Under the pieces are notes generated by a model. That model was not told where the DNA came from. It did no database searches and saw nothing but the letters and a program-made list of their open reading frames with translations. A stretch of 44,707 bases of DNA from Escherichia phage phiEco273, in the sequence record PP786691.1; one strand, written 5' to 3'. Positions 1 through 44,707 of the stretch are shown here, in pieces. The position numbers and the translations under genes were made by a program. The first letter of the stretch is position 1; the number at the start of each line of letters is the position of its first letter.

Positions 1-860
1 CCGTGGTGGAAAAATAGCGTGGTCTTGCCGTGCTGCACCATTTTGTAGACGTCCGGGGACGTATCCACATCGACGCGCGGCTCGTTCTCGTACAGCGTGT
101 TGAACATCTCAGCAAGCCAAATCATGCCCGACTCATCATGATTCCCCTGGACGATTAGCAGTTTGACTTTGTGGTGTTTTTGCAGCGCCAGTTCGACGAC
201 GTTGCGCACCATGCGAATCATGTAGCGGACCAACTTCTGGTATCGGGTGTCGGCGTCCAGTATGTGACCACTTGCCGGAGTGACAGCATCGAGGCTATCA
301 AAGTGGGCCATATCACCGAGGATATTAATTACGGCAGTGCCTGCGTCCGGGGCGCGTGCGAAGGCTTCGACAAACCAGCGGTAGAACAGGTCTTCGGCGA
401 TCGCCATATCCCAGTCTTCGCCAGTCTCCTCGCCCCATGCCAACATGCCCAGGTGGAAGTCTGACACGGTGTACAGGTTGAGCAAGTCGAGCGCCTGGAT
501 CGGTACTGGCGGGGCGTTTACTGGCGCTGCCGGTGTGATTTCGCTGTTCATACCCTCGACAACAGCGCGCATAGCTTCGAGTTGGCGCTCTTTGTCCTGC
601 TCAGTGATGACCCACGACATGACCTCTTCGCCATTGCCGCGTACCAGGGCCGATACGCGCTTAACACCGAAGCCATCGGCAACGCGCTTGCGGATTACAG
701 CGTCATTGCCGTGTCCAATGCCTTTTTTCGACAGGCGGGCTTTCCGCATGTAGACGTTTCGGAGGGATAAACCGTACTTCTTAGAAATCTCTTTCGATGT
801 AGCGCCGGATTGTAATTCAGCAATCAATTGCTCGTCTGTGATTTTAGTTTGCGGGTGCAT
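1..860 (-). CDS. Calcineurin-like metallophosphoesterase with N-terminal HTH-like region; N-terminal part (ORF runs off the window start and continues in frame at 44425..44707)
   Basis: ATG at 860-858 preceded by AGGAAG; hand translation gives DFHLG, GDMAHFD, GNHD, FHHG motifs; no stop before coordinate 1. Absent from the ORF track because it is open at the window edge. Confidence 0.7.
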   Translation of the reverse strand, partial: MHPQTKITDEQLIAELQSGATSKEISKKYGLSLRNVYMRKARLSKKGIGHGNDAVIRKRVADGFGVKRVSALVRGNGEEVMSWVITEQDKERQLEAMRAVVEGMNSEITPAAPVNAPPVPIQALDLLNLYTVSDFHLGMLAWGEETGEDWDMAIAEDLFYRWFVEAFARAPDAGTAVINILGDMAHFDSLDAVTPASGHILDADTRYQKLVRYMIRMVRNVVELALQKHHKVKLLIVQGNHDESGMIWLAEMFNTLYENEPRVDVDTSPDVYKMVQHGKTTLFFHH

Positions 861-956
861 AATTACTTCCTGATTATGGGGCCAGGGACAATATATCACG
901 GGACTTATCGAGGCGGGCAATAAAAAGCCCGGAATTAACCGGGCTTGATTGTTTAC

Positions 957-1121
957 GTCACGGGGTCAGATTCTTCCTGTGGTGGCGGGCTAGGCAGCTT
1001 CGCGTCAAAGACGCCCGCATGGCTGATAGTGTCCGCGATGATAGCGCGTGCGCCAGGATCTTCGGTTTTAGCCAGCGCGGCGAGCGCGTCAGCGTTATGA
1101 TCAAGAATGCTTTTTAACATA
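957..1121 (-). CDS. small hypothetical protein (54 aa)
   Basis: ATG at 1121-1119 with GAGGT 9 nt upstream; fills the gap between endolysin and phosphoesterase genes; below the ORF-track size cutoff. Confidence 0.3.
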
Positions 1122-1136
1122 CTGTGTTACCTCGTA

Positions 1137-1628
1137 TTATGCTGCGTTACGCCCGATTTTCTCGGCAACGTCCCACTGCTTTCCATCAAACAACGCCTGT
1201 CTGCCGATTGCACGGCGCACCAGACCCTTAAGCACTTCGCCACCTTGCTTGCGGAACTGCGGCAGAGTATCCCGTACCTTCGCCCAGTCGCCCAACCGCA
1301 CCGCATCATCGAAATCGTTCGCGACGTCATCCGGCACGATCGGACCAGGACCGGCGTTGATTACCAGATCCACCAGCGCGTCGAATTGCGCCTGGTTAAT
1401 GCTCGGATGTGCGTATTTGTTCACCCAGTCCTCGGCATACGCCACATCGCGCTTGAGCAGTTCCAGCGCTTCCGCACGGGTAATGCTTCGTGGCGGGTTA
1501 GTTCCGGTGTGACCATAGCCCCAAGTATACAGGCCGCGGGCCTGCTCTTTCTTGGTCGCGAAATACGGCACTGGGCTGAAAGCCTCCCATGCTGCCGTAA
1601 ATCGTAGACCGTTATCACTGAATCGCAT
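1137..1628 (-). CDS. endolysin, phage lysozyme (GH24-like muramidase)
   Basis: 163-aa ORF; N-terminal E...YxxxxxxxTxGxGH-type lysozyme signature (EAFSPVPYF...GLYTWGYGHTG); sits immediately downstream of two small membrane proteins. Confidence 0.75.
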   Translation of the reverse strand: MRFSDNGLRFTAAWEAFSPVPYFATKKEQARGLYTWGYGHTGTNPPRSITRAEALELLKRDVAYAEDWVNKYAHPSINQAQFDALVDLVINAGPGPIVPDDVANDFDDAVRLGDWAKVRDTLPQFRKQGGEVLKGLVRRAIGRQALFDGKQWDVAEKIGRNAA

Positions 1629-1860
1629 GTTTTACCCCATTCAAAACAGCATTACGCAGGGTGCGCAATGCAAACAGCCAGATTAACGCGGTCCAGGTGG
1701 CATCAGAGACGTCCCCCGTTTGCAACAGCCCGACAATACAGGTCATTGCTGTTAGCAGATATAACACCCGACCGAAGAAGCCATCCTGAACGGACGGCGC
1801 ATACACGTTAAACAGGGACGAAGCCCCTATGATAACAAACAACAGGACGGTGATAATCAT
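1615..1860 (-). CDS. small membrane protein, holin/antiholin-like
   Basis: 81 aa, two hydrophobic segments, overlaps endolysin start; position in lysis cassette. Confidence 0.5.
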   Translation of the reverse strand: MIITVLLFVIIGASSLFNVYAPSVQDGFFGRVLYLLTAMTCIVGLLQTGDVSDATWTALIWLFALRTLRNAVLNGVKHAIQ

Positions 1861-2147
1861 TTTGCGCCCCCCGGAAGGTGTAGCGACGCAATTGTCTCCC
1901 GGATCCGGTCAGCGATTGGCATCCAGAAGATGGCAGTTACGAAGCCCAAACCGGCAACAGTGCGCTCACCGGACAAACCAGACCACTCGGCAATAGCTGG
2001 CGCACCAAATATGGCGCACAGGAAGCCAACTACGACATATAAAACGAAGTTCAACGGCCCTTTCGTTGCCTCGCCATGAATGCGTGCGCCGACGAAGCCA
2101 CCAGCAAGACACGCAAGGGCGAATAACCACTCGTTTAGCTTATCCAT
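1857..2147 (-). CDS. holin-like membrane protein
   Basis: 96 aa with 2-3 predicted TM segments, 4-nt overlap with downstream ORF. Confidence 0.5.
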   Translation of the reverse strand: MDKLNEWLFALACLAGGFVGARIHGEATKGPLNFVLYVVVGFLCAIFGAPAIAEWSGLSGERTVAGLGFVTAIFWMPIADRIRETIASLHLPGGAK

Positions 2148-2199
2148 AAAAAAGTCCCAGTAAGTTTTATCTCACTGGGACTATATCACGCTTGCATAA

Positions 2200-2487
2200 T
2201 TAATCGAAAATGGACCACTTGCCGACGCCTTTCCACTCCCACCCTTCCGAACGGACGGCCTCGAACATCCGGCCCCCTATCATATCGCGATACCACAGCC
2301 ACCACATGCGCAACCTGGTCGGGTGCTCCGTGATTCCACGGCGCTTGTATATCTGGAACGTCATGCGGGTAATGCTGGCGGCTTCCACGGCGGGCCAAAT
2401 CAGGAAGACCCACACCAACAGCGCCAGCACCATAGCAAAGAGTGTCGCGCACCCCAATCCAAACCAATATATCAAATCGTGTAGCAT
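2200..2487 (-). CDS. small membrane protein (hypothetical)
   Basis: 95 aa, two hydrophobic helices; preferred over the overlapping Arg-rich frame 2186..2530. Confidence 0.4.
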   Translation of the reverse strand: MLHDLIYWFGLGCATLFAMVLALLVWVFLIWPAVEAASITRMTFQIYKRRGITEHPTRLRMWWLWYRDMIGGRMFEAVRSEGWEWKGVGKWSIFD

Positions 2488-2608
2488 CGAATTGCCCCTT
2501 CCGGCTTGCCAATATGGCGCGCCCAGGCACGCGCCACGAAGTAATTGCGAAATACCCGACCGCCTATCTCAAAGCGGTTGTGCTGAAGCATATCCCGGAT
2601 CGTCGCAC

Positions 2609-3148
2609 TCATTTCTGAATGACCCCGCGCGGATCGGTAGACTTCATGCTGCCGTCGGGGTAGACCAGAATAACACCAATCCCAAATCGTTTGGCATCGT
2701 TGCCAGCCTGAATCATGGCGGCAGCTTGCGCCCTGGCGTTGTCGATATGCTCGCGCACCTTGCGCTCGTCGTATTTGGTATATGGGTGTTCCGTACGGGT
2801 GATCTCTTTCGCCACTACACCAGGGCGCTTAAGTTTATAGTTACGGCCTACGCGGGCGTAATTCACCAGGCCCGTGAGCAGAACGCCGCGTTGTGTTTTA
2901 CCACTGCGCAGCATAACGCCGTCCGTGCTCACGCGGAGCACCTCTAACAGCGACCCGTCACGCACATCACGCAGCACATCACCTACGCGGACGTCATGGT
3001 GCACTACCTGCAAATGCTCATGCAGGGTGGCTTTCTTGTACCAGAATACGCGGTCGCTGGCTTCATGGTACATGCGAACATAGTTCGGCAGCACTTCAAT
3101 CGGGGTAAGGAATCTCCCATTATGCTTATTGCGGAATATCATTTTCAT
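2609..3148 (-). CDS. hypothetical protein
   Basis: 179-aa ORF, protein-like composition, no recognised motif. Confidence 0.5.
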   Translation of the reverse strand: MKMIFRNKHNGRFLTPIEVLPNYVRMYHEASDRVFWYKKATLHEHLQVVHHDVRVGDVLRDVRDGSLLEVLRVSTDGVMLRSGKTQRGVLLTGLVNYARVGRNYKLKRPGVVAKEITRTEHPYTKYDERKVREHIDNARAQAAAMIQAGNDAKRFGIGVILVYPDGSMKSTDPRGVIQK

Positions 3149-3305
3149 TCTGTCAATCTCCTGTAGTTACGAACTAATGTGAGGCGCGAGATAGTGCGGC
3201 GAGTACCACACTTAGGGTGTGAAATAGTCACGTTGCCGTTTGCTTCTTCTGTCACGAAGTAAGTCAGTCGCGTGGCCTTACTCCGCCAGCGTTCAGGTTG
3301 CTTGT

Positions 3306-3575
3306 TCATTTGCTCAGTCTCCAGTGTTTTCCTGCCCGCTCAATGGCAGGCTTCCGGCGTAATGTAATACGAACACCCATTGGTTGCAAGGAAGTCCGCA
3401 CATAGAATCCGTGCTTCGCTGCGAACTGGCGCAAGTAGCGGGTCTGCGTTAATGGCTTCACATCGTCGCGATAACTCCAGAACACAGAATCGCCCTCATT
3501 CGCATTCTCAGCCCATATTCGTATGCAATGCAGGCTAATGCTCCAGGAAAGCCGTTTTGCGCGTCTGCGGTCCAT
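3306..3575 (-). CDS. hypothetical protein
   Basis: 89-aa ORF in operon context. Confidence 0.35.
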   Translation of the reverse strand: MDRRRAKRLSWSISLHCIRIWAENANEGDSVFWSYRDDVKPLTQTRYLRQFAAKHGFYVRTSLQPMGVRITLRRKPAIERAGKHWRLSK

Positions 3576-3584
3576 TTTACCCCC

Positions 3585-3890
3585 TTATTTCGCAAGCTGG
3601 GCGAATAGCTCGCGCTGGGCTTTAATCCGGGCGACGTTTGTCACTGCCGTCTCACCGATCCCGAAGCGATACGCCAGGCGCTCGCGGGCAAAAGCCATCG
3701 CATATTCGCAGATTGCCACGCGCAGCGGTTCCAGTTCGTCCAGGCTGGCAAACATATCATCGAACGCGTGCATGATTCCCTGCTGGGCCAGGATGACAAC
3801 CTGGCGCGCGTCGTCTGCGTTGCCGTCTGTGTGCTTCGCTTCATACAGCTTCGCCACCGCCATTGTGTAATTCCAGATTAAAGCTCTCAT
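3585..3890 (-). CDS. hypothetical protein
   Basis: 101-aa ORF; ATG at 3890 preceded by GAGGA and by a TATATTGGTTGCACACCAACA element also found upstream of the 38330 gene. Confidence 0.5.
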   Translation of the reverse strand: MRALIWNYTMAVAKLYEAKHTDGNADDARQVVILAQQGIMHAFDDMFASLDELEPLRVAICEYAMAFARERLAYRFGIGETAVTNVARIKAQRELFAQLAK

Positions 3891-4105
3891 CGTTCAGTCC
3901 TCATGTTGGTGTGCAACCAATATAGCAGGGTGCTGGGGCGGGCGCAACCAATATTAATCACGCGTATGAAAAGTTGATCGCTATCTGCTGAAACTGCAAA
4001 CTGCATTTTTCACCCACCATTCTGCAACTCGCATTGGTTGCCTAGTTCATCGACGACCGCAATTTACATCATGTTGCCGTGCATTATGCAATCCAGGATT
4101 TTATG

Positions 4106-4290
4106 CAGTCTCAGACGAGGGGGGTGCCAGACCCCCCGTCTAGTCTGAAAGACTGGGGTGCTGTCCCGCTGTCCCGCTCCTCGCCAGGCCGCGTCATCCG
4201 GGGCGGGACAAGGGTGCTGTCCCGCTTTGTCCCGCCCCTGGTCTGTCCCGCTTTTTGTCCCGCTTAGTTTATGCAGTTTTATTGCATAAC
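4106..4290. repeat. Repeat element copy 1: imperfect GC hairpin (GACGAGGGGGG...CCCCCCGTC) followed by 6 direct and 1 inverted copy of GTCCCGC and TTATGCA(G/A)T motifs
   Basis: Direct reading; about 85 percent identical over ~185 bp to 32399-32585 in the same orientation. Confidence 0.8.
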
Positions 4291-4369
4291 TATTCACTAT
4301 ATTTACACTACACGGCAACCAATACGACCGCCTAAAAGCACGCAAAATGGCAACCAATGCGCGCAAAAT

Positions 4370-4600
4370 TTAATCTTTTAAATCGTCATCGGTCGCTGAA
4401 AGCGTGATGGGGATATCCGATTTGATGACCAAATTAGACGACCCATAGATGGCCCCGGTGTGCGGATCGGTATAGAAACCTATCACTCCGCGCTCCACCA
4501 TATCGTCGATTGCCTTCGTCGAAGTGCCACCTTTTGCCAGCCCAGCCTGGCGGACAATTGCCGATTTACTGAATCCAGTATGGTCCGGGTTGTCTTCCAT
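4370..4600 (-). CDS. hypothetical protein (76 aa from internal ATG overlapping primase stop)
   Basis: ORF 4370..4627; ATG at 4600 overlaps upstream stop by one base, suggesting translational coupling. Confidence 0.4.
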   Translation of the reverse strand: MEDNPDHTGFSKSAIVRQAGLAKGGTSTKAIDDMVERGVIGFYTDPHTGAIYGSSNLVIKSDIPITLSATDDDLKD

Positions 4601-6633
4601 CAGTTTTTCCAGTGCCGCATAAAGCACTTTCTCTTTTCGTTGCGCGGTCCGGCGGTGTTCTCTTCCTTAACCGCGGCCTTGCCTGCCGCCTTCGCCTGTT
4701 CAATAGCGAACGGTGCCAGGGCAACCGGTACGAGGTAGAGAGTCTCGTCGCGTGGCGTGGAGGCAATTGGCTTGACGTCCCATCCGGCAACCACGTCGCC
4801 GAAGTCTGGCCCGGTGCTGGTGGACTGGTGCGCCTCGAACGCTTCTGACTTGCGGAGATCTACCTTAACCTTGCACTTGAGCAGGACGAAGCCACGCGGC
4901 GCTTGCTTGATGCCGTTACGTGACTTCTCATGATACAGGTTCAATTGTCCGGGCTGGTTGTCGTCCGGCTGTTCCAGGAAGAACGCAGAATCGACAGCAC
5001 CATGCAGCGCGCCGGACCCGCGTGGCGTTCTGCTGCCGTTTGCACCTTTAGCCGGGTGGTGGATGACTCCCGCACTACCACCTGTATTTTCCGCGATGGC
5101 CTTCAGCGCTTTGACCACTTCACCCATATCGCTGGCGTTGTTCTCGTCGAACGGTTTAGCATCCGCGGACCGCAACGCAACAGTCTGGTTTAGTGAGTCG
5201 AACGCCACCAGGCCAACCGGTTCGCCGTTAGCGGTGCGGTTGATAAAGCTGATAACTTCGCGCAAGCCTGATTTGCTGGTGATATCCCAGCCGCGTGACT
5301 GCAGGTCTATAATGTGCAGCTTGTCCAGGTCGTGCTCATATTTAATCTGCAATGCTTCTTTACGCTGGTTGGAGGCTTCGCCACCTTCCGCATCGAAATA
5401 GAAGCAATGAGACTGGACGACCTTCGCACCGCCAAACGGAATACCGGCGGCAACCGCTCCCATCTGGCCCAGCACATAGAAAGACTTACCGATATTCGAC
5501 TCGCCAGCCATGTACCAGGTCGATTTAAAGTTAATCAACCCCTCGATAATCGGGTCGTGCTTACTGAACAGCGCAACCGGCTCGTTATCCAGATCCGCAT
5601 CGGTGCACACGCCGTATTCTTCGCCGTCGCCAACCGCATCAACGATATGTTCATAGCACGATTCCACTTCTTCGTCGTCCAGCCCCGGAAGGATGGCGGC
5701 GATTTGCTTACGGGACATATTGTGTGGCTCGACGTTCAGGTGATCCGGGATCCCGATAAGACGTAGCGCCAGGTGCTGGTGTCTGTTCAGTTCCGAGCAA
5801 CACTCGTTACCGGTGTGCATACACTTGAAACGGATCTCGCCATCCTTGACCATGATAGCCGTCGACCCTTCGCCGCTGTGCAGATGTTCGTTCGGGCACG
5901 GCACTTCATAACCGCGACCGGAAGATAACTCCTCGAATCCTGCCTGGAAGCACCAGTCCAGAATACCGTCTGCCACTGCGTCGTCACCCTGGGTAAGCTC
6001 GCGGCGTACTTCCTCTTTTTCCACCCCCAGCTTGTCAGCCAGGCGGAGCAGACGACGGACGCGGGCGCGCTTGCCATAGTGGCACTTAATAACAGACTGC
6101 TGGTGTGGCAGGTACATCAGGCGGTTTGTGTCTTTCGTGCAATCGTCGAAGTCCACATCTGACAGACCCAGTTGGTGTAATAGTGCATACTGGACGCGGC
6201 CCAGGTCTTCAGCCGGTACAGGCTTGTCAGTGAGTACCAGGAATCGAGCGCAACGCGTGCCGCCTTTCAGTGGGTGACGGTCGCCGGTTGTGGTGTGAAA
6301 TACGTGTTCCAGCCCCGCGTCAATGAACGCCTTACGGCAGCGGCGTAGGGTGCGGGTGTCGGTACGGTCAATATCGAAGAACAGGATCGAGCGGTCCACC
6401 GCACTGGTCTTACGACGCAATCCGTCACTGGTATACGCCACGATGCCGTCGGCCTTACGCTTGCGGCGCGCATACTCGGCTTTATCTTCCGTCTTGTTGA
6501 TATGCACCGAGGAGATTTCTTTCGCATCTTTGATAAATTCGAAAAATTCATCGGTGGTCATCTGGAAGTTTTCCGCCCTGGCTTTTTCGCCTTTTTTAGC
6601 GGGTCTTGTAACAGCGAATTTAATTAAGCTCAT
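4600..6633 (-). CDS. DNA primase/helicase (N-terminal primase-polymerase-like domain, C-terminal RecA/DnaB-like P-loop NTPase)
   Basis: 677 aa; Walker A GESNIGKS in C-terminal half; N-terminal region with acidic FFDIDRTD motif resembling prim-pol domains; AAGG RBS. Confidence 0.7.
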   Translation of the reverse strand: MSLIKFAVTRPAKKGEKARAENFQMTTDEFFEFIKDAKEISSVHINKTEDKAEYARRKRKADGIVAYTSDGLRRKTSAVDRSILFFDIDRTDTRTLRRCRKAFIDAGLEHVFHTTTGDRHPLKGGTRCARFLVLTDKPVPAEDLGRVQYALLHQLGLSDVDFDDCTKDTNRLMYLPHQQSVIKCHYGKRARVRRLLRLADKLGVEKEEVRRELTQGDDAVADGILDWCFQAGFEELSSGRGYEVPCPNEHLHSGEGSTAIMVKDGEIRFKCMHTGNECCSELNRHQHLALRLIGIPDHLNVEPHNMSRKQIAAILPGLDDEEVESCYEHIVDAVGDGEEYGVCTDADLDNEPVALFSKHDPIIEGLINFKSTWYMAGESNIGKSFYVLGQMGAVAAGIPFGGAKVVQSHCFYFDAEGGEASNQRKEALQIKYEHDLDKLHIIDLQSRGWDITSKSGLREVISFINRTANGEPVGLVAFDSLNQTVALRSADAKPFDENNASDMGEVVKALKAIAENTGGSAGVIHHPAKGANGSRTPRGSGALHGAVDSAFFLEQPDDNQPGQLNLYHEKSRNGIKQAPRGFVLLKCKVKVDLRKSEAFEAHQSTSTGPDFGDVVAGWDVKPIASTPRDETLYLVPVALAPFAIEQAKAAGKAAVKEENTAGPRNEKRKCFMRHWKN

Positions 6634-6643
6634 TGCCGTGGCC

Positions 6644-6973
6644 TTACTTCGAAGTTTTGTTATTGCGTACCCAGGAGCGCACGGTGCTCTGGTTAATCCC
6701 TGTCAACTCCGCGATCATCGCCCATGACTTTCCCTCGGCGCGCAAACGGATAACCTGCTTTTTGTATTCTTCCATTTCCTCATTGTGCTTCTGCAGCTTG
6801 CTCGCCGCCGTGCCGTTCAGCAATTCCAGCCTGGCGCGTAATTCTTTTTCTACACTGCGCAGGCGCTCGACCTCAAACAGCACCGCCCCAACGGCATCGG
6901 TATAAGCCCATGACCGGCTTGTTTCACTGCTAACAGTCTTCGTTAACATTTCGATTGCGTCGTTTACATTCAT
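6644..6973 (-). CDS. HTH DNA-binding protein, candidate transcriptional regulator
   Basis: 109 aa, coiled-coil middle, C-terminal HTH-like segment (KSWAMIAELTGINQSTVRSWV); first gene of leftward operon, directly downstream of a palindromic site. Confidence 0.55.
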   Translation of the reverse strand: MNVNDAIEMLTKTVSSETSRSWAYTDAVGAVLFEVERLRSVEKELRARLELLNGTAASKLQKHNEEMEEYKKQVIRLRAEGKSWAMIAELTGINQSTVRSWVRNNKTSK

Positions 6974-6987
6974 TGCTCTGCCCTCAG

Positions 6988-7033
6988 TTGGTTAATGACC
7001 AACGAAACTACACCCAAAACTGCACGGTGTCAA
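6988..7033 (-). promoter_or_regulatory. Leftward promoter (-35 TTGACA 7033-7028, 17-bp spacer, -10 TAGTTT 7010-7005) overlapping perfect palindrome GTTGGT-N5-ACCAAC (6988-7004)
   Basis: Sequence read on minus strand; palindrome lies at the predicted transcription start. Confidence 0.5.
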
Positions 7034-7148
7034 ATCCTTTGGATATTGAAACGGGCGCGCACGCGTGTAATAATAATTCCCGTCTCATTGTCTCTTATTG
7101 GTTAGCGCCGTTGCATTTTGCCTCGGCGCTTTTTTTTGAAATTAGTTG

Positions 7149-7177
7149 TTGACTCCCTTCTGCAACCAATCTAATAT
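7149..7177 (+). promoter_or_regulatory. Rightward early promoter: -35 TTGACT (7149-7154), 17-bp spacer containing GCAACCAA, -10 TAATAT (7172-7177)
   Basis: Near-consensus sigma70 hexamers with 17-bp spacing and AT-rich upstream tract. Confidence 0.55.
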
Positions 7178-7375
7178 GCACTCCGTCGACAGGATGCAGG
7201 ACGCAAACTGGAGAGGGGCAACGCAGGGGCCGGATCGAAGTGTCAGGATTCCCAACCGTGATTATATAACCAGGTCCACTACCCGAACGGGAGAACGCGT
7301 AACCTGGCAATATGTTAAGGCCACCGACGAAGTTAACTGCCGACACCTAAACTTAACCAATCGGAGATATAAAAC

Positions 7376-7894
7376 ATGTTTGAACAAATCGTAAACCTGA
7401 TTACTCGCGGCGTAGTAGCACTGGAAACCATCGCTAAGCATTATGAAACCGTTGGCGCTGCCGTTGGTAAGCCGGAAGACAAGAAGCCGTCTAAGGCCAA
7501 AAAAGAAGTCGTAGAAGATGACGACGATGAAACCGAAGACGAAAAACCGGCGAAAACCAAAAAAGCACCGGCTAAAGGTAAGGCCAAAAAAGAAGTCGTA
7601 GAAGATGACGACGATGAAGAAGCCGAAGACGAAAAACCGGCGAAGGGTAAAAAAGCACCGGCGAAAGGCAAAGGCAAGAAAGATGCCGATCCGCTGGCAG
7701 AGATGCGCGACGAGATCAAACAGTATGCCGCTATTATCGCTGGTGGTGACGACGACGATGCCAACGACGAATTCGACGACCTGCTGGAATCGTTCGAGAT
7801 CAAATCAATCGCCAAGCTGGAAGATGACGACGTCGAAGACTTCCACAAAGATCTTAAAGAAATCGTCGAAACTTATTTCGAACTGGAAGATTAA
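7376..7894 (+). CDS. highly charged acidic/basic repeat protein (172 aa), function unknown
   Basis: First ORF of rightward operon; internal 87-bp tandem duplication (7495-7581 / 7582-7668) encoding KAKKEVVEDDDDExEDEKPAKxKKAPAKG; followed by hairpin terminator. Confidence 0.65.
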   Translation: MFEQIVNLITRGVVALETIAKHYETVGAAVGKPEDKKPSKAKKEVVEDDDDETEDEKPAKTKKAPAKGKAKKEVVEDDDDEEAEDEKPAKGKKAPAKGKGKKDADPLAEMRDEIKQYAAIIAGGDDDDANDEFDDLLESFEIKSIAKLEDDDVEDFHKDLKEIVETYFELED

Positions 7895-7900
7895 TATTAT

Positions 7901-7930
7901 CCGGCCCGCTAATCTGCGGGCCTATTTTAG
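7901..7930 (+). terminator. intrinsic terminator (GGCCCGC-loop-GCGGGCC + T-rich tail)
   Basis: Hairpin plus TATTTTA directly after stop of 7376..7894. Confidence 0.5.
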
Positions 7931-7941
7931 AGGACGAGACA

Positions 7942-8193
7942 ATGGCACGCTTCACGCTAATCGAGGCGGTGGATTCCCGCGACCAGCGCCCGTACTATTG
8001 GCTATTCGAACGCATAGGCAGCTTTCAATCCCGCGTTGCCGTAATAGATAAACGCCGTAACACACCCGCGCAAATTAAGCGCACCACCTTTACTAATCCC
8101 GACTTTTATATTTGGGCGGATTCCAATCTGGAGTATGTTCGCTTTGCAGTTGCATCCGAAGCAAGAACGATTGACCGCTGGGAGACGAAATAA
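7942..8193 (+). CDS. hypothetical protein
   Basis: 83-aa ORF. Confidence 0.4.
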   Translation: MARFTLIEAVDSRDQRPYYWLFERIGSFQSRVAVIDKRRNTPAQIKRTTFTNPDFYIWADSNLEYVRFAVASEARTIDRWETK

Positions 8194-8382
8194 ATGGCTA
8201 TATTCTTTGTTTTATTTCGTTGCCGTATTACCGGCGACGAGCAACCGGAAATTGTTATGAATCAAAACTGGAATTGCTGCTGGATGCAAGCCCGAGGACT
8301 GGCGGCTACCATGAACAATGCCGCTAAGCGGGCCAATGTTGAACATGACTATTACATTGCTCAATTTACACGGGTGGAATGA
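8194..8382 (+). CDS. small hypothetical protein
   Basis: 62-aa ORF, Cys/Trp-rich; weak. Confidence 0.25.
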   Translation: MAIFFVLFRCRITGDEQPEIVMNQNWNCCWMQARGLAATMNNAAKRANVEHDYYIAQFTRVE

Positions 8383-9812
8383 TGGCGATTAAACCAAAAC
8401 GTAAGACGCAATCCGGCAGCAATACGGAACACTCATTACTCGGGCCATCCGGTGCTAAAAAATGGATGGGTTGCCCCGCCGCCCTGGTGGTAGAAAAAGA
8501 TATCCCGAACGAATCCGGGCAAGCCGCGATTAACGGTACGAGTATGCACACCGTATCGGAGGTGGTGCTAAACCGCATTATCGCCGGTGAGAAGCTGATA
8601 ACCGCGAAGACGTATAAAGGGTGCTACGTCGAGAACGAAGGCAAGGGGCCAGTAAAGGCACACCCGAAAGCACCGAAAGGCGGCGTACTGGTCAACGACG
8701 ACATGGTGAAACAGTGCGACGCGTACATCGACCACTGGCGACCGCTCATCGAAGTGGCGGAGTTTATCCAGCTTGAGATGCGCGCCGATCTGACCCGCGT
8801 CCTTCACTCAGGCTACGAGATCGACGGCAACAGGATTAAAACGTTCGGTACTGCCGATATGGTCATGGTCATGAAAAAGACCGATGGAACGTACATGCTG
8901 ATTGTTGGCGACCTGAAGACCGGGCGGCATAAGGTCGAGGCGAAAGAGAACAAACAGCTTATGTTGTACGCGCTCGGCCTGCTGCGCAAGCTGCAAACTA
9001 TGTACGACATTACGACCGTGCGCCTGGTTATCTTCCAGCCGTATTGCGGTGGGGCGTCGGAGTGGGATATTTCGGTAGAAGCGCTGGAGATATTCGCGAA
9101 GTTTGCATCCAAGCGCGCTATTGCCGCACTGGAGGCGTATTCCCGAGGCAAGAAGGGGCTTACCCGTGCCGACTTCCGCCCCAGCGTTGATGCGTGCCAG
9201 TGGTGCCGATTTGCGGATCAGTGTAGTGCCCGCGCTAAGGCCGCAATCGACACGATGACACACCCAACGGCAACCGACGAAGACCTGGGCGACGACGTGA
9301 GTATTGCGACAGAGGAAGAATGCGCCAACCATGACCGCAATATGGCCCGCGAAGCCAGGAAGGCGGCACGACGTGCGAAGCGTGGTAAGAAAGAAGCGGC
9401 CCACGGTGCTATGAGCGCTGCGGAACTGCGCAAGGCTTATGAAGGCCTGGACGCAATGCGCCAGCACATCAAGGCTATCGAGTCCGCGGTATTCAAGGCG
9501 GTCATGGCGGGCGATGGCGAATCGCTGGGCCTCAAGATGGTTGCCGGTAAGGAAGGGATCCGTAAGTGGGCGGACGAGAGCGAAGTGATTGAAATCTTCA
9601 CGAAGGCCCGGATCAAGCGCGATGTGATGTACAAAGAAACATTGCTCAGCCCTACGGATGCCGAGAAGGTACTGAAGGACGAAAAACCGAAAGTGTGGGC
9701 GAAGCTGTGTGCTAAAATCACGCGCGCACCCGCCAAACCGGTGTTAGCCCCAATCGACGACCCTCGCCCTGCGTGGTCGGAAGCTACTGACGAGGACTTA
9801 AACAATGAATAA
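8379..9812 (+). CDS. Cas4-like PD-(D/E)XK exonuclease (DUF2800-like) with C-terminal Cys cluster
   Basis: 477 aa; N-terminal LLGPSGAKKWMGCPA motif, D/E-K core (IVGDLKTG), CQWCRFADQC cluster; adjacent to SSB-like gene as in known phage replication modules. Confidence 0.65.
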   Translation: MMAIKPKRKTQSGSNTEHSLLGPSGAKKWMGCPAALVVEKDIPNESGQAAINGTSMHTVSEVVLNRIIAGEKLITAKTYKGCYVENEGKGPVKAHPKAPKGGVLVNDDMVKQCDAYIDHWRPLIEVAEFIQLEMRADLTRVLHSGYEIDGNRIKTFGTADMVMVMKKTDGTYMLIVGDLKTGRHKVEAKENKQLMLYALGLLRKLQTMYDITTVRLVIFQPYCGGASEWDISVEALEIFAKFASKRAIAALEAYSRGKKGLTRADFRPSVDACQWCRFADQCSARAKAAIDTMTHPTATDEDLGDDVSIATEEECANHDRNMAREARKAARRAKRGKKEAAHGAMSAAELRKAYEGLDAMRQHIKAIESAVFKAVMAGDGESLGLKMVAGKEGIRKWADESEVIEIFTKARIKRDVMYKETLLSPTDAEKVLKDEKPKVWAKLCAKITRAPAKPVLAPIDDPRPAWSEATDEDLNNE

Positions 9813-10047
9813 AGTATTCGCAATCTTATTGATGTTTTTGCTCGGCGCGCTGGGATTTATCCTGCATTGCGTGCAAGGCGTGTTAATGGTGGCCTGGATG
9901 ATTCGCCATCCGACCCGCTGGCTGGATAACGGCTATAGCGAAGCCGCCGTCGATTGGGCAAAGAAGAACATCGACCGACCGCCATTAAGCTGGCTCTGGA
10001 GCGCCATTAACTACGTAACCAGAAATCTTTTTAATGAAAATGCTTGA
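9805..10047 (+). CDS. small membrane protein
   Basis: 80 aa with two hydrophobic helices. Confidence 0.4.
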   Translation: MNKVFAILLMFLLGALGFILHCVQGVLMVAWMIRHPTRWLDNGYSEAAVDWAKKNIDRPPLSWLWSAINYVTRNLFNENA

Positions 10048-10137
10048 CCGCGTAGGCGCAACCAAGTAGATTAGCAACCAAGCCGAACGGGGTGGCTTCC
10101 AATAACCCCGATACATGTGAAAATGAGGAATTGGAAA

Positions 10138-10920
10138 ATGGCTAAAGTCAACCTGAAAAATGTGCGCGTATGTTTCCTTAAAATTTGGGAACGTGATACC
10201 CCTAAACAGGATGGACAAAAACCGGCATACCGCGCCGTGATTCTTCTTGATAAAGAAGATCCGCAGGTGGACAAAGTGGAAGCGGCAGCGCGCGCAGTGC
10301 TCACCGACAAGCTGAAATCCGAGAAGAATGCCGATAAGTGGATGGACCGCCACTACGCCCAGGATTCTAAGGAATGCGCAGTACGCGACGGTGACGAGCG
10401 CGACGAAGTAACCGAAGAATTCGAAGGCATGTTGTACATCAACGCCAAATCGTTCAAACAGCCAAACATTCAAACGTCACTCGGCGAGAAGCAGACCGAA
10501 CAGGGTCTGACCGTAGAAGGCGACGAAATCGAAGGCCAGGAGATCTACTCCGGTTGTTATTGCAATGTGTCCCTCGATATCTGGGCGTGGAACAATACCA
10601 ACGGCAAGGGACTCGGGGCTGGTTTGCTGGGGCTGCGATTCCGTGACGACGGCGAAGCCTTCGGCGGTGGCGGATCTTCTTGCTCAGACGAGGACCTGGG
10701 CGACGATGACGAAGATGAAAGCCCGCGCAAGTCCAAAAAGTCAAAACGTCGTGATGACGATGACGAAGATGACAAGCCGCGCAAGTCCAAAAAGTCCAAG
10801 CGCCGCGATGACGACGACGATGAGGAAGATGAAAAACCTCGCAAACGTCGTAAGCCACGCGATGACGAAGATGAGGACGACGACGAAGACGAAGCGCCAC
10901 GCAAACGTCGCCGCCGTTAA
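10138..10920 (+). CDS. ssDNA-binding/annealing protein, T7 gp2.5-like (DUF2815-like) with alternating acidic/basic C-terminal repeats
   Basis: ATG at 10138 with GAGGA RBS; N-terminus MAKVNLKNVRVCFLKIWER resembles gp2.5/DUF2815; C-terminal repeats DDDDEDDKPRKSKKSKRR x3-4. Confidence 0.55.
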   Translation: MAKVNLKNVRVCFLKIWERDTPKQDGQKPAYRAVILLDKEDPQVDKVEAAARAVLTDKLKSEKNADKWMDRHYAQDSKECAVRDGDERDEVTEEFEGMLYINAKSFKQPNIQTSLGEKQTEQGLTVEGDEIEGQEIYSGCYCNVSLDIWAWNNTNGKGLGAGLLGLRFRDDGEAFGGGGSSCSDEDLGDDDEDESPRKSKKSKRRDDDDEDDKPRKSKKSKRRDDDDDEEDEKPRKRRKPRDDEDEDDDEDEAPRKRRRR

Positions 10921-10938
10921 GGGCAAAGCCCACTATTC

Positions 10939-10965
10939 AAGCCCGCTTAATGCGGGCTTTTTAAT
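10939..10965 (+). terminator. intrinsic terminator (AGCCCGC-TTAAT-GCGGGCT + TTTTT)
   Basis: Hairpin and T-run directly after SSB stop. Confidence 0.55.
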
Positions 10966-10978
10966 AGGACAATGAAAA

Positions 10979-11148
10979 ATGCGCATTAAAGCCAGCGAAG
11001 TAAAAGTCGGAATGCGGGTATGGTCCAAGCTACTGGGGGAGTATTTCACAGTTGCCGAGATCCGCAACAACGGCGAGGAGATAGCCCTTTCCGACGGTAT
11101 ATTCTCCATGATCGGCAGCGCTGACGCCGTAGTGAGGATTAAGCAATG
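10979..11148 (+). CDS. small hypothetical protein (56 aa)
   Basis: ATG 10979; stop overlaps DNA polymerase ATG (ATGA); below ORF-track cutoff. Confidence 0.35.
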
Positions 11149-13437
11149 AAAGACTTCGAACGCCTTTTTCTCGATACCGAGACATTTAGCGGGGTGGACC
11201 TGAAGAAAGTGGGCGCATACGCCTACGCGGAACACCCAACTACCGAGATTATGATTTGCACATACGCCATCGACGAGGGCCGCGTACAGACATGGGATTG
11301 CACCGAATCCCCCACAATGCCGCGTGAACTGCGCAAGGCGCTCCGCCGGGTATCCCGCAAGAAAGCAAAAATCGTGATGGCTAACGGCCTCCTGTTTGAC
11401 CGCCTGGTTATTCGCGAGAAGTGGGGCATTGACCTGCCGGTAGGCCAGATCGAAGATACCATGATTATGGCCTTTCGCCACGCGCTGCCGGGTAGCCTCG
11501 ATATGCAGTGCCAGGTGTTGGGCGTTGACGCAGAGCACGCGAAGGATAAGGCTGGCAAGGCGCTAATCAAACGATTCTGTAAGCCAACCCCTAAGACCTA
11601 CAAAATCCGTCGCTATACGCGCGAGACGCACCCCGAGGAGTGGGCTAAATTCCTGCGCTACGCCGCGCTGGATATTGTTGCTATGCGTGAAGTCTACTGG
11701 CGCATACCAGACTGGGGCAACACGCCGAAGGAAGATGAAATCCTGCTTATTGACCAGATGATTAACGACCGCGGCTTCTATGTGGACGTTGACCTGGCTA
11801 ACGCCGCGATCAAAGCGGTGCAGGCGCATAAGGAAGAATTGAAGGAAGAAGCATGGGAGCGCTTCGGCGGTAAGCTGACCGGCAATGACTTCCTGCCAGC
11901 GCTGCGCGACCTCGCGCCTGCGTTCACAATACACAACGCGCAGAAATCCACGCTTAACGAACTGCTGGAAGACCAGGACTTCCCCGACGAGGGCAAAGTG
12001 CTTATCGAGATGCGCCTCGGCGCGTCATCAACGGCATCGACTAAGTACAATCCGCTCGTAAATGGGCTGTCTGCCGATGGTCGCCGCCGTGGTTGTCTTC
12101 AGTATGGTGGGGCAAAGCGCACGCTACGCTGGGCCGGAAAGGGCTTCCAGCCGCAAAACCTGGCACGCGGCGAGTATAGCGACGACCACGAAGGGAAGAT
12201 TAAGCGCCGTGATGGCGAGAGCGACGTCGCGTTTTGGGTGCGGTCGCACATGCTCACCAACGGCATCAACTCCCTGTTACGCGGGACCGCACACTGGGCG
12301 TATGACATATCGAAGCTAACGGCCTCGACTGTTCGCGGGTGCATTATTCCGGCGAAGGGTAAGAAGTTTGTCGTAGCGGACTACTCCAACGTGGAAGGGC
12401 GTGGCCTCGCCTGGATCGCTGGCGAGAAAACCGCGCTAATGGTGTTTAGGGCGGGTCGCGATATCTATTGTGAAACTGCCGGTAAGATGTTTGGCCTCGA
12501 CCCGGAATACATTAAAGCCAACCGCAAAGACTTACGCCAGATCGGTAAGGCGTGCGAATTGGGCCTGGGCTATGGTGGTGGCGTGGCGGCGTTCTTGCAG
12601 TTCGCTAAAAACCTGGGCCTCGACCTTTACGCGATGGCTGAAGTGATGAAGGGCACATTCCCCGATCACATTTGGGCGGCGGCGAAACGGGGTTATGAGT
12701 ACGCCCGGATCAACGAAGCGAAGCGCCCGCCGAAGCCTGGCAAGAAGGACGAGCGCCCAACTTATATACTGCCGAAAAACGTATGGTTGACGTGTGATGC
12801 GATCAAACGTATGTGGCGCGAGTCGCACCCGAAGACGGTAGCATTTTGGGCTGAACTGGAAGACGCGGTGCTCTGCGCGATCCGCAATCCGGGCAAAGCG
12901 TACTGGGCTGGCGCGAACGTTCGCCCGGATGGCAAGAAAGCGCTCAAGATAGTCCGCACGAAGGCGAAGCACGACCCCACCTTCGACGAGGAGCGCGACG
13001 ACCCGAACGCCGCGGGGTGGTGGTTGAAAATCGAGTTGCCGTCGGGGCGCATCATGAGTTATCCGGGCATTGCGCTGTCAGTGACTACCGAGATCGACGA
13101 AGATACCGGCAAGAAGCGCACCAGCACCCGCATTAAATATCAGGGCGAGAATCAGACGACCCGCCAGTGGGGCTTCCAGTACACCTACGGCGGCAAACTC
13201 ACGGAAAACATCATACAGGCGCTGTGTCGCGATATCCTCGCATGGTCCATGCCGGGCGTTGAATCTGCGGGATATGAGATCGTACTGTCCGTACACGATG
13301 AACTGATAACCGAAGTGCCGGATACTGACGACTACACAACCGAGGAGTTGTGCGCGCTGATGTGCGACCTGCCTGTTTGGGCGAAAGGCTTCCCGCTTGC
13401 CGCGGAAGGCGACATTATGTACAGGTACAGAAAATAA
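11146..13437 (+). CDS. DNA polymerase, family A (PolA-like) with 3'-5' exonuclease domain
   Basis: 763 aa; N-terminal exonuclease motif LFLDTETFSG; long polymerase-like C-terminal region ending ...SVHDELITEVP (family A motif C-like). Confidence 0.8.
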   Translation: MKDFERLFLDTETFSGVDLKKVGAYAYAEHPTTEIMICTYAIDEGRVQTWDCTESPTMPRELRKALRRVSRKKAKIVMANGLLFDRLVIREKWGIDLPVGQIEDTMIMAFRHALPGSLDMQCQVLGVDAEHAKDKAGKALIKRFCKPTPKTYKIRRYTRETHPEEWAKFLRYAALDIVAMREVYWRIPDWGNTPKEDEILLIDQMINDRGFYVDVDLANAAIKAVQAHKEELKEEAWERFGGKLTGNDFLPALRDLAPAFTIHNAQKSTLNELLEDQDFPDEGKVLIEMRLGASSTASTKYNPLVNGLSADGRRRGCLQYGGAKRTLRWAGKGFQPQNLARGEYSDDHEGKIKRRDGESDVAFWVRSHMLTNGINSLLRGTAHWAYDISKLTASTVRGCIIPAKGKKFVVADYSNVEGRGLAWIAGEKTALMVFRAGRDIYCETAGKMFGLDPEYIKANRKDLRQIGKACELGLGYGGGVAAFLQFAKNLGLDLYAMAEVMKGTFPDHIWAAAKRGYEYARINEAKRPPKPGKKDERPTYILPKNVWLTCDAIKRMWRESHPKTVAFWAELEDAVLCAIRNPGKAYWAGANVRPDGKKALKIVRTKAKHDPTFDEERDDPNAAGWWLKIELPSGRIMSYPGIALSVTTEIDEDTGKKRTSTRIKYQGENQTTRQWGFQYTYGGKLTENIIQALCRDILAWSMPGVESAGYEIVLSVHDELITEVPDTDDYTTEELCALMCDLPVWAKGFPLAAEGDIMYRYRK

Positions 13438-13715
13438 TGACACCAGAAGGCAAGATCCAAAGTTACCTTATGAAGCGGGTAAAAGCCGTCGGCGGATTCT
13501 GCCGTAAAGTGGCATGGGAGGGGCGCGCAGGAGCGCCCGACCTGATAATCATCATCAACGGCAAGATAGTTTTCGTCGAAGTGAAGCGCCCCGGCGGCAA
13601 ACCGAAGCCGCACCAGGTACGAGAACATGAGCGAATGGCCCGCCGCGGTGCGGACGTTCGCGTCATCGACAACATAGCCGACTGTGATTTATTGGTTGCT
13701 GAATTGGTCGCGTAG
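13437..13715 (+). CDS. VRR-NUC domain nuclease
   Basis: ATG overlaps polymerase stop (TAATG); sequence ...GAPDLIIIINGKIVFVEVKRPGGKPKPHQ matches the VRR-NUC D...E.K core. Confidence 0.7.
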   Translation: MTPEGKIQSYLMKRVKAVGGFCRKVAWEGRAGAPDLIIIINGKIVFVEVKRPGGKPKPHQVREHERMARRGADVRVIDNIADCDLLVAELVA

Positions 13716-13755
13716 CAGTATAGTTGGCAGGTTAGCCCTATCGAGGATTTTAGAA

Positions 13756-13929
13756 ATGGTTGAAGAAAAACGTTGTAGTAATTGCGGTTGCGTCAAGCCG
13801 CTATCCCAGTTCCACAAATACACCGGCAAAACTGCGCGCAGCCCCGATGGGTATCGTGCCGAGTGCAAATCGTGCCGCAATAAGAAAGAGCGTGAACGGC
13901 AGCGCCGCTACCGCGCAGCGCAAAAATAA
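13756..13929 (+). CDS. small zinc-ribbon protein (CxxC...CxxC)
   Basis: 57 aa from ATG 13756 with GAGGA RBS; CSNCGC ... CKSCRNK; basic C-terminus. Confidence 0.45.
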   Translation: MVEEKRCSNCGCVKPLSQFHKYTGKTARSPDGYRAECKSCRNKKERERQRRYRAAQK

Positions 13930-13972
13930 TTAATACGGCGGGCTTGTCCCGCCATTTTTGGGAGACATGACG

Positions 13973-14191
13973 ATGAAAGATCATTACCGACTCACCAAGC
14001 TGGGCGAATGTAAACCGGGCGATCGCGTATGGTTTATCGCGGGCATGAATGACCCGCTGCCGTTGACGGTATGCTGGCAAAAATTTAAGAGCTTCCGGGC
14101 GACGGGTGTGCACATCGGGCACCGCACCAACTACGACGCCACAAAAAGGAACTGGAACAGTGAAACCGAAGTCTGGAAAAAGGCGGAATAG
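13973..14191 (+). CDS. hypothetical protein
   Basis: 72 aa from ATG 13973 (GGGAGA RBS). Confidence 0.4.
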   Translation: MKDHYRLTKLGECKPGDRVWFIAGMNDPLPLTVCWQKFKSFRATGVHIGHRTNYDATKRNWNSETEVWKKAE

Positions 14192-14195
14192 AGAT

Positions 14196-15620
14196 ATGGC
14201 ACGTTTCCGACGTCGCGAATATCAGAAGTTGATAACCGCGTTCATCCTCAAGCATAAGCGCTGCAATATTTGGGCGACAATGGGGTCGGGTAAAACCGGC
14301 GCGACTATGTGGGCGCTGAATAAAATGTTCCAGACTGGTATCCTGTCCAACCAGGAGGACCGCGTACTGGTGCTGGCCCCGCTGCGCGTTGCGTCCGGTA
14401 CATGGCCCCCGGAGCAGGAGAAATGGCGCTTCCCCGCCCTGCTGGTAGTAGACGGCACCGGGTCAGAGAAGGACCGCATCGCTGCGCTTGAGAGCGACGC
14501 TAACGTGGTTTGTGTTAACTATGATGTGGTTGAGTGGCTGGTTGACTATTGCGGCGACGAGTGGCCCTTTACGGTCGTTGTTGCCGATGAATCCACTAAG
14601 CTGAAAGGCTACCGCAGCAAGCAGGGCAGTAAGCGCGCCCGCGCCCTGGCGGCGATCGCACATAAGCGCGTCAAGCGCTGGATTAACCTTACAGGCACAC
14701 CCGCGCCAAACGGATTGAAAGACCTGTGGGGTCAGACGTGGTTTGTCGACGGTGGCGAACGCCTCGGCAGTAGCTATAAGGCATTTACGGACCGCTGGTT
14801 TATTAGCAAGCCTGTTAAGCCTGGCAGCTTCACGATGCAACACGCCCCGCTCAAGAACTCCGAGAAAGAAATACAACAACGCCTGTCTGACGTATCGCTC
14901 ACCGTTGACGCGGCTGAATACTTCGGATGTGATAAACCAATCTATACGCCGGTTGTTGTGGACCTGCCGAGGAAAGCCCGCAAGATTTATGACCAGTTCG
15001 AAGCGGAGCTATTTGCCGAACTGGAAAGCGGAACGGTGGAGGCGGCGAACGCTGCGTCGAAGACTATTAAGTGCCTTCAGCTTGCTTCCGGGGCCGTGTA
15101 TAAGGTCGACGAAGACGGCGAACGGACCGACGAATGGGTGAAAATTCACGACGCTAAGCTGGACGCGCTGGAAAGTATCGTGGAGGAGTTGAACGGCGCA
15201 CCGTTGCTCGTCGCATACCAGTACAAGCATGACTTGGCACGTCTTAAGAAGAAATTCCCACACGGCGTCGCTATGGGTAAGGGAAAGCAAGGCAATAAGG
15301 ATATGGAAGCGTGGAACAGGGGCGAGATCCCCATCATGTTCGCACACCCGGCATCGGCGGGTCACGGCCTTAACTTGCAGGATGGCGGACACCACCTTGC
15401 TATCTTCTCAGACACCTGGAACTTTGAGCACTTTTCGCAGATCGTGGAGCGTATCGGGCCGGTTCGCCAGATACAAGCCGGACACCCTCGTCCGGTATTC
15501 GTCTACATTATCCAGGCGCGCGGCACACTTGACGAACTGGTCGCCGAGCGTCGCGACAGTAAGCGGGATATTCAGGACGATTTGATGGAATACATGAAAG
15601 CTAAAAAGGCGCGCAAATGA
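14196..15620 (+). CDS. SNF2/DEAD-like superfamily 2 helicase
   Basis: ATG 14196; Walker A GSGKTG, motif II VVADESTKLK, helicase C-terminal domain. Confidence 0.75.
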   Translation: MARFRRREYQKLITAFILKHKRCNIWATMGSGKTGATMWALNKMFQTGILSNQEDRVLVLAPLRVASGTWPPEQEKWRFPALLVVDGTGSEKDRIAALESDANVVCVNYDVVEWLVDYCGDEWPFTVVVADESTKLKGYRSKQGSKRARALAAIAHKRVKRWINLTGTPAPNGLKDLWGQTWFVDGGERLGSSYKAFTDRWFISKPVKPGSFTMQHAPLKNSEKEIQQRLSDVSLTVDAAEYFGCDKPIYTPVVVDLPRKARKIYDQFEAELFAELESGTVEAANAASKTIKCLQLASGAVYKVDEDGERTDEWVKIHDAKLDALESIVEELNGAPLLVAYQYKHDLARLKKKFPHGVAMGKGKQGNKDMEAWNRGEIPIMFAHPASAGHGLNLQDGGHHLAIFSDTWNFEHFSQIVERIGPVRQIQAGHPRPVFVYIIQARGTLDELVAERRDSKRDIQDDLMEYMKAKKARK

Positions 15621-16312
15621 TTATCTGGTCATTATTTGACGGCAGCGGCTTGATGATTGAGCGTGCTGCCGAGATGGGGCATAAGTGTTATTGCTTCAAC
15701 TACTCCGAAGCCGATCATGGGTCTTACCTGGACTACCGGATTTATGGTCGCGGGATCCGCTATCGTAATGAGTTTATCGATCTGGACTTTGTAGACCGCG
15801 CGATGAATGGCGATTTCGGCGCGCCGGATATCATCTACGCATTCCCGCCGTGTACGGATCTGGCGGTGAGCGGTGCGCCAGCTTTCCCGCGCAAGCGTGC
15901 AAAAGACCCAGCCTTTCAGCTTAAGGCGGTGCGCACCGCGAAGATCGCCGCTTACCTGGGTGACTTCTTCGAAGTGCCATATATGATTGAGAATCCGCGC
16001 AGCGTGCTATCAACTCAATGGCGTAAGCCGGACCACTCGTTTGATCCGTGGGAGTATGGCGGATATCTGCCGGAGGATGACGTGCACCCGTTATTCCCGG
16101 AATACATCAACGCCCGCGATTCATATCCGAAGCTGACCTGCTTATGGACCGGCAACGGCTTCCGTATGCCAGAGAAGAAACCTGTTTTCGTTGAAAAAGG
16201 GTACTCGAAGCAGTATAGTCGCCTCGGAGGCAAATCTGCCCGCACCAAATTAATCAGGTCGCTCACCCCGCGCGGCTTCGCGATAGCGGTTAACGAGGAA
16301 AATTTAAAATGA
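15617..16312 (+). CDS. minimal C5-cytosine methyltransferase-like protein
   Basis: 231 aa; motif I-like LFDGSG, motif IV-like FPPCTDLAVSG (catalytic Cys), motif VI-like IENPRS; no obvious target-recognition domain; ATGA coupling with upstream helicase. Confidence 0.45.
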   Translation: MIIWSLFDGSGLMIERAAEMGHKCYCFNYSEADHGSYLDYRIYGRGIRYRNEFIDLDFVDRAMNGDFGAPDIIYAFPPCTDLAVSGAPAFPRKRAKDPAFQLKAVRTAKIAAYLGDFFEVPYMIENPRSVLSTQWRKPDHSFDPWEYGGYLPEDDVHPLFPEYINARDSYPKLTCLWTGNGFRMPEKKPVFVEKGYSKQYSRLGGKSARTKLIRSLTPRGFAIAVNEENLK

Positions 16313-16632
16313 ATACTGCATTCGACGCCATCGACTTTTCAGTGGCAATGACCAATCAGCTTTTTTCCTACGACAGCAAGACCGGCGTTATCCGCCTTAA
16401 GTCAACCGGCTGCAAGATTGGCAACCTCAATACTGCCGATGGCGGTACTCGTATCGAATGCAACGGCAAGACGCTGTCTGGCGCGCGCGTGGCGTGGATT
16501 ATCGCGACCGGCAATACAATCCCCCCAGGCTTCGCCGTTGTGTGCCGTCAGCGCACGCCAGGCCATTACGGCAACCGGATCAGCAATCTTTATTTGGTGG
16601 ACGTTGCGCGCGACCCTAACTTTTATGCGTAA
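16309..16632 (+). CDS. HNH-like (degenerate) endonuclease-fold protein
   Basis: 107 aa; pattern SYDSKTGVIRLK...ARVAWIIATG...GNRISNLYLV resembles HNH_3 homing-endonuclease layout with catalytic His apparently replaced. Confidence 0.35.
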   Translation: MNTAFDAIDFSVAMTNQLFSYDSKTGVIRLKSTGCKIGNLNTADGGTRIECNGKTLSGARVAWIIATGNTIPPGFAVVCRQRTPGHYGNRISNLYLVDVARDPNFYA

Positions 16633-16666
16633 ATTGGTTGCATAATCGTATTGGTTGCATTATATT
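16633..16666 (+). promoter_or_regulatory. Promoter-like element with two direct ATTGGTTGCAT repeats: -35 TTGCAT (16638-16643), 17-bp spacer, -10 TATATT (16661-16666)
   Basis: Direct reading; same architecture recurs at 38270-38310, 18292-18325, 22216-22248 and on the minus strand at ~3895-3960. Confidence 0.5.
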
Positions 16667-16669
16667 GAG

Positions 16670-16696
16670 GGTGTCCGGTTTGGACGCCTTTTTTAA
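16670..16696 (+). terminator. intrinsic terminator-like hairpin (GGTGTCC-GGTTT-GGACGCC + TTTTTT) inside the leader of the next gene
   Basis: 7-bp stem with one G-U pair followed by six T; overlaps predicted start site of the upstream promoter. Confidence 0.4.
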
Positions 16697-16713
16697 TACC
16701 TGGAGACAACACG

Positions 16714-17172
16714 ATGAAAATTTTACAAGAAGAAAAAGATTACTGGTCCGCGCAATGCCTTAAAGCCCGCGAGCAGGCAGAGCGCGTCAGCGCGCTGGCA
16801 GATACCTACCTGTCAAGCTATGAAACGGAAGAAAAGCGCCGCATGGAGTTAGAGGATCGCTTCGAACTGCTTTTTGAATTGATGGGGATTATGCAGCGCA
16901 CAGGATACACCACCAGCGTGGCGCTAAACCGCATCACTGCCGAAGGTCTGCGCGAGCATTGTAAACGCGCCGAGGAGTACGTGCGACCGAAGGGTCGCCA
17001 GTCTAAGATCGACAGGAAAGACCTGGTGCTGATAGCGTGGCGTGCGAACGGCAGCTACTATTCCGATAGCCGACCTCTTGGCAAGGATGAGATGGCGCGG
17101 ATCCAGCGCGTACTTACCCGAGACAAGAAAACGGCCCTGTACGCACTGGACCCGCAGAATGACGAAGAGTGA
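16714..17172 (+). CDS. hypothetical coiled-coil protein
   Basis: 152 aa, GGAGA RBS. Confidence 0.5.
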   Translation: MKILQEEKDYWSAQCLKAREQAERVSALADTYLSSYETEEKRRMELEDRFELLFELMGIMQRTGYTTSVALNRITAEGLREHCKRAEEYVRPKGRQSKIDRKDLVLIAWRANGSYYSDSRPLGKDEMARIQRVLTRDKKTALYALDPQNDEE

Positions 17173-17644
17173 GCAGAAAGATAGCTGGCGCACGCCGCCA
17201 GCTTTATTTAAACCGCTTCGTCGGAAATACCGATTCCGTTACGATATGGCGGCAAGCGATGCCAATCACCTGCTACCGCGGTACTTCACGGCAGAACACA
17301 GCGCGCTTGATGCGGACTGGGCAGAGTTGAAAGGGTGGAAGTGGTGTAACCCGCCGTATTCCGATCCGCTGCCGTGGGTCGAGTGCGCAGCGCGCGGACG
17401 CCGGACCGTCATGCTACTGAATCAGGACACGTCGACTAAGTGGGCGAGGCTGGCCCGGAAGACCGCCAATATGATAATTCTTCTGGACTGGCGGATTAGA
17501 TTCATTCACGCCGTCACCGGCGAAGTCGGGCCGAGCAATAACAAGTGCCAGCAATTAATAATATTTGACGAAGCGCCGCCCATCGGCAGCGCACAAATTG
17601 AAATAATGAGCGAAGGAGAACTACGTGAATATCTTAATCGTTGA
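17159..17644 (+). CDS. DNA N6-adenine methyltransferase (phage Dam-like family)
   Basis: ATG 17159 (verified); WRTPPALF near N-terminus and NPPY motif (CNPPYS). Confidence 0.7.
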   Translation: MTKSEQKDSWRTPPALFKPLRRKYRFRYDMAASDANHLLPRYFTAEHSALDADWAELKGWKWCNPPYSDPLPWVECAARGRRTVMLLNQDTSTKWARLARKTANMIILLDWRIRFIHAVTGEVGPSNNKCQQLIIFDEAPPIGSAQIEIMSEGELREYLNR

Positions 17645-17849
17645 CCGCAACCACGCGGTCGTAGACCAAATGCAAAAAGACTATAACATCGACCCACGCC
17701 GCGATCGTGTGGTGCGCGCGTCTCGCCCCGAATACATCCTGGGCCTTGACCTCACCGGTTGGCTTGTCATGACCCGACGTTGTCATTTCGTGTGCAACTC
17801 TTACACCGCGCGTAGCGCCCGAGCCACCCTTATTGAGAGCCTAAAATGA
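17625..17849 (+). CDS. hypothetical protein
   Basis: 74-aa ORF overlapping neighbours by short couplings. Confidence 0.35.
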   Translation: MNILIVDRNHAVVDQMQKDYNIDPRRDRVVRASRPEYILGLDLTGWLVMTRRCHFVCNSYTARSARATLIESLK

Positions 17850-18316
17850 AATTACTTATTTGCGATTTGGATGGAGTTATTAACGGTTCAAGCGATGCGC
17901 GCGCCGACCTGGTGCCGGGCATAAAAACTAAATCCACCTTTTGGGCGAAGTGGCACAAAGCGCATATACGCGAAGATCTGAACATGGATATGCTGCCGCT
18001 GCTGACCATGTACAAAGAGCAAGGCTTCGAGATCGCGTATCTGACAAACCGGCAGCGAGAATGCTGGGACACCACAGCCGAGCAATTGGAAGTATTCCCT
18101 AGAGGCCGGTTGTTTATGCGCCACATGATGGACGACACCCCGCCACCAGAGTTTAAGGCGTGCGCCGTGTTCAAAATGGTCTGCTACGCGGACGTGTCGG
18201 AACTGGTCATCATTGAAGACTGTCCGAAGAACATCGCGGCAATTCGTCGGGCGTGCAGCGATTTGGTCCCGAAAATTTATGCGATAAACGTTGCAAAATT
18301 CACTTGCAACCAATAG
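17846..18316 (+). CDS. HAD-superfamily phosphatase (nucleotidase / polynucleotide 3'-phosphatase-like)
   Basis: N-terminal motif LICDLDGVI (DxDG[TV]); 156 aa. Confidence 0.5.
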   Translation: MKLLICDLDGVINGSSDARADLVPGIKTKSTFWAKWHKAHIREDLNMDMLPLLTMYKEQGFEIAYLTNRQRECWDTTAEQLEVFPRGRLFMRHMMDDTPPPEFKACAVFKMVCYADVSELVIIEDCPKNIAAIRRACSDLVPKIYAINVAKFTCNQ

Positions 18317-18380
18317 GTTGGTTGCAGTATCTTAATCACGTCGGGGGCAATATCGCCCCATCGCTAAAAAGGGTAATACT

Positions 18381-18875
18381 GTGAAAGCATACGAATACTG
18401 CAAAAATGCCGCCACCACTATGGAGCAGCGCGGGAAAGAAAACGGCTATGACAACGAGAAAGAAGAACGCAGCGCTAAACAGATCGCCGCCGTGTTTAAC
18501 GCGCTTACCGGTCGCGACCTGACCGAGCAAGAAGCCTGGACCTTCCTGATCTGCCTGAAGCTGGTGCGCCAGCACCGTAAGCACCAGGAAGATAATATCG
18601 TGGATCTGGTGGCGTATGCCGCCCTGCTGGGCGAGTCTTACATGACCGTGCAGGACGAGATCCAGGTCGATACAACGGCAGCGCAATACGACAGCCTAAA
18701 AGACTGGCCTACCAAGATCAAAGCCACTAATTTCAATGCTGCTAAGTTCGGCATTGCGGGTCAAGAATTCCAGCCTATGGTCGTGCTCACCGGCGAAGAC
18801 GGATCCAAAATCCTCATGACGCCGGAAGACTTCCGCAACATGGAAAAAACACTGGTGACTGGCGCACTTAAATAA
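18381..18875 (+). CDS. hypothetical protein
   Basis: 164 aa, GTG start with AAGGG RBS. Confidence 0.45.
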   Translation: MKAYEYCKNAATTMEQRGKENGYDNEKEERSAKQIAAVFNALTGRDLTEQEAWTFLICLKLVRQHRKHQEDNIVDLVAYAALLGESYMTVQDEIQVDTTAAQYDSLKDWPTKIKATNFNAAKFGIAGQEFQPMVVLTGEDGSKILMTPEDFRNMEKTLVTGALK

Positions 18876-18917
18876 TTCTAATCGCGGGCTTCGGCCCGCA
18901 TCAATGAGGACCACACA

Positions 18918-19493
18918 ATGTACGGCGAATATGAAATAACCGGTAAACAATTCCACCTGGCGGCAATGATCGCAAGCATCGAGTTTGACCAATGGCGCCT
19001 AAAGTCTGACGCGTGCAAGCAAAGCCGTCTTGTCGGTGTGCTGGGCGAGATGTTTGCGGGCATGTACCTTGAGGGGCAGGCGGGCGGGCGTAGTTGCATA
19101 CCGCAAGGCTTACTTATGCGTACCGGCCTGTTTAGCGCCAACACCATTGACCGCGGCGATATCATCATGGTCGGCAAGCGCAAGGTTAAGTCCGGCCCTG
19201 ACTTCCGCGAACATATGATTGATGCCGTCTGGACCTATGAGGTCAAAGCCACCAGCGGCATCCGTCGAGGACTGGTCGAGGCACGTTGCGCTCGCGAGTA
19301 TCTGACCCGTCGAGTTGCCGGTGTTATTCTGGTCGGTGTGTCGTTCGGGCAGCATAGCGCGCACGGTGTGATTGAGGATATAGCAGAGCCATACGTGATC
19401 GTGAACGATTGGCCTTTAGTGGAGGTTGAAGGTAAGGAATACTACGAAAGCCCGCTGGTGCGGCGCAAAATGGATTGGGAAAACTCAAATTAA
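18918..19493 (+). CDS. hypothetical protein
   Basis: 191 aa; last gene of rightward operon. Confidence 0.5.
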   Translation: MYGEYEITGKQFHLAAMIASIEFDQWRLKSDACKQSRLVGVLGEMFAGMYLEGQAGGRSCIPQGLLMRTGLFSANTIDRGDIIMVGKRKVKSGPDFREHMIDAVWTYEVKATSGIRRGLVEARCAREYLTRRVAGVILVGVSFGQHSAHGVIEDIAEPYVIVNDWPLVEVEGKEYYESPLVRRKMDWENSN

Positions 19494-19496
19494 GAA

Positions 19497-19520
19497 AAGG
19501 GCCGTATGGCCCTTTCTTTT
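19497..19520. terminator. bidirectional intrinsic terminator (AAGGGCC-GTAT-GGCCCTT flanked by A/T runs)
   Basis: Sits exactly between convergent stops at 19493 (+) and 19521 (-). Confidence 0.7.
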
Positions 19521-22199
19521 TCAACCAGCTAACTTAGCCTCCAGTTCTGAGATTCTTTGCTCAAGTCCTCGGGCGATAAACACGTTTAGTTCCGAATATC
19601 GCAAGCTATATCTATTTCCCGCTGGGGTTATCTTGATCGTAGACTTCGAATTATCATCGGGGTCGCTAATAACCTCGGAAGTCTCCTCCCATTCGTCGTA
19701 GCACACGAATCCATACTTCAAGGGGTCCAGACCGTAAGACTGCATGATTTCCATCACTTTCTGCACGGTAATACCGGCATGGAGCCTTGCCTCGTCCCCC
19801 TCTTCAGCTACTCGCGCAAGCCACTGGAAAATACCAACCTCGCGGGCGATTTCTTTAGAAGCGCCCATCTCGGCCTCTGTTAAACCCCTAACCTCGGTCT
19901 TGAGTCTTGCGTCCGAGGTCTGTATGGCCCCGTTTGCTGCGTAGACCGCGCTAACACGGGAGACTGCACTGCCGATCGGGTATGCGTTGTCCGCAGCGGG
20001 GGACAGCGAGCCGTCGCTCGTAAAGCTCCACCGATCCTTCCTCGTCGTAGACCCTTGTTCCGTTGTAGCAATCGTTATGCCGCACTGGAGGTTTGTCGTA
20101 GACCAGCCAGAAGACGCCTGAATACGAATACCAGCGGCAGCACCCGTAAAACTTACACCACTGTGTCCTGCAAAAGATAGCCACAAGTTGTCTCCCGGCT
20201 GAGTTGCCCCCTTAGTGCCAGCCATTGTGCCGTCAAAAGCCACACCTCGGATGTTTATATTAGCGGTCGACCCGTTTCGTGGGGTGATTAAGGCTATTTC
20301 ATTAGCTGTGTTATTTACTTGTTTAAGACCGCGACCGTTTAATACTTCCAATCCGTTGTAACTTTCCTGCGTTAGCTTATAAAGCCCCATAGGCACATCG
20401 AAACCTATATAAAGGTCGCCGTTGTTGCTGGTCGCGAATGTTTGCCTCCGGTCGGCGTTGGTCTTATTCAATGGGGTTGTTAGCAACCTAAACCAGCCGC
20501 CGTGGTTAGTATCCGAAGCGGTCCCGTCCATGAGGAAGTGCTGCGACACGTTTGAGTGGTCCGTATATGTAGTACCAGTCCACGGACGCGACCCATACCC
20601 CCCAATAAGCACTCCTGTAGCCACGCCGGATCCGTTTGCCGGTTTTGAGTAGTTGTGGAAAACCGCGGACCCCCCGCCGACATTCGCAATACCAAAACTT
20701 GCCTCCGTGGCGTTGCTGGATTCCCAAACAACCCCGTCACCGCTGCCCTCCCCAGAAGTTACGGGCCGTAGTGTAGCCGTGCCAACCCCAATCTTCGGTG
20801 CATTCACTTTACCCGTAAAAGTCGGCGACGACCCAGAGTGATACAATTCAAACCACTGCGACCAGTTGCCGGTATCCGGGTTACTAATCCATCGCATAAA
20901 ACGACGCCCGCCGATGTATATTGTATACGTCTGAATGCAACTCTTCGGGCCGTTAGCGCCGATTTGCTGCACCAGCAAGCAACCCGCTTCCTTGACGGGA
21001 TAGTTAAGCTCCGGTGTGGCTTTTGCCGATACGGATTGACGGTAGAATCCAGCTTTATCGCCGGTCAGGGTGTTAAGGTCTACACTATCCAACGACCCCT
21101 TCTGTTCATGCATGACCTGAAGGTTAGCGCGCGCCCCCTGTTCGTCCGATGCGCCTGTCCCGCCGTCCCCGATCGCCACGTCCCCATTTGGCCCCAGCTT
21201 CGCAAGCTCAATGGCGCTCACACTGCCCGACAACCCGTTAATCCCATTATCGTTTCCCGCGTAAACTTTGACGCGAGCAGTCGTGTAGTCAACGTTAATC
21301 GCAAAAAATGTGTCACCAGCGCGGCCGAACACCCCTGAACTGAATCTGAAAGGGGTCATCTCGCCTGCTTGGAACTGAGAAATATCATCGACGCGCCAGA
21401 ATCCGCCCTTGACCGAATCACGCAACCGCTTGAGCATATCCTTTACGCCAGTTGGTGCCGGTAGCATTACACCAGCATACGGCACTTTCTGCGATGCGTC
21501 CGCGCTGTTGGCGAAGCCTTCAGCCTCGTCGCGAAATCCTTTAGCCTGGTCTTTAGCGGTTACGGCCTGCGATTTAGCTGTCTCCGCAGCGGTCTTCGCC
21601 GACTCTGCTGCCGTTTTTGCTGTCTCGGCTTTACCTTGTGCTGTCTCCGCGGCGGTCTTAGCGGCTACGGCGGCATCTTTCGCAGAGTTGGCGGTGTTCT
21701 TGAATCCTTCAGCCTCGTTACGAAAGCCTTGCGCCTGGTTCTTCGCCGTGATGGTCTGGTCTGCAATCTGCTGCAACTCCACCGGGTCCACGTCTTTAAG
21801 CAGGCTAGACAGGTAGCCCCATGACATACCCTGCACAACTTGCCCACTCGGCAGCGTGACCGAGATTTCCTCTTCTTCTCCGAAGATTGCGCGCCAGTTG
21901 TTCTCATCTGCGATCATCAAGCGCAACGCTTTTTGCGCCTGGACGGTTACGCCCATCGTCGCCAGCGACATGGTATCGCGCTTAACGCCGTCCCACGCAA
22001 GGCCGGTCGCCGTCGGGCCGTCGAACGGCAGTACCAACGTTAGCGCGGTTGCGCTTTCAATGGAAGCGATCGCTACGGTGTAGGGTACTTGTCCTACCAC
22101 CAGCGTTAAGAAATCGCCTGCTTTAAACGCGGTGAACGTTGTGCCAACCCCTACTACCGCCTTGCTGTTGTTCGTTACGGATAGCGTACCCGCTGCCAT
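19521..22199 (-). CDS. tail fiber protein with Ala/Lys-rich repeat shaft and C-terminal intramolecular chaperone (peptidase S74-like) domain
   Basis: ORF 19521..22256 begins on a TTG; first ATG with GAGGA RBS at 22199; repeats AKTAAETAKSQAVTAKDQAKGF; C-terminal ...SDARLKTEV...LEQRISELEAKLAG typical of autoproteolytic chaperone domains. Confidence 0.7.
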   Translation of the reverse strand: MAAGTLSVTNNSKAVVGVGTTFTAFKAGDFLTLVVGQVPYTVAIASIESATALTLVLPFDGPTATGLAWDGVKRDTMSLATMGVTVQAQKALRLMIADENNWRAIFGEEEEISVTLPSGQVVQGMSWGYLSSLLKDVDPVELQQIADQTITAKNQAQGFRNEAEGFKNTANSAKDAAVAAKTAAETAQGKAETAKTAAESAKTAAETAKSQAVTAKDQAKGFRDEAEGFANSADASQKVPYAGVMLPAPTGVKDMLKRLRDSVKGGFWRVDDISQFQAGEMTPFRFSSGVFGRAGDTFFAINVDYTTARVKVYAGNDNGINGLSGSVSAIELAKLGPNGDVAIGDGGTGASDEQGARANLQVMHEQKGSLDSVDLNTLTGDKAGFYRQSVSAKATPELNYPVKEAGCLLVQQIGANGPKSCIQTYTIYIGGRRFMRWISNPDTGNWSQWFELYHSGSSPTFTGKVNAPKIGVGTATLRPVTSGEGSGDGVVWESSNATEASFGIANVGGGSAVFHNYSKPANGSGVATGVLIGGYGSRPWTGTTYTDHSNVSQHFLMDGTASDTNHGGWFRLLTTPLNKTNADRRQTFATSNNGDLYIGFDVPMGLYKLTQESYNGLEVLNGRGLKQVNNTANEIALITPRNGSTANINIRGVAFDGTMAGTKGATQPGDNLWLSFAGHSGVSFTGAAAGIRIQASSGWSTTNLQCGITIATTEQGSTTRKDRWSFTSDGSLSPAADNAYPIGSAVSRVSAVYAANGAIQTSDARLKTEVRGLTEAEMGASKEIAREVGIFQWLARVAEEGDEARLHAGITVQKVMEIMQSYGLDPLKYGFVCYDEWEETSEVISDPDDNSKSTIKITPAGNRYSLRYSELNVFIARGLEQRISELEAKLAG

Positions 22200-22219
22200 A
22201 GCTAAATCCTCGTAATTGG

Positions 22220-22248
22220 TTGCAATCCTGGTTGAACGGTGTAATACT
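22220..22248 (+). promoter_or_regulatory. promoter-like element with TTGGTTGCAA motif (-35 TTGCAA 22220-22225; -10 TAATAC(T) ~22242-22248)
   Basis: Direct reading upstream of lipoprotein gene; shares motif family with early promoters. Confidence 0.45.
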
Positions 22249-22277
22249 AAACTCAACCAAATAAAGGAGATGATACC

Positions 22278-22508
22278 ATGAAAACTCTAATCAAATCCGC
22301 AATCATTGCCGCGTTTGTAGTAATGGCTGTTGGTTGCTCTTCTGGCCCGCGTCCGGATGGTTGGTGCGCCACGCAAGCAAGCGGCGTATGTGTGGCTAAG
22401 TGGAAAGGCGGTGTAGTTGTTGCGGCGGGTGAAGTCGATATTCGTTATGACGGAATTAAAGGGCATGGCGGATCAGTTCGTGATTATGGCTCTCGGGAGT
22501 GGAACTAA
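22278..22508 (+). CDS. small lipoprotein (candidate superinfection-exclusion lipoprotein)
   Basis: 76 aa; signal peptide with lipobox AVGCSS; AAGGAGA RBS; encoded next to receptor-binding genes on the opposite strand. Confidence 0.55.
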
Positions 22509-23443
22509 TGGCGCAAGGTATCTACATCGATCTTAAGGACGGACGCAACCCGATGATAATCACCTCGGGTATGCGTGCCTTGAATTTTGCGGGTAACTTC
22601 GACGTTTCAAGTGGCGGGTTTAGCAAGTCATTCCCTATTAACGGTAATGAAGGGGCTTCAAGGTTTCTTCTGCCGAACAATGGCGCATACTCCTTCGAAC
22701 TGGATCGTGGTGTTGAGGTTTATTATATAACGGGCTTTTCGTCAACAGCATCCAGCGGAACTATATCTATTGGCTCTGAGAATGGTTATCCCGACCGCGT
22801 AACGCAGTTCTCTGGAACTGTAGTTGAGGTTCTTAGAGCATCGACAGGCCAGGGGATTTACGTTGCCGACAGTACGGATTTTACATCGATAACCACAACG
22901 GACCGGTTGCTTGTCTGCAAATTTGCTCAAACTATATCATTCCATGATAGTTACACCCTCCCAATCTACGGCATACCGTTCGGCAGGTGGGACAATTCCG
23001 GTGTTTCTGTTGAGTACGACGGAGTTAATCGGTTGATTTGTACAAACATAAACACAAATGATACAGGGCACACCCCCGGAAGTGTTACTATGGATTTGGT
23101 TATTTTCCAGATGGTTGCGCCCGTTCCGGGACCGGGGTTAAACATATTTAACCGCAACGGCGCCTGTACTCTTTCAACAGTTACCAGGCCCCTTGTTGTG
23201 TCCGGGTTTATAAGTCTGTCAGGAAGCAATCAGTATATCGGGGATTCTTACTTCCCCATTCTAAGGTGTGGGTTCAACACAAGGGCCATACCAGCATATA
23301 AGGAACTAAGAAACAAAGGCGTAGTTATGAGTGGCGGATATGTAAGGTCGGGAACTGGCTCCCGGATTGTAAGGTACGAAATCGGCAACAGACCCGACGT
23401 TACGATACCAACTCCGCTGCCGTACCTCCCAAACATGTATTAA
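22508..23443 (+). CDS. hypothetical Ser/Thr/Gly-rich protein (311 aa), translationally coupled to lipoprotein
   Basis: ATG 22508 overlaps lipoprotein stop (TAATG); no recognised motifs. Confidence 0.5.
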   Translation: MAQGIYIDLKDGRNPMIITSGMRALNFAGNFDVSSGGFSKSFPINGNEGASRFLLPNNGAYSFELDRGVEVYYITGFSSTASSGTISIGSENGYPDRVTQFSGTVVEVLRASTGQGIYVADSTDFTSITTTDRLLVCKFAQTISFHDSYTLPIYGIPFGRWDNSGVSVEYDGVNRLICTNINTNDTGHTPGSVTMDLVIFQMVAPVPGPGLNIFNRNGACTLSTVTRPLVVSGFISLSGSNQYIGDSYFPILRCGFNTRAIPAYKELRNKGVVMSGGYVRSGTGSRIVRYEIGNRPDVTIPTPLPYLPNMY

Positions 23444-23465
23444 AGCCCCTTGCGGGGCTTTAATT
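23443..23465. terminator. hairpin terminator (AAGCCCC-TTGC-GGGGCTT)
   Basis: Between convergent stops at 23443 (+) and 23477 (-). Confidence 0.5.
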
Positions 23466-23476
23466 TCAGAACACAC

Positions 23477-26400
23477 CTAATACAACCCTTCCCCTCCGGG
23501 TAGGTTAACCGTAACCCCATTCCCGTTAATCTGCACGGTGTTATTTTGTCCGTTAAAAGCGAACTCACCACTGTTAGCGTACAGCCTGCCGCGCACCGTC
23601 ACCTCGTTAAACTCCGCGGCCCCGCCTTTCTGGATACGCCAGCCACGTGACCCGGAAACGAAGTTATTTGATTGCAGCGTGTCCGTGATCTGTGCAAAGT
23701 TGATTGACGCATCCTTGATGCGTGCCGTGTCGATGTACACTGCACCACCGTCCACAATAAACGCGGACGAAAGCGTCCCATTCGACGGGTGCATGATGTA
23801 GAACTGGTCCGCCTTGAACGCAATACGTGATTTAACTGCGGTACCAGACGTCACAACGGAAAGCTGCATACCCGCATCATAGTAAGTCCCGTTATACGTC
23901 ACGCCAGCCTTAAGACTGTATGTGGCACTACCACCAGAGTGGTTAAACGAGGACGTCATCTTCTGCTCGATAGCGGCGGACTGCTGACCGAACTGTGTCG
24001 CGACCTGGGTCTTATATTCCGCCAGCGCTCCCGCCACGTCTGCGGTTGCCGTTTGCACCTGCTGGATGGCAGCTTCCTGTTCCCCGAACTTAGCGGCAAC
24101 AGTTTGCTGGTACTGGGCGAATGCTTGCTCGTGTGTGCTTTGCGCGGTCTGCAGCGTGTGGATTGATGCTTCCGCGTCATCAAGGCGCGTGCCGATCAAC
24201 GTTTCCAGTTGTGAGACTGCCTTGTTGGCGTCTGCCGCCACGTTATACGCCACCTTGATTTCAGCATAAATCCCTTTGTACTCGGCGCGGGCGTTGAATA
24301 GCTGCTGGGCGTCGGTGAGCATTGACTCATAAATGCCTTGCGGGATCGTGTTAATAGCTTCCTGGAAGTGTTTACCATCCTCGGAAGTCAAGAACTCGTC
24401 ATCAAGCCCCTTCATGTACTCGTCAACTTTGTCACTCACCTGGCCTTCGAACGGGGCGGACCAGTCCGACAGGTTGCCGATTTTATCCGCTACACGGGCG
24501 CGCAACTGCTGGTAAATTCCGAACTCAAGCGACGTTTGCGCGTACTCCGCGCCCGGATATGGGACGTTGGTAAGGAATTTCCATTCAGTCTCACCAGTCT
24601 TGCGCACTTCAAGCTCGGTGTATGAGATATCAGTCGCAGCGTTGTTGTGATTCCACTTCCATAGGATCTGGTGTAAACCTGAAATCGCGTTGGTGATGAT
24701 TGGCGCATTAAGCCCTCCGAGGCGACCTTCCACCGGCGTGATTGCGGAAGACACCCACGGAGATGAAATCTCGCCCATACCGATCGCACGGACGCGTGCC
24801 TGATAGTTACCGGAGAACACGTTAGGGATGTGTGCCCCATTCGACGCCGTGCGCGGAATATTCACCCAGTCGTTGCCCCACTGGATTTCCATATTCTGTA
24901 AGCTGGTGCGCCGCCACTGTATTTCATACACCACGGCGTCCTTCACCGGCGGGAAAACAATATCCACGTTGGTGATTAGCTGGCCTTGCGATGAAATCTG
25001 CGACGGGGTTATGGTCACGGATTCCGGCCCCTTCATTACGCCGTCAGGCACTTGCGTAAAGATGCCTGGGTCAAGGCGCGCGCCATTATCAACGGCATCA
25101 TATTTGCTATCGTTGTATTCAATCCCGCGCACCGAAAAAGTGCTGGTAGAGTCGTCATATTCCAGGTCGGTTATGCGGAACTTCTGCAACTGGATATCGT
25201 TGCCATCAACGCAAAACGGCTGGTCTGGAATCGGGTCGGCATCCAGTGCAGTTTTTAGCGTAACCTTGTTGCCGTTGACGCTGGCGATCTCGCGAGTCTC
25301 CACATTACCGCTATCGGTGCGCACCAGGAACTTATCGCCAGGGCGGAACGTGATTTCGCTGTCCGTGTTCAGCACGGTACGCGTTCCGGGGTCTGACAAC
25401 AGTCGACCGCCACGAGTCTCGAATCCGCCAGAAATATTAGTATCTGCGATCGCGACTACGCTACCAGGGATAAAGAATAACCCCTCCATGCCCACCTTAA
25501 AGCTAACTTGCTGGTCAAGCTGGTTGGAAATTAGCGCCCAGTGCCCGCGGCGTTGCGCTTCAGATTCACGCGTACAGCCGATCGCCGTAATATCAAGACG
25601 GTTAATCTTATGGCGGCGTACCAATTCGACACGTTGCCCCGTTGCGATGGCATCTTCATAGTGGTTCTTCGGGTTGCCGTATGCTACTGCGAACGTGGAG
25701 TACCGAGTTTTCTGGCTACCGGACGCGTAGTCGAAGCGCCCATCAATAACCGATGCGTTGGTGATAGTGTGCGATACCGCCGCGACCGGCTGGTCACTGA
25801 CGATATTCAACATCTGATTACCCCACCAGGTCATTCCGGCAAAGATAGCGGCTAAATCCTTAAGCACTGTCCAGGCATCGGTCTGCGACTGGATATACAT
25901 ATCATTCTTAAATCTGATTTCCTGCCCACCGTTGCCGTCACTGACCAGTTGATCGCAGCGCTGCGCAATCTGGTAAAGCGCGTACCGGTTCAACATTTGC
26001 GGCTTGATCCGGCGACCGAGGCCGAAGCGCTCAGTAATACAAATATCATACCAGTGCCACGCAGGGTTATCCGTCCATGCGCGTTTAAACGTCCCATCCC
26101 AGTTTCCAGAATAGGTATGCCTAATCGGGTCATAGTTGTTCGGCACCAGCACCTTACGTCCTTTGCACTTGATGGACACGCGCGGGATGTTCTGGAACGC
26201 TTTGGCGTCGAACTCCACGAACAACAGCGCGGTTAGCGGGTATCGCAGGCGGGCGTCGATAATCTCAGTAATGGATTGCACCCGGATATCATTAACCACT
26301 TTCGCCGATGTGGAGTCTGCCGTTATGCGGTGCACCTCCACGCGCCATCCGGTATTCACGCTCGCCGGTAACTCAATGCGGTGGTCGCGCTCGTACAGCG

Positions 26401-26917
26401 ACATTGTTTTACCAACGGCGGCGAATCTGAACTCACGCGGGTCGGCGTTATCCGTATACACCACGATTTTATAGTCGATGCGCCCGCCAACCAGGTCGCC
26501 ATTATCTTCGTTAGTGTACAGGGCCGGTATGCCGACTCGGATGCGCACGGCGTCCAAACTGGTGTCGTTAATCTGGCGCACCCACGGCGTGCCGTTTTCC
26601 AGTTTTACGCCGACAGATTGCTCACTTTCCACCGCCGAAAATCCGTGGATCACATCCTGGTGCTGTGTGCCAGGGCGGAACTCCACGCGAGCGCCTGGGA
26701 AGTTTTCTGACCGGTCCGCGTTCTGGATCGGGGTGCCGTCCAAATATACGCGCTGACGCAATTCGTTAGGGTCGGGAATGCCTTCGAACTCACCTTCGCC
26801 CAGTGCGAGCAAGATGCGGATTTTAGCCAGCGAATGCAGGCTATCGGGCGTCTCCTGTGGAGTGTGCTGTTTGCCGCCGCCGCCTTTATGCCCTGTGACG
26901 TCGTAGATAATCGTCAT
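23477..26917 (-). CDS. tail tip / host specificity protein, lambda J-like
   Basis: 1146 aa; recognisable similarity to lambda gpJ central region (VPNNYDP...YSGNWDGTFK...AWHWYD) recalled from memory; last gene of lambda-like tail tip cluster. Confidence 0.8.
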   Translation of the reverse strand: MTIIYDVTGHKGGGGKQHTPQETPDSLHSLAKIRILLALGEGEFEGIPDPNELRQRVYLDGTPIQNADRSENFPGARVEFRPGTQHQDVIHGFSAVESEQSVGVKLENGTPWVRQINDTSLDAVRIRVGIPALYTNEDNGDLVGGRIDYKIVVYTDNADPREFRFAAVGKTMSLYERDHRIELPASVNTGWRVEVHRITADSTSAKVVNDIRVQSITEIIDARLRYPLTALLFVEFDAKAFQNIPRVSIKCKGRKVLVPNNYDPIRHTYSGNWDGTFKRAWTDNPAWHWYDICITERFGLGRRIKPQMLNRYALYQIAQRCDQLVSDGNGGQEIRFKNDMYIQSQTDAWTVLKDLAAIFAGMTWWGNQMLNIVSDQPVAAVSHTITNASVIDGRFDYASGSQKTRYSTFAVAYGNPKNHYEDAIATGQRVELVRRHKINRLDITAIGCTRESEAQRRGHWALISNQLDQQVSFKVGMEGLFFIPGSVVAIADTNISGGFETRGGRLLSDPGTRTVLNTDSEITFRPGDKFLVRTDSGNVETREIASVNGNKVTLKTALDADPIPDQPFCVDGNDIQLQKFRITDLEYDDSTSTFSVRGIEYNDSKYDAVDNGARLDPGIFTQVPDGVMKGPESVTITPSQISSQGQLITNVDIVFPPVKDAVVYEIQWRRTSLQNMEIQWGNDWVNIPRTASNGAHIPNVFSGNYQARVRAIGMGEISSPWVSSAITPVEGRLGGLNAPIITNAISGLHQILWKWNHNNAATDISYTELEVRKTGETEWKFLTNVPYPGAEYAQTSLEFGIYQQLRARVADKIGNLSDWSAPFEGQVSDKVDEYMKGLDDEFLTSEDGKHFQEAINTIPQGIYESMLTDAQQLFNARAEYKGIYAEIKVAYNVAADANKAVSQLETLIGTRLDDAEASIHTLQTAQSTHEQAFAQYQQTVAAKFGEQEAAIQQVQTATADVAGALAEYKTQVATQFGQQSAAIEQKMTSSFNHSGGSATYSLKAGVTYNGTYYDAGMQLSVVTSGTAVKSRIAFKADQFYIMHPSNGTLSSAFIVDGGAVYIDTARIKDASINFAQITDTLQSNNFVSGSRGWRIQKGGAAEFNEVTVRGRLYANSGEFAFNGQNNTVQINGNGVTVNLPGGEGLY

Positions 26918-27531
26918 TCGTTCAAGTCCTCGGTTACGATTCCGGCGGAAATAATAGCGCCGCCGATCTCACGCTCACCCCATAATACACCAAGTGCTGT
27001 ACCTTGCGCGGTTGTGTTTACCGGACCACCGAACGCATACGAAGCCTTGTTATCCACGTCCTGCCGTGTCTGCAATCCTTTCGGTTGAGGCGACAGCAAT
27101 TGCATAACGCCACCCAGCGCCATCGACATACCGAACGAAAACGTCGCCGTCCCGATAGCGGCAGCGGTTGCAGCCGAAGCCCCAAAAGCGGCAGTAGCAA
27201 GCCCGCCGGTGTAGAACGACGCCACCACGATGGCTACGCCCGCCAGTAATTGGCCTAGTCCGCGTTTTGCGCCGGTCATAACCGGTGCGATGGTCACTAC
27301 GCGGTTGCCGTGGAACTCGCCAAGCTCATCATAACCGGTCATTGTGTGGTTGCCTTTGCGCACCTTGAACATCATATTGTCCAGGTGGGCCGACATTAGA
27401 AAGTCCTGTAAGCCTGGCAACTTCACACACAAGCCGGTGATTCCTTCACCCGGTGTGAAGCAGTCCAGCTTATGCACTTTACCGAATCGACGTCCTAAAA
27501 CGCCGTATAATTTAAATGTGGTCATTGCCAT
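26914..27531 (-). CDS. tail assembly protein, lambda I-like
   Basis: 205 aa; Gly/Ala-rich hydrophobic C-terminal half as in lambda gpI; position between K-like and J-like genes. Confidence 0.7.
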   Translation of the reverse strand: MAMTTFKLYGVLGRRFGKVHKLDCFTPGEGITGLCVKLPGLQDFLMSAHLDNMMFKVRKGNHTMTGYDELGEFHGNRVVTIAPVMTGAKRGLGQLLAGVAIVVASFYTGGLATAAFGASAATAAAIGTATFSFGMSMALGGVMQLLSPQPKGLQTRQDVDNKASYAFGGPVNTTAQGTALGVLWGEREIGGAIISAGIVTEDLNE

Positions 27532-28262
27532 TCTGTTATATTCCCCGGTAGGTCTTTATGACGTACCCATTTAACCACATTGTCCCGGAAAAATCCTGAT
27601 CGGAAGGGTATCACGCTCGACAGGCTGCCGTAGATGTGGTGTAGTAGTTGGTTGCCCGGAAGGAATATCCCGGCATGGTTAGGTACTGGCGCGCTGATCT
27701 GCATGATGACCATCGCCCCCGGCGTATTCTCCTCGCATTCCCTGAAGCCCGCACCGTACCAATTGTCCATATACAGGTTTTCGCCTGTCTCCCACCAGTT
27801 ATACGGCACGCGGAAGTCTGGCAGGTTTACCCCCTGCTTTTTGTGCCAGTCCATGACGAGGCCGTAACAATCCGTAATTCCGAGAACAAATCGGCGGCCC
27901 ACCAGCGGCGGGTCTTCCGGGTCGATCTCGATAAAGTCGCCATATTCGTTAGTGATGGTCCAGACGACGCCGCTGCCGTTGCATCCGTTAACGTCACCCA
28001 ATGATGGGGTTAACTCGCGCTGACCCGGGTGTGAGTGGACTACGCGAACGACGTCGCCCATATCCTCAGCGTCCATCCAGGCCGTATCACTAATGGTAAA
28101 CGCGTCCTTACGCGAGCGCGCACCGGTAGGGTCTTCGAATACGTTAACGCACGGGATAAAAACTTGTTTGCGACCCACCATGACAACCAGGCCGCAGGCT
28201 TCTTCCGGCAGACATGCCGCGACGTGTGCGGCGATATCGCTTTTAACCTTCTTCGTTAACAT
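27522..28262 (-). CDS. tail assembly protein, lambda K-like (MPN/JAB + NlpC/P60-like domains)
   Basis: 246 aa; HSHP motif region and Cys/His-containing C-terminal domain; synteny. Confidence 0.65.
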   Translation of the reverse strand: MLTKKVKSDIAAHVAACLPEEACGLVVMVGRKQVFIPCVNVFEDPTGARSRKDAFTISDTAWMDAEDMGDVVRVVHSHPGQRELTPSLGDVNGCNGSGVVWTITNEYGDFIEIDPEDPPLVGRRFVLGITDCYGLVMDWHKKQGVNLPDFRVPYNWWETGENLYMDNWYGAGFRECEENTPGAMVIMQISAPVPNHAGIFLPGNQLLHHIYGSLSSVIPFRSGFFRDNVVKWVRHKDLPGNITEWQ

Positions 28263-28264
28263 AA

Positions 28265-29053
28265 CTACCCCTTAATTAATCTGGACCCCGGAAAGCCGCC
28301 GAAGTCCAGCACCGCCGCTTTCGGGTCCGCAAGCCCTTGCCCAAATCGAAGATAACAGTCGGACAAACAGCCGCCGCATCGGTCCATATTCATCGCAATG
28401 ACTTCATTACCTCGCTCGTCGTAATACTTGATGCCGGGTTTCGCAAGGTTCCAGGTGCACCCGTCCCCGCTGGCGTACTTCCCGTTGAGCGCCCATTCGC
28501 ACATATTCATGATTTGGCGACGGGGGACGACCTGCCCTTCCATATCTGCGGGTGAGGATAGCGCGAAGGTGATCTGCTTACCCGGATTTCGGCCCACCTG
28601 GGAGTCGATGTAATACTCCTGAACTCGTTTCTGCGTCGGGTCTGGATCTGTCCCGTTATCCAGGAACTTCGCGAACGTATCTATGATCTCAACCTTCGCG
28701 CCCAGTAGCTGGTCATGGTTCAGCGACAGCCTGGTGATTATTCCGCCAATATCGACGATGGTTAGCTGCGGTTCTGCCGCCGTTGACGTGGAGAAGTTGA
28801 GTCCAGACAGCTCGAAGGGCCAGAATTCGAACTCCTGCCCGCCGAAGAAGATGGATTTTGGCTTCAGCTTATCCTCGTCACCCCCAGCGGCAGCAATATC
28901 CTCGGCAGTGTGCGGAATAAAGCAGTAGTGAAAATAGTGATGCCCCGCTCCGATCGCGCCGTCGCCCGGTTCCACGTCCTGAGCGTCAATGTGAATCAGG
29001 CGAACGCGTCCTGATGGGTCAAAGCGCGTCGCTTCACGATAGAGTTTATTCAT
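28265..29053 (-). CDS. minor tail protein, lambda L-like
   Basis: 262 aa; C-terminal Cys cluster (CEWALNGKYASGDGCTW...CGGCLSDC) as in gpL; synteny. Confidence 0.65.
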   Translation of the reverse strand: MNKLYREATRFDPSGRVRLIHIDAQDVEPGDGAIGAGHHYFHYCFIPHTAEDIAAAGGDEDKLKPKSIFFGGQEFEFWPFELSGLNFSTSTAAEPQLTIVDIGGIITRLSLNHDQLLGAKVEIIDTFAKFLDNGTDPDPTQKRVQEYYIDSQVGRNPGKQITFALSSPADMEGQVVPRRQIMNMCEWALNGKYASGDGCTWNLAKPGIKYYDERGNEVIAMNMDRCGGCLSDCYLRFGQGLADPKAAVLDFGGFPGSRLIKG

Positions 29054-29649
29054 CTTACGAATCCAATAGCAGTCTTAAGGGTGGCGGATACCGTTGCCGT
29101 GTAGTGCCCGTTGTCCGTGTACGACAAGCTCGAACGCTCGACCACGAATAAACCTGTTTCGCCATCCGGTGCTGTGACAATGAACGGTTTTACAAAGTGC
29201 CCGCGAAGGAAGTTGTAAACCAGTTTAGGGTCGCACCATTTGTCAGTAGTCAGTCCGACGAATTGCACGGGGAACTGTTTCGTTTCTGCGTTCGGGCCGT
29301 CCGCGATGTTCTGTCCGTAGCCATTACCGAATTGCAATTCCTCAGACCGGAAAGCTAACTGCACGTCGCCACCGCCCTGCAATTGCATGTGCCAGTAATA
29401 GGGCCATTCGTTTGATCGCGGGTCGTGTGCTTCGATTAGCTCATATACCGCACCGGATTTCGTTGGACCTACCCAGTTATCTTTCAGCGTAATGACCGTG
29501 TTCGAGTTGAATGCTGCAATTTTGCCGGTGTAGTCGTTGCCGTCGATGCGGGCGAATACGCGTACCTTCCCGATCTCGCTAAGGAACGCCGTCCCCACGC
29601 CCGTAACGGTCTTACTCCCCTTAGTCAATGTGATTGTACCTTGTGACAT
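29050..29649 (-). CDS. minor tail protein (lambda M position)
   Basis: 199 aa; synteny between tape measure and L-like gene. Confidence 0.5.
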   Translation of the reverse strand: MSQGTITLTKGSKTVTGVGTAFLSEIGKVRVFARIDGNDYTGKIAAFNSNTVITLKDNWVGPTKSGAVYELIEAHDPRSNEWPYYWHMQLQGGGDVQLAFRSEELQFGNGYGQNIADGPNAETKQFPVQFVGLTTDKWCDPKLVYNFLRGHFVKPFIVTAPDGETGLFVVERSSLSYTDNGHYTATVSATLKTAIGFVR

Positions 29650-29685
29650 AAAAAAGCCCCCACGATGGATGTGAGGGCCATTTTA

Positions 29686-32328
29686 TCATCGTTTGTAAAG
29701 TACACCACCTGGTTTAGTCGCTTTCACGATCTCGGACTTCACCGCCTCGGTGATTTGCTTGCCGAACGCCTGCGCGGTACGGGGATCCGGCCCGCTGACA
29801 CTGGTATCCGTTTTACCGGTCCCCGTGTAAACGTTAGTCGTCACGACCATACCACCGCCTGCGCCAGACGCGGCAACGCCCAGTTTCCCGTCCGGCCCGC
29901 GCTTCAGCGGCATGATGGCCTCGGGGCCAGCCTCGCCCATCAATCCTGCGCCCTTAGCGAACGCCTGGACGCCATAACTGAAAAAGGTAGGCTGACTTAC
30001 CACTTTCCCCGAATAGGCCGCGAGATTGCCTCCTGCGTACGCTCCGCCGTCCGCATTCTTAGTTAGGCCAGAGAAGATAGCGCCGAACAATCCGTTTTTG
30101 CCGCCGTCGCCACCGAAAGCGCTAACGATCGACTTGAAAGCCTGCGAGGTAGCCAGCTTGATTAATTCGCTAAGGATGGACTTAACCATATCCTTTGCGT
30201 TCAGCTTGCCAGTCTCGAAAAACTCGTTCATCGTGTCTTGCATAGCGCTGAACGTGAATTTCGTTAGCGTCGCCATCTGCGTATATCCGTTACCCATTTC
30301 ATCCACGCTATCCTTAAGCCCGCGACTGAATCCATCCCATAGCGAGGCGTTAGCGCCGGTCTGCGCCTCCTGCACTTCGCGCAGCTTAGACACCGCCTTG
30401 TCGATATCGGCATCGTTCGCGCCAACCCGCTTCAGGCGGTCAATTAGCTGCAATTCTTCGCGCAGGTTTGCCGCTTCGCGAGTAGAAAGCGCATAACCAG
30501 CGGCGGTAGCTTTTAGTTCGGCGTTCTGGTTCTTAACGAAGGCGTCGATCTGCGCGTGCGCCTTAACCTGCTTCTCTTTCGCATCCAGCAATTTGGCTTC
30601 TTCGACGATCTGCTCGCGGACTTCCTTCACGCGCCCGAACTCGACTAATTGCTGCTTCTCTGCTGCCGTCAGCGCCCTTTCTTTGCTTGCGGCAATTAAC
30701 TGCTCATTGTCGGCGATCAGCTTGTTTAAGGCCGCTTGAGCGCGTTGAGTGCGGGTCTGTGTAGATGCGTTGGCTTCGATCTGCTTGCCGGATTCTCGAA
30801 GCTGGGCCAGTTCACTCCGTGCTACTTCCAGCATTTTCATACCGGCGTCCACGCGAACAGCCGCGGCCTTCTTCGGGGCGGGGTCTTTGTAGCGCTCGTT
30901 GACCTGCTTAACCGCCTCGGCTAGTTCTTTCTCATCAATAACGCCGCGCTTATTCAGCAAATTGAGGCGGGCGATCTCGTCGGCGCGCTTCTTAGCGTTG
31001 GTGGCGTATTCCTTCTCGAACGCGGCGCGGTCACGGGCAGTGCGGTTGGCCTCCTCGTTCGCCTTTGCGGATTCGTCTGCGGCGCGGGCGTTGTCTCGCT
31101 CCGCACGGTTACGCAGGGTGAGCGACGCCACCACTTTTTCCTGGGCGACCAGTTCGCTGTAAAGCATGTTAATACGTGCTTTCTGCGCTTCAGTCATTAC
31201 CCCACCGGCAGCGTTTACCGCTTTCATCTCGGCATAATAAGCCGTGGTCATGCGCTGCAATGACTCACGCGCTTTCATCTCTGACTCATTCGAGGACTGC
31301 GCACGTCCAACATCCAGGATGGCATCCCACATAGATTTAGCTGCCGATGTGACGGTGTTCATCGACCGCTCAAGCGTACCCATGTTGGACTTGATTTCAT
31401 TGGTCATGCTGGTGAACGACGCAGCGGCTGTTTTGTTAGCCAACGCAACTGCGTCTGTCTCACGACCCGCATCAACGAGCGACTGTACCTGCTGGATCTG
31501 CGCTTCGTTTACGACGTGATACTTATCCGCCAGCGCACGCAGTCCGCCTACCGGGTCGGTAGACAGCTTAGCCACCGCCGCGACTACATCCTCGATCGGC
31601 TGGCTGGACACCTTCGCGAAGTCATTCACTACCTTAGCCAATGCGCCGAAGTCACCACCCGCTTTCACACCAGCCGCCGCCAGCGCCTGGATTGTGTCAC
31701 GCGTCTTGCGGAATGATCCGCCCATGCGCTCGGCGTTCTCGGATAGCACCAGGATCTGGTTAGCTGTGAGGCCGGAGATATTGCCGGACAGCGCCAGCGT
31801 CTTATTAAGCGCGGCTACCTGGTTCTCTGCCCGTGACGTAATTGCCACGCCCACGCCTAACGTCGCCGTTACGGCAGCAAGTCCGATCCCTACTGGGCCG
31901 AGGAAGCCCGCAACATAACGCAGCGTGTTACCCAGTCCGCCAAATGCGCCGGTTAGCTGTGGTAGCTGCTGAAGCATGACGCGGTGCACCGGCATACCCA
32001 TCTCAAGCGTAACCGCGATATCCTGTAACTGGAATGCCGCGTTCCGCGATGCGAATCCCAGGTTTTTGGTTGACATGCCTAGTCGGCTGGCGAGTCGCTC
32101 TTGTTTCGTCATGCCGTCGGCGGCACGCTGAGATTCAGTCGCTAACTTTTCCATTCCGCCAGCGGCGTCACCCGTGACCTTTTTCGACTTGCCGAGGGTG
32201 TCGTTTAATTTTTTGACTTTCTGTTCTGTGTTCTCGGATTTCTGCGCAAATGTGTCCAGCACAGTATTAGCCGTTTTAATTTGCGCGACGTCCGCCTTGA
32301 GCGTGATGCCCGCTGCCTGATCTGCCAT
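29686..32328 (-). CDS. tail tape measure protein
   Basis: ORF 29686..32367; probable start ATG 32328 with AAGGGGGG RBS; long Ala/Lys/Glu-rich coiled-coil protein in canonical position. Confidence 0.75.
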   Translation of the reverse strand: MADQAAGITLKADVAQIKTANTVLDTFAQKSENTEQKVKKLNDTLGKSKKVTGDAAGGMEKLATESQRAADGMTKQERLASRLGMSTKNLGFASRNAAFQLQDIAVTLEMGMPVHRVMLQQLPQLTGAFGGLGNTLRYVAGFLGPVGIGLAAVTATLGVGVAITSRAENQVAALNKTLALSGNISGLTANQILVLSENAERMGGSFRKTRDTIQALAAAGVKAGGDFGALAKVVNDFAKVSSQPIEDVVAAVAKLSTDPVGGLRALADKYHVVNEAQIQQVQSLVDAGRETDAVALANKTAAASFTSMTNEIKSNMGTLERSMNTVTSAAKSMWDAILDVGRAQSSNESEMKARESLQRMTTAYYAEMKAVNAAGGVMTEAQKARINMLYSELVAQEKVVASLTLRNRAERDNARAADESAKANEEANRTARDRAAFEKEYATNAKKRADEIARLNLLNKRGVIDEKELAEAVKQVNERYKDPAPKKAAAVRVDAGMKMLEVARSELAQLRESGKQIEANASTQTRTQRAQAALNKLIADNEQLIAASKERALTAAEKQQLVEFGRVKEVREQIVEEAKLLDAKEKQVKAHAQIDAFVKNQNAELKATAAGYALSTREAANLREELQLIDRLKRVGANDADIDKAVSKLREVQEAQTGANASLWDGFSRGLKDSVDEMGNGYTQMATLTKFTFSAMQDTMNEFFETGKLNAKDMVKSILSELIKLATSQAFKSIVSAFGGDGGKNGLFGAIFSGLTKNADGGAYAGGNLAAYSGKVVSQPTFFSYGVQAFAKGAGLMGEAGPEAIMPLKRGPDGKLGVAASGAGGGMVVTTNVYTGTGKTDTSVSGPDPRTAQAFGKQITEAVKSEIVKATKPGGVLYKR

Positions 32329-32398
32329 TATGCAGTCCCCCCTTTTTATGCAGTTGCCGTCGGTCATTGTATCAGCGAATTTAAAACAAACCTTATTC

Positions 32399-32712
32399 AG
32401 TCTCAGACGAGGGGGGCCATTGACCCCCGTCTAGTCTGAAAGACTGGGCTTTGTCCCGCCTGTCCCGATCGGCTAAAACCCGCGGCAGCACTGGCGGGGA
32501 CAGGGGTGCTGTCCCGCTTTGTCCCGCCTCATTCTGTCCCGCTTTTTGTCCCGCTTACTTTATGCAATAAAACTGAATAGACATTCACATTTTGGGGGCG
32601 GGACAGATCGGGACAGCACCCCTGTCCCGCTTTTAATTTATGCAATTGTGGTGAGTAAATATGCAGTTTTAGAGGTGCGGGACAAAACGGGACGTCCCGC
32701 CTGTCCCGCTCC
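32399..32712. repeat. Repeat element copy 2 (GC hairpin + GTCCCGC array, extended by additional direct/inverted heptamers and TTATGCA motifs) filling the GT-chaperone / tape-measure intergenic gap
   Basis: Direct reading; ~15 heptamer copies; first ~185 bp about 85 percent identical to 4106-4290. Confidence 0.8.
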
Positions 32713-32713
32713 G

Positions 32714-33037
32714 TTATGCGGGGTTCTGCCGCGCCATTTCATCCAGCGCAACGCGTTCCATTAGCTTGATATCTTTAAACGCACGTTGCGCGTTTTCGAT
32801 GCCGTGCATATTAAATAACCATTCCAGTACGCCGTAGTCGATGCCGTATGCGCCACCGAATCCGGTACGCCATTGCGTGGCGCAATCCGTGAAGACTGCG
32901 ACTACCTTCGCATTGTCGGGCCATAGTGCAACCGGCGGGCAAACATCTTCGGGGGCCGCACCCCATAAACTTGCGGCTAAATCTTCGGAGGGTGGCGGCG
33001 GGCCATAAAAGCGTCGCGCCGCCTCAATTAGTTTTTT
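32714..33037 (-). CDS. tail assembly chaperone -1 frameshift extension (GT-type fusion product)
   Basis: Slippery heptamer A_AAA_AAC (33037-33031) immediately before the G-like stop; the -1 frame stays open for ~105 codons to TAA at 32716-32714 with no internal start signal. Confidence 0.6.
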   Translation of the reverse strand, partial: KKLIEAARRFYGPPPPSEDLAASLWGAAPEDVCPPVALWPDNAKVVAVFTDCATQWRTGFGGAYGIDYGVLEWLFNMHGIENAQRAFKDIKLMERVALDEMARQNPA

Positions 33038-33390
33038 TCACGCAGCCCCATCAGTTCGAGATAGTACGACGTGTGGAACACGCCGAACGCGCGCGGGTAG
33101 TTGACCACCAGGCGGCGGACGTTCTCCGCGTTAAATTCGTCCGGCAGATTCCAGCCTTCAGCGACGTGCATTATGGCCTCGACCATAACGTTAAAGCCGT
33201 CAGGGTCATTGTCGTCATACTCCGACAACTTGCGCTCAGTATCCTGCATGGTCTGCGAAAATTCGTCGATCGGGCGGTGGCGCACGGTAAACGTCATTTT
33301 CCCCGGTTCGTTTTCACCGGGGCGCGGGATCTCAATCGGCAGCTTAAAGGTCGGCTTAGGGTCAAGTGTGAAGAGTGGTGCTTTTGCCAT
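33028..33390 (-). CDS. tail assembly chaperone (lambda G-like)
   Basis: ATG 33390 with GGAGA RBS; acidic ~120-aa protein between major tail and tape measure genes. Confidence 0.6.
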   Translation of the reverse strand: MAKAPLFTLDPKPTFKLPIEIPRPGENEPGKMTFTVRHRPIDEFSQTMQDTERKLSEYDDNDPDGFNVMVEAIMHVAEGWNLPDEFNAENVRRLVVNYPRAFGVFHTSYYLELMGLREKN

Positions 33391-33405
33391 TGTAGTATTC
33401 TCCAA

Positions 33406-33430
33406 TAAAAAAGGGGCCGTACTGGCCCCA
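33406..33430 (-). terminator. intrinsic terminator after major tail protein gene (GGGGCCAGTACGGCCCC + TTTTTT on minus strand)
   Basis: Strong hairpin followed by T6 on the coding strand. Confidence 0.65.
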
Positions 33431-33459
33431 TATTAACACCCGCTATTTAAGCGACCAAA

Positions 33460-34185
33460 TTACGACAGCGCTTCAACCAGGTCCTTACGGTAAATAACCA
33501 TATCGGATTGCATGGTCAGAGTGGACTCCACCGTCTCCACGTTGTTTACTTCAGCCGATGGAATCTTCTGGAAAGACACCTTAGCCGGGTAAATGCGGAT
33601 CTCACCTTTGCCGCTTGCCGCTGCCGGGTTGGTGAACTTAATCACAGTGGTTTTCTGTGTGTCGTCCAGGTCTTCCAGAATCGGGCGGATCGGGTCTTCT
33701 TCGTCGTGGGTGAAAGTGTAGGTCTGGACCAACGGGTTTTTCGTGGTGTTCAGACTGATCGCGGTATTCACCTGCAACGGCTGGAAGGTGGTGGTCTGCT
33801 GGTCGCCACCCGACACGGCAACGTTAGTGATATACGGGAAGTCGATAAAATTCGACACTTTCACCACTTCGCCTGGGGTTCCCGCCCCAAAAGCACCGGC
33901 AGGATATTTGGTGACGTCTTGAGTATCGAAGCGCGCCAGTGTAACGTCGTTAGTCGCCACTTTACCCACGATGAACGCGCGGTTCAGCGCACGGACCCAC
34001 GGGGCTTTAGTGAACATAACCACGTCGCCAACTTTCAAGCCATGAGAAGCCGCGCAGGTGATAACGCACCCTTTCGTAAGATCAGAGATCGACGCGGCGG
34101 CGTTGGTAGCTGCCGTAACAGCGATACCGTTGCCCAGTACGGACCCAATCTGGACGCTAGACCCGTTAGGAAGTTGATAACCCAT
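33460..34185 (-). CDS. major tail protein
   Basis: 241 aa; AGGAG RBS; followed by strong terminator and chaperone/tape measure genes. Confidence 0.65.
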   Translation of the reverse strand: MGYQLPNGSSVQIGSVLGNGIAVTAATNAAASISDLTKGCVITCAASHGLKVGDVVMFTKAPWVRALNRAFIVGKVATNDVTLARFDTQDVTKYPAGAFGAGTPGEVVKVSNFIDFPYITNVAVSGGDQQTTTFQPLQVNTAISLNTTKNPLVQTYTFTHDEEDPIRPILEDLDDTQKTTVIKFTNPAAASGKGEIRIYPAKVSFQKIPSAEVNNVETVESTLTMQSDMVIYRKDLVEALS

Positions 34186-34246
34186 AATGAACGCTCCTGT
34201 TTAGATATACGGTTCAATGATACAGCACGCGCAGAATAGCGCCAAA

Positions 34247-34669
34247 TCAGGCGCAACATGTGTAGGGGACTGTAACCACGATGCGTGCGCGGTCTACATC
34301 CTCAATCACGGAACTGGTGTATGGCGCGTCCTGAAGCTGGAACGCTGCGCCAGCGATCTTGACTGCCTGCCACTTATCCGACGTGGCGATGGAGTCCGCC
34401 AGTTCGCTCGCGTACTGTGTCCCCGTGCCCGCGGGAAACACTACTGCAACCTGATAAACGCCTGCATAGATCCGGCCTTTCTGCTGAAAGCCAACAAACT
34501 GGGTCGGGGCCGGTAGCAAGTACGGCTCCAGGTATACACCATTGCCGTTAGCGTGGTCGCCGCTCACGTTCTCCCAGTTAACCTGGATCGGACGCTGGCT
34601 AGTGCTCAGGCTAACCGCTAATTCTTCAACCACGCGGTTAAGCGCCTTGCGGATTAGAGTATTGCTCAT
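34247..34669 (-). CDS. tail terminator / tail completion protein (lambda U position)
   Basis: 140 aa; synteny. Confidence 0.45.
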   Translation of the reverse strand: MSNTLIRKALNRVVEELAVSLSTSQRPIQVNWENVSGDHANGNGVYLEPYLLPAPTQFVGFQQKGRIYAGVYQVAVVFPAGTGTQYASELADSIATSDKWQAVKIAGAAFQLQDAPYTSSVIEDVDRARIVVTVPYTCCA

Positions 34670-35262
34670 TATTTCACCTTAGAATTAATTTCAGCCGCTA
34701 CGACGCGAACAATCCCCGCGGGCGCTTGTTTACTCCAGCCATACTCAAGTCGCTGCGCATACGGCACATTGTTAGTAAACCAGATAGACCCGTATTCACC
34801 GGAATCGTAATGCGCCAGCACTTCACGCCCCGCGGCTAATGTTGCCGTTCCGGACTTGTCCACGCGGTCAATAGCGCCGACAGCCGGGCGGTCGAACGTA
34901 ACCTGCCAGTTCCCCCGGAAGCGTCCGCCGGTGTAATTCTTCGCAGCCCAGCCACGTTGGCGGAACGTGACGTTGCCGTTTTTAGTTTTAAATGAGATGA
35001 GCACACTGGCGTGCTTCTTCTGCCCGCGCTTCAGTTTGCCGCCATTCTTGCGGCGCTGTGCGGCGTTCACCTTGTTCGCGTGCTGGCGGGCCATCGCATA
35101 AGCCTTGTTAATCTTCCACCGGCGAGGGTCGCCCACCGGGGAGATCTCAATAAGGCGTCCGAGTATTTGCATACCGTACGCCCGCACCGCCTTATCGTTG
35201 TTCTCCTTCGTCTTATCCACCCATGTTGCAATGGTGGCAGCGAATGAGTAGACCTCAGCCAC
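34669..35262 (-). CDS. neck / tail completion protein (lambda Z or HK97 gp10 position)
   Basis: 197 aa; synteny. Confidence 0.45.
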   Translation of the reverse strand: MAEVYSFAATIATWVDKTKENNDKAVRAYGMQILGRLIEISPVGDPRRWKINKAYAMARQHANKVNAAQRRKNGGKLKRGQKKHASVLISFKTKNGNVTFRQRGWAAKNYTGGRFRGNWQVTFDRPAVGAIDRVDKSGTATLAAGREVLAHYDSGEYGSIWFTNNVPYAQRLEYGWSKQAPAGIVRVVAAEINSKVK

Positions 35263-35263
35263 G

Positions 35264-35617
35264 TTAGCCCCTTAGCTGTAATTGAAACAGCATGGTAATG
35301 CCCGCCGGTTGCAGGGGGTTGGGGTTGATAACCCGGTAGTCTGTATTGTTCAGGCTAACCAAATCTCCGACCTTTACTTCCTTGACGGCCTGGCATAAAA
35401 ACTTCACATCCCCGGCAACGATACGCGTACCGTCGATCTCGCTCGGCTTGTACTCCTCGCGAAGCCCGATGACGTCAAACGAGGTCGCAGGGATGACCAC
35501 TTCGTCGCCGTCTACGCGGTCAACCGACCCAGGACGCGTAACCGTAACGGTCATGCCGAACTTTTTAATCAGCGGATTGACTTTCCGCTTTAATCCCGTG
35601 TAATTAAAGCCCGCCAT
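35264..35617 (-). CDS. head-tail joining protein
   Basis: ORF 35264..35623; second ATG (35617) has AGGAGG at correct spacing. Confidence 0.45.
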   Translation of the reverse strand: MAGFNYTGLKRKVNPLIKKFGMTVTVTRPGSVDRVDGDEVVIPATSFDVIGLREEYKPSEIDGTRIVAGDVKFLCQAVKEVKVGDLVSLNNTDYRVINPNPLQPAGITMLFQLQLRG

Positions 35618-35721
35618 TTTCATCCTCCTGTACCGGTGGTTCCGGTTCTGGCGCTGGTTCCTGTTCCGGTTGGCGTTTAGTATTTGCGGCGATAATAGCC
35701 GCCAGTAATGCAGGATTCATA

Positions 35722-36222
35722 TCACCCCCGGAATACGTCAAAATTACCCGCTGCGTTGCCGTCTACATTCACCCAGTAGCCCAGCAAGCCATCCCACCAC
35801 GGGAAAGACACACCGCTACCAATCGTCGCGGCGTCATACTCCATCGTGATCGGGCCTACCGTTTCACGGATAGTCTCCTTTCCATCGCTGACCGGAGAAA
35901 TATCAACATCGTCCGCCACCAACATTGCCAGCCGGTAAACTGCTTGCTCAACGGCAACAGGGATTGATGCGAAGTCTACAATCTGCCCCGCCGGAACTAC
36001 TGTCAAATCTTCAGTAAGCGTGTTTTGCACCGGCTTACCGTCTGACGGGTAGTTGACGCGGGGCCATGCGTCAATTCCGGTCGGGTCCGCTTGTTCGCCG
36101 ATCCAGTCGATGCCGTTAAGGAAGTCATTAACAATGGTAAGGTGTCGCGTTGCGTCGCTCTGCGTAATTTCAACGCCTCGCGCCGCGGCATAAACAACAA
36201 ATGTTTGCGGGTCGCCATACAT
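35722..36222 (-). CDS. head-tail connector / head completion protein
   Basis: ATG 36222 with GGAG RBS (track ORF 35722..36408 has an Arg-rich spurious extension over the capsid gene terminator). Confidence 0.5.
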   Translation of the reverse strand: MYGDPQTFVVYAAARGVEITQSDATRHLTIVNDFLNGIDWIGEQADPTGIDAWPRVNYPSDGKPVQNTLTEDLTVVPAGQIVDFASIPVAVEQAVYRLAMLVADDVDISPVSDGKETIRETVGPITMEYDAATIGSGVSFPWWDGLLGYWVNVDGNAAGNFDVFRG

Positions 36223-36233
36223 TAGATTCACTC

Positions 36234-36262
36234 CTATAAAAAAGGCGGGCTTATGCCCGCCC
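36234..36262 (-). terminator. intrinsic terminator after major capsid gene (GGCGGGC-ATAA-GCCCGCC + TTTTTT on minus strand)
   Basis: Direct reading. Confidence 0.6.
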
Positions 36263-36280
36263 ATTTGGGATGTGCGTAGA

Positions 36281-37312
36281 TCAGGACGCTTTGGTCGGGG
36301 TAAGCGTAACCAGTACGCCTGCCGTTTCCTTGATGTGACGGGTCGGCACTTCCTGCGCGGCCTGGGTCTTACGACGGCCTTTAGTATCGCCATCACCAAC
36401 AGCGCCAACGTCCTGCACGGTTGCAGGGGCGTTGTCTACCTGGCCCTGGTCCAGTTCCCAGTTAGCGGAAGTGGTGATGTCGGACAGTTTGAACGAGCGA
36501 ACACCTTCGACCGGAGTACGTGCGGACGCCTTCAGACGATAGCCTTTAACCGCCACGTTGAAGTCGAACTCGCCCTGCCACCAACGTTCGATGTTCTCGT
36601 TACCGCCTTTCTCCTGCGCCAGCATATCAAGACCGTTGGTAGTAACTGCAACCGCGCCAGGGACCAGACCAAGCATGTTACCCGTGCCCATAGCATCGGC
36701 AGCGGCATCGGAGATAATGAAGCGACGGCCCAGGCCATCACCCATTACCTGGAGATCGCCAATTGCGAATACCTGTTCTGCGGAAGGGAGTGCCTGGTAC
36801 GCAATGAAGTTTGCCCAGGTGACGCCGTCCATAAACCAGGACTTAATCAAAGACGCCTGATCGCCGAACTTAGAAGCCGCCAGCGGGAAGTCTGCCAGGG
36901 TCGGGAAGGTACGACCGCCAACGCCGTCAACGCGCGCCGGTTGGGTGTATTTTGCCGCTGCGTTGCTCTCGATCGCCGCTTTACTTGCGCCGATACCCGC
37001 CTTCAGGTAATGCAGCATAATAGCTTGAGTAGCCTGTGCCGCAATCTCAGCCGCAACGCTGTTAACGTTGGTTTCGATCTTAGCCATCATGGCCTTAGTG
37101 ATTGCTACCGGACCCACTTTCGCCGACAGGTTAACGGAGTTGGTCAGCATACGCGCCAGCACTTTTGCGGTCGCCGGAGTACCGACAGGGGCATAGGCGT
37201 TACGGTCGGTAACGAGGTTGGCGATCAAGCCTACGGACATTTTTTCTACAACGTCCTTCAGCACTTCACCCGTACCGAGAACAACAGCGCCGTTAGCGGC
37301 GGCGTTGAACAC
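36281..37312 (-). CDS. major capsid protein (main ORF; likely true start at ATG 37382 in another frame, see findings)
   Basis: 343-aa ORF from GTG without RBS; ATG with AAAGGA RBS at 37382 opens a 20-codon ORF in a different frame; composition and position typical of a major capsid protein. Confidence 0.7.
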   Translation of the reverse strand: MFNAAANGAVVLGTGEVLKDVVEKMSVGLIANLVTDRNAYAPVGTPATAKVLARMLTNSVNLSAKVGPVAITKAMMAKIETNVNSVAAEIAAQATQAIMLHYLKAGIGASKAAIESNAAAKYTQPARVDGVGGRTFPTLADFPLAASKFGDQASLIKSWFMDGVTWANFIAYQALPSAEQVFAIGDLQVMGDGLGRRFIISDAAADAMGTGNMLGLVPGAVAVTTNGLDMLAQEKGGNENIERWWQGEFDFNVAVKGYRLKASARTPVEGVRSFKLSDITTSANWELDQGQVDNAPATVQDVGAVGDGDTKGRRKTQAAQEVPTRHIKETAGVLVTLTPTKAS

Positions 37313-37479
37313 GTTCAGGTTATCGGGGATTATTTTGCGTAACCGCGGTAACGAGTTTACGCTGGAACACTGTTAAAGACATATCTAAATCCTTTGAGTT
37401 GTGAGCATACGCCCAGTACCGTTAATGTTACCCTAGATTTACGCGCTCGCAAAATTGCCCGCTTTCGCGGGCAATTTGC

Positions 37480-38181
37480 TTACTCGTCGCCCATTTTAGC
37501 GATGATTTCACCGGCCTGTTTCGTTAAGTCAGTGATACCGAAGCTGTGGCCCATAGTGATTTTCGACTTCACATCTTCGACAACCTGCGTCGGTTTGCTA
37601 GGCGCACCACCGGCTGGCGTGCCAGCCAGGACGGATGCAAAATCGGCGTTATTACGGAACTCTTTTTCAAGCTCTTCCATAGTCAGCGCGGACGGTTTGC
37701 CATCCTGCAAAACACGCACTTTCAAGCTGCCGTCTTCGCCGTCTTCCAGCGTGAGGCGGTCCATAACGTGGCGTTGCATAATGCCAGCATTCTTACCGAA
37801 TAACTTCGAGGCCAGGTCTTTGGCAGCGCTGCCGATGGTTAGATCGTGGATCTGCTTGCGGTAGGCTTCGATTTTTCCCGATGTGTCTGCTTCGTGTTTC
37901 GCAAACTTATCTTTCCAGGACTTGTCGATCGCTTCGAGGTCGCCATTTTTGCGCGCGGCGGCTTCCTCTTTCTCTTTCGCAAGGCGCTCGGCTTCGGCGC
38001 GACGTTCGGCTTCGGCTTTCTTCTCGCTAACCAGCTTCGCGTTATTGTCTTTCAGACCCTTAATCTCCGACTGTACTTCTTCGGCGGTCATGAACGTTGA
38101 TTTATACCCGTCACCATCGGCAACAAAAAGCGCCTTCATACCTTCCGGCAACGCGTCATATTCTGCTTTAGTAAGTTTCAT
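37480..38181 (-). CDS. scaffolding protein
   Basis: ATG 38181 with GGGGGA RBS; acidic, coiled-coil rich (KAEAERRAEAERLAKEKEEAAARK), immediately upstream of capsid gene. Confidence 0.55.
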   Translation of the reverse strand: MKLTKAEYDALPEGMKALFVADGDGYKSTFMTAEEVQSEIKGLKDNNAKLVSEKKAEAERRAEAERLAKEKEEAAARKNGDLEAIDKSWKDKFAKHEADTSGKIEAYRKQIHDLTIGSAAKDLASKLFGKNAGIMQRHVMDRLTLEDGEDGSLKVRVLQDGKPSALTMEELEKEFRNNADFASVLAGTPAGGAPSKPTQVVEDVKSKITMGHSFGITDLTKQAGEIIAKMGDE

Positions 38182-38329
38182 GCTATCCCCCTGGGATTGT
38201 GGCAAAGCGGGCCACCCGCTTGACTTCACGCCTTAATATTATCAGCGATAAAAATAATCGCAAAATTCGCTTGCAATCCGAGTATTGGTTGCATTATATT
38301 GGTTGCACACCAACAACGAGGACACAAAA

Positions 38330-39094
38330 ATGAGACTTACTAAAGACATTAAAAATCAGATTCTGGCTAACATCCTGCGCGACCACGAAATCGCAACCGA
38401 AGCCAAACAAATCATGATGGACTCGCGCGACCTGGCTTATGCCATTACGCTGGACTGTATGCCGGAAGGCATTCGCACGTTCGCCGAGCTACTCGCGCGC
38501 ATTGAAGCAATCGGCGATGACCCGTCGCAGATGTACGGCGTCTGCGTATACACCAACAAGGCGACGTATAGTTATAACACAGACCGCCCAAAAGGTATCG
38601 GCAGCGTTTACGACGCCACTTTCGAAATCAACGCAGGCGGAAACGTCCGTACCGTGTCATTGAGCGGAGACGGACACCGATTCCGAGTACATCGCGGATA
38701 CTGGGAGTATAAATACATGAATAAACTGTCTCCCGATCTCGGCGATATTGTGCCAGGGTATGAGGAAATTTTGTTAGCGTCAGTGTGCGAAGTCGACGAC
38801 GACGGGAAAGCGCTGCCGATATACATGCCACGCGGTCGTATAGACTACCCGGCGGACCATGATTTCTGTAAGCGCCTGGACCGTAACGACAAGGCCCGCC
38901 GTGAGTTGCGGGCTAAGTATGACGCGTTCAAGTTGACCGTTACCGGTGTGCTGGACCTGCACAATACTGACAAGAAGCTGATTAAGGCATGGCCTGAAGT
39001 TGAGCAATTCATCCCTTACCCGGACAAGCCAAAATCCACGGCGGTGGCGCTGGACGTGAAAACACTCAACGAGATTTGCGGCATTCCGCGCTAA
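38330..39094 (+). CDS. hypothetical protein (254 aa), opposite-strand moron within head module
   Basis: ATG 38330 with GAGGA RBS; preceded by TTGGTTGCAT/TATATT promoter-like element and followed by bidirectional terminator. Confidence 0.55.
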   Translation: MRLTKDIKNQILANILRDHEIATEAKQIMMDSRDLAYAITLDCMPEGIRTFAELLARIEAIGDDPSQMYGVCVYTNKATYSYNTDRPKGIGSVYDATFEINAGGNVRTVSLSGDGHRFRVHRGYWEYKYMNKLSPDLGDIVPGYEEILLASVCEVDDDGKALPIYMPRGRIDYPADHDFCKRLDRNDKARRELRAKYDAFKLTVTGVLDLHNTDKKLIKAWPEVEQFIPYPDKPKSTAVALDVKTLNEICGIPR

Positions 39095-39096
39095 CG

Positions 39097-39125
39097 AAAA
39101 AGGGGCCATTACGGCCCCTTAATCA
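39097..39125. terminator. bidirectional terminator (GGGGCC-ATTAC-GGCCCC flanked by A5 / T-rich)
   Basis: Direct reading between 39094 (+ stop) and 39109 (- stop). Confidence 0.55.
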
Positions 39126-39348
39126 TTTGCTGCAACTCCAACACCTGCGCCCTCAGCTTCGCCCCGCATTCCATATTTTTCACGTCAATCATCAAATCCT
39201 CGTCGGGGTCCGCGGACGGGCTATCGAACTTGCACGGCGGTCGCAGTGCCGACTCCGTTAGCGGCATCAACGGCGCGTTGCTTGATCCGCACGCGCTCAG
39301 CATCAAAACTACAATCAGGGCGGTTAGGGCGCGTAACATATTTAACAA
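39109..39348 (-). CDS. o-spanin (Rz1-like outer-membrane lipoprotein)
   Basis: 79 aa; signal peptide with lipobox LSAC; Pro-rich mature region; overlaps 3' end of i-spanin in another frame. Confidence 0.55.
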   Translation of the reverse strand: MLNMLRALTALIVVLMLSACGSSNAPLMPLTESALRPPCKFDSPSADPDEDLMIDVKNMECGAKLRAQVLELQQMIKGP

Positions 39349-39580
39349 CCTCTTTCGTGATAGTCCGGTATTCTACGTCGCGGGCTTGTTCTGCCTGCAC
39401 GGAGCGCTCAACAACTTTAGTTTGCTGCCGTTGGGCTTTTGCTCGTGCCTGTTTCTCAGCCTCTGCCACTACGCCAGCGCGATAGGAGTCCCCTAGCCAG
39501 AATCCTACCGCCAGACCGATAACCAGTCCGATCGCTGCATATTTAATCACGCCATAACCCCCGGTTTTTAAGCTGTGCAA
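39221..39580 (-). CDS. i-spanin (Rz-like)
   Basis: 119 aa; N-terminal TM helix then charged coiled coil (AEAEKQARAKAQRQQ). Confidence 0.55.
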   Translation of the reverse strand: MHSLKTGGYGVIKYAAIGLVIGLAVGFWLGDSYRAGVVAEAEKQARAKAQRQQTKVVERSVQAEQARDVEYRTITKEVVKYVTRPNRPDCSFDAERVRIKQRAVDAANGVGTATAVQVR

Positions 39581-40646
39581 TAGTCATCAGTTCGCCAGAA
39601 TCGGTAAACATCTTCGGCACTTTCACGCCGCGCATAATCTGGTCGGCGCGCTGCACCCCATATAATTCCTCCAGGATGTGGCGCGGCTGGCGCTGCACCC
39701 ATGAGAAGAAATCTGTCTGCGCGTCGACCTGCTCACTAAGCAATCTGCCTGCGTCGGCCTTCAGTGCCGGACGCTTACCACTGGGCCAATCTTCCATACC
39801 TTTGACTTTCCACGTCTCCGTTGAGCGGCAGCAATAATGTAGCTTGCCCGGACCAGCGCCATACTGTGATCCCGCCACCACTTTTCCGCCTCGCTTCCCT
39901 TTCGTATCGGGAGTAACATCAACCGGATAAAACAGGCGATCGCGTAGCTGGCACATGGGAGAAGTATGCGTGTCCAATGTAGATAACCATTGGCGACCTT
40001 CGAGAATATCGTCATTAGCTTTCACCATTAATTCGCGGGCGGTCGCCGCATAGTGGTTGACTGCGGACTTAACAACGCTTGATATTGCTTGCGCACTTCG
40101 ACCGCCTAGCGCGCGCCTCACATCCGCGATAATTTCCATCGTCGGCTTGCCCTGGATGAATCCGGCACGCACCTGATTGCCGATCTGCGTCCTGGTCCAC
40201 TCGGAAAGTGAATCGGGCCACTGCATCATGGTGTTACCCTGGAACGGGTTTTTCATTGCAGTCGCCGCGATCTGCGCGCCGGTCACAACACCCACCACCT
40301 CAACAGCCGGTACGGCGACCGCGGGCTGGATCGCTGCCGTTAATGTGTCGGCGAGATAATCAGCCTCGGTGTCGGCGAACTCCTGAAGGCTTTCCGCCAA
40401 CACCTTAAACTCGGTGCGCAGTTCTGTTTTAACGGTCTTGTCGAGTTGCGTTAACAGAGTGGTAAGTGCCTTGTTGTTCATGGACTTTTTGCCATCAAGT
40501 AACTCGGTCAGCTTACCCAGTAACGTGGGCCGGAACTTCTCCCACATAGCCAACACCCTCCGCGCCTGGTCATTGCTCAGGCGCTGGGTGAAGATGTGAC
40601 GGCGGATCATGCGATCCGCCATATATTGATTAATTGTTCTCGCCAT
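39543..40646 (-). CDS. head morphogenesis protein (minor head protein)
   Basis: 367 aa directly downstream of portal gene; synteny. Confidence 0.6.
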   Translation of the reverse strand: MARTINQYMADRMIRRHIFTQRLSNDQARRVLAMWEKFRPTLLGKLTELLDGKKSMNNKALTTLLTQLDKTVKTELRTEFKVLAESLQEFADTEADYLADTLTAAIQPAVAVPAVEVVGVVTGAQIAATAMKNPFQGNTMMQWPDSLSEWTRTQIGNQVRAGFIQGKPTMEIIADVRRALGGRSAQAISSVVKSAVNHYAATARELMVKANDDILEGRQWLSTLDTHTSPMCQLRDRLFYPVDVTPDTKGKRGGKVVAGSQYGAGPGKLHYCCRSTETWKVKGMEDWPSGKRPALKADAGRLLSEQVDAQTDFFSWVQRQPRHILEELYGVQRADQIMRGVKVPKMFTDSGELMTIAQLKNRGLWRD

Positions 40647-42150
40647 CGTCCGCTACCTTGTCCGGGTCTTCTTCGGTAGATTCTACCGCATCCGGGGACA
40701 TTTGAGGCAATGGGTTCTGATTTCGCAACTCGTCTTCCACCTGCTCGACGGTCTGCGAGTCATCAATGACCCCCTGTGCCATCATCCACTTGATAAAGTC
40801 AGCCAGTCGGACAGTACCGGTCTGCACACCTGCCATCATCGCGGTCATAAGCTGTGCGTCAACCGTGATTTCGGTGTAGAACTTATTCAGCGTTACGCGT
40901 TGATCTGCGGTGTCGCCAGTGAACAGCTTGACGATTTGCAGCGCACGGTTGAAAGCCTTCTCAACGTTACCGGCAATTAGTGACAGGATACTGTTATCAG
41001 TCTGCGCATCGTAGGCCGCTTCAGTTGCCGTCTTCGGTGCGGTCCCCTTCTCGACCAGGGCCGCGCCCAGTTTAGCCATTTGCAATTCGCGGCGCTCACA
41101 CAGTGCAACAGACAAGTTGCGCTCCTCCGCCTGAAGCAGTTTGGCGTCCATGTTCTGGCCCAGGATAACGCCCTTAGTTGCCCCGAGCGCGATTCCGCCT
41201 TTCAGGTTCTTGTCCGCCCATGACTGGGTCAGACCGGTCGCAATGAGTGTAGGCTGGCCCACGATGTGCGCAATCTCTGCGACGTCTGCTTCGGCGTTGT
41301 AGTGCTTAATGTTGATGGACGCAATATCCGCCAGCGGTGCGGCGTCCGGTGTCGCGTTGTTGTCCACCGCACCACACCAGCAAAACGGCAGTTGAGTAAG
41401 CGCATTACCGGAGGCATCCACCAGCGGTACAAGGTCGGTGCGGGTAAACCCACGCGGCAAGTCCATTTGCACCTCGGACGTGTCGGCGTTGTAAAACCAG
41501 CGGCGGGCGTGTGCCGCACCGTTAATCATGCGAAGCTCGGTCCAGATCGTTACTTCGTGGTTTGCGAAGTCGTCCGGGTCTTCGGTGCTGATTTCGTCCG
41601 TTTCCTTCAGCACAATTAGCGTATCAACGCCGTGGGTCTGCCGCCAGTTGATGATCTGTTCTGCCGTGTACAGGCGGATCAACGGACGGTGCGCCGCCAT
41701 CTCAGCGGCGGTCTGCGGCACTACGTTACCCAGTTCATCAAAGTTAGCCTGGCGGTCGTAGTCCACCATAAAGCCCGCTCGGCCCGATTGCAGCACTTCC
41801 GACATAGCACCGCGCAGGAGTTGCGGCAGCGGCATACCACTGCCGTCAACGTCATCAATCAGGTCAGCCATTGCCCCGGAAAGGTCCAGACTTACCGGCT
41901 TCGCAAAGGCAACGCCTAACAGCGCGTTTAGTGTGCGGGCGGTGGCGTTCAGGAATACAGCGCGTTGCTTATACGCTTTATACCGCGCCCGTGATTTAGG
42001 GTCGGTGTTGTCCCCGCTGGCTGGGTGTGGCAGATACAAAGGGCCGCACGCCTTCACGGCGCGCTCACCTGCTACACAATCACGGATCATTTTCCACTCT
42101 GGCGCGATGCGCGCATAGAGCGGGTGCTGGTTGTCAACGTTAACGGTCAT
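40630..42150 (-). CDS. portal protein
   Basis: 506 aa; between terminase large subunit and head morphogenesis genes; acidic C-terminus. Confidence 0.75.
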   Translation of the reverse strand: MTVNVDNQHPLYARIAPEWKMIRDCVAGERAVKACGPLYLPHPASGDNTDPKSRARYKAYKQRAVFLNATARTLNALLGVAFAKPVSLDLSGAMADLIDDVDGSGMPLPQLLRGAMSEVLQSGRAGFMVDYDRQANFDELGNVVPQTAAEMAAHRPLIRLYTAEQIINWRQTHGVDTLIVLKETDEISTEDPDDFANHEVTIWTELRMINGAAHARRWFYNADTSEVQMDLPRGFTRTDLVPLVDASGNALTQLPFCWCGAVDNNATPDAAPLADIASINIKHYNAEADVAEIAHIVGQPTLIATGLTQSWADKNLKGGIALGATKGVILGQNMDAKLLQAEERNLSVALCERRELQMAKLGAALVEKGTAPKTATEAAYDAQTDNSILSLIAGNVEKAFNRALQIVKLFTGDTADQRVTLNKFYTEITVDAQLMTAMMAGVQTGTVRLADFIKWMMAQGVIDDSQTVEQVEDELRNQNPLPQMSPDAVESTEEDPDKVADDGENN

Positions 42151-42161
42151 GGTCGGTTTCC

Positions 42162-43547
42162 TTAGTAGAAGTCTACAGTTGGAACAACGGCGATCGGACG
42201 AATCACAGGGAACAAGTGCGCAATAGGGTAGCCAGCCGCGTCATTCATGTGGTCCACACCGGCAGTTTTATCCGGCTCGCCTTTCTTCAGGTCGTACACC
42301 TGCTGTTCCAGACATTTCGCTAGTGTAGGGCATTTATCCAGGTTGACAAAATACTGGCGCACGCCCTTCGAGTTGCACATCATCGTATTCATCGCGATAA
42401 GTCTGTCTTTCACAGGCGGGTTAACGCTGTCGTATTCCACCTCGAAGCCCGCGTCTTCCAGTTGCGCGATATCAGACGAGGATGCGTTAACAGTCTTACG
42501 AGACTTGCCACTGCTATCCGGGTAAACGACAACCTTACCGGCAGCGCAATGATCTGGGTAGCGCTCCTCGATCGCCTCAATCATAGCCGGTGTGTCAAAC
42601 AGGTCCACAAATTCATCCACCGCGTGAATCTCGTCGCGGAACTCCTTGTTCTCGGTGGTACGCTGCCGTCTTACATACACGACCGCCGCCATTTTCGTGA
42701 CGTTAAAGTCCATACCGATAATCAGCGTGTCTTCCGGCTGCACTTCTTCGGTGCTTGCGTTCTCCTCACGGTTAAACATCTTGTATACCGCGCCCGACGT
42801 AAGGTTAACAAACATACCGTTCAGGTACGCATCGATCAGGTTAGCCGGGTACTGACTGCGAAGCGTGTCGATAAAGTCTGCCGGTAAATGGTGGTTGTCG
42901 GTGGTCTTCGCCCGGATCAGGCGCTTTTGGCTATCCTTCTCCACCTCGAAGATTTGATACATCGCCCGGAAGCCTTCCGGCGTGGACACGATGACAAACT
43001 GGCGGACAAGACCTGCACGCAGACGACCGAGCAATTTGTGATAAGCCGCCATTGCGACGTCTTGCTTCGTGGTGTCGAACTCGTCGGCAACAATCCACGC
43101 GGCGTTAACCCCGATTAGGCGGGTGTAGTTCTCCATTGACTCGCAGATAACGCGGGTCCATTTTCCTTTCACCAGAACGCTATAGATCTTGTCCTGCTTG
43201 TTGAACTTCCACCGGAAGCCCGCCTCGTCGAAAGCCTTCTCCAGTTCCGGATACATGATTTTAACCAGGAGTGGGATAGTCGGCTCGGTCACGATGCCGT
43301 CATGCCCCGGGTTCAGTGTCAGAAGCTGGATGACCTTTCTCGCAGCGACCCACGACTTTCCACCACCGAAGCCGGAACACAGGCCGAGGATTTTAGTCTT
43401 CGTGTCGCGCAGTAGTTCCACCTGGTGCGGAAGGCAATCAGGCTGGTACAGGCGGACGGCCTGCGCAACGCGCGTCGGGCGTGGTGGTCGGTTGCGCTTT
43501 GCGATCGCGCGCTCCAGTGCGCGGTGTTCTGCCGCATAGTTACGCAT
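42162..43547 (-). CDS. terminase large subunit
   Basis: 461 aa; Walker A-like GLCSGFGGGKS, Walker B-like AWIVADEFD, C-terminal nuclease-like region. Confidence 0.8.
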   Translation of the reverse strand: MRNYAAEHRALERAIAKRNRPPRPTRVAQAVRLYQPDCLPHQVELLRDTKTKILGLCSGFGGGKSWVAARKVIQLLTLNPGHDGIVTEPTIPLLVKIMYPELEKAFDEAGFRWKFNKQDKIYSVLVKGKWTRVICESMENYTRLIGVNAAWIVADEFDTTKQDVAMAAYHKLLGRLRAGLVRQFVIVSTPEGFRAMYQIFEVEKDSQKRLIRAKTTDNHHLPADFIDTLRSQYPANLIDAYLNGMFVNLTSGAVYKMFNREENASTEEVQPEDTLIIGMDFNVTKMAAVVYVRRQRTTENKEFRDEIHAVDEFVDLFDTPAMIEAIEERYPDHCAAGKVVVYPDSSGKSRKTVNASSSDIAQLEDAGFEVEYDSVNPPVKDRLIAMNTMMCNSKGVRQYFVNLDKCPTLAKCLEQQVYDLKKGEPDKTAGVDHMNDAAGYPIAHLFPVIRPIAVVPTVDFY

Positions 43548-44098
43548 TATTCGCCCTGGCCTTTTCCGGTAGGTTCGACAACGACGTCGCCGTTATCATC
43601 TTCGTCGTCATCCAGTGGGATATCGTCGCGTACGCCGTGGTTTGCTTTAAGCAGGAACGTAGCGAAGCCCGCCGCGATGGTCACGCCGCCAGCTTCCATC
43701 AGGAAAGTTTTCTGCAACTCCATTGCGTCAGCCATCGCCTCGGCGAACTCCTCATGTGCACGCGCCCAGCGGTACAGGCAGGCAACGCCCACACCGATTT
43801 CCGCGGCAAATCTGCCGAAGGTTGGCATTTTGTTGCGGGGAATTACTTGCGCAGCGCCTTTATCGGAGTAATTGACCTGCCAGGCGTCGGCGTCGGCAAA
43901 ATAGCGACGAAGCTGGTCGCAGTAAACAGATCGGTAGTCAGTAGGGCGTCCACATTTGCCGCCTTTACGGCGCTTTCCGTACTCGATTTCAGGTCCGAGA
44001 TTGGTATGCTCAGTTTGCTCGCCTGGTTTACGGCGCGGGGTTACTGCTACTCGTCCGTCCAGTTTGGCGCGTCGGCCCTTAACTTTGATTTCTGCCAT
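43547..44098 (-). CDS. terminase small subunit
   Basis: ORF 43547..44197; probable start ATG 44098; basic N-terminal DNA-binding-like region (GRPTDYRSVYCDQL...), acidic C-terminus; overlaps terL start. Confidence 0.55.
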   Translation of the reverse strand: MAEIKVKGRRAKLDGRVAVTPRRKPGEQTEHTNLGPEIEYGKRRKGGKCGRPTDYRSVYCDQLRRYFADADAWQVNYSDKGAAQVIPRNKMPTFGRFAAEIGVGVACLYRWARAHEEFAEAMADAMELQKTFLMEAGGVTIAAGFATFLLKANHGVRDDIPLDDDEDDNGDVVVEPTGKGQGE

Positions 44099-44168
44099 GA
44101 TATATGCCCTTTTGTTCATATGCGCCGACCATCGGCAACATAGGAGACGGCCCTGCCATCTAATGGGG

Positions 44169-44197
44169 ATTATAACAGGCACAAAAAAGCCCACCAA
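44169..44197 (-). promoter_or_regulatory. candidate late promoter: -35 TTGGTG (44197-44192), 17-bp spacer, extended -10 TGTTATAAT (44177-44169)
   Basis: Perfect TATAAT with TG extension read on minus strand upstream of terS. Confidence 0.4.
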
Positions 44198-44212
44198 ATC
44201 GGCGGGCTGGGA
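44183..44212 (-). terminator. intrinsic terminator ending the junction-spanning operon (AGCCCGCC-GATTT-GGTGGGCT + TTTTTT on minus strand)
   Basis: Direct reading; overlaps -35 of the candidate late promoter. Confidence 0.5.
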
Positions 44213-44215
44213 GGG

Positions 44216-44428
44216 CTAAACGGCGCGACCGTAGTATCGGGTTAACATGCTTTCTACTTCGCGTATTGCGCCTTCTGTGTAGCGTATTTGCGATAGTATC
44301 TCGATCCGTTCGCTGATAGACATGCCTACCGCCGCTGCCGTTCGTTCGAATCGGCGCAAGCCTTCGAGTTGTTTGCGTAATTCCTTCAGGCGTGTGGCCT
44401 GCGTGCTCATGAATACTTGTCTAATCAT
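44216..44428 (-). CDS. hypothetical protein (70 aa)
   Basis: ATG overlaps upstream stop (ATGA). Confidence 0.4.
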   Translation of the reverse strand: MIRQVFMSTQATRLKELRKQLEGLRRFERTAAAVGMSISERIEILSQIRYTEGAIREVESMLTRYYGRAV

Positions 44429-44707
44429 TTCAACATTTCCGGGCTAATGGTTAAGCGCGCTACTTCGCCGTAGTTGGCGCTATAGGTGATGACGTTTGCG
44501 CTGCGACCGGACATCCAACCACCACGACTGGCGTAGGCGTCTTTCGCTGCGAGCGTCCGGTGCTGTTCAACAATCATGTTGCGGGATTCTACAATCTTCT
44601 GGTGGTGCAAGTGGCCTACGTGCGCGTAGCTGTACTCACTGGCCCCGAAAGCCTGTCTGAATTTAGAAATCATGACGGTTTCGATAGCGTCAAAGCGCGC
44701 TTTATGC
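44425..44707 (-). CDS. Calcineurin-like metallophosphoesterase, C-terminal part (continuation of 1..860 across the window junction)
   Basis: Reading frame stays open to the last base of the window and is in phase with the ORF leaving coordinate 1 (...FFHHG|HKARFDAIETVMISKF...); contains GHLHH motif. Confidence 0.7.
   Translation of the reverse strand, partial: HKARFDAIETVMISKFRQAFGASEYSYAHVGHLHHQKIVESRNMIVEQHRTLAAKDAYASRGGWMSGRSANVITYSANYGEVARLTISPEMLK

Follow-up and report, generated by a model that had tools for sequence, protein, structure and literature searches.

Phage morons are autonomous promoter-gene-terminator inserts in late operons, for example those of HK97 and lambda. Nmad5 is a protein family which was reportedly named by Iyer and colleagues in 2013, for its neighbourhood with modification genes. 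The closest described counterparts of the gene considered here are the nmad5 genes of phages SM_S22, SM_A8 and KS_S9, all studied by Yamashita et al. (2025, Commun Biol 8:290; PMC11846954). Spontaneous escapers from Tmn, a membrane NTPase defence, carried K216E in SM_A8, which corresponds to K296E in SM_S22 numbering. Reversion of K216E restored Tmn sensitivity, and engineered K216E conferred escape (PMC11846954). A phage with nmad5 deleted was viable and formed plaques, and was still blocked by Tmn. Wild-type nmad5 could not be cloned in E. coli; the authors infer its toxicity from the cloning failure alone, and propose that Tmn responds to modified DNA (PMC11846954).

A second phage protein connected with Tmn is RIIB of T2, which triggers the defence directly, and of which one point mutant binds Tmn yet fails to activate it (PMC13001434). 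RIIB and Nmad5 are alike in that a single missense change in either gives Tmn escape. RIIB is made early to middle; the same timing for Nmad5 is predicted from its promoter and from the positions of its homologs. The two differ in that loss of RIIB function escapes Tmn whereas deletion of nmad5 does not, and there is no sequence relationship between them. Comparison of a 139-sequence Nmad5 profile with T4 RIIB by hhalign gave a probability of 0.2%, and Nmad5 was rejected as a relative of RIIB.

The window, ie the whole 44,707-nt stretch that was analysed, is a Dhillonvirus genome, with about 95% identity to Shigella phage StarDew. More than 130 Dhillonvirus genomes match the 2.3 kb around the gene at 93-95% identity, the same phage being the best match. 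Compared with the map usually given for Dhillonvirus, the window is in reverse-complement orientation. In this orientation the head and lysis genes lie on the minus strand: terminase large subunit (42162..43547), portal (40630..42150), MuF-like head morphogenesis protein (39543..40646), i-spanin (39221..39580) and o-spanin (39109..39348), with the scaffold (37480..38184) and the major capsid protein (36281..37312) following beyond nmad5. The slot between the scaffold and spanin genes is occupied by nmad5 (38330..39094) on the plus strand, ie opposed to the head genes. Its ATG is at 38330 and its TAA at 39092-39094, and a Shine-Dalgarno sequence, GAGGA (38318..38322), was read 7 nt 5' of the ATG and is kept in relatives. 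An earlier reading of this DNA, which we call the sequence-only reading, had described an opposite-strand gene of 254 aa inside the head cluster, and that description was verified.

The product matches Pfam PF18757 (Nmad5) with E=1e-56 and a score of 192.6 bits against a cutoff of 27. The match spans model positions 1-206 of 206 and protein residues 1-253, and the earlier statement that the protein has no recognisable motif is accordingly incorrect. Its only PHROGs assignment is phrog_1965, a group without assigned function. The family signature consists of an N-terminal R-L-T...I...N, a central G-G, and a C-terminal T-x2-K-L-x3-W-P-E followed by P and L-N-x3-G-[LI]-P. All of the signature residues are present here, as R2, L3 and T4, G103 and G104, T213, K216, L217, W221, P222 and E223, P229, L246 and N247, and G251, I252 and P253. 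K216, the residue altered in the Tmn escapers, sits in the T-x2-K-L-x3-W-P-E motif, which is the most conserved of the family; it is invariant among closer homologs, and K, R or Q occupies the position in 123 of 139 diverse members.

Protein identity is 95% with SM_S22, 93% with SM_A8 and 97% with KS_S9, the last determined by tblastn. The gene occupies this slot in SM_S22 (CDS6) and SM_A8 (CDS7) too, where its ATG and promoter are those found here. In SM_S22, as here, nmad5 is alone in the slot, whereas SM_A8 has an additional upstream gene of 104 aa; otherwise there is no substantive difference. The gap of 80 residues between the two published numberings is the result of an over-extended start annotation in SM_S22. 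The corresponding 334-aa annotation cannot apply here, because the longest possible ORF at the locus begins at 38285.

A confident model of the protein made with AF2 on the 139-member family alignment (pLDDT 91, pTM 0.84) has N-terminal helices, a beta-sheet insert, a long helix at 178-209, and small C-terminal helices which carry the conserved motifs. No solved fold was matched in a PDB profile search or by comparison of the model, and BFVD gave no structural match. A Pfam scan of the 139 members found no fused domains, all being single-domain Nmad5, and searches with NCBIfam and PADLOC gave no meaningful match, including to defence-related models. A Mu Gam/Gp157-like match in one of the 139 members (E=0.003) was judged to be noise.

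The gene is nearly fixed in its genus. At a protein identity of at least 60%, nmad5 was found in about 149 records, compared with about 159 Dhillonvirus-like records for the capsid gene. Measured against seven relatives, its dN/dS was 0.08-0.15, and that of the flanking head genes 0.02-0.07. By these ratios nmad5 is a real gene under purifying selection, which is 3-5 times more relaxed than that on the flanking head genes. The family as a whole is much wider, an exhaustive profile search returning at least 514 cluster representatives at 50% identity.

The sequence-only reading had also pointed to a TTGCAA-N18-TATATT promoter with an element common to the promoter of a gene near position 3890. 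Both were located. A promoter-like site at 38271..38300 (+) has a -35 element TTGCAA, an 18-nt spacer and a -10 element TATATT, and runs into the 17-mer TTGGTTGCACACCAACA, of which there are exactly two copies in the window, at 38299 (+) and 3904 (-). The chance expectation is about 0.11 matches, even with three mismatches allowed. Both copies are equidistant 5' of an RBS and ATG, and the regions upstream of nmad5 and of the 3890 gene can be aligned over the whole stretch between the -10 element and the RBS, both included. Scans of the window for generic sigma-70 promoters and for terminators gave counts that were not above those of shuffled sequence, and the promoter call is based on conservation for that reason. 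An alignment of 8 Dhillonviruses shows no change in the -35, in the -10 or in the 17-mer, and variation is confined to the spacer. LM40P1, one of the eight, keeps a near-identical promoter element though its Nmad5 protein is only 63% identical, and in L025, a distant IMG/VR relative (capsid 83%, Nmad5 37%), the same slot has the same -35 and a double ATTGGTTGC layout.

Within this region TATTGGTTGC occurs as a direct repeat, at 38283 and 38297 (block 38283..38315, +), the second copy running into TTGGTTGCACACCAACA, which itself contains an inverted repeat, TTGGT-N5-ACCAA. The block is a candidate operator or promoter-class signature. With one mismatch or fewer there are 16 occurrences of TATTGGTTGC in the window, compared with 2.95 expected, and several of these are paired, intergenic and 5' of non-structural genes. 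The promoter of gene 3585..3890, at 3904..3953 (-), has an identical TATATTGGTTGCACACCAACA block and a second TATTGGTTGC copy; its gene belongs to phrog_9839, which has no assigned function. Another sister promoter, at 16632..16667 (+), has the form TTGCAT-17-TATATT and has the 19-mer TATTGGTTGCATTATATTG in common with the nmad5 promoter. It precedes gene 16714..17172, whose homolog in SM_S22 is a probable anti-Tmn gene. A second opposite-strand island, at 22278..23443, has a -35 region of related sequence, AATTGGTTGCAATCC, on its 5' side.

These blocks bear on when nmad5 is expressed, for which a literature search found no usable Dhillonvirus transcriptome. The gene is predicted to belong to an early/middle, non-structural promoter class and not to the late head class. 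We infer this because long blocks of its promoter recur, letter for letter, in the promoters that serve small genes of the early region and the anti-Tmn homolog, and because Nmad5 homologs elsewhere occupy pL early operons and modules for replication or recombination.

At the other end of the gene is a G+C-rich hairpin (39100..39120), which the nmad5 (+) and spanin (-) transcripts, running towards each other, have in common and whose stem contains the stop codon of o-spanin (39109..39111). The dG of the hairpin is -20.4 on the plus strand and -27.1 on the minus strand (z = -3.5 and -5.1, respectively). The terminator tails are UUUUUCGUU for the minus strand and UUAAUCAUUU for the plus strand, with the better U-tract on the minus strand. 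The hairpin of the bidirectional terminator that had been proposed here is thus real on both strands, but its quality as a terminator favours the minus strand over the plus.

Comparison of the scaffold-spanin junction among relatives, which the sequence-only reading had suggested, revealed a shared promoter and hairpin frame with differing cargo. At the junction between o-spanin and scaffold, Sodalis phage SO-1 (Dhillonvirus SO1) has the same TTGCAA-N18-TATATT with the 17-mer and the same hairpin, and the same head genes, but its cargo is gp07 only, which is beta-clamp-like, and there is no nmad5. In WF5505 a gp07-like gene stands downstream of nmad5. In SM_A8 and SSL-2009a an extra gene of 104-109 aa (phrog_24635) is placed exactly between the 17-mer and the nmad5 RBS. 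In L025 a duplicate of about 100 nt of the nmad5 3' end is found past the stop codon, flanking a short ORF with a lipoprotein signal, and this duplicate is a recombination scar. From these variants we conclude that the junction is a conserved expression slot with exchangeable cargo, of which nmad5 is by far the most common occupant.

Reading the gene as a moron is well supported on the evidence of this comparison. The promoter-like and hairpin elements are present and conserved, the gene is replaced in SO-1, and there are extra genes in three relatives; the gp07 of SO-1 carries the annotation 'possible moron gene product'. Like phage morons, the locus has a putative promoter and terminator of its own, lies within a structural module, and differs in cargo between syntenic relatives. 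It differs from them in that nmad5 is nearly fixed in the genus and antisense to the module, and in that its promoter comes from a phage-wide motif class and was not imported with the gene. The proposal of an autonomous accessory insert is upheld by the opposite-strand cassette, the variable cargo, the published dispensability and the link to Tmn; the insert is not a sporadic one, given about 149 of 159 records.

A further reading is that of a head assembly or virion protein, for which the only argument is position, between the scaffold gene and those for the MuF-like protein, portal and terminase. The gene is on the opposite strand with a promoter of a non-late type; SO-1 has the same head genes without it, and deletion mutants are viable (PMC11846954). 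Homologs elsewhere lie in early modules. Homology to virion structural or assembly proteins, named in the sequence-only reading as the finding that would overturn it, was absent from PHROGs, Pfam, PDB and BFVD. A structural role is effectively refuted.

The name of the family raises the question of DNA modification, and a rival reading takes Nmad5 as an enzyme or obligatory cofactor of phage base modification, with Tmn responding to the modified DNA as Yamashita et al. propose. Some homologs do lie in such a setting. Nmad5 of YuA (gp15) is flanked by a 5-hmdU DNA kinase with gp14 to one side of it and by a dUMP hydroxymethylase on the other, the SN1 cassette lists Nmad5 (SN1_019), and the homolog at locus L032 adjoins a thymidylate-synthase-like gene. 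The Yuavirus-type proteins (YuA gp15, SN1_019) have in common with the present one the Pfam family, the C-terminal motif and a single-domain build of about 190-250 aa, and the family has several conserved polar residues, which count in favour of an enzyme. However, identity is about 40% over the last 80 residues, and whereas their genes are co-oriented among those for kinase, aGPT-Pplase and hydroxymethylase, the neighbours here are head and lysis genes (scaffold, capsid, spanins and MuF-like), with no base-modification genes adjoining. Genome-wide there is no hydroxymethylase, kinase, aGPT-Pplase or DpdA, ie no hypermodification pathway, and the only modification genes, for a Dam-like and a cytosine methyltransferase, are about 21 kb from nmad5.

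A survey of homolog neighbourhoods is a sample and not a census, because the profile scans returned only 20 viral and 4 prophage loci. Among the homologs examined, that of mEp235 is in the pL operon between N and kil, and that of Vibrio phage Athena1 adjoins replication protein O. In L029 the homolog lies between helicase-primase and exonuclease, Gp2.5-like SSB and DNA polymerase genes; in L031 it adjoins RecT, and in L033 it is 3' of DNA polymerase. In L026 and phage Susuwatari it is 5' of lysis genes, and another homolog is inside a tail module. The common thread of these contexts is early, accessory regions of the DNA-replication phase. The lambdoid and Stx homologs (mEp235, HK542) resemble nmad5 in family and in their accessory location, which is among early genes that are not essential, and differ in having about 32% identity over the C-terminal 100 residues and a place in a long operon of temperate phages.

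Published work adds to the case against a modification enzyme. Dhillonviruses are sensitive to restriction-modification in comparison with the modified Queuovirinae (PMC8594841), and an in vitro reconstitution of the M6 hypermodification pathway used four other enzymes and does not mention Nmad5 (PMC8989533). In T2, Tmn is activated directly by a protein (PMC13001434). Deletion of nmad5 leaves Tmn sensitivity intact, and therefore sensing of an Nmad5-made modification by Tmn is hard to fit. A literature search found no biochemical data on a catalytic DNA-modification role for Nmad5, and no enzyme-like fold was matched. The evidence thus argues against the name 'DNA modification enzyme' at this locus, and we regard that function as distinctly unlikely. 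A new catalytic fold could nevertheless exist despite the lack of a fold match, with the conserved polar R2, T213, K216, E223 and N247 forming an active site, and in the Yuavirus-type thymidine hypermodification cluster the protein may possibly have a role such as targeting or protecting modified DNA.

The sequence-only reading had leaned instead towards anti-defence or exclusion functions. The published phenotype is that of a determinant of sensing by Tmn, not a demonstrated anti-defence activity, and this part of the reading is not supported. In a related form, Nmad5 would be a host-takeover or anti-defence inhibitor of a host nuclease, repair or defence factor, with Tmn guarding the target. 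The moron architecture with its variable cargo would suit such an inhibitor, as would faster evolution than that of the neighbouring genes (63% identity in LM40P1, compared with about 90%) and the toxicity in E. coli (PMC11846954). Lambdoid homologs are in the pL accessory region, in mEp235 alongside kil. The pL region of lambda also holds ral and gam. Against an inhibitor, no PADLOC defence-related model was matched, and deletion gave no reported plating defect on the laboratory host while Tmn sensing persisted (PMC11846954). A guard model is disfavoured because in its simple form it predicts escape on deletion. This reading overlaps the one that we prefer, differing mainly in its inhibitory purpose, and we consider it doubtful.

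The gene is the nmad5 of a Dhillonvirus. Our preferred reading, which we hold to be probable though well short of certain, is that it encodes an early/middle, non-catalytic, binding accessory protein whose K216 region decides the outcome with Tmn. We are most confident of the first of its three inferred steps, that Nmad5 would be made together with the early/middle non-structural genes. The second is that it would be a binding protein and not a base-modification enzyme, acting, while DNA is being replicated, on a partner from the host or the phage. Its build would combine a conserved module (the N-terminal helix and the C-terminal T-x2-K-L-x3-W-P-E ... L-N-x3-G-L-P) with long paired helices and a variable beta-sheet insert. 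We are least confident of the third, that K216 would lie on a surface which decides whether Tmn fires. Because deletion gives no escape and K216E does, K216E is read as a gain of function or as a case involving a second trigger. K216E may be a neomorphic, non-productive binder or decoy; alternatively Nmad5 may be one of at least two redundant triggers, or may interact with a second trigger. The RIIB mutant which binds Tmn without activating it (PMC13001434) is a precedent for the decoy. The protein would be harmful to E. coli when expressed alone, and dispensable to the phage.

A bolder form of the preferred reading can be put forward tentatively, as one that we think rather unlikely. Nmad5 would be a mis-named but widespread early binding protein of phages, unconnected with base chemistry and with no solved fold relative, and its T-x2-K-L-x3-W-P-E surface would contact either the cytosolic arms of Tmn or the true trigger. 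K216E would then be a decoy that blocks activation, and the sensed protein and the anti-Tmn gene would stand under one promoter class.

The gene itself adds no new entity, because it is already known, has a name (phage BF9, for one, lists a 'Nmad5 domain-containing protein') and has been altered experimentally in phages almost identical to this one. What it still offers is the biochemistry of the large Nmad5 family and the connection with Tmn. Neither the fold, nor the gene content of the genome, nor the distribution of the family backs the label 'DNA modification enzyme' used by the one functional paper, and the Tmn escape can therefore be re-read, such that Tmn would sense a protein and not modified DNA. 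Finding the biochemical function of Nmad5 would also give an annotation to several hundred clusters of phage proteins. With its conserved promoter-terminator frame and exchangeable cargo, the scaffold/spanin junction is therefore a natural site for payload engineering in therapeutic Dhillonvirus phages.

Terminators had been proposed on both sides of nmad5, implying a separate promoter for the scaffold and capsid genes. There is one on one side only, the hairpin at 39100..39120. The small hairpin AAGCGGGCCACCCGCTT at 38205..38222 (z = -0.7 on the minus strand and -2.0 on the plus) was rejected as a terminator, having no T-run and a weak z, and not being called by the terminator scan. It lies between a candidate leftward promoter and the scaffold RBS, and is possibly a 5' leader stem. 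The candidate promoter (38263..38236, -) has a -35 element TTGCGA, a 16-nt spacer and an extended -10, TGATAATAT; its score in the consensus scan was under the cutoff. It is plausible that scaffold and capsid have a leftward promoter of their own, because there is a strong minus-strand terminator 3' of the spanins and because the TTGCGA-16-TGATAATAT arrangement is conserved, the 38236..38263 block being kept in all aligned relatives.

Sodalis phage SO-1 (L040) retains, at 3040..3800, both the promoter and the terminator hairpin that accompany nmad5 in the window, with another gene downstream. That gene, gp07, is beta-clamp-like (phrog_3007), and nmad5 is absent from the SO-1 slot. Because the same promoter and hairpin are found there with a different gene and without nmad5, the comparison shows, at the sequence level, that the conserved unit is the slot rather than the gene. 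Many relatives carry an extra gene of 104-109 aa (phrog_24635), eg at 3937..4251 in SM_A8 (L003) and 2132..2461 in SSL-2009a (L013). Its insertion point lies exactly between the 17-mer of the nmad5 promoter and the nmad5 ribosome binding site, and it is followed by a small hairpin, GGGGC-GAAA-GCCCC. In the distant IMG/VR relative L025, a decayed second copy of the final ~33 codons of nmad5 (WPDVKPFIPAEQKKTGTAVALDTATLNAIWGLLK) is situated immediately 3' of the nmad5 stop, at 6741..6880. A short ORF, read in another frame of the same segment, encodes a lipoprotein signal peptide (LALAGC). The segment looks like a recombination scar left by cassette exchange.

On the scaffold side of nmad5, an inverted repeat, GCGAT-N7-ATCGC, at 38245..38261 overlaps the candidate leftward scaffold promoter. 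Both arms are altered together in the Dhillonvirus LM40P1 (GTGAT...ATCAC), and only one arm is changed in SSL-2009a. An operator is one possible role for the repeat, and a leader structure another. On the spanin side, the stop codon and last codons of the o-spanin gene (39109..39120 in the window) form part of the stem of the terminator hairpin that nmad5 and the spanin genes share. The GenBank annotations of SM_S22 (L002) give over-extended N-termini for both nmad5 (3694..4698, 334 aa) and the scaffold gene (3081..3899, 272 aa), and the two overlap one another on opposite strands. It is because of the nmad5 over-extension that one residue is numbered K296 in SM_S22 but K216 in SM_A8 (Yamashita et al. 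2025, PMC11846954).

The 152-aa product of the plus-strand gene at 16714..17172 has 75% identity to CDS0035 of SM_S22, a gene labelled 'DNA ligase'. CDS0035 is present in SM_A2, KS_S9 and SM_W22, with only a 36-aa remnant in SM_A8, and this distribution among phages almost certainly identifies it as ORF35, the published anti-Tmn gene, directed against the membrane NTPase defence. The resemblance to CDS0035 thus gives the window phage an anti-Tmn homolog. Its promoter (16632..16667) and that of nmad5 have the 19-mer TATTGGTTGCATTATATTG in common. The shorter motif (T)ATTGGTTGC is enriched in the window, with 16 sites against about 3 expected, including 3913, 3944, 4315, 4350, 7162, 13690, 16632, 16649, 18306, 22214, 38283 and 38297. 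Several copies are paired, at spacings of 14-35 nt, in intergenic positions upstream of non-structural genes, and the copy at 18306 is palindromic. The motif probably serves as a signature of promoters or operators specific to the phage. A second opposite-strand island, also on the plus strand, lies within the tail-fibre region (22214..23443). Its genes encode a lipoprotein of 76 aa (22278..22508, with VGC as lipobox) and a protein of 314 aa, and upstream of them is AATTGGTTGCAATCC...TAATAC, a sequence similar to the -35 region of nmad5.

Follow-up and report, generated by a model that had tools for sequence, protein, structure and literature searches.

The phages HK578, EK99P-1, JL1, SSL-2009a, EP23, and SO-1 have been placed in the Jersey overlapped i-spanin and o-spanin families (Kongari et al. 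2018, PMC6139136), in which a short HK578-type subfamily combines a two-helix i-spanin with an o-spanin carrying two constant cysteines. Spanins are the phage proteins that disrupt the outer membrane of the host. According to the accepted model (PMC6139136), spanin complexes accumulate in an inactive form within the peptidoglycan mesh until the endolysin removes this mesh. The spanin genes need not accompany the other lysis genes; e.g., T4 PseT.3 and PseT.2, whose o-spanin has a predicted C-terminal helix, are unlinked from the holin (t) and endolysin (e) genes (PMC6139136). Jerseyvirus SeF1 encodes its spanins as Gp9/Gp10 (phrog_2536/5672), its holins as Gp63/64 (phrog_2359/2508), and its endolysin as Gp65 (PMC9409062), and the gene list of a Dhillonvirus paper gives holins 31/32, endolysin 33, and spanin 40. 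The 2019 genome announcement of the E. coli siphophage Schulenberg (PMC6763661) states explicitly that the holin and endolysin genes are genetically separate from the spanin genes; with the exception of this sentence, the literature we found on spanin gene position consists of gene lists. For this phage group, the existence of the spanin pair and its location apart from holin and endolysin have already been described.

We analyzed the corresponding locus of Escherichia phage phiEco273 in a window of 44,707 nucleotides (sequence record PP786691.1). A 5.5-kb query around the spanin locus matched 159 phage records from Escherichia and Shigella phages, 150 of which showed one match spanning at least 80% of the query, nearly all with 90-95% identity. 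Shigella phage StarDew was the best match (94.8%), most of the matching records were Escherichia phages, and those bearing a taxonomy line were assigned to Dhillonvirus; the identity to EK99P-1 was 93% at the DNA level over the queried region. The last 1500 and the first 1500 bases of the window form one collinear block in phage Zumzum; the window therefore represents the entire genome of a Dhillonvirus (HK578-like coliphage) in circularly permuted form. The window ends cut through a gene encoding a 380-residue exonuclease (860..1 joined to 44707..44425, minus strand; DNA repair exonuclease in the Zumzum annotation), and for this reason the gene is missed in open reading frame (ORF) lists of the linear window.

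The gene for the Rz-like i-spanin is located on the minus strand (39221-39550) and encodes 109 residues with a match to phrog_2536, annotated as "Rz-like spanin" (9.5e-37 in a PHROG search). An initial annotation of this DNA had placed the pair at 39109-39580; both ORFs are found in this interval, but its upper limit is that of the maximal ORF, which is open from a TTG codon at 39580. The true start is likely the GTG at 39550: the PHROG alignment begins at this codon, annotated relatives point to it as well, and a GGGGG Shine-Dalgarno sequence is located 7 nt upstream of it. The first 19 residues of Rz (IKYAAIGLVIGLAVGFWLG) have a mean Kyte-Doolittle hydropathy of 1.9, above the usual threshold of 1.6 for a transmembrane segment, in line with the transmembrane segment noted in the initial annotation. 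A single-sequence AF2 model predicts a helix at residues 4-72, a linker at 73-83, and a second helix at 84-97, with the sole periplasmic cysteine, Cys80, in the predicted linker (mean pLDDT 64). Since this model and that of Rz1 are low-confidence single-sequence predictions (pLDDT 63-64), we used them for secondary structure only. Of the coiled coil suggested for Rz in the initial annotation, the model shows the helices, at low confidence. Rz is 42% identical to Jersey gp09 (tblastn, 5e-12), and its cysteine, along with the motif RTIT.EV.KYV..P.R..C.FD.ERV..K.RA, is kept down to homologs of 38% identity.

The gene for the Rz1-like o-spanin (39109-39339, minus strand) encodes 76 residues in the +1 frame relative to Rz and also matches PHROGs named "Rz-like spanin" (phrog_5672, 1.4e-25; phrog_1267, 7e-12). 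Translation most likely begins at an ATG (39339) that has AAAGAGG upstream. The N-terminus, MLRALTALIVVLMLSA followed by CG, combines a signal peptide with a lipobox that satisfies a PROSITE-style rule (MLRALTALIVVLMLSAC, LSA/C), with Cys17 as the lipobox cysteine. The residue at +2 is Gly and not Asp, so the protein carries no inner-membrane retention signal, which fits sorting to the outer membrane. The mature part includes an unstructured region with seven prolines, contains two cysteines (Cys36 and Cys58), and is predicted to have a helix at its C-terminus (helices 3-16 and 53-73 in the AF2 single-sequence model, pLDDT 63, i.e. low confidence), in agreement with the proline-rich lipoprotein with an LSAC lipobox first recognized here. 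Rz1 is 46% identical to Jersey gp10 (tblastn, 2e-16). The lipobox cysteine and both periplasmic cysteines are kept in every homolog compared; Rz Cys80 and Rz1 Cys36 and Cys58 are common to Dhillonvirus, Jersey, K1G, and the 38%-identical metagenomic homologs of lambdoid type.

Two other arrangements were considered and rejected. A unimolecular spanin of the T1 gp11 type, which unites an N-terminal lipobox and a C-terminal transmembrane domain in one protein, does not fit: the last segment of Rz1 is a hydrophilic helix (…LRAQVLELQQMIKGP), the protein lacks a C-terminal transmembrane domain, and it is Rz that carries the transmembrane domain. A second spanin or u-spanin beside the endolysin gene was also dismissed: the 55-residue ORF at 953-1120 has neither a transmembrane domain nor a lipobox, and the lipobox scan gave no candidate near the lysis genes. 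Besides Rz1, this six-frame scan of the genome retrieved one further lipoprotein candidate of 76 residues (22278-22508, plus strand), which is unlinked to the lysis genes and gave no NCBIfam match; as context, a Cor superinfection-exclusion gene is annotated beside the tail genes in Zumzum.

The two genes overlap by 119 nt (39221-39339, minus strand), as Rz1 starts 211 nt after the Rz start and extends 112 nt beyond the Rz stop. Such an architecture defines the "overlapped" spanin class. We determined the nucleotide diversity for each codon position across 17 Dhillonvirus loci. The part coding for Rz only gave, in the Rz frame, 0.075/0.038/0.213 for the first, second, and third positions, and the part coding for Rz1 only gave 0.091/0.027/0.216 in the Rz1 frame; within the overlap, the third-position diversity was about 0.098 in both frames, compared with 0.213-0.216 in the single-coding parts. 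This pattern is the signature expected of two real overlapping genes. It bears on the idea that one frame alone is a gene and the other a chance ORF, in favor of which one can cite several relatives annotated with one gene only or with a truncated Rz1. In each single-coding part, however, the diversity pattern is that of the resident frame, and both frames show constraint within the overlap. Each ORF also matches a separate PHROG family, and the codons for start and stop are kept, as is the lipobox, in 17/17 loci and in Jersey and K1G, so that we regard a chance ORF as extremely improbable.

Divergence is also much faster in the spanin genes than in the genes around them. Between Dhillonvirus loci, Rz and Rz1 are 73-95% identical, compared with 89-99% for the portal, head-morphogenesis, and scaffold proteins, and two allele classes are present in loci L006-L020, with an Rz of 109 or 102 residues and matching changes in Rz1. 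The existence of two such classes suggests local allele exchange.

A Pfam scan assigned neither protein to any family (no Rz or Rz1 model at E ≤ 0.1), and an NCBIfam scan of both assigned no family, the weak Rz1 matches corresponding to lipoprotein signal peptides well below the cut-off; the pair is therefore unrelated in sequence to lambda Rz/Rz1. In principle, the two ORFs could be envelope proteins with another role, e.g. superinfection exclusion or a membrane-associated accessory function in head assembly, to which the spanin label was carried from one database to another. Their location among head genes would suit such a role, as would the fact that the PHROG names are annotation only, with no Pfam or NCBIfam support. 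Against this reading, the architecture is specific, with a type II transmembrane helical protein, an overlapping outer-membrane lipoprotein in the +1 frame, and conserved periplasmic cysteines, and the genome contains no other spanin candidate. Moreover, full-length homologs of 38% identity (L021-L023) lie directly after holin-holin-endolysin in classical cassettes with Rz/Rz1, and the homolog in Vibrio phage pYD38-A follows an endolysin and a holin. We consider another role for the pair very unlikely.

Taken together, the PHROG matches, the transmembrane segment and lipobox, the conserved cysteines, the dual-coding signal, and the catalogued homologs uphold the initial description of an Rz-like i-spanin with an overlapping, out-of-frame Rz1-like lipoprotein. 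We estimate a probability of roughly 90% that the locus, judged from its sequence, encodes the two-component spanin of a Dhillonvirus and belongs to the described Jersey overlapped family.

A literature search found no experiments on the spanin of any Dhillonvirus or Jersey-family member, and the mechanism proposed here, which is established for spanins (PMC6139136), is transferred by homology. The N-terminal helix of Rz would insert into the inner membrane, with the helical domain reaching out into the periplasm, and Rz1 would receive its lipid anchor and be sorted to the outer membrane. The two proteins would then join by their C-terminal regions, probably with stabilization by intermolecular disulfides at the conserved cysteines, to give complexes that thread the peptidoglycan and are held in its mesh. 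After holin triggering and the destruction of the peptidoglycan by the endolysin, the freed complexes would fuse the inner and outer membranes and complete lysis. Because spanin activity is gated by peptidoglycan removal, the holin would set the timing of lysis wherever the spanin genes sit. Spanins need only be expressed before the holin fires; their genomic position is therefore largely free, and a separation from holin and endolysin has no necessary functional consequence.

In the window, the order on the minus strand is terS (ATG at 44119), terL, portal, head morphogenesis, Rz, Rz1, and a hairpin at 39120-39100. The gene directly upstream of Rz encodes an SPP1 gp7-like head-morphogenesis protein (39543-40646, minus strand; phrog_241, 2.8e-116), and its TAA stop overlaps the GTG start of Rz in GTGATTAA (39543-39550, minus strand). 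This junction is identical in 17/17 aligned Dhillonvirus loci, and Rz translation is probably coupled to the head-morphogenesis gene through GTGATTAA. The head-morphogenesis gene of Jersey and K1G is not contiguous with Rz, as a Hoc-like decoration gene and a gap intervene, so that this coupling would be specific to Dhillonvirus.

At the other end of the pair, a terminator scan identified an intrinsic-terminator hairpin, AAGGGGCC-GUAAU-GGCCCCUU followed by UUUC (39100-39120, minus strand), with a folding energy of -22.9 kcal/mol (z = -5.45) and the Rz1 stop codon in its loop. The hairpin is kept in all aligned loci, with compensatory stem variants (AAG...CTT to CGG...CC(C/T)). Beyond it, a gene for an Nmad5 protein (38285-39094; PF18757, 1.4e-56) is encoded on the plus strand between Rz1 and the scaffold gene; the genes for the scaffold and the major head protein then follow, again on the minus strand. 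The initial annotation had correctly positioned the pair between the head-morphogenesis and scaffold genes, but it had missed this intervening opposite-strand gene. Given the fusion of GTG and stop codon, the terminator at the Rz1 stop, and the opposite-strand island beyond, we predict that the spanin pair closes a packaging/portal/head-morphogenesis unit and does not lie in the middle of a single head operon.

The stretch that separates the Rz1 terminator from the scaffold gene (38185-39099) is a variable opposite-strand island. The Nmad5 gene was not detected at this slot in four of the loci (L008, L011, L016, and L019), and in loci without it the similarity ends just downstream of the Rz1 terminator. 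Phage TS6 likewise carries an opposite-strand gene at the slot beyond its spanins. Point mutations in Nmad5 have been reported to enable Dhillonvirus phages to evade the Tmn defence system (PMC11846954).

Upstream of the unit, a terminator-like hairpin (44208-44188, minus strand; -15.8 kcal/mol) is followed by a perfect extended -10 element, TGTTATAAT (44177-44169, minus strand), at a distance of 50 nt from the ATG of terS downstream. This region and the hairpin are conserved in the Zumzum alignment. TGTTATAAT is the sole perfect extended -10 genome-wide, with 0.76 matches expected by chance; because a single match is not statistically unusual, its candidacy as the promoter of the terS-to-Rz1 unit comes from position only. 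In a scan for sigma-70 promoters, the number of hits did not exceed that in shuffled sequences, and none was upstream of terS or of the holin gene.

The remaining lysis genes are on the minus strand in the 5' part of the window, where the initial annotation had recognized holin-like proteins and an endolysin at 1137-2147. PHROG matches bear this out, with a holin at 1857-2147 (phrog_2359, 5e-31), a second holin or antiholin candidate at 1615-1860 (phrog_2508, 4e-27), and an endolysin at 1137-1628 (phrog_7, 3e-36), followed on the same strand by the 55-residue ORF at 953-1120, which belongs to a PHROG of unknown function. Read along the minus strand, the order is a hairpin at 2182-2153, the holins, the endolysin, the 55-residue ORF, a hairpin at 946-925, the exonuclease gene, an ORF of 70 residues, and the hairpin at 44208-44188. 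The hairpin after the lysis cassette and the 55-residue ORF (925-946, minus strand) resembles a terminator (-16.4 kcal/mol, z = -4.4). From the endolysin stop (1137) to the Rz start (39550), the distance around the circle is 6.3 kb, covering seven genes and two terminator-like hairpins; measured between the start of the holin gene and the stop of Rz1, it is 7.7 kb. The collinearity with Zumzum validates the circle on which an earlier distance of 7.4 kb was based, but this value was approximate. A contiguous S-R-Rz/Rz1 cassette of the lambda type is thus absent from this genome.

The hairpin at 2182-2153 (minus strand), which is followed by U6, is very stable, with a folding energy of -24.1 kcal/mol (z = -7.1). 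It ends 5 nt before the holin ATG, the sole Shine-Dalgarno-like sequence (GGGA) is inside its 3' arm, and it is conserved in Zumzum but for one loop base. It could act as an attenuator, as a read-through terminator, or as a translational control element for the holin.

Separate transcription units for the spanins and for the holin and endolysin, as proposed in the initial annotation, are consistent with the two predicted terminators at 946-925 and 44208-44188 and with the promoter-like extended -10. Separate timing of the two sets of genes, deduced from these predicted terminators, is plausible; it is not required by the accepted spanin model (PMC6139136), and our literature search found no expression or timing data for Dhillonvirus. 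Alternatively, the same spanin pair could be co-expressed with the other lysis genes, the leftward block from the holins through Rz/Rz1 and onward forming a single late transcript in which the polymerase passes the internal hairpins as the Q-modified polymerase of lambda does. All the genes are co-directional, in an order running from the holin to Rz1, and the sigma-70 scan passed no promoter upstream of terS. In addition, the hairpin at 2182-2153 leaves a promoter no room, so that holin expression itself must depend on polymerase reading through a terminator-like structure. On the other hand, the holin region is separated from Rz by three stable hairpins with U-tracts, the perfect extended -10 directly follows the second of the two hairpins that separate endolysin from Rz, and no antiterminator gene was identified. 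A single late transcript is possible but, in our judgment, doubtful.

As for the origin of the split between spanins and the other lysis genes, a clue comes from Vibrio phage pYD38-A (Roufvirus), in which a homologous Rz-like spanin is also located downstream of the portal and head-morphogenesis genes. In this phage (L029, 227-3734), portal and head morphogenesis are followed by three opposite-strand genes and then by endolysin, holin, and spanin. The endolysin and holin are directly upstream of the spanin and the cassette is unsplit, hinting that the slot after head morphogenesis has a bearing on how the split layout arose. One could imagine that this slot is the ancestral home of the whole lysis cassette in this siphophage lineage, that Dhillonvirus and the Guernseyvirinae moved the holin and endolysin genes elsewhere while the spanins stayed in place, and that spanin dose tracks capsid assembly, a combination that we consider rather unlikely. 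If it were true, the spanins would be hard-wired to the packaging/portal operon, with a start codon fused to a stop codon, their own extended -10, and a terminator at the Rz1 stop. The layout would then be no historical accident, and would instead represent a conserved regulatory design in which the dose is tied to capsid assembly and not to holin expression.

The main value of this analysis is for the annotation of Dhillonvirus records. The pair is annotated as "Rz-like spanin" or "putative spanin" in some records of relatives; in many deposited Dhillonvirus records, Rz is uncalled, or one or both genes are named "hypothetical protein", and the StarDew Rz1 is annotated at 52 residues, with loss of the signal peptide. 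Because records mislabel the pair or truncate Rz1, the correct starts (GTG at 39550 and ATG at 39339) matter for curation. In all, roughly 670 phage records contain this spanin family. The locus is also a further example of spanin genes needing no linkage to holin and endolysin, which fits the passive wait of spanins for peptidoglycan removal.

Compared with known systems, the pair is closest to the Jersey short subfamily, with 80-99% amino acid identity of Rz and Rz1 to the Dhillonvirus members, and the differences are not substantial. It shares with this subfamily the +1 overlapped layout, a predicted two-helix i-spanin with one cysteine, and an o-spanin with two cysteines and a predicted C-terminal helix, and the helices predicted here agree with those that Kongari et al. 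(2018) describe for the short HK578-type subfamily. In Jersey (gp09/gp10) and K1G (gp06/gp07), the RefSeq records show a homologous pair after the head-morphogenesis and Hoc-like genes and before the scaffold and major-head genes, and TS6 has a homologous spanin pair in this slot as well; the genes overlap by 119 nt in phiEco273 and by 155 nt in Jersey. The position of the spanins is an inherited layout in common with the Guernseyvirinae (Jersey, K1G, and TS6), and no peculiarity of the phiEco273 genome. Jerseyvirus SeF1 has the same spanin and holin PHROGs with the same split, and Schulenberg, likened here from the text of its announcement, is Guernseyvirinae-like and belongs to a genus other than Dhillonvirus.

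Lambda Rz/Rz1 belong to the same class, i.e. a type II inner-membrane helical protein and an outer-membrane lipoprotein in the +1 frame, with prolines and periplasmic cysteines, whereas sequence similarity is undetectable (Pfam, E ≤ 0.1). The pair described here is overlapped and that of lambda is embedded, Rz has 109 residues compared with 153 in lambda, and Rz1 is longer than its lambda counterpart, with a predicted C-terminal helix; in addition, the genes are not adjacent to those of the holin and endolysin. The unlinked spanin genes of T4, in contrast, are "separated" and not overlapped, and belong to an unrelated sequence family in another genome context.

Follow-up and report, generated by a model that had tools for sequence, protein, structure and literature searches.

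How transcription of the structural genes of Escherichia phage phiEco273 is begun is a question that turns on a short intergenic gap in front of terS, the first gene of the structural operon. The window considered here is the whole stretch of DNA that was analysed, 44,707 nucleotides (PP786691.1). In this gap the initial annotation had read a terminator directly abutting a promoter and had concluded that late transcription starts at a promoter of an unexpected type, under control of occlusion, a repressor or an activator and in the neighbourhood of the packaging initiation site. Of this interpretation the terminator and the promoter are real; the unexpectedness, the −35 in the terminator stem as a design, the operator or activator and the packaging site are not supported. 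The terminator abutting an extended −10 promoter is a real and ordinary arrangement, of a design shared with phage T1. A leader RNA of two hairpins, which lies between the promoter and terS and is conserved in both Dhillonvirus and the Guernseyvirinae, had not been reported in the initial annotation; it is new here, and no described RNA family matches it.

Genome and gene order

Over 1.3 kb around the site upstream of terS the window is 90–96% identical (about 94%) to 156 phage records, nearly all of them Escherichia phages of the genus Dhillonvirus, lytic siphophages of 43–46 kb that resemble HK578, JL1 and SO-1. The gene lying across the two ends of the window (860 to 1 and 44707 to 44425) reads as an uninterrupted phosphoesterase of 380 aa, which makes the window a complete genome in circularly permuted form. 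An operon that spans the junction, as had been described, thus exists. In the annotated relative Oekolampad the rightward unit consists of a helicase, small ORFs, two holins, an endolysin and the phosphoesterase, and it is followed on the same strand by terS, terL, portal, capsid, tail and fibre genes, with the replication module running leftward.

Neither the annotation of Oekolampad nor that of EE09 contains a phage RNA polymerase, a sigma factor or a recognisable transcription regulator, and therefore all transcription must use host RNA polymerase. A sigma70-type promoter, which had been called unexpected for late genes, is what such a gene content leaves, and the lambda PR' promoter is likewise a constitutive sigma70 promoter. 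On primary 5' ends and promoters in Dhillonvirus, Jerseyvirus, Kagunavirus and the Guernseyvirinae the literature searched yields coarse RNA-seq only, in which the structural genes of one Kagunavirus, vB_Eco_K1B4, fall into the same 'middle' class as the replication genes (PMC12645636).

The coordinates of the features are collected in Table 1. The last gene of the upstream unit, a 70-aa ORF with a TAG stop codon at 44218–44216 of the minus strand, is accessory; several Dhillonviruses lack it, and in these the same terminator directly follows the phosphoesterase gene. The product of terS is weakly similar to P22 gp3 and the Sf6 small terminases, under the Pfam cut-offs.

Table 1. Positions in the window of the features around terS and along the late operon
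Feature	Position	Strand	Details
70-aa ORF, last gene of upstream unit	44216..44428	-	phrog_20931, no assigned function
Intrinsic terminator, predicted	44183..44208	-	stem AGCCCGCC/GGUGGGCU, loop GAUUU, T6
−35-like TTGGTG	44192..44197	-	3/6 matches; loop and 3' arm of terminator hairpin
Extended −10 TGTTATAAT	44169..44177	-	TG 44177-44176, TATAAT 44174-44169
Predicted transcription start, T or A	44161..44162	-	from the sigma70 spacing rule, 7-8 nt after the −10
HP1, AGAUGGC-AGG-GCCGUCU	44145..44161	-	7 bp, triloop WGG then G
HP2, UAUGU-U-GCCGA-UGG-UCGGC-GCAUA	44119..44142	-	triloop UGG closed by A-U
Shine-Dalgarno (SD) AAGGG of terS	44107..44111	-	8 nt before ATG
terS, first gene of structural operon	43547..44098	-	183 aa, ATG at 44098
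Internal intrinsic terminator after spanin genes	39100..39120	-	
Internal intrinsic terminator after major capsid gene	36243..36262	-	T-run into next SD and ATG
Internal intrinsic terminator after major tail gene	33413..33429	-	abuts next SD and ATG
Internal intrinsic terminator after tape-measure gene	29655..29679	-	T-run overlaps next ATG
Bidirectional terminator, late operon end	19495..19516	.	

The terminator and the extended −10 promoter

The hairpin, AGCCCGCC-GAUUU-GGUGGGCU in the RNA and AGCCCGCC-GATTT-GGTGGGCT in the DNA (44208–44188), starts 8 nt past the stop codon of the 70-aa ORF. It is formed of 8–9 pairs, six of them G-C, around a loop of 3–5 nt and it leads into a T6 run (44188–44183), of which the first T is also the last T of the hairpin. 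The sequence features of an intrinsic terminator are present, namely a GC-rich stem of at least 5 bp with a loop of 3–8 nt, a U-tract right after the stem, a position at the end of a unit and a stem that is maintained in relatives. The fold energy of −15.8 kcal/mol (z = −1.7) is in itself unexceptional, and a pattern scan returned the hairpin as the best terminator-like site on the minus strand within the last 4.7 kb. The GC-rich stem, the T6 run and the compensatory stem changes in relatives (see below) support the hairpin and T-run as a real intrinsic terminator, as had been proposed, at which transcription is predicted to end. In its GC-rich stem of 8–9 bp, short loop, immediate T6 and compensatory conservation it is similar to the Rho-independent terminators of E. 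coli and its phages; unlike ordinary examples, its 3' arm and T-run double as the −35 and the spacer of the next promoter.

The extended −10 of this promoter, TGTTATAAT, matches at nine of nine positions. TATAAT is complete (6/6, with A2 and T6) and TG lies one base upstream, as required of a sigma70 extended −10 promoter, whereas a consensus-like −35 at 16–18 bp, which is optional for the class, is lacking. The first two T residues of TTGGTG are in the loop of the terminator hairpin and GGTG is in the 3' arm, from where the spacer to TATAAT is exactly 17 nt. The anatomy given in the initial annotation, with TTGGTG in the stem, a 17-bp spacer and TGTTATAAT ahead of terS, is therefore correct in its parts, and its description as near-consensus is apt for the extended −10 but not for the −35. 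The end of TATAAT is 70 nt from the ATG of terS and the predicted terS leader is about 63 nt long.

A standard promoter scan missed the site because the −35 matches at only three positions of six; in a simple position-weight scan it is third of 1971 sigma70-like candidates. The sequence TGNTATAAT occurs once in the whole 44.7-kb window against 0.76 expected on both strands, and the expectation for the 118-nt intergenic gap in the correct orientation is about 0.001. TATAAT itself is under-represented in the window, with 8 found and 13.7 expected. Promoters of the extended −10 class need neither an activator nor a good −35 for their activity, and TTGGTG is therefore at most a minor contributor. 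Other extended −10 (TGn) sigma70 promoters have the same perfect TGnTATAAT and a weak −35 at 17 bp; the terS promoter differs from the usual members of the class in its C-rich discriminator (CCCC) and in a transcript that is predicted to start directly in a hairpin.

Conservation in related phages

Relatives of terS were gathered from IMG/VR and from GenBank phages. The layout of terminator, −10, HP1, HP2, SD and terS is found in 41 loci of eight lineages, with terS identity down to about 31%. These lineages are Dhillonvirus, L016/L036 and L037 (two divergent Dhillonvirus-like contigs), the Klebsiella 37P2-like phages, L041, the Salmonella PhiSTP2-like phages, Kagunavirus and Jerseyvirus. Their terS identities are only 31–56%, the surrounding intergenic DNA is unalignable and so, across lineages, is the stretch that leads from the terminator to the −10. 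The terminator is nonetheless present in at least seven of the eight, in stems that differ by compensation (AGCCCGCC/GGTGGGCT, GGCCCACC/GGTGGGCT, GCCCGC/GCGGGC, AGCCCTC/GAGGGCT and AACCCGCC/GGCGGGTT); L041 has only a weak hairpin at this position and a terminator-like match about 125 nt further upstream. The −10 reads TATAAT, with TACAAT in Jerseyvirus and TATACT in L037, and its positions A2 and T6 are invariant in 23 sequences.

This retention across eight lineages amid unalignable intergenic DNA supports TGTTATAAT as the real promoter, as predicted, of terS and the structural genes. That transcripts start there is also well supported by the conserved RNA structure which follows, at a constant spacing from the −10.

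The overlap of the −35 with the terminator is kept in Dhillonvirus and in L037 (TTGGCG in the stem, 17 bp). L016 carries a 9-nt insertion and the −35 is absent, and in the Guernseyvirinae a hexamer with four matches of six, TTGCCT or TGTACA, comes right after the T-run instead of lying in the stem. The TG extension coincides exactly with a poor −35, in three lineages; besides the window it is seen in L016 and L037, and T1 has it too. A −35 inside the terminator stem is therefore not supported as a conserved design; from the comparison of the lineages the conserved functional unit is a terminator followed by a −10-driven promoter, to which the TTGGTG of the stem is secondary.

Before the terS of T1 there is a terminator, AACCCGC-TCCG-GCGGGTT, with T7 and ATGCCTGCAATATGGTAAAAT, and a −10, TGGTAAAAT (TGnTAAAAT), about 30 nt before the gene. 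This region, of the Drexlerviridae 'transcripton' design, has the same terminator with T-run, GCCTG and extended −10, and the GCCTG that is common to T1 and the Dhillonvirus spacer suggests common descent of the module. T1 differs in that its leader is short and unstructured, HP1 and HP2 are absent and the −10 overlaps the T1/TLS repeat ATAGCAC...TTGnTAAAA.

A two-hairpin leader RNA

Both hairpins are present downstream of the −10 in every lineage but T1, and in most lineages HP1 begins at the predicted transcription start. HP2 is composed of an outer stem (UAUGU/GCAUA), a bulged U and an inner stem that varies between relatives, as GCCGA/UCGGC, GCGUA/UACGC, UGGA/UCCA, UUAUGA/UCAUAA, UCUGA/UCAGA and UAUGA/UCAUA. 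Across 46 distinct leader sequences the loops are constant, A/U-GG then G in HP1 and UGG in HP2, the single exception being a UGA in HP2. In 23 of 24 sequences the two loops are 20 nt apart, and in the remaining one 21 nt. HP1 starts 4–9 nt past the −10, again in 23 of the 24, and 2 nt past it in L041, where the stem was extended greedily; the gap between HP1 and HP2 is 1–3 nt. The SD and the start codon of terS are free, outside both hairpins.

A MAFFT alignment (A2) and a covariance-model alignment (A3) placed the shorter HP1 of Dhillonvirus out of register, and the leaders were therefore anchored on their loops, padded with N and registered by hand in a further alignment (A4), which MAFFT left ungapped. 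Of the 456 pair cells in A4, 95.2% are standard pairs; column shuffles give 65.6 ± 1.5% (none of 500 reaches the observed value) and slid partners 21–56%. Of the 19 pairs, 18 change on both sides. All of these counts are inflated, since the proposed structure guided the manual registration of A4. When the sequences are folded singly for minimum free energy, both hairpins appear in six of the eight lineages, and the leader fold energy of the window sequence is unexceptional, with a z of −0.8.

The kind of mismatch that is tolerated distinguishes the two strands. G.U outnumbers A.C by 42 to 3, or by 13 to 2 with one representative per lineage, so that it is the sense strand of terS alone that maintains the pairing, as in an RNA and not as in a protein-bound duplex palindrome. 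The leader element thus appears to be a sense-strand RNA structure rather than a duplex palindrome, with a hairpin in single-stranded DNA of the same strand as a possible variant.

A covariance model of the element finds one copy per genome, in the window with E = 3e-13 (the next match has E = 2.3) and likewise in each relative; the model R1 gives no match to T1 or to HK022. A search of the leader against Rfam 15 returned nothing at E <= 10 for the window or at E <= 1 for seven divergent loci. Weak Rfam matches to isrK and isrB were discarded, as they fall on terminators and far under the gathering scores. The GenBank records carry no annotation of the leader region, apart from one 'terminator'. 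In Jerseyvirus the annotated terS start reads through HP2 (MRYDGHTHLREDC-MKL) and provides a false N-terminus; an alignment of terS proteins puts the true start at MKL.

The late operon and its internal terminators

From terS to the tail fibre the late operon extends over 24.6 kb (44098 to about 19520). Its coding strand has three promoter-like sites between 19400 and 39399, against 13.5 ± 3.5 expected, and no consensus promoter was found inside the operon, whose internal terminators leave no space behind them for one. These four terminators are strong and intergenic, and their T-runs lead directly into the next SD or ATG. With almost no internal promoter sites to follow them, they imply that the tail genes depend on read-through from the terS promoter, which is the main and probably the only promoter of the operon.

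Elsewhere in the genome a repeated promoter motif, ATTGGTTGCA, in which the hexamers TTGCAx and TATATT are embedded, occurs in 15 copies where 3.45 would be expected, and each copy precedes a gene that reads in its direction. The terS promoter does not contain the motif and therefore belongs to a separate class; temporal control is more concretely grounded in this difference than in occlusion.

A proposed mechanism

It is quite probable that the site is a boundary between two transcription units at which a host-sigma70 extended −10 promoter serves the late genes and a protective leader is read by a factor. In this lytic siphophage, a Dhillonvirus dependent on host RNA polymerase, the boundary would be a compact one. 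Transcripts of the upstream unit, with the helicase, small ORFs, lysis genes, phosphoesterase and 70-aa ORF, would end at the Rho-independent terminator, and their release point (44183–44180) is predicted to fall within the spacer of the next promoter. The E. coli sigma70 holoenzyme would initiate at TGTTATAAT, with a start at about 44161, without needing the −35. The late mRNA would then open with 0–1 unpaired nt, followed by HP1 and HP2, and burial of its 5' end in HP1 should, after the ompA paradigm, shield it from decay that depends on RppH and RNase E.

The 5' stabilisers of the ompA type likewise leave 0–2 nt unpaired ahead of a first stem-loop, carry a second hairpin downstream and keep the ribosome-binding site accessible. 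They accept any loop, whereas here the WGG and UGG triloops and the 20-nt spacing are kept across genera. Such invariant triloops at a fixed spacing imply that the element is also read, by a protein or by RNA polymerase. RNA polymerase, in the manner of put, a phage or host protein and the ribosome are all candidates for the reader. Neither conserved loops nor a second hairpin at fixed spacing is needed by a plain stabiliser hairpin.

Other explanations of the site

A leader that heads an operon with terminators inside it could also be a cis-acting element for processive antitermination, either put-like, binding the polymerase that transcribed it, or nut-like, loading a phage or host factor, through which the four internal terminators are passed on the way to the tail genes. 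This is unlikely, though not far-fetched, and the same low standing is given to its most specific form, in which an undescribed class of cis-RNA of Dhillonvirus and the Guernseyvirinae, a small analogue of put, would make the host polymerase resistant to terminators, alone or with a factor. The four internal terminators together with the one at the operon end and the lack of internal promoter-like sites are consistent with it, as is an element of two stem-loops with fixed geometry that is found in a single copy per genome at +1 of the sole late promoter. The layout is also that of the HK022 put RNAs, which follow directly on a sigma70 promoter and head a long operon containing terminators; putL has two stem-loops and begins at +3 of PL (PMC9378689), and HP1 and HP2 extend from +1 to about +43. 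However, the element is only about 43 nt long, with simple stems of 7–10 bp, whereas put has about 70–73 nt, bulges and a triple helix (PMC9378689). The put RNA binds the beta' zinc-binding domain; the leader element has no sequence or structure similarity to putL or putR, and neither the HK022 genome nor Rfam provided a match. Nor does it look like a lambda-type nut site, as its WGG and UGG triloops are not the GNRA-like pentaloop of boxB, a boxA-like CGCUCUGA is found only in Kagunavirus, inside a stem, and an N-like gene was not recognised. The lambda PR'/Q system has the same single strong sigma70 promoter that drives the whole late region through internal terminators, but a Q homologue, an obvious Q-binding element and a promoter-proximal tR'-like terminator before terS are all absent here. 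An 'early transcription antiterminator protein' is annotated in the Kagunavirus phage 26; it has no Pfam match and its PHROG function is not assigned, so that the annotation is without family support. Two further candidates were set aside, a CsrA site, as the loops (AGG-G and UGG-U) are without GGA, and a transcription attenuator, as no U-run follows HP1 or HP2. The late region of T1 is equally rich in terminators without a leader, and the correlation with internal terminators therefore does not separate a stabiliser from antitermination. Partial read-through of terminators commonly sets the stoichiometry of capsid to tail and needs no antiterminator. Protection together with recognition by a factor is ranked above antitermination because T1-like phages manage as many late terminators with no such leader, because partial termination is a normal device of stoichiometry and because put is by far the larger and more complex element.

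The remaining explanations concern the DNA. Quite unlikely is a promoter that is off early and on late through occlusion by upstream transcription, or through a repressor or activator that acts where the terminator and the −35 overlap, along the lines that the initial annotation had suggested. A poor −35 and a C-rich discriminator are traits often seen at regulated promoters, upstream transcripts would terminate within the promoter spacer, and the promoter class differs from that of the ATTGGTTGCA-type promoters. Against this stand the independence of extended −10 promoters from a −35 or an activator, the loss of the −35/terminator overlap in L016 and the Guernseyvirinae, and the terminator itself, which insulates the promoter from upstream transcription and does not expose it. 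No operator-like or activator-like site and no conserved dyad or repeat was found upstream of the −10, and no regulator gene is recognisable. A repressor is a less likely cause of late timing here than the class of the promoter, the copy number of the template and the leader. Less likely still, and very improbable, is that the conserved inverted repeats act as DNA and not as RNA, in the form of a pac site, a terS-binding site or an operator. They lie just upstream of terS, the pac of SPP1, a phage whose genome is reviewed in PMC6316719, overlaps the terS promoter region, and several reference genomes are opened at TATAAT. Yet the one-strand pairing seen in the excess of G.U over A.C is not required of a duplex palindrome, the most conserved part of the repeats is their non-palindromic loops, and phages of the P22 and Sf6 type have pac inside terS. 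Dhillonviruses, namely Opt-212 and UDS3lw, are called headful packagers in published PhageTerm analyses, which give no site (PMC9022532, PMC13348001). The sole published terminus, the 'cos' of EE09, aligns to about 16662 of the window, beside a tandem pair of ATTGGTTGCA, and the terminal repeat of T1 begins 8.4 kb from terS; nothing places pac in the neighbourhood that had been considered plausible for it. The reverse complement of the EE09 'COS 5' end', ATCTTAAGGG, resembles the CCCnTTAGAT between the −10 and HP1, and this resemblance is due to chance since the COS is truly at position 1 of the EE09 record and thus at the distant terminus. The four reference genomes that start exactly at TATAAT were likewise not taken as evidence of physical ends, as record starts are scattered (the terS ATG, 22 or 44 nt upstream of it, TATAAT and, in Jerseyvirus, several points) and look like annotation conventions.

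Significance

The pair of terminator and promoter fixes the most likely start of late transcription in a very common group of coliphages. This likely start is useful for engineering, as Dhillonviruses are members of the BASEL collection and of therapy panels. The leader is a compact RNA motif, supported by covariation, in hundreds of sequenced phages of Escherichia, Salmonella and Klebsiella, and it sits where late-gene expression could be controlled. If it were an element for antitermination or for the loading of a factor, it would explain how a late operon studded with terminators is expressed from one host-type promoter with no known regulator.

Terminators and promoters

Five strong intrinsic terminators in the window share one layout (see table), in which the T-run adjoins or overlaps the Shine-Dalgarno sequence and ATG of the next gene. 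Since these T-runs run directly into the next translation start, there is no space for a promoter between terminator and gene. Between 19400 and 39399 three sigma70-like sites were found against 13.5 expected, a strong depletion.

A second module in which a terminator is followed by an extended -10 site is found at 946-860 on the minus strand. Its terminator part, AAGCCCGG-TTAATT-CCGGGCTT, leads into a T-run, after which comes TGATATATT, about 30 nt upstream of the phosphoesterase ATG (860). Homologous terminator-promoter modules are present in phage T1, at 8322-8395 and ~25000-25043; the one upstream of terS reads T7-ATGCCTGCAATATGGTAAAAT and the one upstream of the J-like tail gene T8-CGCCTGTATAAT, where T7 and T8 are the T-runs. 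The 21-nt T1/TLS repeat ATAGCACnnnTTGnTAAAA overlaps the -10 of the T1 terS promoter.

Variation around terS

The 70-aa ORF (44216-44428, minus strand), flanked by the phosphoesterase gene on one side and by the terminator preceding the terS promoter on the other, is accessory. It is absent from EE09 and four other relatives (L003, L005, L009 and L014); in these genomes the same terminator comes immediately after the stop codon of the phosphoesterase gene.

The terS start given in the annotation of Salmonella phage ER11 (1312-1350) and of many Jerseyvirus records, MRYDGHTHLREDC..., reads through HP2, the second conserved hairpin of the predicted terS leader. Aligned with other terS proteins, the sequence points to the MKL further downstream as the actual start. 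A divergent relative (IMGVR_UViG_3300045988_050407, ~572-645) carries an additional mini-hairpin, CGA-UGG-UCG, between HP1 and HP2, and the GAUGGUC core thereby occurs twice in tandem.

Repeated motifs

The short repeat (C)TGTCCCGC(TT) forms two arrays in the window, each with both orientations, which look iteron-like.

Terminators abutting start codons and repeated motifs in the window
Feature	Position	Strand or orientation	Location
Terminator	39120-39100	minus	
Terminator	36262-36243	minus	
Terminator	33429-33413	minus	
Terminator	29679-29655	minus	
Terminator	2182-2153		
(C)TGTCCCGC(TT) array 1	4150-4270	both	within early leftward unit
(C)TGTCCCGC(TT) array 2	32448-32716	both	between tail chaperone and tape-measure genes
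ATTGGTTGCA copies	3379, 3912, 3943, 4033, 4314, 4349, 7161, 13691, 16633, 16650, 18305/18317, 22215, 38284, 38298		

The 10-mer ATTGGTTGCA, counted with at most one mismatch, occurs 15 times against 3.45 expected. The 'COS 5'' terminus of Dhillonvirus EE09 (ATCTTAAGGG), a PhageTerm prediction placed at the ends of the EE09 record and at odds with the headful packaging called for other Dhillonviruses, aligns to window 16662, directly after a tandem ATTGGTTGCA pair and directly before a terminator-like hairpin; the surrounding region (~16633-16700) is part of the replication module. The terS promoter is without ATTGGTTGCA. All 15 copies are intergenic, each preceding a gene of matching orientation, and they are frequently paired, a pair providing TTGCAx (-35-like) and TATATT (-10-like) hexamers. 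ATTGGTTGCA probably serves as an early/middle promoter motif or a regulator motif of the phage itself.
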